Origin: Octopus vulgaris | Lineage: Eukaryota | Direction: 5' to 3' | Length of the DNA stretch: 64,000 bases | Assembly: GCA_951406725.2 (NCBI GenBank) | Contig: OX597815.1 | Span: 147,622,001-147,686,000 of the forward strand | Shown here: positions 1 to 64,000 of the stretch, piece by piece | How positions within the stretch are numbered: the stretch's first letter is position 1 | Layout of the letters: every line of letters starts with the position of its first letter | Made by a program: the position numbers and the translations under genes | The notes under the pieces: generated by a model | Seen by the model: the letters and a program-made list of their open reading frames with translations, nothing else | The model's database searches: none | Told to the model about the DNA's origin: nothing

Positions 1-93
1 TATATGTACATATGCATATAGTTGGCTGGATTGTGAATGTATGTGTCTATTGTGTGTATTGTGTAGTGAACTGTGGGTAATATTGGGCGCTTG

Positions 94-130
<37 letters not shown>

Positions 131-515
131 TTTATTTAAAGCAGCAGAAAATTCAACAAAATCTGTTACTGTGAGTTTCTCGTTGCCGTTCATCAGACAG
201 TTTTTGTTAGAATGGAACCGATATATCAATTCAATCCAGACTCTTACAAACGCTACACCTTTAAAAAAATGGACTTGTTTGATTGGCCCTTTAGAAATAA
301 CGGTCAATCTTCGAGCGATAAACAAAAAATGAGCTCAAAAATATATATGTATATATAAAAAAGTATAAAAATTATAAAATTCGAGGAAAAACCTTACATT
401 GAATAAAATACATATTGACGTTAATGAAGGAAATATAATTAATACATAGAAATTAAAATGCATTATAAATATTACACTGCAATACATATTCATATTAAAG
501 TGTACATATATATAT

Positions 516-745
516 TTCTTTACTACCCACAAGGGGCTAAACACAGAGGGGACAAACAAGGACAGACAAAGGGATTAAGTCGACTACATCGACCCCAGTG
601 CGTAACTGGTACTTAATTTATCGACCCCGAAAGGATGAAAGGCAAAGTCGACCTCGGCGGAATTTGAACTCGGAACGTAACGACAGACGAAATACGGCTA
701 CGAATTTCGCCCGGCGTGCTAACGTTTCTACCAGCTCGCCGCCTT
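516..745 (-). mobile_element. tRNA-derived SINE, full length (family A; central domain resembles the MetaSINE domain)
   Basis: Minus strand reads ggcggcgagctggtagaa (A-box-like) ... gagttcaaattcc (B-box-like) ... gcctttcatcctttcggggtcgataaattaagtacc. Flanked by an 18 bp target-site duplication aagtgtacatatatatat (498-515 and 746-763). Many relatives in the window. Domain name is from recall. Confidence 0.85.
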
Positions 746-1379
746 AAGTGTACATATATATATCAACATACACAGAAGGATGCGTGCAAACGTCATACAT
801 ATACAGACGTATAAATATAAATCTAAAATATACACACAAATGCATGCATACATATATATACGCAATCTATCTCGCACGCAAGTTAAAATCATCGATGTTA
901 ATGTAGCGTTCCTTATTTACGGAGCAAAGCTTAAGACAAGTAAGTGAGGGGGACGTAAAGTTGTATGCATCAGTATCAGTTAGAGAAAAAAAAACGAAAG
1001 AAAGGAAGAGAGAGAAAAAGGAACGAAAAGGGGGAAGGAAAAAGAAAAAAAGAGGGGTGGGGAAAAAAACGAAGTAAGAAAAATTATGTATACAAGCTGT
1101 GTAACCACGTTATTGACATATATATAGAGACAAGTATACAAAAAACATGTTCAAATGGATACGTACACATACAATCGTGTATGTGTGTGCTTAAGCACAA
1201 ACATACGCACTGTTACACATACACAGAGACGCATGCTTACAAATACATATCCATGGCTATACACATATTTATATTTATATTTATATTATATTTATATTTA
1301 TATTTATATTTATATATATATATATACATTTTCAATTCTTGAATGTGTGTGTATATATTGCGCGGTTATATATATATAT

Positions 1380-1592
1380 ACCAAATTTAGAGGAATCACA
1401 ACTAAAGTGGATACACTATATGCTAAATATAGTCGTCAAATCGCCATTACCTATATGTTTAGCATATAGGGTGTCCACTTTAGTGGTCATTCCTCTAAAT
1501 TTTGTGTGTATTACAATTTTTAATCTTCAGATTTTTTAAAATATGCTATGCCACTGGTTTTAATTGATTAACATCAATTTCTAACCTTATTA
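1380..1592. repeat. Fold-back inverted repeat plus Penelope-like terminal motif
   Basis: caaatttagaggaatcacaactaaagtggatacactatatgctaaatatag is the near reverse complement of ctatatgtttagcatatagggtgtccactttagtggtcattcctctaaattttg. Followed by gccactggttttaattgat..., which is shared with about 13548, 43497 and 54632. Confidence 0.7.
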
Positions 1593-1934
1593 TTTAATTG
1601 GTGACATATGCAAGCTTAACGGGCTGGGAGCGCATAGTCACAAATCTGCACGCGGGCGGCTCAGAGCCCATCTAACGTCGCTGCTTTGTTGAAAGAACAA
1701 AAGCATCTTTTGGCAAGGTCGAGAGCGTCTGAACAGCCCTCCTTAAGGTAGCCCTACTCACCCAGAAATCTGAGAAAGGTCTAGAAAAGGTGACGCAAAA
1801 AAATGCTTGTTCTACCATCAAGCTGGGTAGCAACCTGCAGCTGAGAGCTGTTCTCGTCAGGAGGAAGAATACAAAGAGAAAACATGTAAGCAAGAAATAT
1901 AAATTATGGTTGAGTGTATGGACATTGTCCTGGA

Positions 1935-2950
1935 CATGAAGTTGGAATAAAAATCAAACGTGAAACTTTGCGTTAAACTTGGGAAGTCTGCTACAGAGAC
2001 AGTTTACAGTAACGAGACAAAGTGTCTTACGCAATTTTCAAGTCGTAGGGGCGCTTCAAAAGTGGTAGAGCGTCTTTGGAAGACGATGATCAAACTGGAA
2101 AATCTGCCACGAACTTCACACCCGGAAACGTGGAAAAAATTCATCAGCTTCTGCAGGAGGATCGTTTGAGGACAATCAACGACGTTTCTGATATTGATGG
2201 TTTGGCGTATGGATCTGGATAGGCAATCCTAACGTCTGAGTTGAAGATGCAACGCATCTCTGCCAAGTTCGTTTCCCACCTGCTGATCAATGAGTAAAAA
2301 ATCATCACGTTAAACTCTGTCAATGCTGCCTTTTGCGTGTTGCTGATGACCCGTCCTTCATGTCGAGGATCGTCAACTGTGACGAGAGTTGGGTCTATGG
2401 GTACGGCTCTGAGAAGCAGCAGTAGTCATCACAATGGAAGACCCCGTCATCACGACCAAAAAAGGTATGACAGAGCCGCAGCTGAATGTGGAGCATGCGC
2501 ATCATTTAAAAAAATATTTTTCGATATACGCAGTATCGTGCATAAAAAATTCACACCCCAGGGACAGACCCTCAATCGAAAGTTCAACTGTGACGTTTTC
2601 AATTGTTTGAAGGAGTACCTTCGGCAAAAAGCGCCAGGATTTCTGGAGCGCGAAGAATTGGATTCTTCAAGAGGAAAATGAACCCTGTCACTGGGATCTA
2701 CTCATTCGTGAGTTTCTCACCAGAAACAATATGGTATCGCTTCCACACCCACTCGGTTCGCCAGATTTAGCACCTGGAGACTTTCATCTCTTCAGCAAAA
2801 TAAAAATGCAGTTCAAAGTCCGCTGTTTTAACACCGTGTCGAAATTCAGAGCGACTCACAGAAGGTTTTCGATCCACTTACGGAAAACAAATTTCTACCT
2901 GGATCTCGAATGCGGGTAGAATGCAGGGCAAGGTGACTAGTTTGAAAGAG
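1935..2950 (+). pseudogene. Decayed mariner transposase
   Basis: Across frameshifts and stops: NVKLCVKLGKSATET (N-terminal HTH), ISAKFVSHLL (WVPHEL-equivalent), CDESWVYGY (first catalytic D, TGDE motif), FFDIRSIVHKKFTPQGQTLN, HPLGSPDLAPGDFHLFSKIK (YSPDLAP motif). Confidence 0.9.
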
Positions 2951-3049
2951 ATGATGTTAAAACGTATGTAAAGATGTATTCTTTTTTATTAAACATACCT
3001 AATCCTAATCGTATATATTTAATTTATTCGTATACATACTTATATAATA

Positions 3050-3050
3050 T

Positions 3051-3119
<69 letters not shown>

Positions 3120-3142
3120 CTATATGTATATATATATGTATG

Positions 3143-3186
<44 letters not shown>

Positions 3187-3218
3187 AATATATATATATA
3201 TATATCGTACATATATAT

Positions 3219-3268
<50 letters not shown>
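3050..3268. repeat. Compound (TA)n microsatellite
   Basis: Direct observation; one of dozens of similar tracts. Confidence 0.95.
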
Positions 3269-3269
<1 letters not shown>

Positions 3270-3270
<1 letters not shown>

Positions 3271-3460
3271 TCATCATCATGATTTAACGTTCGTTTCCTA
3301 TGCTGGCATGGGCTGGGTGGGATGAAGGACAGCTGGTACGCTGTGAAGCTGCAGCAATTTCGCATCTGATTTCGTATGGTTTGTACTGCTAGATGTCCTT
3401 CTCAAAGCTAACCACTCTAAAGTGTAGTGACTGCTTTTTACGTGCTATAGGCACAGGTGC
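3270..3460 (-). mobile_element. 3' fragment of a SINE with an RTE-like (GAT)n tail
   Basis: Minus strand ends ...gccagcataggaaacgaacgttaaatcatgatgatg, resembling RTE-related SINE tails as I recall them from octopus. Confidence 0.55.
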
Positions 3461-4021
3461 TAGAAATAATATATTTAATATAATATAGGTGTTGCTACTT
3501 TATATCTATGGAGATCCTTTGATATCATTATAAACAAACGAATTATATGCATTGTATCTATGACCGATTTCTACGGAACTGATATAGACAAAGGTGCGTT
3601 CTATATAACTGCATTTAAATTGTACACAAAGAGTTGTTGTAGCAGTTGTAAAGTCGTAAGGAGAAAAGTAACATAACATATTTGGATACCCGAATGTTTG
3701 CAATGTGGTACAGCTTTGCATCTTCAGTACCATGTACAACGACCGAGATATGAAGCCAGTACTTTAATATGGGATGTACTTTACCTGAAATTTGTTCAAA
3801 ATTGCATTGTACTGCTGCGTTGGATGAACATTTTATGTGTCGTTACATTTTGTCTCAAAAATCCTGAAGAAGGCGATCATTTATCACAACTGGATTGGAG
3901 TCTTATCTTTCCAAATGACAGCCAAACGAGAGATTTCGATTCGGTCTATTTCTGTGATGTCATCATGCATTTATATATTATATTATTAGGTTGTACAAAG
4001 AACTTAGACATGTATATTCTT

Positions 4022-4241
4022 CATTATTTACATCATTTACATTTGATGGATATTTGTCTTCATCTTGTTTGTTGGTAACACAGATTTTCGGCTGATATAC
4101 CCTCCAGCCTTCATCAGGTGTCTTGGGGAAATTTCGAACCTGAGTTCTCATTCCTAAGGTATTTCACCATGGGCATATGCTGTAGTGGTTAAGAACGCGG
4201 GCTACTAACCCCAAGATTCCGAGTTCGAGTCCAGGTAGTAA

Positions 4242-4301
<60 letters not shown>

Positions 4302-4495
4302 TAATAACAACAAAAACAACAGCGAAAAATACTTTAGGAACGAGAACCCAGTTTCGAAATTTCCCCAAGACACACGGTGAAGGCTGGAGGGTATATAAGC
4401 CGATAAACAACAAACAAGATGTGGACAAATACCCATCGAATGTAACTATTGTAAATAATGTACATAATTCCTCATCTCTTAAATATAGAACTGTA
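4022..4495 (+). mobile_element. Composite non-autonomous retroelement: inverted arm + tRNA-like head + (AAT)n + HHR-bearing Penelope-like tail
   Basis: 4022-4165 is the reverse complement of about 4325-4460. tRNA-like head 4171-4245 (tgctgtagtggtta A box, gagttcgagtcc B box), (aat)n 4246-4300. Candidate 7 bp duplication tattctt at 4015-4021 and 4500-4506. Confidence 0.75.
4077..4122 (-). ncRNA. Minimal type I hammerhead ribozyme motif (stem III/cleavage site mutated)
   Basis: Minus strand: GACAC CUGAUGA A GGCUG gagggtatat CAGCC GAAA AUCU GUGUU. Stem I GACAC/GUGUU, stem II GGCUG/CAGCC. The relative at about 29992 keeps GAAACGUUGUGUU. Confidence 0.7.
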
Positions 4496-5585
4496 TGTTT
4501 ATTCTTGCTTTTTCCTCATATTTTCACATATTTATTGTAGAATAACGCTACCGTATCCTGACACGGAAGCACTTTATGTTTTCTTCAATATGTCGGAACC
4601 CTTTATGAAAATCAACTTCGTTCGTAAAGATTGATAAAGTAAAAGCTCTGCACCTGAAAATGATTATATGCCAAGCGTATCACAAGTGCCTGAATGATAT
4701 ATAATACGTGAGAATATACCATATTATTACATATGTTATAAAATGACCATGCACAGATCATGCTGCTTGAAAAGAATTAAAATTAAGTTGGAAAGTTTAT
4801 GGAGGCAAAGAGCTGCATATATCAAAATCCATGCAATATTGACAACCACTACAATGGAAGACATTCTGCATCCTTTTCCTTCTAGGGAAATATTTCCATT
4901 AACTAAAGGTTAATGCATAAACATGGTTTGTTGTAAATATATGTGCAAACATTTTGTAGGTCACTCATGGAAGCCATGTCCTTATCCCAAATAATTTTGC
5001 CATTGTTTAGGCTGTGCTTCTAAATAAAATTTCTTTTCACATTATATAATGACATTTTTCTTGAAAGGGCAATTTTGAAGTTGATTTAATCTTGATAAAG
5101 TGCATATTATTCAACTGAGTTGCTAGATGAATGCAATGAAAACCCTACGGTATTTTATCAACCTATTGTATTGGAATTAAATGCCATCGGGACATGTTAA
5201 AACTACATGTTTTCTTAAATGAAACGGAGTACTACAATAATCATATGCATTTCGGATATGTAAAAGCCATGAAAATTTCAGAGGGAATATAATAAATCTT
5301 TGGTAACTCAAATTACATGTTGTACTCACAGGCTTTATCACAAAATACTGAATGTTTAAGAAATAATTCAAAATTACGCCAATTCAAGACCAATATATTT
5401 ATAATATTACAGCAAGGTTAAACTGATTTTTTTAAATATTACTCAGGTGTATACTTTTACATCCATAGTTACACACTCACAAACACTCACTGTATCTAAC
5501 CAGTCTGGTTAGAGAATTTTGTTGGGTGACTTGTTGGCTTTACTCCTATCTGCCTATAGCGCAATCGTCGTTTCTTTTTCATGAC

Positions 5586-5623
<38 letters not shown>

Positions 5624-5721
5624 ATCCCCCAAAACTAAGAACAAGCAACAGAAAATGCAACAATGCAAGTACGTCGTACATGTAAAGTATTTGCAGACGC
5701 CCAATGAAGGAAAGAAAGGTT

Positions 5722-5756
5722 GTTTTACGTTTTGAGGAAAGTTCTTCGTCAGAAAC
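5722..5756 (-). ncRNA. Degenerate minimal hammerhead motif in a Penelope-like remnant (about 5620-5820)
   Basis: Minus strand: GUUU CUGACGA AGAACUUUCCUC AAAA CG UA AAAC. Stem I GUUU/AAAC intact; GAAA mutated to AAAA; flanked by (TA)n. Confidence 0.45.
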
Positions 5757-5853
5757 AGTAGATGGAGGTACGTTCAAGAGAAAAGGGAGACAGGGCAAAA
5801 AATCGCCAACGATTCACATATTGTTACACACACACACACCCGCACAAATATAC

Positions 5854-5945
<92 letters not shown>

Positions 5946-7019
5946 GGATAAGAATGGTTTTCCAGTATCCTCATTAGAAATATATGCAACCTGCAAACTA
6001 ATTTTTCCAGGTATACGTGGAGACATATAACGACGCCGGTCCTGAATATCGTTGCAAACGTAAACCTAAGAATTTTAGATTCTGGGTGCAAGAAACATTT
6101 AAGATTTACCGATCAACGACTTTTTATTCAATATCGCATGCAAACGATATTCCTTGCAAAGAGAAAATGTGCAAAATTTAAATGTCTTAGGATTCCGTTA
6201 GCCTAATATAAACAGGATCGCAATCATGTTCATCACTCATTACAACATCTTACGTTTATCATGATTGACAATTGCCCAAGTAACATAAACACAAACGTAC
6301 ACTCTCCATTTTGCAAATGTACACACACTATCTCCATCTAAAACACCAGCATGAAACTAGCTGCAACTAGTAGATATTTTACAAAAAGTCATCGCTTCAT
6401 ATCAACTGACCTAATCCCCTTCTAATTCACATTATATATCCTCATCGCCTTCCATACAGGCAACCGTCTTACATTTATCGTTATGTTTATTCATATATAT
6501 GTCACGTAGCTGAATTGTATTGTTCTCGCCATTTTCCCAATATTTTCCATACATAAACTTCTGAATAATTGTAACATTACGTTTTGCTTCTAATATCCTT
6601 GCATCAATAACACTTTAACGATATGAAAATTATGAGATCCATTCTTACATAATTGTAATAACAATCTTGTTAATTTCCTTTCTATATTTTCATTGTATCT
6701 TTAATGTATGCGCTTATTAAATATTTTTGCGGGTTGTGGAAATCATTATTATTACCATCATCCCTATTATAGCTTTTCCCACCTTCAACACTCCTACCTC
6801 CATTACTTAATTAATTGTAGCTCATCATTAATCATCCATTATCCTTTATTATTTCTCCATTTCTTTTCTGTATTTTCCTCATTTTATTTATTCCTCACTG
6901 TCGCTAACGTATGTCATTTTTTTTTTTGTTTTTACCTAACCTATGTTTCACTTTATTATTTCTTAATTTATTTATCACTTACACTTCCATTTGTTTGGCA
7001 TCACGGAAAAATTAAATCT

Positions 7020-7620
7020 TTATATCCTGGAATCATTAACGTGCCGGAGAAAATGGCCGACGATATATGTCTTCCGTGAATACGTTTTGGGTTCCACATT
7101 ACCACTTGTCCTCTGGACGACAATAAAATAAATAACAGTTGAACAATGGAGTCTATTTCATAGACTTATCCCTTTCCCCGAAATTGTTGATCACGTGTCA
7201 TAATTTGAAATAGGTATTTCTTCCAGTTTTCATTTCGTCCCTCTTTACGCTCTGAGTTCAAATTCCGCCACGGTCGATTTTGCCATTTATCCTTTAGGGA
7301 CAAAGAAATAAGTATGAGTCAAGCACTAGAGTCGATGTAACCAATTACTCCTCCCTCCCCACGACAATTTCAGAGCTTGCGCCTGTAGTGGGAAGGGTGT
7401 TTCTACCAGCTCTAAAGATGGTGATCCCGCAGAACCGTGAAGCTTCTTGGGTCAAATGCACCGTCTTTATGTTCTGAGTTTAAATTCCGCCACGGTCGAC
7501 TTTGCCTTTCATACTTTCGGGATCAACAAAGTAAGTACTACTTGAATACTGTGGTTGATGTAATCGACTAACCCCCATTTACGAACTTTCTGGCCTTGTG
7601 CCAACATTTTGAAACCGATA
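7020..7620 (+). mobile_element. Three head-to-tail degenerate family A SINE copies
   Basis: ctgagtt(c/t)aaattccgccacggtcga(t/c)tttgcc at about 7251 and 7474, plus a more decayed copy at about 7030-7200. Confidence 0.7.
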
Positions 7621-7779
7621 GTTCTTAATGCTCTAATTTTAAATATAGACGCTGTCGACCTTACTATATATCATTTGGAGGTGGGGGCTGATAATATAAA
7701 TATCCATTTCTTTACTACCTACAAAACCTAGAAAACATTAATCAATCTGTTTTATTCTTATTTCTATAGTGATAAATAT

Positions 7780-8080
7780 GAAAGCACATGGCCTAATGTT
7801 TGGAGCAGCGGACTCGCAGTCGAGGGATCGCGGGTTCGAATCTCAGACCGGGCGATGTGTATGTTTATGAGCGAAACACCTAAGCTCCACGCGGCTCCGG
7901 CAGAAGGTAATGGCGAACTTCTGCTGACCATTTCGTCACAACTTTCTCTCACGCTTTCCTCTTGCATCTTGCAGCTTACCCGCGACGAACCGGCGTCTCG
8001 TCCAGGTGGAGAATCTATACGACAAAGAAACCAGAAAAGTGGCCCTTATGAGACGGACGTGGCTCGAGAAGGAACAAACA
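7780..8080 (+). mobile_element. tRNA-derived SINE, full length (family B; V-domain-like)
   Basis: tggcctaatgtttgg A box, gggttcgaatctc B box, cgcgacgaaccggcgtctcgtccagg resembling the V-SINE domain, aacaaaca tail. 14 bp TSD atagtgat(a/t)aatat at 7766-7779 and 8081-8094. Confidence 0.85.
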
Positions 8081-8495
8081 ATAGTGATTAATATCATTTC
8101 CATAAAGAAAATGGGTAACTTCCCTATCCCTAACCGATTGTTTACGAATGTTCAGGTCATCAAAAGAGTTGTTTTGTGTTATTTTCAATGTTCTATTATG
8201 AAACACTGGAAGGGCAATTTTAGCCTTTTATTTATTTATCGAGAAAGTACCAGTCTTGCGTTATTCTCCATAATTTCGATTTACCCCTCAGTACATCATT
8301 GCTAGACTTGTGACTAAATAAAGAAGAATAGATATTATCGCTGATGCGACTCTTCTTAAATAAAATGTGTATCGTTGTATTCGACTGATGGATAAAACCT
8401 AGATTTCTAATTTCGTAAACAGCGTGCAATTAGTAGAGGGTTTCAAGCTTTTTCTGTCTTTCCTTGTTTCTCTCATGTTTAAAGACAATGTACAT

Positions 8496-8905
8496 TTACT
8501 CTTTTACTCTGTTTTACTTTGTTTCAGTCATTTGACTATGGTCATGCTGGAGCACCGCCTTTAGTCGAGCAAATCGACCCTAGGACTTATTCTTTGGAAG
8601 CCTAGTACTTATGCTATCGGTCTCTTTTGCCGAACTGCTAAGTTACAGGGAGGTAAACACACCAACATCGGTCGTCAAACGATGTTGGGGGAACAAACAC
8701 AGACACACAAACATATACACACACATACACATATATACATATATACGACAGGCTTCTTTTAGTTTCCGTCTACCAAATCCAGTCGCAAGGCTTTGTTCGG
8801 CCCGATGCTATAGTAGAAGACACTTGATCAAGGTGCCACTCAGTGGGACTGAACCTGGAATCATGTGGTTCCTAATCAAGCTACTTACCACACAGCCACT
8901 CCTAC
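8496..8905 (-). mobile_element. tRNA-derived CORE-like SINE, near full length (family C)
   Basis: Minus strand: ggagtggctgtgtggtaag ... ggttcagtcccact ... ccttgatcaagtgtcttctactatagc (CORE-like) ... internal (TA/TG)n ... tccagcatgacc ... gaaacaaagtaaaa tail. Homologous to 15718, 32845, 35836 and 59845. Confidence 0.85.
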
Positions 8906-11019
8906 CGAGGATATTTTCTTAGTTATTCAACAATATGTAGAGTACGACTGCTTAGACATGTAATCTTTTAAAAAAATTTCATAAATAAATATGCAAAAAG
9001 AATGGAAAAAAATGCAAGAAATCTAGAATTAATCTTGTTTCAAAAAAAAAAAAAAGAAAGAAAAATGGAAATGACAACAACGATAATATCTCGTCTGATT
9101 ATTTTCCACAAACATGTCTATACATAAGACATCAAACAAGGGGAATCTTTATTTGAATATATCACAGTTGGAAAGGAAAGCCTTGGAGGATTGTGTAGGA
9201 CCAACATTTTGCTCCTTGACATAGACGTTTGATCAAATGCAAAAGAGAGGCATATTGAGGTAATCCTTTTTTGTGCGGGGTGGGGTCCATAAAAGCATTG
9301 AAAGATGCTCTTGATTATGTATGAGACATTTTGTCAAATTAATGTGCCAAGACGCTCGGCGTTGCCTGCGTGCTGTTAAAGCTTCACCATAACCTTATAC
9401 ATACACGTTCACCAGAATTCATTGGTGGAGGGCAACATTTCGAAGCATTAATTACAGTATTATCCCATGGGATTTTGTCGTTTGTATATGACAATAAGGG
9501 AGAGCGGCGATGGATGAAGCTATGAGAAAAAATGTTGTCGGGAAGAGACCGTGTTAGGATTTCCCATGACAAAAAAATCATTCTAGATTGATAGCCAATC
9601 ACTGGCATGGCCATACAACTATTGAGTCACATATAACAGTTAAAATTTTGGAATCAATACACACTTACTTGTTTTATGTGAAGAGGAGCTAAAAATGAAA
9701 CAAAAGTTAACTGTAAGATAATAGAATTTGGTGAATGTCATCCAGAAACTCACTGACCCAATACTCAGAATATGTTATTTTAACTCCTCTTAAAAAATTC
9801 CGCCACCGAAGATTCAGAAATTGGCAAAGGCCATGTCTCTGTTCGAACTCTCTCCAATGTCTCCGTAATTATGTGCATAATTATTAGTTTAGGGTACTTC
9901 GCCTTGAGCTACTTCAGACGTGTGTATTTCTGTTGTCACCCTGACTGTTCAGGAGTAGCTTGCCAATTTTGCTTATGCATTAATTGTGGCTATCAGCAGC
10001 AGGCGTAGCTTAAAATCCCTTTCCATCACCATGGAAACTAAGCAACAAAAATTCGCTGTCTGCAATGTCATTTAAACTCTCTGACTACAGATAAAACGAG
10101 TCCGTATTAGCGAAAAATTCCGGAATAGCGCCAAGGTATTCAGACGCAATTTGAACTTCGTAGTATTACTTTGAAAATCCACTTGAATTTTGTTGTGGAG
10201 AAGGATCTCAATCCTTTGAAGTGCTCCTTTTTTTATGAGTGTTCTCATGATAACAATTTAAAATCTGTGGAGTAGTACTTAGGTCACTTGCAACACTTCA
10301 TTCCAAGTTTAATTGTACCAACACATACCATTTAGCAGGAGGATTTGTCGTGAAGAGCGTTCGTGTCTCCATGTATTCTCTCCCTTGCTGCAGAACACAG
10401 AGAGCACCCAGTCCATTTCAGACATTCCTTTGTATCGGCCAACGTAGTATGTTCTATTCTATAATTTTTTTCTCATAAAAATGAAGTCGTCTACTTTACC
10501 CTAAAACAAAACACATCGCTTTGCGCCATCTAAATTTGTGATTAATAGAAATAAAAAGCTCCATAAATTTAATGCTTTCGTCGCTGGTAATGGTCGTCTT
10601 AGACTTGAGGTGGAGTTGCTATTATGGATTTTCTTAGCCTTCTGGTTCTTGCAACTGTTCCTTCTTGGTCACAATGAGGATTACGAAGTAGAGGGACTTG
10701 CCAATCTGCATTCACATAACTTGCTGTGATGCAGTTATATATTTCTTGTTTCGAAAGCCTAGAACAGATGACCAGATCTTTTACGGTTCATCTACGTCAG
10801 TTAATTCGCGGTATAACCTAAATGAGAGAGAGAGAATTTTCATCACATCTGTTCTTTCTTCTTCACTTGAAATCTAACTAGACTATTTTAGCGTAATATT
10901 GAACATATTTGAAAAATGTTAAACGGTGCAGGATTAAAAGTGCATTCGAAAATTTAAAAAAAAGATGGTAAATATATTGTTACTCACTGTGTCTCTGGTA
11001 TAGTTTAACATTGTTGCTG

Positions 11020-11990
11020 ATGCTAGATATTGAGAAAAGTAACTACATTATCTGCATGATTTCCCCCTCTAATGCAATTTCCTGATTCCAACATATACGG
11101 TATTAGAGCATAACAGACTGGATTTAGTGGTAGTAGACGAGATGCACCACGTATTCTGTATAGTTGATGCTGCATGACCCTTTTACCCACGAATAGTCAA
11201 GAAGGATGGCGAAAAGATAGATAAATACAACCCTGCTATGGAAAATGTAGAATGTGAAGATAGTGCCAATTATTGTTGGATTCTTGCGAAAAGTATCAGA
11301 AAGTAACAAGAGGAATATATAGGAAATTAGAATAGAGTGCCCTGTAGAAATGTTATAAAATGTTTTTCCTCGTTAGAACGGCCAGAATAATCGGTAAAGT
11401 ATTAGATAGCTGAAAAGAAGGGATAGTATGGTACCATGGGCTTCAAGTAGCAAGCCTGCTATGCATGTGAGACTGCAGAAGTACCAAGAAAACCTGTGAC
11501 AAAGAATAATAGAAGCTATAAGGCTTGATTTAGTAGTAGTAGATAGAGAATAGAAAGTACCAGATAATTGTGTTTACAGACCCAAATGATGAAAAAAATC
11601 AATACAAAGTACCAGGACCTAGCCATTGAATTACAGAGACTATAGAAAGCGCAGGTAAAATTACAGAGACTATAGAAAATGCAGTTATAGGTGTATTGGG
11701 AACTATCATTAATGATCTGAACAGAAGAATAGAGGAAATAGGCATAAAACCCAGTTCAGTACAATTCCAGAAAACATTGTTAATAGGGACAGCTAGGATA
11801 ATTAGTGAAGTTCTTGACAATTGAGTTTACTTGTTGTAGCCCGATAGGAGGGTTCTTGGCATCCAAGGTTACTTGTTGTAATCCGATGTTAGGACTGTCT
11901 TTTCTTATCCAACAGTTCAATCTGTTGAGTTGATATGAAAGCAACAACATCACTAACAACTACGACAACAACAACAACAGCAATAATGAT
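11020..11990 (+). mobile_element. Decayed R4/Dong-like non-LTR retrotransposon 3' end (restriction-like endonuclease)
   Basis: Fragments RIIEAIRLDLVVVDRE (RPD motif), KYQDLAIELQRL, VIGVLGTI...IGIKPSSVQFQKTLLIGTARIISEVLDN*, then a short UTR and an (AAC/AAT)n tail. Confidence 0.75.
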
Positions 11991-12201
11991 AAAAATATTG
12001 ATGGTCTCACTTCGGAAGCATATATAGCCAGACAAAATTTAATGTGTTTACTTGAATTTTCATTCAGTTACCATCTTTAGTTTGTACTTTTATAGATAAT
12101 AGCTTTTGCAATTCTCACCTTTTGTGTAACCGATTTCTTTCCGTCGTGTACGTGTGGCTGCGTTTGTTTGTATAATTTGAAATAGCCCCTAGCATAATGT
12201 T

Positions 12202-12233
<32 letters not shown>

Positions 12234-12343
12234 TGTATTTATTTAAGTATGTATATATATGTATGTGTATATATGTATGTGTATGTGTATAAATATGTAT
12301 GTATATATGTATATGTATTTATATATATGTATATATATGCATG

Positions 12344-12405
<62 letters not shown>

Positions 12406-12984
12406 AATTCACAATGTATTTATGTATAACTTCCATAGTAATCCTTGTATACAGAAATACTGTGTAAAACACATACATCTCGTCTCGTGCAAATCCCCAT
12501 TAAAAGATAGCAAACATTAATCTTTATGTTTGTGACACATTTTATTCATCAATATATCAGTCCAGTTGTACCAAATGTCTTCGATTCATTCAATGCTAAG
12601 TTCTTCGACATCTCCACTCACATGCCTACAATATATCAAGCATGTGCATCAGACATATGCTTACCAACAAACATATAGCTTCATCGAACGAAAACCCGTA
12701 TACATACAATTGAGGAACTACTAATTCTTACACATATTTATTTGTTGTAATTTGTTTTGTAGCAGAGATATATTCTACTGAAAAAAATGTCCTCTTAATA
12801 AATATTACCAGTTTTACTGTCATTTATGTATTACCAAAATTTCTATGGTTTTCTTTTCAGTTAAGAATATTTAGTCAGCTCCTTTCAGCCTAAGAGAAGC
12901 GTGAGATAGTCAAAAGGAAAGACATGATTTAAATATAATCGGGGTTATTTTATTTTGTTGAACGTTTGTATTACTTAACACTTA

Positions 12985-13215
12985 TTTTTCTACTTGATTT
13001 AGTCATTTGATTGCGGCCATGTTCCGGGAACCTGCTGAAGGGTGTTAGTCCAACAAAGAGCGCCAGTATCATAATTCTTCTTAAGGTCTGGTGCTTATTC
13101 TACTGGGATTCTATGCCGATCTACTAGAGTACAGAGTACAGAGATGTAAACTCTCCAGTATCTGTTATCAAGCGGTGGCGAAAAATACACACACACATAT
13201 GCAAAAGCACACACG
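12985..13215 (-). mobile_element. Family C SINE, 3' half
   Basis: tacttgatttagtcatttgattgcggccatg... homologous to 8515-8710. Confidence 0.65.
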
Positions 13216-13220
13216 TGTAC

Positions 13221-13300
<80 letters not shown>

Positions 13301-13304
<4 letters not shown>

Positions 13305-13378
13305 TGGACAATTGTTTCGCTATTAATAAATTATGTAATTTTACTCACACAACACATCCATAGTTCATCAGCAGAATT
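13301..13378 (-). ncRNA. Type I hammerhead ribozyme motif
   Basis: Minus strand: AUUCUG CUGAUGA ACUAU-(36 nt)-AUAGC GAAAC AAUU GUC CAGAAU. Perfect stem I, palindromic loop III, A.C at the base of stem II. Confidence 0.8.
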
Positions 13379-13785
13379 TGTCTTGAATACAATTTACCAA
13401 ACCGCATGCTAGATTTTAACATAACGCTAAACACACATGCGGTTGAGTCGATTATACTCGCAGCTATGATTCAAATGCCCCCGCTATAGTGGTCACTCTC
13501 TTATATTTATGTATAAACTTTATTGTATCCCTGGTTTTTATTCACTAAGCCACTCGGTGTTAAATTGATGGTATTATTAAATTAATATCCAATTGTTTCA
13601 CCCTTATTTTTGATTGTAATTATACTGCAGTAAATTTTTTATGCAGTATCTGTTTCCATGAATTTTGGCGTGCTATATAGCGGGGGCATTTGAATCATAA
13701 CTGCGAGTATAATCGACTAAACCGCATGTGTGTTTAGCGTTATGTTAAAATCTAGCGTGCGTTTTGGTAAATTGTATTCAAGACA

Positions 13786-13864
13786 AATTCTGCTGATGAA
13801 CTATGGATATGTTGTGTGAGTAAAATTACATAATTTATTAATAGCGAAACAATTGTCCTGAATT
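13786..13864 (+). ncRNA. Type I hammerhead ribozyme motif
   Basis: AAUUCUG CUGAUGA ACUAU...AUAGC GAAAC AAUU GUC CUGAAUU; one U.U mismatch in stem I. Confidence 0.75.
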
Positions 13865-14842
13865 AATCTACATTTTTGTTATTTTTTATCTGCCCTGCTC
13901 GTTTACGCTGATAGTTGTGCTAATTTTCATCGGAAACAATTCTTCGTGGTTGAAACCATAGCGGATCTATTTTCAGTGCTAGAGTCGACCACATAGTGGT
14001 CACTCTCTTAGATTTATGTATAAACTTTATTGTATCCCTGGTTTTTATGTACTAAGCCACTTGGTCTTAAATTAATGGTATTATTAAATTAATATCCAAT
14101 TTTTTCACCCTTATATTTGAATATATATATACGTTGGATTTCCACAAAGTTTGCGTGTCCCATTTTTTTCTGAAACGTGTTTGTTTGACGCCGGGCTAAG
14201 TTTGAAGATACTTGCCCAAGGTACTCCACAGGGAGAATGAAACGAAAGCCACGTGACTGCAAAGACAGCTTCTTAGTACACAGTGATTCTGTGTCTATCA
14301 CAAAAACGTAGAAATTAAAAACAATATATCTCTGACCCAAACATATTTAGTTTTCACATAAACACTGCAATTTTCGCGGCGGGCGGGCATCTAAACATTA
14401 CCTATACACTAGATTGTTACTTCATTATATCGAAACCAAAGAGATGAAAGGAAGATGCAGCCTTCTAGGACTTAAAATGAGTTCCCGGATGAAACACCAC
14501 TAAGTGTTTTCTCTGATGTACTTACGATGTTGTCCGCTCGGCGCCTTTCGAGTGAGCTGGAGCTGGGCAATGGAACGAAGTAGTGTATATAATGACAGAT
14601 GTAATGAATTTCAACTAGTTTCTGCTTTCTGCTTCTTGAATTTGACAATCATAAGTAAATCGCTTTATGTCTCTTGGAATTATGATTATGAATTTATGAA
14701 TTGTGATTGGCATAGTGCATCTGTGAGGGGCAAGTATTAATCAGGTTCGAAATATAAAGCAAAACATTGAAGTAAACAATCATCACGAAGAAGACGAAGA
14801 AGAATAAGGAGGAGGAGGAAGATGGCGAGGGTGTGGGGAAGA

Positions 14843-14874
14843 TGATGAGGATGATGATGATGATGATGATGATG

Positions 14875-14914
<40 letters not shown>

Positions 14915-14927
14915 CAACAACAACAAC

Positions 14928-14977
<50 letters not shown>

Positions 14978-14986
14978 GAAGAAGAA

Positions 14987-15017
<31 letters not shown>

Positions 15018-15060
15018 AAGAAGAAGAAGAAGAAGAAGAAGAAGAAGAAGGAGGAGGAGG
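14843..15060. repeat. Compound trinucleotide microsatellite (GAT)n(AAT)n(AAC)n(AAT)n(AAG)n(GAG)n
   Basis: Direct observation. Confidence 0.95.
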
Positions 15061-15717
15061 GATCGCGGAAGGAGTAGGATAAAATGTTGATGTCCACTTT
15101 AGTTTTTATGTGAAAATAGCTCTATCTAGTGAAGCGTGGTGACCCAGTGCATTTTACAAAAATACCGTCACTACTAAGGTTTAACTAAGGGGCAGCATGC
15201 GAAACAGGAGATTAAATTGCATACATATCTCCATCTGATATGTGTTGCTTTGAACTACTAACAACTGATGGCATGATATTACGGCGTGTGTCAGCCCTTT
15301 TGAGAATTTCTCTGAATTTGACTACGCATTATATCTTTGCAAAAACGAGAGAAGAAAGAAAGAACAGCACGGAATGAGAAAACAAAACAAAGATAAAATA
15401 ACCGCCAGTGCAAGAGTGCTGCTTTCTGTATTGTAGTCAACGTTGATAAAAGACGAACTGCATGTCGTTGAGGTCAGAACAGAGAAATATTGACACAAAG
15501 AAGTAGAGCCGACTCTGTAATAATGCAATTTATTGCTTGCCTATATTTTCTTTAATCCTCTTTAAAAACTGTATAGAAAAGGCCCATCACTATTTCAAAG
15601 ATATTCGAGAATGAAGATAGTTTTGAATAATCTCAAAACGTATACTTAGTTTGAATGTTTCAAACACTCCATCTAACAGCAAATAACCAGGTGGTCGTGT
15701 GAATCATTTCGATGTAC

Positions 15718-16013
15718 GGCGCAGGAGTGGCTGTTCTGTGTTCTGTCCACTGCGTGGCACCTTGGACAAGTATCTTCTACTATAGCCTCGGGCCGACGAA
15801 CACCTTTTGAGTGGATTTTTTGAACGTAAACTGAAAGAAGCCCGTCGTATATATATACAATTTATTAATATTAGGGAAGTTATTTCCGAGTCCAGAGTGG
15901 AGAGAAATTCAATTTAGTGGTACTGAAATGAATTTCTGTCTGTATTATATACATACATGCATACAAACATATATACATACATACATACATACATACATAC
16001 ATACATACATACA

Positions 16014-16049
<36 letters not shown>

Positions 16050-16090
16050 TATATATATATATGTATATGTATATCTATCTATCTATCTAT

Positions 16091-16137
<47 letters not shown>

Positions 16138-16372
16138 GTATTTATATGTATGTATGTGTTTGTTGCTTGTGTCTGTGTTTGTCCCGCTACCATCGCTTGA
16201 CATACGATGTTGATGTGTTTACGTCCCCGTCACTTAGTGATTCGGGAATGAGACCAATAGAATAAGTACTAGGCTTACAGAGTATAAGTCCCGAAAGCGA
16301 TGTATTCGAGTAAATGTGGTGATCCAGCATGGCCGCTGTCAAATAACTAAAACAAGTAAAAGAATAAGAGAA
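15718..16372 (+). mobile_element. Family C SINE with an expanded, interrupted internal microsatellite
   Basis: ggcgcaggagtggctgt...ccttggacaagtatcttctactatagcctcgggccgac...gaagcccgtcg(ta)n; resumes gtgtttgtcccgc...ccagcatggccgctgtcaaataactaaaacaagtaaaaga. Confidence 0.8.
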
Positions 16373-17367
16373 TACTGAACTTTCTGCAATGAAATTGAAG
16401 GCATGGGTTTCGCGATCGATACTAATAGAGAAAAGTGGACGTTGACAAAGTAAGCGTATGCACATGTATATTCTATTGAATATATGCAAGAGAAGAAATA
16501 AATGTTGTTAAATAGGTAAACACTGAGGATATAAGAATTACATAAGTCGATGAAATGGGCTTCGAACCAGTTAGCGTAGCACCAAAAACGGCAGTCGTAT
16601 TGAAAAATAATAAAATCCGAATGGTGAATATCTTAAAAGTTCAATAACATCAAATCCACCAACAAAAGAGAAAAAAATATAATATAAAAACATGTCATGT
16701 GAATCTAGGGACTTGCTTTCTCTATTTTTATGGCGATTTAGATAAAAATAAATGTATTAAGCATTTGCCCTTTGGCTAATGGAAAAGAACATCCAATCCA
16801 TAACAGTGTGAACTTAGAAATGGAAGTTATTTCAGGAAACAATATTTATTTTGACGTAATACTTGTCTTGCTATTGATGATGACTTTTCGGGAATAATAA
16901 GATAAAGCAGGTGCGAAAACCATAAATTGTAAGTCACCTTTGTATAGATGTTGTCATGAAATACATACACTTTTGAAATGAATAATGAGTAGAGTAAGTG
17001 AGGACTGCTGTTTACAGTTGTTCTGCCTAGAAATATAACATATTATTAACAGTTAATTTATTTTTATTTGTGTATCATATTCCTGGATTAATAAAAAAAA
17101 TATCTTGATGGTGATCGATAAGAGCCACTTTGTTAAGATATTATCCACCTAGCGAGAAACTCATGAATTATATCTTCCAGAGTTACATTTTCGATAAATA
17201 CATGCAAATTTCACACCTCTGTATTATATTAAAATCGAAATCAAATAATTTGTTTTATCACATGTCTTCAATGTGTTTTAGCGATTTTAAATGTTCCATG
17301 GTTCCAGATATTTTGGAGAACAGTTTTCAACAAAGAGAATTCTGCAAAAATATTTTGCAAAGAATTG

Positions 17368-17585
17368 GAGCGGCGAGCTGGCATAATCGTTAGCGTGCCG
17401 GGAAAAATGCTTAGCAGCATTTCTTCCGACTTTCCTATCTGAGTTCAAATATCGCTTAGGTCGTCTTCGTCTTTCACCCTTTCGGGATCGATAAAATAAG
17501 TACCAGTTGAGAACTACGATCGATGAACTCGATTTACCTCTTCCCCAGATATTGCTGGCCTTGTGTCAAAATTTGAAATCAATAT
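17368..17585 (+). mobile_element. Family A SINE
   Basis: gcggcgagctggcataatcgttagcgtgccggg...gagttcaaat...ctttcaccctttcgggatcgataaaataagtacc. Confidence 0.85.
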
Positions 17586-18319
17586 TTTTCAAAGCAATTA
17601 CAAACAAAATGATACCGATGGTGACCTAGCTCTTGTTCGTAGCAGCTTGAACGACCGCATAGTCACTTTTTTGTTGGTTCTGTACAATTATGCTATATTT
17701 TATTCATCTCACTACTACCCCATAAAAAAACATCATTATAGTCGCTTCTAGACAAACCACATATTCCAAAGTCAACGACGGAGACTCTATGTAGTCGCTT
17801 TTTCTCAATCTCTCTCTCTCTTTGCTATTGTTTAATATTTTGGTACAGGAACAAGAAATTTGAGGACAAGATGTTTGACCATTACGTCGTATCAAATAAT
17901 TTATTGGTACTTTATACCAATAATTTATTGGTACAATAATTTATTGGTGCTTGTTCATACCCTGGGCCCTTCTCATGTGCCAACTGCTAATTCTAGTCTG
18001 GGTGGGAACTAAACATCGCAGTAAGAACAACACAAACAGTGGCAGCAGATTAAAATGAAACAAACAAGTATTGTGAATAAGTGGTAGAAGGAAGTATATT
18101 TGCCTGGCAAGTGATTTAATATGAGACCATGTATAGAGGCTAAAATAATAGCAACCTGGAAAACACACATTAGCTATTCAGAAACACACAAAAGCTATTA
18201 ACATCAGCTATACATTTTCATCGCTCGAAACTGCTGCTCGAAACTGACAAGCTAGGTCCACTACATGTAACCATTGTCATAAAACTTTCAGAGATCTTTG
18301 GCCACGTGACTGACACGAA

Positions 18320-18550
18320 CTCATTAGATTTAGGGATCGATATGGTATCGGGCAAGGATACTGGATTATTTTCCGTTCTTTTTTTTATTTAATTTGTGAG
18401 AGCAGTCGGATTCATTTTTACTATTCTCGTTTGTGAGAGCAATCGAGTTTATTTCAGAAATTCTCACTTTAAAAATCACACCGAGCTAGCCGTTTAGAGG
18501 GCATTAGTGTTGCCTTGGCGGAGGTTTGCGCTCTTTGAGTGCTCTTGTTA
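18320..18550 (+). mobile_element. Possible non-autonomous Helentron/Helitron-associated element 3' end
   Basis: Ends in ccttggcggaggtttgcgctctttgagtgctctt, recalled as the subterminal motif plus hairpin of such elements; internal duplication tttgtgagagca. Confidence 0.4.
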
Positions 18551-19899
18551 ATGTTGTGATTGTTCGTATTGATGTTGCCTATAACGCATGCTTTTTTTTT
18601 ACGTTAGACTACGAATTGAGGCAATAGTCACGGCCATCTCTAAGAAATCGAGGAAGGAACGACAGTTTTTTGTTTACTCTTTGAATATTCCAGGCATAAG
18701 CGTTAAAGGACGTTGAATAACAAGTTTCCAAATTCTTTCCTCCTCAAATTACACGAATATATTGTAGACTGTAACAATTATTTCTGTAAAACAGAGTCAT
18801 TCCTCTCAAAATGGTTTTAACTAAACATTACATAGTGTTGTAAATATTATATTTAATATTTTAAACATTTTATAATTTAACTAGCGCAATTAATTATCAT
18901 TTCGATCCATTTTTTCCTGTACATTTGTAGATTTTAAAACCTTCTTTGGATGTTTTGTTTCTTTGTTTGGCCTTTTCTTTCTTTCTCTTCCCACGCATGT
19001 ATTGCTCTTACATGCACTGTAAACAGTTCATGGACGCATTATTTTTCTGTTGTAAAAATTAACAAATGCTTTCAGAATTAACTTTTCTGGCATTTAGATT
19101 AGAAAGGTTTGACAGGTGAAATATTAATCTATTTAATAAAAACATATAGCACAATTAATTAACAGAATCCCATACGAAAATCCTCATGGAGCTGAATTAA
19201 GGAATAGAAATGTACTTCCAGGGCACTGAGCGTGTGTTAAATGTTCAATATAACTTTGACAATCATCCAGTGTTATTAAATATCAAAGTAGAGCGGAAGA
19301 AATATTTAGAACGACAAATATATCTTATTTAAACAACCATTGTATGGTCTAAAAGATAAAATACCAGACTGCTTCATATATACGAAAAATATTTTATGTT
19401 ACAGAATGATGATGACTTCGTAGAAATGTTGAATCGCTGGGAAATATGTCTTGCGATATTTCTTCTCAGTACGCTTCAAGTTCAAAACCTAAAGCGGTCA
19501 ATCCTGCCATTCAACTCTGTGACTAGAAAATATTCAAGCTTAAGAGTTGATATACTTCACAGATTCCCTAGACTTCCCTAGACTTCTTGAATTTGTGTTT
19601 CAAAACTCTGTTACATATTTCATAGAATAATGCGATATTTTAGCCTTAGGATATATTTAAGCGTACACCAAGAGATACACTCCATGGCTACATCATCAGT
19701 GTTATATTCTAGGATAACGGGAATTTATGCCTCCCATAGCTTTCGACCTCATTCATGGAACTGGCGTCAATTAATCAAGAATAGAGTCACATCTAAATGA
19801 CAGAGTAGTGTTTCCATCCACTTGCTCTTTTACCAGGAATACCCTGTGTGGTTTCCCATGGTTTTAAAGTATTTTTCCATAGTTCTTTTGCCATTTCCT

Positions 19900-20230
19900 T
19901 TCATGTCAAAGGTTACATATGTCATTACTTAAAGTACGATTAGTGAAAATTTGAGTGCAAAACTTGACAAGCAAACACAATATTCTTCATCAATCTTGGT
20001 CTGAATTCTAAAGTAGGTTCTGATAATTACTCTCTCTCTCTCTCAAGGTATGCTTAACTGTCAATGGAGTAGCTTGTCTTGACTTCGAAACCAGGATGAT
20101 ATCTGATCTTAACATTGCCAAGATGATATCTGCTGGGCTTTTAGTAGCTTCATCAGATCAGGTATATTTGGAGATATAATTTCCTCAAGATCAAATTCCC
20201 TTTTTGCAATTCTCACGTTCGATTATATCA
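19900..20230 (-). mobile_element. Possible HERO-like restriction-like-endonuclease remnant
   Basis: Minus strand fragments EFDLEEIISPNIP and RSDIILVSKSRQATPLTV resemble RPDIVLVS...ELTVP; heavily decayed. Confidence 0.35.
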
Positions 20231-20639
20231 AGTGTTGTGATATTTTGCTTATGTAACCAAAGTAAAAGTTTAGTATAACTTTACAAGATAGCACTGTTCC
20301 AACCATCATTTTATGCATTTTCATACATAACGTCATGTTTGCCCAACACGACAGTAAAAATATTATTCCGCTTAACGTGTTCTATTTCTGCCTTCCCGAA
20401 ATATAAAACTTGTCAAAATGATATTTTACTGATATTTAAATACATCAAAGACACAGAATTTTGTCATTTTATCTGAAAGATAGTATATCTCCATATATAT
20501 ACGTTTATAAGCACAAAGACACAAACATAAACATACGCTACACACACACATACACACACTCACACACATATAAATAAATACATACATACATATGTATACA
20601 TATGTATATATATGTACATATATATATAGAGAGAGATAT

Positions 20640-20678
<39 letters not shown>

Positions 20679-21114
20679 CCATATACATATATATAAATAT
20701 GATATACATATATATACATATACATGTATGTATGTAGGTAGGTAGGTATATATATATATATATTTATATATATATGTATGTGTATATATATATATATATA
20801 TGGATAAATGTGTATGTATATATACATATATATGTACATACATACACACATTCGCATCAAGGGAATTAAGCAGGTTTGGTGGTGGTTGGAGTCTGTATAT
20901 AATGTATATGTTGCTATAAATGTAAATTTATTCTATTTTTCGCATGCAGTTCTGAGTGGAAAATTCCGATATCGAAAAAATTGCACTGACGCAAAACATA
21001 CCTACAGAAATAAAACACGAATTTCAAAACTACATGCGCGTATATACGTACACACATATATACAATTAGAGACTCAAATACACTCAAATATATATATATA
21101 TATACGTATATATG

Positions 21115-21176
<62 letters not shown>

Positions 21177-23651
21177 TGTGTGTGCGTGTTTGTCACCGTA
21201 CATATATATATATATATAGATAGATAGATATATAGATACATAGATATATAATCATACTATATATGTGTATCTCTGTTAGGATATGTAATATATACATAAG
21301 TAGCTACATACATATACATGCAAACACAAACACACGCACATATATAGGTGCTTATATATACATGCATTTCTACATATGATTGCATTGATAATTATACGTA
21401 CGCTTAGACATGCAAAAACACGTATATATATATATATATATATATATACACCCACACAGACATATAGACATATGCGTCTATTCTGCTGCGTACACGCATG
21501 TCTGCTTGCTTTGCATGTTGTATGACAGCATGTTATTTAGAGAGAAATAGCGACACAATGAGGCACCGAGATATAACATTCTTTTGAAATATATAAAACC
21601 AACAGTAAAAAAAAAAATAAATCAAGCAAAATAAAATATAAAGTGAATACATTTGACATGACTAAAATTTATTCTTTGAAGAAATATCTCTTTTTTGGCT
21701 AACACAGTTTTAATAACTCGTATTTCATAAAAAAAATCCATTTTCACCGTATTTTGTAGCCTATGACTACGTTCTCGATATATATCTAACGTACGTATAG
21801 TGCTGTGTGATAAGAGTAGCATCAATGTATGTTTTAAACATTTTTACGGTGACACTATTTTGCCTAATGTAGCGACTCCTTACATATTTTATTTAAAATC
21901 TCACATATATTCTTGACTGAACTGAAAATATCCGGCATTTTTATAGAACATAAATGGTGATCTTTATTTTCGTTATGAAATCGAAATGCGTATCGGCAAA
22001 AGAGAGCACACTATTGACAAATGGTCTTATTTCAATTTTGATGCTTAACATGAATAGTTAAACAGATGATTGAGACATACATAATTGTTTTGGTAACGTT
22101 GTTTTGTTTAACTTCAACAAAATCTTCTACGAGGAAACCAATCATCAAAGGGTAAAGCAACCACCTATGACCATTTGAATGACCATATAATTCTCCAACT
22201 ATTGCGCGTATAGATTTTCTTAATCCACTTCATTAGCAGAGATAATACATTCGAAGTCTACATGTATTACTGAATGAACTTTTGTCTGAGTAACTGCTGC
22301 TTACATTCACCGAAAAACTGTAATTCGATTCAATATTTCCTTAGTGATGTCTTTACCTGGCCACAACAATACAGCTCAGGATGCACGGATATTTTCCATC
22401 CTAGTTTGTAGAATTTTCTTTATAATTCTCGTAACAAAATATCACAGCGATGTATTTCAGAAAAGCGCTTACATATGGTTCTAAACCACAATGTTTTGCT
22501 TTTGTATACGTGGAATCTGTAGGCATACAAACCTGTCCCGTTTAACAGTATCATCGAGCACATAAAAAAGAGGGTGCATTTAGCAGAGTTTGCTTTGTGC
22601 CAAGCATTAATATCAAGCCTCTTCTATTAATCTACTTCTGCATAATTACTCTCTGTGATTCTCGTGTCCACTTCTGTGGTCAATTTCACCTCCACTTTTC
22701 AAACAAGCAATATCTTCCCCCCAAATAAGTCTGCATTCACCACTCATTATTCTCACACAAATTACATACCCTATTTTATTATTAAATGCAAATTTCTCAA
22801 CTCTAGCCGCCATCTATCTCCCTTGTCTAAGATACAGTCTCTTACTCAAACGTTTCTGTTTAGTTCGGTGTGTTTGCATACGTAGACTCCAGTATCCCTG
22901 TTTCTTAACTCACGTCATCTTCATCAATAACGTCTCACAGCTTCTCTGGTTTAAACTTTTCGTCTTTCAATCCTCCATCAACTGTCTAACGCTCAACTAA
23001 ATCCCTACGACGATAGAAAATTTTAACTGTATCTCCTCCTGTATTTAGAACATCTACCACTCGACGTCCTTCAACAAAACACCCCCCTTTTGATCACAAT
23101 TCCTCGTTTTTCTATTATCAGCCCACTCTGACTTTCCATATTGTGAATATGTTCTACAGACGTGTTTTATACCCTAGACACCTTCTAAACCACCCTGGGA
23201 ACACAGGATGCTTGCTTTGTTTTTACTCACGACAAAAATAACCTATACCACACTGTACTGTCTCTGTATCTCCTCAGTTGGATCATATCACCATTGCCTC
23301 CTCACAACTGCTCAACATATCACATACAACATAACATCAATTTTTCCCTCAGATTCAATGGTGATGATGTCAGTCTACTGATAGTAGCCTCAGTACTTGG
23401 ATGCCACTTATCCCTGAAAGACAATGTGCTCACACCTGACCCCCCAGATGTGCAAATGAAACCATATCTTAATACATGCCTCTTCACGTTCAGCACTCAA
23501 GAAAAATCTAATGAGCCAAGTCCACCAAATGTTTACCCATAGATATGTTGCGGGAGCACAAGCAAAAAACGCAAGGTCTGCAAAACATGGAAAATATCAA
23601 ACACTCTACCAAAATTTTTAAGTGAAACCAGTAGAGCAACTCGATATATAT

Positions 23652-23762
23652 TCCGCCGAGGTCGACTTTGCCTTTCATCCTTTCGGGGTCGATAAATTAA
23701 GTACCAGTACTAATCTACTGGCCCTCTCCCCCAAATTTCGTGCCTTGTACCTAGAGTAGGAA
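23652..23762 (+). mobile_element. Family A SINE, 5'-truncated
   Basis: ttccgccgaggtcgactttgcctttcatcctttcggggtcgataaattaagtaccagt matches the 516-745 copy exactly. Confidence 0.85.
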
Positions 23763-24373
23763 AATATCTTATGATGGCATGAGTGCGTTTGTCTCCACTG
23801 CCTTTTTACTCCACTAGCCCACATGTACAATCTTTATTCTCCCCAAAATGACGCCTCGGTGGTTCCAGTTTTGATCGGATCTTATCAGGTGCTTATCTGT
23901 GTAAAATTAAATGACACCTCGACAATTTAAATCCCTCTGACCTTCAAGTGATTGCAAGCAGTATGAGATCTACTGATTCCTCTACAATCATCAATTAAAA
24001 TCAATATCATTTCAACAGTGATACGTTGCTTTCAATGCCAGGTGTAATTTACTCCCCTAACATTTACAATAATATTATGAGCACCAGTAAAGAAACGATG
24101 AATGTATTTTGGCTTTCATCGGTAGGTTCAGTTCCTCTGGCAGGAACATACTGCTCCATAATACATAAAAACTATCTGCACAGATAGCATTTATTTATGA
24201 CACGTAATGCCGCAGAGAATGTAGGTAAGAAATGGCAGAAGGATCCTTGCAATTGTATAAAAGGATTGCCTAAATTTGCTTTTAATCTGCCGATATAAGA
24301 GAGTGAATATTTAATGTATGTCATGTCAAGCTTATCATTAGTTTAATTGTATACTTACAGAAAAAAGCCTATC

Positions 24374-24458
<85 letters not shown>

Positions 24459-24504
24459 CCTTTCTATCTATCTGCCATAAAGGAAAACGTATGTTAAGTG
24501 ACGA

Positions 24505-24549
<45 letters not shown>

Positions 24550-24730
24550 TACATATATACATATATACATATATACATATATATATACAGAGAGAGAGAG
24601 AGAGTGAGTGAGATAGATATACACATACATTTCTATATAACCACACACACATGCACAAACTCACACGCACACATGCACACATACATGCAATCACACACGT
24701 GCACACGCACACACACACACACACACACAC
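24374..24730. repeat. (TCTA)n, (TA)n, (GA)n, (CA)n microsatellite cluster
   Basis: Direct observation. Confidence 0.9.
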
Positions 24731-25404
24731 ATGGTCGATTGAATCGAACTAGGCCTTGTAATTACTTTATCTACCCCGATAAATTGAAAGGCAAAAACTA
24801 CCCAACTGAAGATGAAAGCAAACAGCATAGAACACTTAGGTTCACACTCGAAAGGATTTTTCGGCCATAAAATTGCTTTAACAATCAAATAAGATCGTAG
24901 ATTTGACTTTTCCCTTATGTCAACGGAAATTGTTTTCTATTATCCAATGAATATTACCCTTTATATTGATCTGTGAAGTAAAACCCTCATACATATATTA
25001 GCCGATACACTCTCGCTCTCCTATATACATTATTCATATTATAAACATGTTTGTTTTGTAGTAGTTCTTGAGACAGCGAAAAGCACATCGTGATTTATTA
25101 CTTTTGAAGGGCTGACATTGCAGAAATTGTTCTTTTTTATGCGCATAGACAGCATTGCTTGTGTTGTATCGAGTATAGCTGCTGTTGTTGCAATTTGTAT
25201 ATCGGGGACATGTTTTACTACCGACTTCGTTAGTCTTTTGAAGAATGTACGAGGAGATATAACGGTAGTCGTTATTATTAAGTCGTCTTCATCGCCTACT
25301 GTTCTGTACATTTTAATCATTATCTTCGTCGCCGTAGTTGCCATCAGCATCTTCATCATCATCTTTATCCTCCTCTTGCTTCTCTTCCTATAAAAACACC
25401 AAGA

Positions 25405-25430
25405 GCAACAACAACAACAACTACTACCAT

Positions 25431-25502
<72 letters not shown>
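25405..25502. repeat. (AAC)n(TAC)n microsatellite
   Basis: Direct observation. Confidence 0.95.
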
Positions 25503-25599
25503 CAACATCAACGTCATAATTTTCTTTCTCCTTGTCCCATTCTCCTTCCTCTCGTCCTCCTCCTCCCCATCGTTATAGACTTCCTCGTTTTATATCCTC

Positions 25600-25748
25600 T
25601 CTACTCTAGGCACAAGGCGTGAAATGTGGGTGGGGAGGTAGCTAGTTGGTTACATTGACCCTAGTGCTCAACTTGCACTTATTTCATCGACCCCCGATAG
25701 GAAGAAAGTAAAAGCCGACCTCAGTGGAATTTGAAATCAGAACGTAAA
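25600..25748 (-). mobile_element. Family A SINE, 3' part
   Basis: tctactctaggcacaagg...tcgacccccgataggaagaaagtaaaagccgacctcagtggaatttgaa. Confidence 0.7.
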
Positions 25749-27721
25749 CACGAGCGTATTATTTGGTGTGATGAAATTTCTGCTCAGCATGAATATCTGT
25801 CTCGTATCCTCGTAAAATTTATCAATTTCATATAATTGCATTTTATTAGATTTCTTATTTTTGTCGCGGCTTAAACACATTAGAGAATTCCGCAAAGTAA
25901 AGAATCTAAACGAGAAGAACCAGAAAAGTGATAAAGAAAATTCCTCTCGGCATTGATTAACACTTCTGTACGTTCCTGATTTCAAAATCCGTTAAAGTCA
26001 ATATTCCATTTTATCATTAACGGGATCGATACACACTGGAACCATAAAGCAACAGCGTGAAAATAAATACACAAAATAAGACGTGAATAACCAGGATCCC
26101 TAATGTGTGTCTGTTAGAGGAATCAATAATTTAAAGCGTTTTCCTTCTTCCAATATTAATGTTCCGAATTCAACACCTACTGTGAATGATTTTATCCATT
26201 ATTTGACTCAGCCGTCAATAAATTAAATGTTTGAAATATACTGAGATTAATTCGTTTGATTATCTAAATACAATATATGAAATAAATTGGCACCACACAA
26301 CAAATCTCTATAAAGTCAGTTTAATTTTGTTGCTTTAGCAAAGGTGGTGAATTGGCCAAAGCGCTACAGCATCAGATTGAATGAGTTGCCGTAGACTTCA
26401 GTGGATTATTTTCTTTCTGTGTTCAAATTCCATCCAATTTAAAATTTACATCTAATTGTCCTTGAGGAGTCGCTGAATAAACTGCCAGTCTAAGACTGTT
26501 TCGTCTCTCTGGACTGTGTCTTGGCGTGAATGCTTGAACCTTGTTATTTGCCTTCATAAGGATTTGATATGAGGAACGGGGACATTACTTTCATTCACGA
26601 TAACAGACGATCTAACGCATAAATGCTGATCGTCAAGACCGATGGAGATTTTACGTGATGTTATTAAAATTCTGATTATCAATGTTCATTATCAATCACC
26701 TCATTGTCCGAGATGTTCTTTTGCTTGCTGGATTTAAAAGAAGTTGACTTCTGTTTCTACCAAACCAATTTACCACTCTAACGCTTTGTCTTTGGTTTGC
26801 AGTCATTAGTATTGCTTTTACCTGTGGTATGGCAGACGTGGAACATGTCAAATGCCAACTATGTCAGTTTATATTTTAGGAATCTGAAATCGATCAACTG
26901 AATTACAGAAAAATTCTGACATCCATTAATGGCATTTGTCGTATGATGCTATCCTTATGAATCAAGGTTTGGATTCCTGACCCGGGAGGTGCTTTACGTT
27001 CTGAGGCAAAGCATAGTATTTCACCTTACTGCAATTCACAGCTATTCATGGAATAGCTGTGCAGTTAAATCTGAAAATGACCGTAATCCCTTTCTGTGGG
27101 GAGTGATTTACTCTCATTCACTTAAACGCCCTGCAAACAGATTTATGTTCCGATCTTAATAATCTTAGAGTTCCTAACAGGCCTAAGTTTATGTCCTAGT
27201 TTATCATACACCTGGATTCATTTATACAGTATACCCGACTTGTTATAAGTAGCACGTTGGCATGTACTGGCACTGTTACAACCCAGTACACCATATCGCT
27301 AAAAACAAATCTTATATAAACTCGTCCTACATTCATACGTTATAAATATGATGTTGATACCTGCAACAGTGGTATGTATAGGCTTCAATATTGGTTACAA
27401 TTACGCCAGAATTTCAATGAGTTACATTTGGGACGACTGATTACATAATGTGATGGGCGGGAAAAGTTACTGAAACAAATCGAATCGTTATACTGAAACA
27501 AATCGAATCGTTATCGTGAGTTTCAGTCTGCGGATCGCGGCCAAACTGCAGCACAACCGAAATATTAAATTACATTGACGTAAACAAACCACTGTCGCTT
27601 TTTAAATAGTGGAGGGACAAACACTGCATCTATCCATCAATCTATCTATCTATCAATATATATATATATATATTGTCTCTAGTTTCAGCTCAAATCTGCG
27701 GCCATGCTGATGTACCACCGT

Positions 27722-27783
<62 letters not shown>

Positions 27784-28299
27784 ATTATTAGAGAATAAAT
27801 CCAAACTTACAGGGAAAAATGAGATTTAGGATTAAATCCAATTTTATAGTATAACTATATTATATTATATTATATTAAATTAGAGATAAAACCACTATTA
27901 GGCAAATCAAACAGTGAAACACATATATATATATACAACGGTGGGTGTGCACACGGTTTCCATCTACTACCAAATCCACTAATAAAGCATGGGTTAGTCT
28001 TATCCTTCCATATTTGAATGATTCGATAATGGTAAAATTACTAAATGATAGAAGTGAAGTTTACAGTAAAGTTGTTCCTCTACAGAAACTGTACGTTTAC
28101 TTGACAGGAAAAGTGAAAGAAGTAGAAGAAAACGAAGAATGCGGAGGAGGAAAGAAGGTAAGGAAAAAGGCAAAGAGAAGACACAGAAGAAGCAGAACAA
28201 GTTGAATAACGAAAGGAAGACTGATGGGATGAAGGAAAGGGATGAAGTATATGAAAAAGAAAATGACGAAGAGGATTATGATGAACAAAATGAAAAAGA

Positions 28300-28508
28300 A
28301 GATTAAGAAGAAGAAGAAGCAGAAGAAAAAGAAGCAGTGGTAGTAGTTGTAGTAGTAGTAGTAGTAGTAGTAGAAGAAGAAGAAGAAGAAGAAGAAGAAG
28401 AAGAAGAAGAAGAAGAAGAAGAAGAAGAAGAAGAAGAAGAAGAAGAAGAAGAAGAAGAAGAAGAAGAAGAAGAAGAAGAAGAAGAAGAAGAAGAAGAAGA
28501 AGAAGAAG
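28300..28508. repeat. (TAG)n and long perfect (AAG)n microsatellite
   Basis: About 45 perfect AAG units; source of the poly-E/F/S ORFs. Confidence 0.95.
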
Positions 28509-29061
28509 ACCGAAATGCTAATCTTAAGCGATGAAACAATTATATTAGTACCCAACCGATTTTTCAATGACTTTTTATTTACTTTCATCACCAATCAGTG
28601 TCTTTTTGGTGGATATGAATACTTATAGGAGACTATTTGGTCATGTATTTAAGAATTAAATACAAAAAAGTACTAACTTTGCTTTCGCTATGACAATGAG
28701 AAATAGTTTTCAATTATATTTTGTTTTACATTCGTTAAAAGCCACAATTTGAGATAGAGTGCTAGTGTTCCTGATTAACCAATCAGCAAACCTTATATTT
28801 TCTACTTTTACGGTGTAAATTTGCAATATCGGATTTGCTAATTATCGAAATTTTAAATATGTTAATTATGTGATATTCTGTTTACCATATATAATTAAGC
28901 ATTCCTGATATATCCGTTCTTCATGTAAATCAAAAATCCTGGTAAACCGGCAGCCTAATATTTAAACGATTCCTACATTCTTCCAGCATACTATTCTGAT
29001 TCTTTCAGTATTGTCGAATATCTTAATAAAACGAACATGAACACTTGCATCGTTTGTTGTA

Positions 29062-29624
29062 CAGGGTGTTCAAAACGTCTCGCCGCAGTAAGTATTTTAT
29101 TGCTAAATACATATTTATAAGATGGTATAAGACTACAAAAGGATATATTAGACTTTACAAGACTTTAACAAACTGTATTAGAGGTGTTGAAAATGTCGTC
29201 CTTCATTTTCAGTACATGAGTTGACTTTTCTACACATCTTTTGAGATATATCTTGGAGAGTCTGACGCGTTATGGGACGTGTGAAGGTTATGACTGCGTC
29301 CTTTAGCTCATTAATGATTTTCGGGCGATTCTTGTACACTGATCATTTATTTGCTCCCCAGAAAAAATGCCTGGCGGTGTTAAATCAGGTGGTCTTGGTG
29401 GCCAAAGTTCCTTCGAAATAATCTGTTAGCTGAAAAAATTTTGAAGTTGCTCCATGGTGATACGCGAAGTATGTGCTGTAGCTCCATCTTGCTGAAAGTA
29501 TGCATTATTAATTTCACTTTCAGTGAGTTGGCCTAGAAATGGATAGACAATATTTGAACAGTATCTCTCGGTGTTGATGGTGTCTTCAAAAAATTCGCTG
29601 CGGAGAGACTTCTTGAACACTCTG
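29062..29624 (-). mobile_element. Internally deleted Tc1-like DNA transposon with both TIRs
   Basis: TIRs cagggtgttcaaaacgtctcgccgcag and ctgcggagagacttcttgaacactctg; TA at the left end. Minus strand: FFEDTINTERY...YFQQDGATAHT...LWPPRPPDLTP...VYKNRP...EGRHFQHL. Confidence 0.9.
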
Positions 29625-29830
29625 TGTTTTGTTTATACAATTCCTAATAATATTTGATATAAACTAAAACAAGATTTTTTAAAGCATTGAATGACTGTGA
29701 GGGTCTAGTAAATTGATATAGGAATCAGAGGAGTCCATAGGAGAAAAAAGGCTGAGAAATGCTGATATCAGATGTTAGGTTATTAGCTTTGTAAGAAATA
29801 GATTTGGTTTCTTCTGATGTTTGTGTTAAT

Positions 29831-30162
29831 CCATCTTACTGAAAGTATGCATTATTAATTTCACTTTTAGTGAGTTGGCCTACAAGTGGAAAGACACCTT
29901 TCGAGCATTATTTACAGTATTTACATTTGATAAATATATGTCCTCATCTTGTTTGTTGTTAAAACCACGTTTCGGCTGACATACCCTCCAACCGAAACGT
30001 TGTGTTAACAACAAAGAAGATGAGGACAAATTTCCGTCAAATGTAAATAATGTACATAATTCCTCACCTATTAAATACAGAACTATAATATTTTAGCATT
30101 ATCTCTCGGTGTTGATGCTGTCTTCGAAATATTCTCTATAGAGACACTTTTTGAACAACCTG
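29831..30162 (-). mobile_element. Second partial copy of the same Tc1-like element, interrupted by a fold-back insertion
   Basis: ccatcttactgaaagtatgcattattaatttcac matches 29483-29520; resumes tctctcggtgttgatg and ends ttgaacaacctg-TA. Confidence 0.8.
29912..30094 (+). mobile_element. Truncated fold-back copy of the 4022-4495 family
   Basis: Inverted arms around ataccctcc; 3' end tacataattcctcacctattaaatacagaact as at 4461-4492; agcattat duplicated at 29904-29911 and 30095-30102. Confidence 0.8.
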
Positions 30163-32844
30163 TATCTTAGTAAAATAAGGGAGAGCAGTGAAATTGGCTT
30201 TGGCTTCAAGTAGTTGTTTTTTTATTGTACTCATTATTCTGTGATATATGCTTTCAAAGTCCAATATCTTCTGTTTAAGGTGATACAGTGAGACAATATA
30301 TGTTCTCTAATATATTTATTTAACAATCATTTCTCGAATCTGTACGCTGTTTGAGATAAGTGTTTCTTCCATGTACGTCTGCTATTATTCTGAATCTGTG
30401 CATTTGGGTTCTACGAGAGCATATCAATGAATGGCAGTGGGAAATTTCTTTTTTGTTTTCAGGTAAATTGAATTGTCTTACGTAGTTATATAATGCGTTA
30501 CTCAATAGGTACAACTTTGTGTTGCTCAGCTACGAAAGCATATATATTAAGATAGGTGTGGGTTCAAGCGTTGCACTCTCTAGATGCAATAATTCATTTT
30601 CAATGATCTATTCTTACTGATAATCGTGAAGACCACTCTCAACCAAAATTTTGAACGCGGCTACTCTTAAATATATTTTGAGTCCCCGATTGATTATGGA
30701 AATATTACTTTCTCTTATCTTGATTTTCAAATGACAATACCACATATAGTCGAAGTATTTGAAGAGTAGCACTATAGTCGTTTGTCGAGGTAAAACTGTT
30801 GACTTGTTCTCTTACGTCTGCTGAATTATTTATGAATATATATACTTTTCCATTATGTTGGTGTACCGAAAATATGTTAAACGAAATGCAATTTATCATG
30901 TGGTAAATGAGTGGACACTATAATAGCTATTTGGTGATTATACACACAGTGAAGAAGTTCCTCATTAATAAAGAATTCATCAGGTTTCAGAGAACAAACC
31001 TCTACTTTTCCCGACAAAATTATATAACATTGCTACTGGTCAGATGAAGACTAATAACTCTAAATAGCTAATGTTGATCGTGTGAAACATATAGACATAC
31101 AGGGTGCGTCAGAAATATACACCACATTTGAAAGGTTGACAAAAGAATAAAGAAACAACATTTATGAAAAATTAATTTAATTTTTTTTTAAACAAAGGGA
31201 AACAGGTTTTGTTCATCAGCAAAATTAAAACATCATTGGCACATGCATAATTCCATTTAGCAACACATACATTTGAAGTTGAAAACGAAAAGAAAAGCGA
31301 ACATATTATGTAGGTTTATGCACAAATGTATGTCATTCAAAGCTGCTTTGCACATCTAGTTAATTTCAGCTTGACCACACTTTGTATATATCAACAAACA
31401 ATTTAATTGCTTTACGTATATATAACAAAAAAAACATTTTACTTAGGGCTGTGAACGATTGGTTTAATATTCAAAGATGATGTACGGTAATATTGATGTC
31501 ATCAGTTACCAGATGATGCGTTTTCGCATATTATTAACTATGGGAAAGAAATTCACCCGAGGTTATATCCACTTTGAAATACCTTACCACGCCTGAGTGT
31601 ACATCAACATAGTGAATATAGTTGTACATGCACGTATATATATTTTTACGTCCTATATAAATTATTTGGAGCTTCGTACCTGAAATTATAACATGATCAA
31701 GGAAAATACCATTATAACCAGAGTTGTATGTTCCTGTTTTATTATATATTCGATATACCTGGTTTTACTATATTAACATGAATATTTAGTAGGCAATATA
31801 GTATTTCTTTCAACAAACATATAAAAGCAAAAACCACCGCAGCTATTGTTCCAAGAATATCCATAAAAGTAAATAATAATGAAACCGACGAGAATGAAAG
31901 AACGCTATTAAAAAAAAAAACCAAAAAAAAAACATACTATATTATTCATCGAAATGCAAATGTGTACCATAAAAGCAAACCAACGTTAATGAAATATATT
32001 AGGAGTTCTATAGCTGGCAATCGATGTTTGCATACGCAGATTGAAAGTAAAAAAAAACACACTCACACAGGAAAGGGAAATTATAATGATGTTTGTAATT
32101 AGCGAAAACTCTTTCGTTTCGTTTAATCATAATATGATTAGCTAAGACAGAAGAAACATTGCTTTAGAAAATAATTATGTGTAAACATTATTGAACAGGA
32201 TATAATGATTTATTTTATAGATGTGCTCATATTTTTAGTAAGCTTCACTAAAGAATATAACAAACGACGCTGCATCAATTTTCATAGAAAACTGAGGGAA
32301 CTGAAATGACAAATATAGAATTTTGTTATTTATTCCAGTTTTATCAATTATAAAAGCAACAGCATTTATATTCCTAAATGAAGTATATATGAATATAAAA
32401 TTTGTTGTGCAATACATGCATTCATAGAATCGTGTGGTTATCACAGAAAGCTCCTCTTACAGACTCGGTTAACAATCACAGAGTAATCCAATATAGGGGA
32501 GAATAATGCAGAGTACCCTGTAGCTTAAATCCAAGACATCCCATTGATGAAATTACTTCATGATGAATTATACACCTTAAAAATGTCAGAAGGTATGGGA
32601 GGTGAATACATTTAGTTAACCACTTGTCACCGTTCGGATTACTGTTGCTCTGCAACATTCTTCGTGTAATGATAAATTCAGTGTATAATTAAATTATGCT
32701 TACATGTCTGCACTAATATATATGTCATGCCGTATAAAATACTGTTGTATATTCACAAATACAGATAAGGAAATCTAGCTCATCAGATCACGGGAACATC
32801 ATGGACACACCAATGGCTCATCTCTAAATATTTTCATTTCTCAT

Positions 32845-33233
32845 CTTTTACTTGTTACAGCTATTAAACTGCGGCCATACTGGAGCATCACAGTGAAGAA
32901 ATTTTGTTGAAAGAATCGACCCCAAATTTTATTTCATTTTTAAGTCTTGTACTTATGTTTTCGGTTTCATTGCCGAACCGCTACGTGACGGGGACCTACA
33001 CACATCAGTTCATCAGTTGCCAATAGGGGGTGGGTGAGAAAACACAGACACAAAGACGCACTCATAAATACGCAAAAGCATGCACACATACACACATATA
33101 TAGGACGGACTTTCAGATTCCGTTTACCAAATCCACTCACAAAGACACACGCCCAAGGTGCCAGGCAGTAAGATTGATTCCGGAACCATATAGTTGTGAA
33201 GCAAACTTCCTACCACTCAGCCATGCTTGCGCC
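32845..33233 (-). mobile_element. Family C SINE
   Basis: Homologous to 8496-8905 over its length. Confidence 0.8.
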
Positions 33234-33329
33234 TACATATAGGAGGCAGAGCGTATTCATTCACCTGATGTCTGTCTCAGGACAAAGACAAAACCTTGTA
33301 TTATTTTTTTAGATAAATTGCACAAATTT

Positions 33330-34110
33330 GTTTCAGTTTGTCTTCATAACCCATTATCTCAATTCCACTCGATGGACCCGCTTTGGCCTGAAGGACGTCC
33401 TCTAGGCAACCGTATAACAGACCAAACCGTCCCTCATTGTCTACTGTTTATGCTCCGAATGCCCTAGTTATCCTGGCCCTCTGCATGTCCTTCGTGATGC
33501 GGATGATTTGGTTGGCCTCCCGTTCCAGCGTCCCCACAGAAAGCCTAGGGTTCATAATATCAAGAAAGTCAGGTGAGTTGGATGGCAAAATGTCAGGTGC
33601 TGTGCAATCGAACAAATTCTCCGACCGTCAGGCTTGGGTCTTCCGGTTGAAGTAGCAGAGAGCAGAGAGTCTTGCTGCCAAAGAGACAGCCTAATTGCAG
33701 TTTCCCGGTCGATTCAAACTTTTACCACCTCACTCAGAACACGGATGTGGGGAGGCATGATGTCACATTCACTGTTGACGACACCTAAGGCCATGGTTGT
33801 CACTAAAAATTTCGTCTGCATGTGATTAAGCGCGTTCTTGGATGGGACAGTGAGCCACCTGTTGTTCTGGCAGTTAATCGTCTGGCTTTCGCAAATGTTT
33901 TTCTATGTCGTAGAAGAAGCACAAAATGTTTGGCTCCAACGAATATTTCGACTTATTAATTTGCTTCTTGATATGTTTGTTTCGCTTTGTTTGCATCGCC
34001 TGGAACAAAAATATCTGTCATTTTGAATGATGAGTGGCCAATGACCTCATGCATCACCAGCCTGATGAACCTTTCTTCCACAGCTTCATCCCGTGTAGTG
34101 GCATGTATAG
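33330..34110 (-). pseudogene. Decayed maT/DD37D (Bmmar1-like) transposase
   Basis: Minus strand fragments FFYD..., NCQNNRWL, MQTKFLVTTMALGVVNSECDIMPPHI, WQQDS, NRKTQA*RSENLFDCTAPDILPSNSPD, VGTLEREAN, LEDVLQAKAG. Confidence 0.8.
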
Positions 34111-35835
34111 ACTTGCTGGGATTATTGTTGGTAATATCGAGGATATTTCAGCGACTAGTTTGACGTTCTGATAGTGTCAAATCGAGTATCATGGGGTTCC
34201 TTCTTTGTTATCGCCTCATAGTCGAATCCTGAATCTTGCAGCTCATTTCTGACATTTTCCCATAAACCTTCTAGTGAAGCTTGAAAAGTTTGAAATCTTT
34301 TTGTTTGTCCTTCTGGCGCGGAATTCAAGGAGGAATCCATGCCTCTTCAACCAGTCGGAGTATTTACATCGTTCTATAGTGAACTATACAGTGAGAAAAG
34401 TTAAGCAAAAATAGTGTTCTGTGTCTGTAAAATAGAAAAAAAAAGACCGAAAACGAAATTATAATTATAATATTACGAGGGAATACCGTCTTCACTCTGT
34501 AAATGCTATGTATGGAGGGCTGCGACTAGATAAAATTTGTTTTGAATAGCTAGTGATTCGGGATTTTTGGAAGGGAAAAGGTTCACAAACATTTGTCGTA
34601 TATGGCATTTTGTGAAATATTTAACGTGTTAGCTGCCAAATTTCTTATTCCTATTTTTTTGGCATTGCCAGGTGTCTTAGGAATCAAAATAACATATAGT
34701 ATCAAAATTTTCTTCATATGTGAATTTTGGAAATTATGATAATTTTTTTCAAAAGTCACAAATGGGGATCACTGAAAAAAAAAAACACATTTATTATTTT
34801 CTATTCAATTGCAATAACAAACATTTTAGTATTTTTTGTGAAACTATAGTATCAAATGCAAATGTACATGGAATATCAATGAATGAGATAAATGGAAAAT
34901 GCAAAAGAAAGAAATATTTTTCAAAAGAGTCAATGTTCTGTAGTTCAAAAATGTTGATTCATGACATGAAATGCCCTATAGAACTAGCCAGAACTAATAA
35001 GGACAATACAATTTTAAACTTCTCAATATTGTTAAACACGTCTCTGAAAATGCAATGTACATAAGCAATACAGCGAACAACCAGCTATGAGATCGTTTTC
35101 AGCAGACCTTCAAATGAGGCTCATGGCAGGCAATAGGTTAAAATTCATAAAAATCTAATTGCACTACGATGGGAAATTGAGTACACTATTGTACTATGTT
35201 TAAACGGTTTGCTTTGGAGTTACGGAAATACATGATTAGCATGTTTGTTGTGAATCTGATGTGTTTACAGTGATGCACCAGTATATACCCACATCAATGT
35301 GGCGTGCTAAAAGAATCGTTAGCACACCGACTATAATGCGTAGCAGCGTTTCGTCAGTCATTGCGTTCTGGATCCAAATGCTGCAGGAGATGACTTTACC
35401 TCACGCCACACAGAGCTGTGGGGTTGAAATATAAATCAGTAGAGCATCGGGGTCGATTAAATCGATATGCCCTTTCCAAGTAATTTTTAATCAGTTCAAA
35501 AATGTATTCAATTACGATGTTTCTTAATTTGTCTACTCACCCGAAAGCCCTGGATATGCGAGGAGTAATTATTTCCACTTGAAATGTATGTCAAAGAAAC
35601 AAACAGTAGATTTGAGAGGTGAACAATGATTTATTATTTCCATATAATTACAGATGTTACGTAATAAACTGCATGAAATATTATTAATTTCAAATTTCCA
35701 AATTATATACAGGCATTATAGATCAGTAAGCATATTGATAAACAAATACGAAAAATATTTGAAATACAATATATAAAAATAACATTACAAGGAGAAATTC
35801 ACGAAACAAGAATCCTAAGATAAAAAAAAATAAAG

Positions 35836-35868
35836 ATGTCGGTGGGACAAACAAACATATATACACAC

Positions 35869-35922
<54 letters not shown>

Positions 35923-36081
35923 GACAGGCTTCTTTTAGCTTCCCTCTACCAAATGAACTCACAAGGCTTTGGTCGGCCCGAGGTTATAGTAAAAGACACG
36001 TGCCCAAGGTGCCACGCAGGGGGACTGAAACCGGAGCAATGTGGTTCGTAATCAACTACTTACGACACAGTCATACCTTCA

Positions 36082-36083
<2 letters not shown>
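35836..36083 (-). mobile_element. Family C SINE, 5' half
   Basis: cgacaggcttc...ggtcggcccgaggttatagtaaaagacacgtgcccaaggtgccacgcagggggactgaaacc. Confidence 0.8.
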
Positions 36084-36144
<61 letters not shown>

Positions 36145-36496
36145 GCATATACATATATGTATATATCAACATATATATACATACATATACATATATATAT
36201 ATATATATATCTATCTATCTATCTCTCTATATATACATATACAAAAGCAATTTCAGTGTAAATTACGTGAGGCAGCTATGAATAATGTAATAACAAAATT
36301 GGTTTCTAGATGTAATATATTAATTAATAAATCTTACTTAATACTTATTAATTAATTTCATTAAGAGATTGCTAGCTGTATGCATTCGTGCAGGCATTTG
36401 CGTATAAACATTATATGTATATATGTAAATCTATATATAAATATGCATGTATATATACATATATATATATGTATATATTATATACATATATATCCT

Positions 36497-36560
<64 letters not shown>

Positions 36561-36565
<5 letters not shown>

Positions 36566-37306
36566 AAAATATCAGATAAAAATGCACTGCGAATAGTTCA
36601 AATATTTTTTATTTATATATTTGAAGCCTCTGCATTCGCGACTGATGCCTGGGCGGTTGCACAGCGGCTGCGGCATCACATGTGGAGCGGTGGTGGTCAG
36701 GTTCCCGGCGGAGTCACGCCGCCGTGCGTGGGCCTGTATGTTGGCGAGCGGAGAAGCTTTAAATATATGATGGAAAATATTTTAACTCTTCTCAGTGCAT
36801 TTTCAACTTCTATTTTCCTATTAAGATTTTTTGTTCTATATATATGTACACATTTTTTTACTCTTTTACTCTGCGGTCAAGATGGAGCACTACCGTCGTC
36901 TTTCATGACATCCTCACACTGGTGTGTTTCACATAACCACACTTGTATATGCCTTTGTTCCAGCTGTTGGCCCATTTGTGGTATGAGATTGTTTTTGTCT
37001 GCCCTGGTCTCTTCTGCACATCATGCCAGGCTGTTGGTTCATCAATTATTGTGGGGAAGAGGCTGTCACGTGGATATCCCGTATGAATCAAGTCCTATTC
37101 AAAATGTATACAAATTTGATCCATGAACTCTCTATAAAAACGGGGCAAGCTTCAAACACTAGCCAGAAGCAAGACATCCCCGACATAAACTTGATCTTTC
37201 TATTTGAAATCTTTTGAAAATCAGTGTAAATTGTGGAAATGGTTAAAGCTTTAAATATATTAATAAAAAATATTTTAACTATTCCTCGTGCATTTTAACT
37301 TCTATT
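36561..37306. mobile_element. Element with an inverted arm and a 492 bp-period terminal repeat
   Basis: 36561-36627 is the approximate reverse complement of 36756-36820, and 36754-36815 recurs directly at 37246-37306. TA tracts on both sides. Confidence 0.65.
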
Positions 37307-37340
37307 ATATGTATATTTATATATGTATGTATGTATCTAT

Positions 37341-37408
<68 letters not shown>

Positions 37409-37452
37409 GTGTATCAAATGAAGTAAATGATAATCAGGACGCAAAGGATTTT

Positions 37453-37545
37453 GCGGTACATATGTTTCGGGCTTTATTGAACAACTTATTCTTATATCAA
37501 TGCATAATTGATATAACAGATATATCTAAAGCCTTCTTCAGTCGC
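37453..37545 (-). ncRNA. Type I hammerhead ribozyme motif with a long stem II
   Basis: Minus strand: GCGA CUGAAGA AGGCUUUA-(about 50 nt incl. hairpin uaucaau/auugaua)-UAAAGCCC GAAAC AUAU GUA CCGC. Confidence 0.7.
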
Positions 37546-37898
37546 GTACAATTGCCACACCAAAGACTTGTTACACATTATAGCAGGTTTGAGGAAAAGG
37601 TTGAGAAAAAATCGAGTTTCTTTGAGAAAGTAAAGCCTCATAGGCGTACATGGTGTTGCTAGACTCCAAAACAAATCGTCCATACCGTTTTTTCAGTCGA
37701 TATATAATGAATACTGGGTAGATTACTTCATATAATGGAAGGACTTGGATGTTGAGAGAAAGAGGAAAGGGATGGAAAGGGGTGAAACTTTAATGAAGTT
37801 GGGATCACAAAAATAAAAAATATATATAGATTTAAACAATATAAAGGATAATAATAAATATAAAATATAATATATAATATATATATAAATAATATATA

Positions 37899-37954
<56 letters not shown>

Positions 37955-38185
37955 TTATACATAAATATGTTTGTATGGAAAGAGATTCTTCTTTCCTAGC
38001 GATAAATTTTTCCAAGCGTACGCCACTTTACCTCAATATCGATTAACGATATTGGAAACTCTACATGTGTATACGTACTGGTGTTTATCGTTCGTTCGTC
38101 GATATTAGTACCTTATACTGTTGAAATTCCAGTTGTCGCAATACAGGTTTCCATCGTTTTCGATATAGGAGATTTTTTTGTTCAT

Positions 38186-38234
<49 letters not shown>

Positions 38235-38254
38235 TATACAATAGATACCAAATT

Positions 38255-38300
<46 letters not shown>

Positions 38301-38796
38301 TAGATACAAACACATACACGTATGAAAACATGATGCCATTTATTTTAATACTATTTTCAAGCAATGGACATTACAAGAACCTGCTTTGCTAATTTGCATG
38401 TTGCACTAATTTACACGTAATAAATCTGTATCATGTTTGAGAAGCAGAGTATGAAATTCCATTAAATAAATATTAATGGATATGAAATGTATTTGAATAC
38501 CAATCTTTTACGTTTAAAATATCATAAATTCTATATGAATATACGAAAAAAAGAACACCTTTAATTTGTTGCAATGTGATATATATTATCGTACGAAAAA
38601 TATACAGCTCTAAATAATTTGCTTTCCTTGTTGATATAGGTATATGATGAATTATTAAAATGGCATTTATTATTTTATATGCTCTTATTACTCTGGTAAT
38701 ATTCCACAACTTCCTGATACACATTTACATAGTAATATGGAGGCTATTAAAAGATGACATTTCTAATGTATGCATATACATGCACATATATACTTG

Positions 38797-38862
<66 letters not shown>

Positions 38863-39046
38863 CACACACACACACGCATATATATATTTATAAATATGCA
38901 TGTGTGCGTGTGTGTGTGTATACATATCGATACATACATATGATTATTTGTGCATATATGTCTATAAACATGTATATACAGAAATACCAGCATATATATA
39001 TGTACATATATACATATATATGTATATATATATGTGTGTGTGTGTA

Positions 39047-39084
<38 letters not shown>

Positions 39085-39545
39085 AATGCAACAAAAACGT
39101 AATCGAGTGCATTAAAACGTTCGGAGAGATTGATGACGCAAACGCGGACAATAGAAACAACAATGAGAAGGACAGGCAAAAAAGACAGGTCATTCTTGGC
39201 TTTCTTTCTTCAGTCAAGTACTAGAAGTCACGAACATTTCGGACAGATAAAAATGAGATGGTTCGATCTGGTCCCCCCCGCCCCAAAAGTCTAAGCTAAG
39301 AGCATTGGACCCTTCTGTAAGAAAGCTCACGAATGTGTACGGCAACAAATGCAAAAACACAAACAAGCAAAAAACGGAAGCATATGTGTATTTCAAAAGT
39401 GAAACATATGGATTTCCAAAATCGTGTGTGTATCACGCAAAGCTCCTTTAGCGAGCACAGCGAAGAATCACATAGTGATCTAAAACAGCAAAGTATAATT
39501 CATTGTTGAGGAACGACTATAACCATTCGGGCGTGATCATGTATA

Positions 39546-39656
39546 TATACACTGAGGGAAAGCCACCAAGTGGTTTACCCATCGCGCTAGAAACTGGATT
39601 TGACTCCCGTATGTAGCGTGATGAGAAACCACTTAGTGCCTTTCCCTCTGTGTATA
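39546..39656. repeat. Fold-back inverted repeat (about 44 bp arms)
   Basis: tatacactgagggaaagccaccaagtggtttacccatcgcgcta versus tagcgtgatgagaaaccacttagtgcctttccctctgtgtata. Confidence 0.8.
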
Positions 39657-39685
39657 ACTCTTATACACACATATAATTATTATTT

Positions 39686-39756
<71 letters not shown>

Positions 39757-41219
39757 TTCCTATATATAAACATGATGATGTGTGACTAATACATCTGCAG
39801 ATTTCCACGCAACCAGTAATTGAGTTCTTAATTATTTAGTTAATTAATTAATTAAATAATTGATTAACTACACGTGTCATTATAAATAAATCTTTTTTAG
39901 GCTCTGCACTGTAAATTAATGTTTCAATCAACTGAAATTTTACGAAAAGATGTAAATTGAGTTTTCTTGTTCTTTTCACATTCACGATCCCAAAACATAT
40001 GTTTCTGCACTCGTCTACCCTTCGATTTAATCAGCGATTGATTGAATAGTTACTCAGTTCCTCTCACCAGCGTGGCTGCCTCCTTGTAACGCATCCATAC
40101 TCTCTCTCTAGCTTGTTCGCACGCACACACACCTAATTAGCCCCCGTGATACATACTCTCTTTCTCTCCCTGTATATCTCTCTTTTGAATATGTGTGTAT
40201 ATGGGAATATGTCTATAAAACGATTAAATACGTATAGTCAAAGACACATAGTTCCCGCTTCCCTATCCCAACTAATACCTCTTCTACCTGTGCTAGTATA
40301 GATCAATACTACTTGCACCTCTGTTTCTTCCTCTCTCCCTATCTCCCCCTATCTCAATCTTTCTTTAAATATTTAAAGGAGGGAAACGGCAGGCTAAGGA
40401 TGTATCGAAATTGGGTCACTGCAGAACTGAAACTTTTATTGAGAGGGTGATAATGGGCCGATGGAAACAATCCAAATAATCTTATAATGACAGCTCTAAA
40501 GCGTAATGGCTATATAAGGAGCATAGCTCACATAGAGCGAAATAAACAAGAATGTATCTGCTCCTATGATCTAATCATACCTCACATTAGCACACTGGAC
40601 ACCATCTTTGCACAGAAATAAAGAGATGATAAGGCTAGAGGCTCTGACATGAGTGGCAGATGTTACCTTGGCTCTTCTGATCCGGAAGGGAACACACCTG
40701 AAGCGAAAACCAAGATTGAGAGATCTGCTAAAGAAGAAAGCACCAGTACTGATGGTCCTACAACCACTTCCAATATCAAGACCAAAAATATGAAAGAGTT
40801 AATAAAAGGCTAAAAATTAAAGATAAAGCGAAACGTGACGACTGATAGGATGGAGATATTGTTGTGAACCGCTGCTTCTTCCATACCAAACCATATAACA
40901 GACAGATCAAAAGCTAAAACCTTCCGCCAAAAGAGAAAGAAGACTGTACAGGGAAAAAAAGTAACGTACCACACGTATTAAAACTGAAATACGCCGATGT
41001 ACAATGCACTGCCTGCAAAAAAGCCCCACCCCTATCCACAGTCCATAATACAGGATGTAGCACATCAAAAATAACTTTTACGTATGGCTGAATAGAGTGT
41101 GAAATATCTAAACTCGCTTCATCAATTGCAGGGTTGAATCCATCCCCACTAACATCCAAGACCACACCTTTCAATCAAGGGTATCCATCACTGGCATCAG
41201 CACAGAGGTCACACCGGTA

Positions 41220-43370
41220 TACTGCATAAACTTAAGAGGACAGTTACAACTCAATAAGAGCGGAAAAAATATATTTCTGAGAGAACTTGTTGCATGCAAT
41301 CAAGCCTCATGCATAGCACTCACTGAAATACACCTAAAACATGACATTGCTGAAATGATGTACAAATGCCAAAGAATGTTGTATTGCAAAGTTGCAATGT
41401 ACGTTAAGATCTCATGCCCTAGATCCTTTTGTCACACTCAAACACAGTTTGTGACAGACGAATTTTACATATAAGACAACTCCATATAATGATATGTACT
41501 ACATACCGTCCTCCAGATACCCCAAATCACATGGGTCTATTGGAAGTCTACCTTGCAAGAATAGAAGAGTAGAAACAAACTAGAAGTGCACATCAGCGTA
41601 CGTCTTATGGCGGACAACAGTCTGCCCAATTCGGAATAGCTTGAATGACGTAATGTGAGCAAGGCCATGCAGAATCCCTGCTCAAACTCACTAACAAGTT
41701 GTATATAGAGCATATAAACCCCAACCAACCAGAGCAAACAATACATTTGATCTCTGCTTCATAAACAATGTGTATCTCATCTATAATATGAAAGTGACTC
41801 AGACACTAATCTGGAGTCACAACAAAATAGAGCTAACAATATATGTACGAAAGGAACCCACAGACATGTTGCCTACAGAAGCAGCTAAAGTTTTCCCAAT
41901 CTGAACTATAACCTGGAAATCAATTGCGGAAGAGGTTACCAAACGAGACTGATCCCAGTGTCTCTCTACCCCTGACATTGACATCAAATTGAAAACTTTC
42001 ACGTCTGTAATACAAATTATATATTACAATTTTGTCACAGAGAGAAGTGCCACTGCACATAAAAACGAGGTTCTCAATGAGAGAAGCATTTTATAAGACG
42101 GCGTGCAAAGATTGCAAACCGCCTCAACAGAAAACTCAATAGAGGTAAGAAACCCCGCCTGAAAACAGCACCGTATCAGTCTGAATGAGAAGAAAACATC
42201 AGAATCTTGGGTTACAAGAAATATAAAAGGAAACCCTAAAGCTTTGTTCAGGTGCGCGAAGGAGATTACCTCTGTGTTTTGCATGGTAGGGCCACTCCTC
42301 CAAAACGATGACTCCCTCACGGGAAACCCAATGTCAATGGATGAAACACTAAATGAACAGCACCGATATGTCTTCACCTCCACCCCTATGGCACATACAT
42401 GTTAGAAAACATGTAGACTTCTTTACCGCTACAGAAGCTGAAGAGAAGTCAGTAACAATTGATCGATCAACATCGAAGAAAATTATGTAATGCTGGCAAT
42501 AGATGATTTAGATTCAAATTCAGCTGCTGGGTTTGAGTGATTTCTGACAATCCTTCTCAAGTCAAGCAAAGGAATTCTTGCAAATCTATTGCAACTACTT
42601 CTTCAGAGCTTACTTGCAAATGGTAAGCACACGGATAAACTTAATGAGGGAATAATATGACCCATTCTGAATTGAGGAAGTAGAAGTGATGCTAAAAACT
42701 CTAGACCTATTTCTCTGACCTCTCACATCAGCAAAGTCATAGAACGAATTGTCCGGAGGAAATTAATTGCATTCGTTGAAGAGAATGACTTGCTGACTGA
42801 CATCAAGCATGGCTTTCGGCCAGGTAGAAGCTGCCTGACACAGCTCCAGCAGCATTAAAACTCGGTGCTAAACAGTTGCTCAATGAGTCAAATGTGGACT
42901 TGATATAGCTTGACTTTGAAAAACTCCTTTCCTAAAGACGACAATGGTCTGATTTGTCACAAACTGCGTAATCTTGGCATAGTTGGGAACCTTGTAGCAT
43001 GGCTACATGACTTTCTCAAAGATAGAAGTGAGGTAGTAGTGACTAACGGGGCCAACATCAAGGAAACACAAATAATGAGCAGTGTTCCAAAATGCACTAT
43101 CTTAGGACCACTGCTATTCATAGTATCCCTCTCAGACATGCCCTCAGCTAATCAAGGAGCCGCTCTTGCTTTCTATGTAGACGATACAAAAGTCTCTCAG
43201 AGGATACAGAAACCTTGAAAAGTTGAGCTCCTGCAAAATGAGTTGGACGCAACATATAGATGGGCTGAGGAAAAGAACATGCAGTTTACTGCTGGAAAAT
43301 TCCAAGCCCTGTCCTACCAACACACAAAGCTGAACTACATGGAACCAAGACACACTGATCCAGAGAAGAC
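41220..43370 (+). mobile_element. Decayed CR1/Jockey-group LINE ORF2 (AP endonuclease + reverse transcriptase)
   Basis: CIALTEIHL, TYRPPD, NSRPISLTSHISKVMER-like, KHGFRPGRSCLTQL, SSVPKCTILGPLLF, YVDDTK, WAEEKNMQFTAGKFQAL; many stops and frameshifts; cut off by the tandem array. May extend upstream to about 40380. Confidence 0.9.
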
Positions 43371-43759
43371 AAATAGCTATAATCTCTTTGACTGCTATTT
43401 CTAAATTCGGTGTGCGGTAAGGCAATTCGTTGCTAAACCCTTAATTGCTTAGTATTACTTAAATTTTCCTCGAATGAGGCTTTTACATGCCGAAGACTAC
43501 TTGGTGTAATTGATAATTATTCCAAATTAATTAATTTCACCCTTCATTGTTACTGATAACCATATTCATCCCAGTAAATGACCACAGCACTTTGTCTTGG
43601 CTACACGCGGGTGGGAAGGGACTGGTGACACAAACTTTCATTCTCACTTTGAATTTGGTGATACTAGCTGTTGGCTTCTAGATCGCTCTGATACTGAGTT
43701 GAGTTGGTGCCTTCTAGTATCTCAAAATTCAATATACAATCATTCATGATTGTTTGTAT

Positions 43760-43851
43760 CCTGCGCTGATGAGAGAAGAAGTATGGGTAAGGTCGAATTA
43801 TCTAATTCTTATGCTTTCCTAAGACTTGATCTCGAAACGTACGTCCGTAGG
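43760..43851 (+). ncRNA. Type I hammerhead ribozyme, copy 1
   Basis: CCUGCG CUGAUGA GAGA-(53 nt)-UCUC GAAAC GUAC GUC^CGUAGG. Stem I CCUGCG/CGUAGG, stem II GAGA/UCUC, stem III AC/GU with a GUAC loop. Predicted cut after 43845. Confidence 0.9.
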
Positions 43852-44345
43852 TGACTTAAAACTGTATGATAGATTGCCGTTAATTAATTCTCTCTTACCT
43901 GTTTGTGTTTGCCTTTCAAATGCTGTGTTTTTACTGAGATCTCCTTTTAGTAGAAGAAATAGCTATAATCTCTTTGACTGCTATTTCTAAATTCGGTGTG
44001 CGGTAAGGCAATTCGTTGCTAAACCCTTAATTGCTTAGTATTACTTAAATTTTCCTCGAATGAGGCTTTTACATGCCGAAGACTACTTGGTGTAATTGAT
44101 AATTATTCCAAATTAATTAATTTCACCCTTCATTGTTACTGATAACCATATTCATCCCAGTAAATGACCACAGCACTTTGTCTTGGCTACACGCGGGTGG
44201 GAAGGGACTGGTGACACAAACTTTCATTCTCACTTTGAATTTGGTGATACTAGCTGTTGGCTTCTAGATCGCTCTGATACTGAGTTGAGTTGGTGCCTTC
44301 TAGTATCTCAAAATTCAATATACAATCATTCATGATTGTTTGTAT

Positions 44346-44437
44346 CCTGCGCTGATGAGAGAAGAAGTATGGGTAAGGTCGAATTATCTAATTCTTATGC
44401 TTTCCTAAGACTTGATCTCGAAACGTACGTCCGTAGG
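44346..44437 (+). ncRNA. Type I hammerhead ribozyme, copy 2
   Basis: Identical to copy 1. Confidence 0.9.
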
Positions 44438-44932
44438 TGACTTAAAACTGTATGATAGATTGCCGTTAATTAATTCTCTCTTACCTGTTTGTGTTTGCCT
44501 TTCAAATGCTGTGTTTTTACTGAGATCTCCCTTTTAGTAGAAGAAATAGCTATAATCTCTTTGACTGCTATTTCTAAATTCGGTGTGCGGTAAGGCAATT
44601 CGTTGCTAAACCCTTAATTGCTTAGTATTACTTAAATTTTCCTCGAATGAGGCTTTTACATGCCGAAGACTACTTGGTGTAATTGATAATTATTCCAAAT
44701 TAATTAATTTCACCCTTCATTGTTACTGATAACCATATTCATCCCAGTAAATGACCACAGCACTTTGTCTTGGCTACACGCGGGTGGGAAGGGACTGGTG
44801 ACACAAACTTTCATTCTCACTTTGAATTTGGTGATACTAGCTGTTGGCTTCTAGATCGCTCTGATACTGAGTTGAGTTGGTGCCTTCTAGTATCTCAAAA
44901 TTCAATATACAATCATTCATGATTGTTTGTAT

Positions 44933-45024
44933 CCTGCGCTGATGAGAGAAGAAGTATGGGTAAGGTCGAATTATCTAATTCTTATGCTTTCCTAAGACTT
45001 GATCTCGAAACGTACGTCCGTAGG
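44933..45024 (+). ncRNA. Type I hammerhead ribozyme, copy 3
   Basis: Identical to copy 1. Confidence 0.9.
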
Positions 45025-45518
45025 TGACTTAAAACTGTATGATAGATTGCCGTTAATTAATTCTCTCTTACCTGTTTGTGTTTGCCTTTCAAATGCTGTG
45101 TTTTTACTGAGATCTCCCTTTTAGTAGAAGAAATAGCTATAATCTCTTTGACTGCTATTTCTAAATTCGGTGTGCGGTAAGGCAATTCGTTGCTAAACCC
45201 TTAATTGCTTAGTATTACTTAAATTTTCCTCGAATGAGGCTTTTACATGCCGAAGACTACTTGGTGTAATTGATAATTATTCCAAATTAATTAATTTCAC
45301 CCTTCATTGTTACTGATAAACGTATTCATCCCAGTAAATGACCACAGCACTCTGTCTTGGCTACACGCGGGTGGGAAGGGACTGGTGACACAAACTTTCA
45401 TTCACACTTTGAATTTGGTGACACTAGCTGTGGCTTCTAGCTCGCTCTGATACTGAGTTGAGTTGGTGCCTTCTAGTATCTCAAAATTCAATATACAATC
45501 ATTCATGATTGTTTGTAT

Positions 45519-45610
45519 CCTGCACTGATGAGAGAAGAAGTATGGGTAAGGTCGAATTATCTAATTCTTATGCTTTCCTAAGACTTGATCTCGAAACGTA
45601 CGTCCGTAGG
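45519..45610 (+). ncRNA. Type I hammerhead ribozyme, copy 4 (A.C mismatch at the base of stem I)
   Basis: CCUGCA instead of CCUGCG; core intact. Confidence 0.8.
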
Positions 45611-46089
45611 TGACTTAAAATTGTATGATAGATTGCCGTTAATTCATTCTCTCTTACCTGTTTGTGTTTGCCTTTCAAATGCTGTGTTTTTACTGAGATC
45701 TCCCTTTTAGTAGAAGAAATAGCTATAATCTCTTTGACTGCTATTTCTACATTCGGTGTGCGGTAAGGCAATTCGTTGCTAAACCCTTAATTGTTTAGTA
45801 TATATATATATATATATAAATAGATGAGTGTATTTTTACCTTGTTAACAATTAACACGGAAAAAATATTCATATATAAATATATATATAATTCCGTCTAT
45901 CTATCAATATGTATGAGCTGTATGTGCTTCTCTATGAATATATATGTGCAATATTTACAGTGTAGAATCAGTCGTATGATGTTAGTAGTCTTGAACTAAA
46001 TAGTTTTATTACTTTCGCTCTCATCCGGGCATCTCTTCCGACTAACGTGGTGTTGGAATTTGCATCCGCCAATTATATATATCGACACA

Positions 46090-46204
<115 letters not shown>

Positions 46205-49149
46205 TACATATTAAAACACGCTCAAGGAAGGAAACAAAAGGGTGTTCTATGTTTCGAGACAGAGGAATGTCCGAGAGAAACGGAAAACTGAGTTACAAAT
46301 TCACTAACAATCCATATGTAGTTACATACTGCTGGAACTTATATAATGGTATGTATATATATATATATAGATAGATAGATAAAATAGAGGAGGGAGAGTG
46401 AGAGAGAGAGTGCGATAAATTACACCTTCCTGCTTTGCTTTGTGATTATAATGTTAAAATGCAATATCACTATTCGTCTACCACTTTGCTCCACTATAGT
46501 CTCTTCACCCAGCCGTATGAATTTATATTGTTAAACAGGAATAATTAGAATTCTGTTTTCAAAAGTACATTTCCTACAATTGAAATCACAAAACAAAGAT
46601 AAAATATGTTACTAATTATTCCAATTATATCCTGAACTAAATTGTTGCTGCTTTAGCAATTTTAGTAGAATTTCTTATTACAGTTTCGATGTATTATTAC
46701 AAAATATCACCTGATCTATCGATTTTCATCTACCATGTGAACTGGAATGTGGGCGCCATAATTTATATTATATTTGTAAGGCTTTTCAGCAAATTTTCAA
46801 ACCATATTATAGTACCAAGTCTTAAAAAATGTTTAAAGTCAACACCGTGTCCTACGTCGCGTTAGCAGTGTGTTGTTTTCATTTTCTTTGTATATCTCTA
46901 CAGATTTTCAATAGACTTTGCAGCCAGCGATGAAAGTCATGACATTTCGTATACGAATACGTCTGTGTAAACAATTTAATCGAAGACAGTAAATATTTTA
47001 CGTGTGTGTATCCATATTTCAGGAGTCATTGCAACTTTCTCGGCGCCTAATTCAACGCATTAATTCTCCACGAATACATTGCGTAAATAGCCGTTACGTT
47101 AAGCGGTGGATAAACAAATTCACCCATTAAACACATTCCTAACAACTGCTGCGACCATATTCATTGCTGGAATGCACACTGTATTTCGAATTAAGCAATA
47201 TATTGGTGGATAGGTAATGACTTGGACGTCGTAACATTCCGTGTTGACTTAATTTTATCGATAATCTGTAGAGAAGAAACTGGTGAAAGTCATCTGCTAA
47301 CTTGACGTAATTACACTTGTGCTTGATGAGGAAAAGAAAACAAAGAGGGAAATAATTTGTGCTTGGCAAATACATATGTTACTAATATCATTACAAATTA
47401 GAAATTTAGACACCAAATAGATTCACAAATCTCCACCAGAAAGAGAATTAAACGTTGTTGTCAATATTTGTAAAGAAGTCAGGTTGAGAGTTTCCTTTAT
47501 ATTCTGGGAAAGAAAGATACAAAAAAATTCACTTTTTGGTTGAGGTGATCTTCATGTTTTTTGCAAAATCACGGACATCGTAAAAAGCAGCGCAATCATG
47601 AAAAATGACTTATTGGAAGTCATTATTATTGTAATTAACCATGCTTCAAGCTAACAGGAATATTAGCATTCCAGGAAAAATGCTTAGCAGCATTTCGTCT
47701 GTCTTGATGTTCGTTCTGCCTTCAAATTTCTCCGAGTCTGATTTTGTACTCTATCTGTTCGGTATCGACAAAATGAGTTCCTGTTAAAAAACTGGGATCG
47801 ATATCATTGAATATCACCTTCCCCAAAACTTCAGACTATGTATCTATATATAGAAAGGTTTATTATAGTTATTATGCAGGTAGAATAGTAAGTGTTTAAC
47901 GTCTCTCAACACGGCACCTCTTGTCACGGGAATTAAAAATCTCCGGAGAAAAGCATTTTAGCGACGAAATATTCTGGACAGAAATTAACTCTTACACAAA
48001 TGTATTTATCCGTAAATCTTTTTGCATGAAGAGGTCGCAAGAAATTTTGCCAACATTAATAAACACACGGGAAACACAAACGCATATACGAACTAATAAA
48101 TGCGCATGATCCAAAACAAACGCATATACAAAATGACACACAGGTATACATGTTAAATGTGAGCGGCTTGAAGTATATAACGATATATGTTGATTGAATA
48201 AAAGCACTAATACAACGTGATGAATCTAATATTTATCATAATTTTGTTGGCAGTCACTTCGAAGTTCAACGGCTGTTGAAAAATTGCAGCGTACAAGATG
48301 AACTTGAGAAATGATTGAAAGCAATAATGTCGCTACAGTACAGCTGAAATACAAGCAAGTACAAACATAAACAACACCACAATGATTTTATGGTCGACCT
48401 GAAACTTCTAGAATTACAGGCGCCAATTAAATACATTTATATTCTGTTGAACTTGGAGTTGTTATAACTATCAGAACGATGACCAAAACTGATTTATGAA
48501 TATATTCTCTAACAAGTGTAAATTGTTCCACACTCTCGCTCATTCGTACATACGAAAATAGAAATGAACATTCAAGTTGATTAAATAATTTATAGAAATA
48601 CGTATATTTCTATGTGTAATTTCAGCATGTAAAATATACTAAATATTTAGCTTGTTAAATATGACGTATCGTGTTATTACATTTATAAATAACATACATC
48701 GCAGCAATTACACACAAGACACTTATGCGCGCGCGAAATGGTGTGTGCGTTGTTGAATGGATGACACAAACTTAAGCAAAATTGTGGCCCTGTCGTGAAG
48801 ATATCCATGATATTGTAATTCACTCTTTTGTATTTAATGTATTCTATTATCTGCATACAGACCCTTATACTGCATGCAGAAGTAAAATTTCCTCCACTTG
48901 CCTTTATTATCGCATTTCCATGCTATAAGTTTCCGCGACATAAAACTGTGTTTGAACTTCTTGCTCAATGCAGATGTGTTATATTTATACGGATTTTCCT
49001 GCCAGAAATTTAACGTTAGACAGTGATTGCTTTTCAACTTACTAGCAGTTGTGATGGGTGTGCTGTATGTTAATGTTCATCTTTAGTTGTCATATGAATA
49101 TTGCTGCCATAACCAATCAGGATTATGTTGTCTGCCGATAAATGTGACG

Positions 49150-49400
49150 AGCCGGTAGAATTATTAGCACGTTGGGGAAACTGGTAAACAGCATTTCGTC
49201 TGTCTTTATGTTAGTGCGCCTAGAAATGCTTACCAGCATTTCTTCCGACTTTCCTTTCTGAGTTGAGATACCCTTGAGGTAGACTTTGCCTTCCATTCTT
49301 TCAGAAACGAAACAAATAATTAACATTTGAGCAATGGGGTCGATGAAAGCGGCGTATCTCTAGCTTGAAATTACAGATCTTCTGCAACAATTTGAAATCA
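49150..49400 (+). mobile_element. Family A SINE with a duplicated head
   Basis: gagccggtagaattattagcacg...cagcatttc twice...gtagactttgccttccattctttc. Confidence 0.65.
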
Positions 49401-49635
49401 ATATGTTTTTCATAGGTGCAATTGAATCTGTATGTATTCACCGGTTTGACAAAAACAATGCATAGTTAGAATGATATCATAAATCTCTTCAAGAACACAA
49501 GCAAAACACATTTCTTAACAAAGACTCTAAGGATTTTATTTCAGATCAAAAATTACAGTGGTCAGCAGATTGTAAAATATTTGTATCATTAAGAATAGGC
49601 TAAACATTTTCAGCAGACTAAAACATATATTTTTC

Positions 49636-49775
49636 CCACTCTAGGCACAAATGCTGAGATATTTGGGGTGGCGGCCAGTCGATTAGTTGCGACCCCAGTT
49701 AGCAAATACTGCTTAATTTATCGACCTGAAAACGATGCAAAGCAAAGCCGACCTCAGCAGAATTTGAACTCGGAA
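49636..49775 (-). mobile_element. Family A SINE, 3' part
   Basis: actctaggcacaa...ttaatttatcgacc...gcaaagccgacctcagcagaatttgaactcggaa. Confidence 0.7.
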
Positions 49776-50669
49776 AATGTCGTGTTCTAGGGCAACAAAA
49801 GCAGCAGCGGTATAGGAGAAAGGGCTGAGAGGAGGATCATAGTGCTACTAAAATCAATGACACACACACACATTTACACACATAGACACAAACACAGAAT
49901 AGAATGCAAGAAACAGTGCAAAAGCGCACATGCAGACGTAAAGTGTTGCTGAGGAGGTCATAGATGTGTGATGAAATATTTCCGGATAATGGACAGGAGT
50001 TACACTAAGAACAGTAATAAACGAGTGAAATACGAATATATGATGGCAAAAACACATGAGTTCACATTAGGAATCTTGCAACACAGATTTATATTCGTAT
50101 GTATATATATAAACATACATATACATATACATATATTTTGCAAAGCTAAAGAAATAAAAAATAATGGAACCTACATATATGCTTCAGTTCTACCATCTAG
50201 TTGATCAGAAATTCAAAGCATTTACTTCAGTGCTAAGAAATGCATCATATTCTAACTATATGGGGGTAGAACTTCTTCAGGATTAATTTTGAGCTAATGG
50301 AAGTTAGGATATAATTTCACTTTTGAAGGATGCATGCAGAGTATTAAACTGACTAATACTCTAGGTTAAATGTGATAGAACTGAAACATTTTGGTAGATT
50401 TTTTTTTGGGATCTACAAATTGTAATCAATTAACTTTTACTCTTATGTTTTTATAAAATAAATTGATCATGCATGCCAATTTTTTCATTTGTTTTTCCTT
50501 CAATATTGATAATACATAATTTCAATAATCTCTAACATATACCAATGATTTTCGCACTATATGATAGGGATTAGCCATATGATAGGGATTAACCAGTGGA
50601 ATACCTTATGTGATATATTATACAGTCCCTAATGAGGGTACATATTTCAAATTAACTATATATGTATAT

Positions 50670-51577
50670 AAACGTTAAAAAAAACACAAACTGGGACAAG
50701 AACGTGAAACATTTTGAAGACGACAAAAAAACACACAGAAGCTCTCAGTCATCAGTCAAGAACCAGATCATCTTCGCAATTTCGGCTGATTAATCTTGAG
50801 ATTGCTCCAATCTGGGAAGCCCGCCAAGGGAAATCTAAGCCAGTCGCATTAGATTCCTTGGAAGAAAACCTCGAAAGTATACAACACGGTGACGGAAAAA
50901 CGGACGATGTTACTCGAAAAAAAAAAAAAATTCAAAAATACGTAAAAACAATAACGATAGCACGGATAAGAATACAAAATAACGTAAAAACAATAATAAC
51001 AAAACCAGGACGTCAGGACAAGCGTCTTTCGACAGGACGAGTTGAGTATAGGCTGGCTGTGGAACAAGTGCCTGAAGGCAAACGGAGCACAAACACATAC
51101 GTGTGGTCACACCAACTACTTGATGCGAAAAGGCAGTAGTAGCTAGCTGGTCACGTGAGCACAAAAAGGAGAAAGGGACAGATGAAGAGAGAAGCAAGAG
51201 AGGGAAAGGGATAGGTCAAGTGGGGTATAAGGTCTGAGAGGCAGAGAAATGTGGGAGAGGAGGGACGGAGGGAGAGAGAAAGAAAGAAGGGGAACAAGGG
51301 AGGAGAAGAAAAAGAGGGAAAGAGACAGAACAAGGGGAGTGCAAAGGGTGAAGGCAGAGAAAAGTAGGAGAGGGGGGGAAAGAGACAGTGAAGTCGAGTC
51401 GTACCAATGTTAGAGAGTAATATACTTACAGTATAGGGTCAAAAGGTAGGATACGTAGCCGCCGTGTATAAATGTAAACGTTAAAAAAAACACAAACTGG
51501 GACAAGGACGTGAAACATTTTGAAGACGACAAAAAAACACACAGACGGGACTTTCGAAGCTCTCAGTAATCAGTCAA
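50670..51577. mobile_element. 806 bp-period element with about 90-100 bp terminal direct repeats (Penelope pLTR-like)
   Basis: aaacgttaaaaaaaacacaaactgggacaag...cagtcaa at 50670-50759 and 51476-51577; no TG..CA ends; TA-rich flanks. Confidence 0.7.
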
Positions 51578-52120
51578 ATATATATATATATGTGTGTGTG
51601 TGAATGAATTACCCTATTCTCTTCTCTAAGGTTCCCATTGGAAACACACTCATAGAGAAATCGTACAAATGTAAACACTGGCAGAAACATAATTTTTACT
51701 CATATAAATGATTACGATAGTCATTGTGGTTTGAACAATTAGCTTAACATGCACTTCACTTCAATAGCGAAATTCTTTCCTAAGCCTTTGAACATTCTTT
51801 TAATCAACGTACCCTCCCTCTCCACTTGTTCCCTACCTATTATTCCTTTAACTCTTCTCTTCCTACTAACTAACTTTGACGTCAATTCTACTATCGGCTT
51901 TTTTAAAACACTTATTATCGTTTTGTTTACCATGTAGGCAGTCTTCGACATTTTTGTTTGTCTTGTTGTTGAGAGAGGCTCCCTTTCTTTCCTGATGAAA
52001 AGATTGCATCTCACACCCTTTATTCCTTTGGAATGAAACCATGTTGTCTTCGAAACATATGTCGAGAATAAAGGAATTTTGTAAACATCTTCGTTCGACT
52101 CCATTCCATTCTTTTATATA

Positions 52121-52179
<59 letters not shown>

Positions 52180-52294
52180 TTTAAATTTATCCAGTAAATG
52201 AAAAATAGCGATGAAGAAATACCGATATTTCACTGGTTCCACTGTTAAATACCTAAATTAACAGAGAAAACATTTGGAAATCTATGTATGTATG

Positions 52295-52295
<1 letters not shown>

Positions 52296-52390
<95 letters not shown>

Positions 52391-52410
52391 GATCTATCTA
52401 TCTATCTATC
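52296..52410. repeat. (TCTA)n microsatellite
   Basis: Direct observation. Confidence 0.95.
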
Positions 52411-53485
52411 TTTAAACAATTTCAACACATACACATATTATGTATATATATATGTTTCATAATTTGAATATAATTATTTTCGTCTGTGCGGAACAGTTGC
52501 TCTGTTTCGGTGCACGTAGTTCGTCAGTTAGCTTGGTATTTAAATGTTTCTTAACTGCCTTTCTTCATTTTAGTCCATCATATGTTTTTTCAGCCGAGAC
52601 TACTTTGTCGTCTTATACTACAAGTTTGAATTTAATGCTCTCTAATTAGAGAGGATGGAAATCCAAAGAACAAAGGGATCCGGAATATGATGTGACGAGA
52701 CATTATGTCCACACTTTCCTAAACTATCATGCTTGATGTCATTGGTGTAATGTGTCTCGACCGCATGAATTATGGATTATTAAATGTTATGCTAAGGGTA
52801 TGTGATCTTTGTATTAAGCGTGAGAAATTACTTGTGTCACGTGTTCTGGACTGGTTAGACAGGTACCTCCACTAACATATTGGGGGGAGGCACCTACTTT
52901 GGGGAAGCTGCTGCATTGATATTTCAAGTTTATTGATTCTTCACACCTCTTTCATATTTCTGAGAACATAGAATGCAACGTTATTCGATGCTGTCACCAA
53001 TAATGAAACCTTCTAATTTCTTCTCTGTCTGTGAGAAAACAATTATTGGTTGTCAACAAAATGGTTTACAATGTATTCCACTTAATTAAATTTCATTACC
53101 GGCAAAATGGTGGTTGTAGCAAATTATAAGCAACTACAGAGAAACATAGACATCTAAGCTATGGCCAAATAAAAGAAATTTGCTAACCATTATATTATAT
53201 GTTCCGGAGATTTTAATTCAATTCCAGAGATCTCATATGAAATATTCTCAGCGTTGTAAACATTATTTTATTTGTACCATATTATTAAGTTTTGCTGTGA
53301 AAATTTGCCTCGAGTTTATGTGAATAAAATTGTATAATGGAAAATAGATGTGGTCTATCGCACGTGCACACACACACATACATACATACTTACATACATA
53401 TATACACACAAGCATTCATACTAACATACATATATGTGTATACACTCATATTCACACGCTATCATATATAAATGTATACTATATC

Positions 53486-53557
<72 letters not shown>

Positions 53558-54239
53558 CAAAAAATACGAAGTGTTTTCGCCGCTGATGGTACAAAGCCTA
53601 AGTGGTGCAATAGCTAATCCGTTAGGATCCAGGTTCACAACAGTCACTGGAAATACGCATCTCTAGCTCCAGCCTCCGGATTACATATTATATATATAAA
53701 ATTTATATATATGCGATATATGTATATATGTGTATATGTGTTTGCGTGCGTGTTTGAGATTTTCTATAGTGTTTATGTGTATAAGTATAGATGTAGATGG
53801 TCGCTAAATCAAAAAGAGTAATTTTCCAATTATATTTCAATACATTTATCCGAAATGGTTGTATGACACAGAAGTGTTTAAACATACGTTCTGAAGGGAA
53901 ATGTGGAAACATTCTAACGTTTGCTCGACGTGACTTATTTTCTTTAGAGCGATTCTCCGAAACATTATATGTTATCACATTGCAATAGTATGTTAAAACA
54001 AAATAATGTTTTGTTTCCTACGGTAAATATGGACAATAATAACATGAAATGAACTAAAGAAGATTCAGACATGAAGCTCTGATACTTTAATATTTGAATT
54101 CTGGAAAAAGTCGATAAATAATATTGCCGCATAATAGTATTTTAACGGTATTGTAAATGGCAGTTTATGAGACGGCAAAATTGAAAATATATGCTTTAGA
54201 AACAGTAAAATAGAAAAAAAAACTTATAACACACTCTCC

Positions 54240-54356
54240 TATGTATGCTATGTATGTTTGTATATATGCATACACACACATATACATACACACACATGCA
54301 CACACATACCGAGACACAAACACACAAACATATGTACAATCATATGCATACATACA

Positions 54357-54388
<32 letters not shown>

Positions 54389-54403
54389 CATAAATATATA
54401 TAC

Positions 54404-54440
<37 letters not shown>

Positions 54441-54541
54441 CATATGTACATATATACATATATGTACATATATGTACATATATACATGTATTTATGTACA
54501 CATATGTACATATATACATATATATATATATACATATGTAC

Positions 54542-54586
<45 letters not shown>

Positions 54587-54711
54587 CATATGATGTTTAT
54601 AAATTTTCAGATTTTTGTATATGCTATGCTAGGCCACTGGTTTTAAATTGATATTAATCAAATTAATATTCAATTTTTCACCCTCATTATTTAAAATTTA
54701 TACATAGATAC

Positions 54712-54781
<70 letters not shown>

Positions 54782-54799
54782 CATATATACATATATAGA

Positions 54800-54844
<45 letters not shown>

Positions 54845-55025
54845 TATATATATGTACACACATATACATGTGCACATACATATGTATACATATATATATA
54901 TATTTATATATATACACATATATATATATACATATATAGATGCATATATATAATATATATATGTACACACATATACACGTGCACATACATGTGCATATAT
55001 ATATGTATATATATACATATATATA
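54240..55025. repeat. Long (TA/CA)n low-complexity tract with an embedded 100 bp Penelope-like terminal fragment (54595-54700)
   Basis: Embedded gctaggccactggttttaaattgat...aattaatattcaatttttcaccct matches 13545-13605. Confidence 0.8.
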
Positions 55026-55089
55026 ATCTTTAATCTTTAATCATTGGGGACCACATGTGGCGGTGCTAAACCAATATTTGAAAACCTCT

Positions 55090-57197
55090 GTTATATGTGG
55101 TATTTGGTGAATGATGGAATCTGATGCTGCTGCCGTCGTTTGTGTTTCCGGTCTCGAGGTAGGCTCATCTGGAACTCTTGCCAGGAGGAAATCCATTATT
55201 TTTTGTAAGACAGGTACATCCTCATTATGCAGGTGTCTCAGGCATTTTGGAAAGATATTAAAGTGCTATCGGCCCTTCAAACCCAAGTTGTTGCAGTATC
55301 TGGTCCTCTATTTTTATAGCGATGCAGGGATCTTCGACACTATGCAGTGGAGCTCCGTTCTGCTCTTTGTGTAACGTTGAATAACAAAGTTTGGTACAAG
55401 GCCTTACAGGATTTTCCAGATGTATATCACTGCTTATTATTCCCGCATTTGTTCTAGATTGAAGAGTTTTAATTCTTTCAATGTTTCTCAATACCTGATA
55501 CGTTGCATTGAGACAATGTTCTTTTTGTAGCTTCTTTGGATTGCCTCGAGATCCGTCGTTAACTTTGTATTGTGCGGTGACCATAGTTGGCAGCAGTATT
55601 CCAACCGGCTGTAGAGGACCATCATTGGCACCCTTTTTCTCGTTTTAAAAGTTCGGCGGATCCATACAGCTATCCGTCAGAATTTTATTACCAAATTGGT
55701 AATGTGCACCTGAAAAGATACATCATTGCTCATGTCAATGCCCAGGTCACGCAGTGATTTTGATTGAGGTATTGCAATTACTTCCGTGCCAATTTATCCT
55801 GTCTGCATGTTATTCAGCAATGTGTTTTGGTAGCGCAGGGTTTCGAATCGTCCTGCATTAAACTGCATCTTGCTGTCCTCACACCACCTTCATAATGTGT
55901 CCAGCTCCTGTTGCAGATACGCAATATTTCCAGGATTTGTATTGTTAGAGATTTTGTGCCATGTGCACAGCCAGCAAGGGTGGCTATCTGAGCAGCTCAG
56001 GGCCTGTCTGAAAGGGTCATTATGAATAGCAGTGGCCCTAAGACAGTGTCATTTAGAACACCATTTGTTGTTTGTGCTTCCTTTGATGTCGCTCCATTGG
56101 TCTCCACTGCCTGATTTTTGTCTTTTAGAAAGTCGTGCAGACACTCTCCAAGATTTCCGACTATATCGAGATCATGCAGTTTGCGGCATGTCATACCATG
56201 ATGGACTTCTTCAAAGGCTTTTGGAAAGTCAAGATATGTCACATCCACACTTGAGTCATTTAGCAGCTTCTTTTTAAACTCAATCGTAATGTTGTAAGAC
56301 CTGTATCAGGCATCATCTAAGTATTCGAAATCTATCCTGGGTATCAGTCAGCAAGTTATTTTCTTAATGGAACGTGTTTAGCTTCTAGCAGAGCATCTGT
56401 CCTATGACTTTGCTGATGTGTGGGGTCACAAAGATAGACCTATAATTTTTAACATCTACTCTGCTTCCTCTTCTATGGATAGAGCATATTATTCCGTCAT
56501 TCATGAGGCTGGAAGTTTACCACTTGCAAGGGAAGGTTGAAAAAGAAGCTACGGTGGTTTTGCAAGGGTTCCTTTTCACGATTTACGAAGGAGTGCTGGA
56601 AATCCCTCAGGCTAGCGGCTGGGTTTGTGCCAATTTCATGTATAGCCAGTGTTACATATTCTTAAATTTTGATGTAATCATTTTTCGCTTCTTTCGTTAC
56701 AGGTAAAAATTCTGCTGGTTTATTCACTTGCCTGTGTCCCAGACGTATAATGCATAGCCTTTGGAAATGTTCGCTCAGTATTTCTCGTATCGTCATTGGG
56801 TTTCTTTTGAGGGATAATTCTTCTCGGAAGAAGGGTCCTATCTCGTGGTGTAATGTGGCTTTTTCTCTGGCAAAGTTAAAGAAAGATTTAGGGTTCAATT
56901 GGATACTTTCTATAATCCAAGATTCCTTATATGTTCTCTCTTTTTCGTGATATTCATGCAGACGTTTCTCGATCTCCAACAGCGTTCTCCCCCCCTTCTA
57001 GGATGCTTGTTCAATCGATGCATATTCTTTGTCGTCCCTTAAGAATCTTCCTTCCCTAGGGATCCTGTTAATGTGTCACTCCGCTCTGGGACACATTTGT
57101 CACATATGGCTTGTATTATGATTATTAAATGTTTGTGTTTCATGTCAATGTCTGGTGTGGAGAGACATGTAGGCCAATCTTGTTTGAGAATCTCTTA
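55090..57197 (-). mobile_element. Decayed CR1/Jockey-group LINE ORF2, second copy
   Basis: ORF pieces IESIQLNPKSFFNFAREK, DVTYLDFPKAFEEVHHG, GVLNDTVLGPLLF, MQFNAGRFETL, LRDLG, GFEGPIAL; same family as 41220-43370, opposite strand. Confidence 0.9.
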
Positions 57198-57229
57198 TAA
57201 ATGCATATATATATATATATATATATCGC

Positions 57230-57625
57230 TATGAAAGATCGCTAGCAACTACATATTCGTTATTTTCTCTCCTTGATTCTTTCTGTGTTCCTTTCTGTGG
57301 GAGGGCGTAGGCTCGAAACTTTAAAGACTGCCATCCACACACTGGTTTCGAGGTGGTTGCCTAAATTCCACTGAATTTAAGTAAATAATCGTTCGAAAAG
57401 TCGGTCAGCCGCGACGCCTGGTGGGTTCGGCTAGTCCACATTCATAAGAGGCAACCACCACGAAACTAGTCTCTGGATGCCAGACCAGTAAGGGGAAGCT
57501 GCTGATCTTCCCTGTTCGAAGGATGTATTGGACACAGGTTTGTGTGTCTCATGGCCTCTTGGAGCTAACCAACGGCAGCATTCATCCTAGTTTTCTGGAT
57601 TGCCATGTTAGCTTGGCGATAGCTA

Positions 57626-57692
<67 letters not shown>

Positions 57693-57860
57693 AATTTACA
57701 AAACCAAAAGACGAGACGAGGTCTGTAAACAACAATCAGGTGCATTAGTTTAAACGTTCGGGAATGTGAGAAAGTATTTTACGTTTCGAGCGTACGCTTT
57801 CCAACAGTTCGAAACACAAGAAAATATACAGAGAGAATAGAAAAGAAGAAATAAAGCTTT
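57230..57860. mobile_element. Penelope-like remnants with two opposed degenerate minimal HHR motifs
   Basis: Plus 57291-57326: CUUU CUGUGGG AGGGC guag GCUC GAAACUUU AAAG. Minus about 57776-57807: CUGUUGG AAAGC guac GCUC GAAACGUA AAA. Cores mutated. Confidence 0.5.
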
Positions 57861-57917
57861 AGTAGCAAGCGGTTAATCGTGTGTGTATATATACATGTAT
57901 ATGTATATATATATATC

Positions 57918-57987
<70 letters not shown>

Positions 57988-58328
57988 TATACTTGTAAAG
58001 ATATGTATTGCAAATGTGTACATACTGGTATATACGTACACATACACATAAAACATCTACATCCAGCGATATAGATATATGAATATATTGCTAATTTGAT
58101 AGTGAAACTACTCGGCTCAGTGCCAGTCTTTTTGCCCTAGGTGACAGGGAAGCAGGTGTTGTACTCAATTTGTTTAATATTAATTGCGATAGTCGCACAA
58201 AAAATCTGATAGAAAAGAAAAAAGTCATTCTTACATTACAAATTATATTCTGCTCATGCAGTATCTAGCGATTTTATGATTAAGAGCATAGAATCTTCCG
58301 TACATTCATACATACTTACTATATGCAT

Positions 58329-58429
<101 letters not shown>

Positions 58430-59289
58430 TATGGGCTTTAAGAGATTCTAAATTTTCTTTCTCTGTCACTTGTCTCTAAGGCTTTTGCTATGACAGCTAC
58501 TGTGCTGACCTTTATTATAAGTACGCTGTGCCAATCAAAACTGCCTACAAGAAAACTACTATATGCAATAAGTCAATGCAAATATGCGTTTCAACAACAG
58601 TAGATAATTAAGCATAGAATTTTTATTAATAATAAAATGCAATATGTGTGGTAACAGAAACACAGGGCATGCTGCAAACAGAATACGAAGTTTTAAAATG
58701 AAACTCACAGTAATTGTATGGTAAAAACAGATTTTAACATAATGTTCGGACGTTTATTGCCGGCAAGAATTATGAAGACAACACTAATAAACAATCCATT
58801 GTCGATAAAACGCTTGAAGGCCTTCATGAAGGGAAGTTTATAGAATGCGTGTGTTTGGAGTGGTGTGCATATAAACATACATACATACATACATACATAC
58901 ACATATATATACATACATACGTACATACATATACCTTATAATGGAATAATTACTGTGAAGCATTGTGTAGAATATATTGTATAAAAAATCGTGGGTAATT
59001 GACGAATGTTGCCGATGTGCACACACACGCACATCGGCAATATTCTTCAATTTCTTGAAAATGGGTTCATAACCCCGAAATATTGAATACAAGGTGTTTA
59101 CTGTAATTCACATATTTGTTATTCTTGTGATTTCCCCTGCATTTACTTCGCGTTGTTTTGGCCTTACACGCGATCTTTTATACAATATATATATGGTTTA
59201 TAGTTTTATTGGTCATATATATTTTTACACATAATTTTTCTGTCTTCTACCTTCCACCCTGCATATTTCCTGTGCGTATATAGACGCGA

Positions 59290-59320
<31 letters not shown>

Positions 59321-59731
59321 GATATGAGTATGTGCCTATATAGACGTGTTTTACTCTTATTGCTTATTTTTTACGTTTTTCTATATGTTTCCTTTAGCCC
59401 TGTTTTTTCTTGTGCATGTGCGTATATAGACGTGAGTATGAACCTTTCTTGTGTGTGTGTGTATGTGTGTGTGCGAGCGTGTATGTAAGTGAGCACGTGT
59501 ATGTTACAAGTTAGGGTAGATGAGTATACACATATAGGAGCATGTACGTGGGTGTGCGGGTGTGCATGTGTATGTATGGACACGATCGCTTACCTGATTA
59601 CTATGAACATTTTTACTCCCTTACCTTTATTCTCTACCCTCATTTGGCGGTCATTCCAATGGCTCTTTTGTCTTAATAACGGGCAATCACACAGTAATTT
59701 CCCTTTGTTTTAACAGTCATTTTCATAGTCC

Positions 59732-59791
59732 GATAACTGAAGAGATGCAGTGTGGGTTTCCGCCCCGACATCCGAAACTCGGAATGTTATC
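59732..59791 (+). ncRNA. Degenerate type I hammerhead motif
   Basis: GAUAA CUGAAGA GAUG...CAUC C GAAAC UCGGAAUG UUAUC. Stems I and II present; stem III/cleavage site damaged. Confidence 0.5.
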
Positions 59792-59844
59792 ATGGTTACC
59801 GAATAATTGTCACATATTTTATTTACATATATATATATATATAT

Positions 59845-60192
59845 TCTTTTAATCCTTTACTTGTTTCAGTCTTGTGATGTAGCCATGCTCGAGCACCGCC
59901 TTTATTCGAAAAAATCCACCCCAGAACTTATTCTTGTTAAGCTTACTACTTATTATATCGTTCTTTTCTGCCGAATCGCTAAGTTACGGGGACATAAACA
60001 CACCACCATCGGTCGTGAAGCGATGTTGGGGGTGACAAACACAGACACACAAAGATATACACTCAAAAGCGTTTGGTCGGCCTGAGGCTATAGCAGAAGA
60101 CACTTGCCCACGAAAGTGCCACGCAGTTGGACTGAGTCCGGAACCATGTAGTTTGGAAGCAAGCCACTAACCACAGAACCACTCCTACGCCC
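59845..60192 (-). mobile_element. Family C SINE
   Basis: Homologous to 8496-8905 over its length. Confidence 0.85.
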
Positions 60193-61779
60193 ATATATGT
60201 ATATATATATATATAGGCAAGGAAGAATTGTAAAACGCAGAATGCTAAATTGAAGGTAAATTTTAATGAAAATGGGTGTATGGAAAATTTTTAAAATCAA
60301 AAAAAATATATATATTAACTCTAACAGGATTTCGTCGCAATGCGACTTTTCAAGAATTGTAAGGTGAAAAGAATTTTTTTTTATAATTGAGGAGCGGGAA
60401 AAAAGAAACTTACATTGTTTTTTGCAAAAAATTAATAAACATATACAAAAATTAAAAAATAGGTACACCGGTACCTTGTATACTCTTTTTGTATCTCTAG
60501 TTCAAAGATAGTTCTTGGAAAAATTACCTTGGAGGATTAAGATCCATGTTATTAAATCCATGTGGTGTTTAATTTAGGATGTTTGTTAAAAGAATGACAA
60601 AACAAGAAATGGGGTAGGAATTATCCAGTTCCTGTGAGTAAGGGGAGACAACTCTGTGGATGTTGTGCTCTTCAAGTAGGATTATCAACTTTCTCCACGT
60701 GCGGTCAACACAACACCACTATTTATTGACTTATATATATATATATATATATACATTTATATATATATTTTTTATAAACACACACACTCTTTCTCCTTTT
60801 CTCTTTTCCAACATTTTTGTACATAATTTCTTCACTTGTGTCATTTTATATCCCACCATCTCTGCAAATGTTACTCTTATTAAATCTTACGTTATTAAAT
60901 CTGACAGCCAGTTCCTGCGAAATATTATATCACACTTCTTTATATTAGTAACGCCCATATCTTTGCTTGCTTAACGCTTGTTACGAAGTAATATATTATA
61001 CCTGTTTATATCACGAAATATCAGCACAATTTTGACAATAGCGGCAAATTCTATTGAATAGAATTGAGACAAACAAACTGGAATAGATGCATCGAAATCA
61101 GCACATCATGGAATTTTGTCTCCTTCTTAACGGGTGTCATAGCTGACGGATCACCGCGGAACGACCTAAAATTCTGAGGCTTCCACATATCTATAGCAAA
61201 AACTGAACGGAAATGACAGCAGTTCATACGCTCGTATGCTTTTACCAAGCTATATCTGGTTTTCCTAGTCAGCATTATGAAAAAAAAAGTAGCCAATTGT
61301 GTCACCCTCATTTTCTGAAATCCATACAGTTCAAACCGACAACATCAAGAAAGCGACTACAGTCACCATCCGTCCTAAGAACAGCACTGAAAACAACAAT
61401 GTAATTATAATAGTTAAAAGAAAATTGTAATGAACATCAGAGACGAGAGAATAGGCGTCACAGCCAGGAAAATTGATGTCTTCAAGCCCGAAACTCAAAA
61501 AAAAAAAGAAGAAAAAAGAAAAATCTATAAACGCTAAAAACTGAAACTTAGAAACACAAGGGCCCAACACTACCGAGCCCAGGTGTCAATAAATTCTACT
61601 TAAGAGGTACCTGTGTGTCAATGAGACAACGACTTTTAGTAACTACTCCGGTGATACAATTAAGAACCCAGATAATGTCGTAAGCTTGCAACAGGACCAG
61701 TGAGCTGAGAGAAACAGTATGTCGTGTAATGCTGGAAAATCCCAAAGACTGCGCTATTAGCTCAAGATGCACCGCAGCC

Positions 61780-62085
61780 TGCAAATATAAAACACGATAT
61801 ACTGCTATGTTAGAGAAACAAATGGAGAGGTTTGTGGATCAAAATCTACTGTATAATGATTCAGCATTTGATATGCACATTATCATGATGGCAAGAAAGT
61901 GAAGACAACTGGCAAGATGGATACGAAGATTCTAAAGAGATCAGAAGACCAAGACTTTATGTTGACCTTGTCCAGAATGTTGGTTCCAGCCACTTGGACT
62001 ACGCCTCTCAGCTGTAGCAAGCTCAAAGTGCCAAACGAACGGTGAAATTTGAAGCGATGAAACGATTCTATAATAAACAGATTGT
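61780..62085 (+). mobile_element. Small CR1-like LINE fragment
   Basis: SHLDYASQL*...KFEAMKRFYNKQI resembles the HLDYCSQLW...LEAIQR..TKKI region of CR1-like ORF2. Confidence 0.5.
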
Positions 62086-62649
62086 AACTATTTGTGTACT
62101 TCTAAATGCCAGTAATATAATCTTGAATATCATGCATTCTTTCGGTAGATTCGGTTGGTTCCCAATCTCTGATAATTTTTGGAAATGCTTCGTTGTTATT
62201 TCAACACCAGACGCCATCTTTGAGAGAAAAGCAAATAGAGACGACGCAAAATGTCAAGGGCAGTAACTCTTATTTTTACATGAAGCTCTAGCGTTTTTGG
62301 ATGTTGTCGCACATCGCTGTTTACAATCATTACAACCACAATGACTATTTGGTGGGATTTCAAAGTATTCGGTCGCTGAAACTTCACAACAACCTACAAC
62401 AACATCAAAATTACAAAAACAGAAACAAACAAAAAATCGAAGCAAAACAATATCAATTCATGGCTATGGTACATTGCTAAAATGCCATCTTTATCAAATG
62501 AAGTGAATAATATGAGATTACGAAGCTAACATGTTGGTCGTATATCCAAGCTTTACCGTTATGCATTTCTAGAAATTTTGTAGGTTATTCTGTGTTAATA
62601 TAGTTGGAAAAATTATGTAATATATTGATTCCAAAGTCTGGAGCACGAA

Positions 62650-62792
62650 CAGCAAGTTGGAGTAAAGAGGTATACTATCGACACCCAAAGGTTAAGTCGA
62701 ATTCCGTGGAATTTGAACTAATGCATAAAAACGAACGAAATGCCTCTAACACAATTGCCCTGCGTCCTGAAGATTCTGCCAGCTCACTGCCA
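62650..62792 (-). mobile_element. Degenerate family A SINE
   Basis: aagtcgaattccgtggaatttgaact...gattctgccagctcactgcc. Confidence 0.55.
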
Positions 62793-62998
62793 TAGCTATT
62801 GCAAATTATTAAACTCCGAACTATTCACTGAATCATTTAATATGTAGTTCCTGTAATTGAAAATTAAAAACATATCTTGTTCTCCTTTCCTGAATCATTT
62901 ACAACCTCGGTTTCCACGAACACACATACGAAATTACGCGCGCACACCCACATATACACATATAGGCATAAACATATGTAAAACGATATATATGTGAG

Positions 62999-63036
<38 letters not shown>

Positions 63037-63160
63037 TATGCTTATATATGTATATGTTTACATATATATATACACACATATCTAGGCATACATGTATATA
63101 AATACACATGCACACATGTATGTATATATATATATATATATACGCTTATGTATGTATATA

Positions 63161-63191
<31 letters not shown>

Positions 63192-63213
63192 TCACATGTG
63201 TGCCTGTGTTGAC

Positions 63214-63267
<54 letters not shown>

Positions 63268-64000
63268 GTATGTATTTGAGGATAAAACTCTGAGATATTG
63301 CCTTTAATATATGCATTTAATTATTAAATTTTCAATACAAATTGAATTTCAATTCCTACATTAGTCTCCCATTAACAAAAAAAAAAAAATATTTGTAGTT
63401 CAGAATATGCACTTTACATTAACGGATGTACACTTCGTTAATGGCCTTAATAAACTACATTATTAATAGATTATCCAGTTCATTGGCGATTTACATTTTC
63501 CCTAAATATCAATTACGAAGAAGTTTAACATAACACGGCGATATTAAAAGCATGTACTGAAATATCAATGAATATTTAACTATTAACAGCTAACTATAAA
63601 TATACTATGTAAGATAGTTAAGTAATACTAGTAAAAATATAAATATACTATGTAATGAACGCTCTAAATAAATTGTATGAATCTCTCAGATATAAACGAA
63701 GAATAGATCACTACAATTATATTTAACAGATATTTAACTTGATGAAGTTTTCTTGCATATATTTTTTACTACATCTTTGAGTACTAGAGACCTTAGCAGC
63801 ATTTAAGACAGCAATTAAAAGTATATTTGGAGATAAACTGGCCTGCAAATTAATAACTGATTATAAGGGGAATATTGCCGAAATAACGTCAATTAGTTAA
63901 ATAAATCTTGTTGTAATTCTGAATTTCGTGATTATATAAAATTAAATATGATTAATAAAGCAGGATGACTTATTACATTAGAATCTATGAATGATAACAG

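What the first reader, a model, noticed from the sequence alone, without database searches (positions are those of the whole stretch)
43760..43851. Hammerheads with an oversized stem II and a palindromic 2 bp stem III
Seen: stem II (GAGA/UCUC) encloses 53 nt that can fold further (AAGUAUGGG/CUUAUGCUU, capped by GAAUU-aucu-AAUUC). Stem III is ACGUACGU, which is self-complementary. Unrelated sequences show the same design at 13786 (ACAAUUGU) and 37453 (ACAUAUGU), each with a different palindromic tetraloop and a long stem II. Known: palindromic loop III favours cleavage as a dimeric HHR. Inference: the varying sequence with constant palindromy points to selection for dimer cleavage, which adjacent tandem copies could supply in cis.
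Basis: partly seen in the sequence, partly recalled or inferred. Interest (0 to 1): 0.75.

Follow-up and report, generated by a model that had tools for sequence, protein, structure and literature searches.

The report
Long-armed dimer hammerheads in Penelope parasites
This is a hammerhead self-cutting RNA motif in a small non-coding jumping repeat; it likely cuts as a pair (a known trick), it has an unusually long side arm that is the majority form among roughly 27,000 such motifs in this genome, and one hybrid copy joins two different families exactly at their predicted cut sites.

Summary
Confirmed: a type I hammerhead at 43760-43851 with a 61-nt stem II domain and stem III ACGUACGU. It occurs four times in a 586/587-bp tandem unit. 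The unit belongs to a young non-coding family whose copies are 5'-truncated, end in (TA)n (58 of 59 arm ends) and are often inverted: an animal retrozyme, likely moved by Penelope-like elements. Dimer cleavage is well supported but known. Loop III is a perfect palindrome in 113 of 164 sampled motifs (chance about 7%), and two tandem copies are predicted to fold unconstrained into the double hammerhead. Not found in my literature searches: stem II domains of 40 nt or more make up about 68% of ~27,500 motif matches, against 10-30 nt in related elements from metagenomes, and a published descriptor would miss them. The arm keeps pairing but not sequence or length, so it is most likely a tolerated expansion. 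One copy joins two families exactly at the scissile bond (n=1), a likely fossil of cleavage in vivo. Cleavage is untested. This scan earlier noted long-stem-II retrozymes elsewhere in this genome and in another.

The parts
43760..43851 (+). Type I hammerhead, copy 1: stem I 43760-43765/43846-43851, core CUGAUGA 43766-43772, stem II domain 43773-43833, GAA 43834-43836, palindromic stem III 43837-43844, predicted cut after C 43845
44346..44437 (+). Hammerhead copy 2, identical; predicted cis dimer partner of copy 1
44933..45024 (+). Hammerhead copy 3, identical
45519..45610 (+). Hammerhead copy 4, G>A at the first stem I pair
43371..45801 (+). Tandem array of about 4.1 units of 586/587 bp; starts at unit position 112, ends at unit position 196 against (TA)n; non-coding retrozyme-type insertion
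13786..13864 (+). Hammerhead of a second family (46-nt stem II domain, ACAAUUGU, U.U in stem I), forward arm of an inverted insertion bounded by (TA)n (about 13300-14125)
13302..13376 (-). Inverted twin of the 13786 hammerhead, stem I intact, ending 5 nt after the predicted cut site in (TA)n
37453..37545 (-). Decayed hammerhead of a third family (66-nt stem II domain, ACAUAUGU)
51988..52067 (+).

Best explanation
The motif is a type I hammerhead in a 587-bp non-coding tandem repeat that is likely spread by a Penelope-like reverse transcriptase, is predicted to cut mainly when two copies pair through their palindromic stem III, and carries a long stem II that is most likely a tolerated, pairing-constrained expansion. 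Steps: (1) a tandem array is transcribed into multimeric RNA (inferred). (2) Two neighbouring motifs swap strands and form an 8-bp stem III; both sites are cut after GUC (fold predicted, cleavage inferred). (3) Unit-length RNA with 5'-OH and cyclic-phosphate ends is circularised by a host ligase (known for other retrozymes, inferred here); as a lone copy the core mispairs (GAUG with CGUC) and is predicted to be off. (4) A (TA)n-targeting Penelope-type RT/endonuclease primes at TA-like spots 196-205 or 291-306 nt downstream of the cut and copies back across the intact cut site, giving 5'-truncated and inverted insertions (end pattern shown, enzyme inferred; a Hydra-like element with intact reading frames is a candidate). 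(5) Stem II must close next to the core, but its distal part varies freely in length and sequence provided it stays paired.
For: Palindromy: 113 of 164 distinct sampled motifs are perfect and 27 more are G.U-compatible. The innermost two bases, which cannot pair within one strand, take all four Watson-Crick forms (AT 32, TA 29, GC 16, CG 6 of 96 motifs with stem I). 26 of 36 sequence clusters have a palindromic majority loop, with 10 different palindromes; chance is 7.4%. In this lineage UA>CG changes on both sides in 3 of 21 rows. The unconstrained MFE of 43760-44437 is the double hammerhead, -187.8 against -173.0 kcal/mol for two monomers; trans dimer -54.6 against -40.0. The monomer MFE is an inactive fold. 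Mobility: 1,732 candidate places, top 41 at 98-100% identity; 58 of 59 arm 3' ends abut (TA)n, 35 at unit 196-205 and 17 at 291-306; 5' ends are scattered; 15 of 43 loci are inverted two-armed. A Hydra-like element with intact 717-aa frames, DKT and CxCx5C motifs and a (TA)n end carries the same layout (31-nt stem II domain, ACUCAGAGU). Stem II: structured in 27 clusters (mean z -2.0 against +0.27 for downstream controls, p 3e-6); no shared distal motif beyond AT-rich 6-mers; a homologous family has 25-26 nt with the same stem III. Cleavage fossil: at L271, 130 nt of another family end at its N17 and continue at position 1.1 of this family, with no shared base at the junction.
Against: No cleavage assay. 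In Xenopus, 8 of 9 predicted retrozyme dimers showed no cleavage in vitro (bioRxiv 2026.07.22.740005). The chimera is a single case: no further one (30 of 122 hits inspected) or 87 (100 of 169 listed). Copies starting exactly at the cut site are few (3 of 6 hits; I estimate 1-2 expected from uniform truncation). No blastn similarity (E<0.05) between the unit and the Hydra-like element, so the mobiliser is not identified. Only 7 of 43 loci have tandem same-strand motifs. The dimer stem III appears in the MFE of 17 of 26 cluster representatives, not all. A subfamily with A10.1.C11.1 has amplified (5 of 21 rows). Long stem II being the majority form is not explained by neutrality alone.
Confidence: 0.72

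Rival explanations
1. The long stem II is a functional module: a handle for the retrotransposon protein or a host factor, or a substitute for the loop 1-loop 2 tertiary contact through the internal loop after base pair 4.
For: About 68% of genome matches have 40 nt or more, while related elements in metagenomes have 10-30 nt (31 motifs in 77 loci). Lengths cluster at 53-61 nt (partly an effect of family size). In this lineage a 4-bp helix plus a 2x2 purine-rich internal loop is kept, with changes on both sides.
Against: No shared sequence across 27 clusters, and U at 1.7 in only 12 of 27 (the role of U1.7 is recalled). A homologous family with 25-26 nt has also amplified in tandem. Distal covariation within the family is weak.
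Confidence: 0.2
2. The motif cuts adequately as a monomer through a 2-bp stem III; the palindrome only boosts activity.
For: A 2-bp stem III axolotl motif cleaved 22% as a monomer, and coral and mussel single-motif transcripts cleaved at about 0.8 and 0.1 per min (PMC7229834). The monomer hammerhead fold is about 3 kcal/mol above the inactive MFE (-20.0 against -23.2).
Against: Innermost loop bases are kept complementary across families, which a monomer does not need. The dimer is favoured by about 15 kcal/mol.
Confidence: 0.2
3. The array is an inert DNA satellite or relic end of an old Penelope element, and the hammerhead is a passenger.
For: Most predicted Xenopus dimers were inactive in vitro (bioRxiv 2026.07.22.740005). 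Most copies are single and truncated.
Against: Near-identical dispersed copies on many chromosomes, fixed 3' ends at (TA)n and inversions, compensatory changes in stems I, II and III, and the exact cut-site chimera.
Confidence: 0.06
4. The palindrome is a DNA-level signal (transcription-factor or nuclease site).
For: The sequence is an 8-bp palindrome in DNA as well as in RNA.
Against: Ten different palindromes across clusters, G.U-compatible variants such as ACAUGUGU recur, and insertion ends are far from the palindrome.
Confidence: 0.02

Closest known systems
Animal non-LTR retrozymes (Cervera and de la Pena 2020, PMC7229834, passages and parts 2-4 of 6 read, supplement unreadable; Li et al., bioRxiv 10.64898/2026.07.22.740005, parts 1-3 of 5 read)
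   Same: Non-coding tandem repeat, one type I hammerhead per unit, GC under 45%, short stem III, co-occurring with Penelope-like elements; unit length within the 51-972 bp range of Li et al.
   Different: 61-nt stem II domain instead of a 4-bp helix with loop 2; the unit is longer than the 170-400 nt circles tested; the lone circle is predicted to misfold its core, whereas most metazoan circles were predicted to leave it free; circular RNA not shown here.
[quoted passage not shown] 2017, PMC5785218, not held, seen only as a cited title)
   Same: Type I, palindromic helix III, dimer cleavage, larger-than-canonical helix II (6-8 bp), extra or unpaired base at the foot of stem II, high family diversity.
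   Different: Their example descriptor allows helix II 3-7 bp and loop 2 3-10 nt (at most about 24 nt), so 40-100-nt domains fall outside it; stem I here is a full 6 bp.
Hydra clade of EN+ Penelope-like elements (Craig et al., bioRxiv 10.1101/2021.04.23.441226, passages and section 11 read)
   Same: (TA)n insertion, partial tandems, inverted 5'-truncated copies, hammerheads present; a matching element with intact reading frames exists in this genome.
   Different: The 587-bp family has no ORF and no detectable similarity to that element; its two 3' ends differ by about 100 nt rather than a 30-40 bp tail; Hydra-like elements in metagenomes have stem II domains of 10-30 nt.
Newt and ASBVd double hammerheads (Forster et al. 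1988; not read, cited through PMC4209133 and PMC6765202; PMC3088659 Fig. S8 legend read)
   Same: A weak palindromic stem III stabilised by pairing two copies.
   Different: No long stem II described in the passages I read.

Membership tests
Type I hammerhead ribozyme | Core CUGANGA, GAAA and NUH at a three-helix junction with open stem I | tested here: met
   covariation in stem I and proximal stem II
Type I hammerhead ribozyme | Match to an Rfam hammerhead model at gathering score | tested here: not met
   0 hits in the window; probably because of the 61-nt stem II domain (inference)
Type I hammerhead ribozyme | Loop 1-loop 2 tertiary contact | tested here: inconclusive
   No terminal loop 2 at bp 4 (an internal loop instead); no conserved positions across 27 clusters
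Type I hammerhead ribozyme | Self-cleavage at the predicted bond | not testable with these tools
   Only indirect: one exact cut-site chimera
Dimeric (double) hammerheads | Short stem III with self-complementary loop kept under sequence change | tested here: met
Dimeric (double) hammerheads | Dimer fold favoured over monomers | tested here: met
   (prediction only); 17 of 26 representatives
Animal non-LTR retrozymes | Tandem non-coding units each with a complete type I hammerhead, GC below 45-50% | tested here: met
Animal non-LTR retrozymes | Dispersed multi-copy family | tested here: met
   (490 strict-pattern matches, including close relatives)
Animal non-LTR retrozymes | Expressed as unit-length linear and circular RNA | tested here: inconclusive
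   only assembled contigs of runs guessed to be RNA; circular fold z -4.9 against 40 shuffles
Non-autonomous Penelope-like element | 5' truncation, fixed 3' ends, inverted copies, microsatellite target | tested here: met
Non-autonomous Penelope-like element | Homology to the pLTR of an autonomous element | tested here: not met
   no blastn hit at E<0.05 to the 25 coding loci L151-L175, and none outside its own copy in L111 to L111-L150; other autonomous families were not surveyed
Hydra clade (candidate helper at L161) | Under 3 kb, single ORF, DKT, CxCx5C linker, C-terminal GIY-YIG, (TA)n target, hammerhead | tested here: met
   GIY-YIG Pfam hit is weak (E 0.013, below cut-off); no tree built

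The most novel reading that the evidence does not exclude
In this lineage the hammerhead's stem II has become a functional 40-100-nt module in tens of thousands of Penelope-borne ribozymes that standard descriptors miss, and ribozyme-cut RNAs of unrelated families are joined end to end in vivo (ligation or template jump at the scissile bond) and retroposed, giving a route for shuffling modules between retroelements.
Probability: 0.2. Interest if true: 0.72.

Novelty: new variant of a known kind. Interest (0 to 1): 0.45.

Why it matters
It shows that published hammerhead descriptors can miss most motifs in some animal genomes (about 18,700 net matches with stem II domains of 40 nt or more here). 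It supplies a natural mutational series for dimer cleavage: ten loop III palindromes and stem II from 14 to 100 nt. If the cut-site chimera recurs, it is genomic evidence that these ribozymes cut in vivo and that their products are joined and copied, which bears on the open question of what Penelope hammerheads do (called unclear in Craig et al.).

Tried and rejected
Rfam scan: no hit. Expression: no RNA holder listed on record; contigs of four runs guessed to be RNA cover parts of the unit, show no splice-like joint, and cannot show ends or strand; not used as evidence. Search for a parent autonomous element by similarity to the unit: none; protein search with a decayed endonuclease fragment found nothing. 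Pile-up of 5' ends at the cut site: 3 of 6 hits, not clearly above uniform truncation. L011 looked like a second cut-site junction, but its upstream sequence resembles the 3' end of another family's copy. Further chimeras: none among 181 motifs with neighbours on both sides except L271/L349, none other, none in 30 of 122 loci (a subfamily with a different stem I), none in 100 of 169 listed. Conserved tertiary-contact bases or a distal motif across families: none. The first clustering over-merged families through flanking repeats and was redone on motif-proximal sequence. A candidate at 39994-40070 (-) had no relatives among fetched loci and is not counted. Literature searches gave no listing on long-stem-II genomic hammerheads or cut-site chimeras. 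Lunse et al. 2017 and the supplement of PMC7229834 could not be read and may bear on both novelty claims.

Full report
Observation. 43760-43851 is a complete type I hammerhead: 6-bp stem I, CUGAUGA, a 61-nt stem II domain closed by GAGA/UCUC, GAA, ACGUACGU and C17. It repeats every 586-587 bp, four times, in an array spanning 43371-45801 that ends in (TA)n. The motifs at 13786 and 37453 are real; the second is decayed in stem I relative to four relatives. Two more lie at 13302-13376 (-) and 51988-52067 (+). Rfam finds nothing.

Genome scale. The genome is 2.8 Gb; no call names the species (earlier scan notes call it octopus-like). The pattern CTGATGA-gap-GAAAC-N4-GTH gives 9,120 matches for gaps of 9-39 nt (control 299), 15,894 for 40-70 (control 446) and 3,596 for 71-101 (control 297). 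Net, about 27,500 matches, 68% with 40 nt or more. The pattern sees only one core variant, a motif can be counted twice, and the longest class includes unrelated repeats (8 of 20 sampled were palindromic).

Stem III. I scanned the window, the 80 loci returned by those searches and 60 further stretches covering most of the remaining first-100 hits on contig C1. Of 164 distinct motifs, 113 have a perfect palindrome, 27 are G.U-compatible and 24 neither; chance is 7.4%. Among the 96 with four paired stem I bases, the innermost loop dinucleotide is AT, TA, GC or CG in 83. Those two bases cannot pair within one strand, so this points to pairing between two copies. By cluster, 26 of 36 have a palindromic majority loop, with ten different sequences. 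Two tandem copies fold, unconstrained, into the double hammerhead (-187.8 against -173.0 kcal/mol), while a lone motif or circle mispairs its core. Against necessity, a 2-bp stem III axolotl motif cleaved 22% as a monomer (PMC7229834), 8 of 9 Xenopus dimers did not cleave in vitro (bioRxiv 2026.07.22.740005), and only 7 of 43 family loci have tandem same-strand motifs.

Host element. The unit has 1,732 candidate places, the best at 98-100% identity. In 43 loci (chosen to contain the motif), 58 of 59 arm 3' ends abut (TA)n, 35 at unit 196-205 and 17 at 291-306; 5' ends are scattered; 15 loci are inverted two-armed. These are Penelope-type signatures (Craig et al., passages and section 11). Every motif-bearing copy crosses an intact cut site, so its template was a circle or an uncut multimer (inference). 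The genome holds a Hydra-like Penelope element with intact 717-aa frames in 2,590-bp tandems, DKT and CxCx5C motifs and a (TA)n end; its non-coding end has a hammerhead with core CCGAAGA, a 31-nt stem II domain and ACUCAGAGU (read by eye). Older decayed relatives show a similar motif with a roughly 60-nt stem II domain behind the endonuclease remnant (read by eye). The unit shows no blastn similarity to these, so the helper is a candidate only.

Stem II. In 27 clusters with 40 nt or more, the domain folds better than its shuffles (mean z -2.0; downstream control +0.27; p 3e-6). Compensatory changes concentrate in the four pairs next to the core. No distal motif or tertiary-contact base is shared. 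A family homologous through its 3' region and ends has a 25-26-nt domain with the same stem III. Hydra-like elements from metagenomes gave 31 motifs in 77 loci, all 10-30 nt although up to about 120 nt was allowed; that scan required a self-complementary stem III. The example descriptor of PMC4209133 caps the domain at about 24 nt. The simplest reading is a lineage-wide, pairing-constrained expansion at a site the dimer does not need; a functional role is not excluded.

Cut-site chimera. Searching for copies whose base before position 1 is not C gave six hits: three begin exactly at the predicted cut, two (L266, L267, one inverted insertion) carry a short deletion in stem III, and one is a point change. 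One of the three, L271, is a two-armed insertion of this family whose forward arm is preceded by 130 nt of a different young family (68-nt stem II domain, 12-nt palindrome). That segment ends at its own N17, where native copies continue TAAAGT, and joins position 1.1 of this family with no shared base on either side. Ligation of two cut RNAs (RtcB circularises retrozyme RNA in vitro, PMC7229834) or a template jump would explain it; both need both motifs to have cut. It is one case, three follow-up searches found no other, and assembly error is not excluded.

Verdict. A real motif in a known class of element, using a known dimer mechanism. The long stem II as the dominant form, and the chimera, were not found in my searches; Lunse et al. 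2017 and the PMC7229834 supplement were unavailable. Earlier scan notes had already flagged long-stem-II retrozymes in this genome and in one other. New variant of a known kind; interest 0.45.

Noticed in passing
L271 (G000:C16:33249373-33249560): Chimeric insertion joining two hammerhead families exactly at the scissile bond, no microhomology; single case.
   Followed up: yes
L350-L368: Young family (3,110 candidate places, tandem period about 485-490 bp) with a 68-nt stem II domain and a 12-nt palindromic stem III; its dimer MFE forms the double hammerhead.
   Followed up: partly
L161:1084-3760 (G000:C21:8154000-8163900): Hydra-like Penelope element with many intact 717-aa frames in tandem and inverted arrays; its hammerhead has the core variant CCGAAGA and an odd-length palindrome.
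   Followed up: partly
L111-L140, 100-300 nt downstream of the endonuclease remnant: Old decayed Penelope copies share a hammerhead-like end with a core that appears one base longer (CUGAAAGA), a long stem II and ACUAUUAGU; read by eye.
   Followed up: no
window 42600-43370: Decayed LINE-type reverse transcriptase remnant (type recalled, not searched) directly 5' of the array.
   Followed up: no
window 43950-44035 (unit 105-190): Two hairpins and a TTCGGT-GCGG stretch shared with several related families just before the first 3' end; possible RT recognition element.
   Followed up: partly
window 14095-14120 and 44110-44135: A short TTTCACCCTT-like motif lies 10-25 nt before a (TA)n end in both the 13786 family and this family; by eye only.
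   Followed up: no
L238, L242, L243, L250, L263: Subfamily with an A.C mismatch at the normally G-C pair 10.1-11.1 that has amplified in tandem; unpaired closing bases (A.A, U.U, C.A) are common genome-wide.
   Followed up: partly
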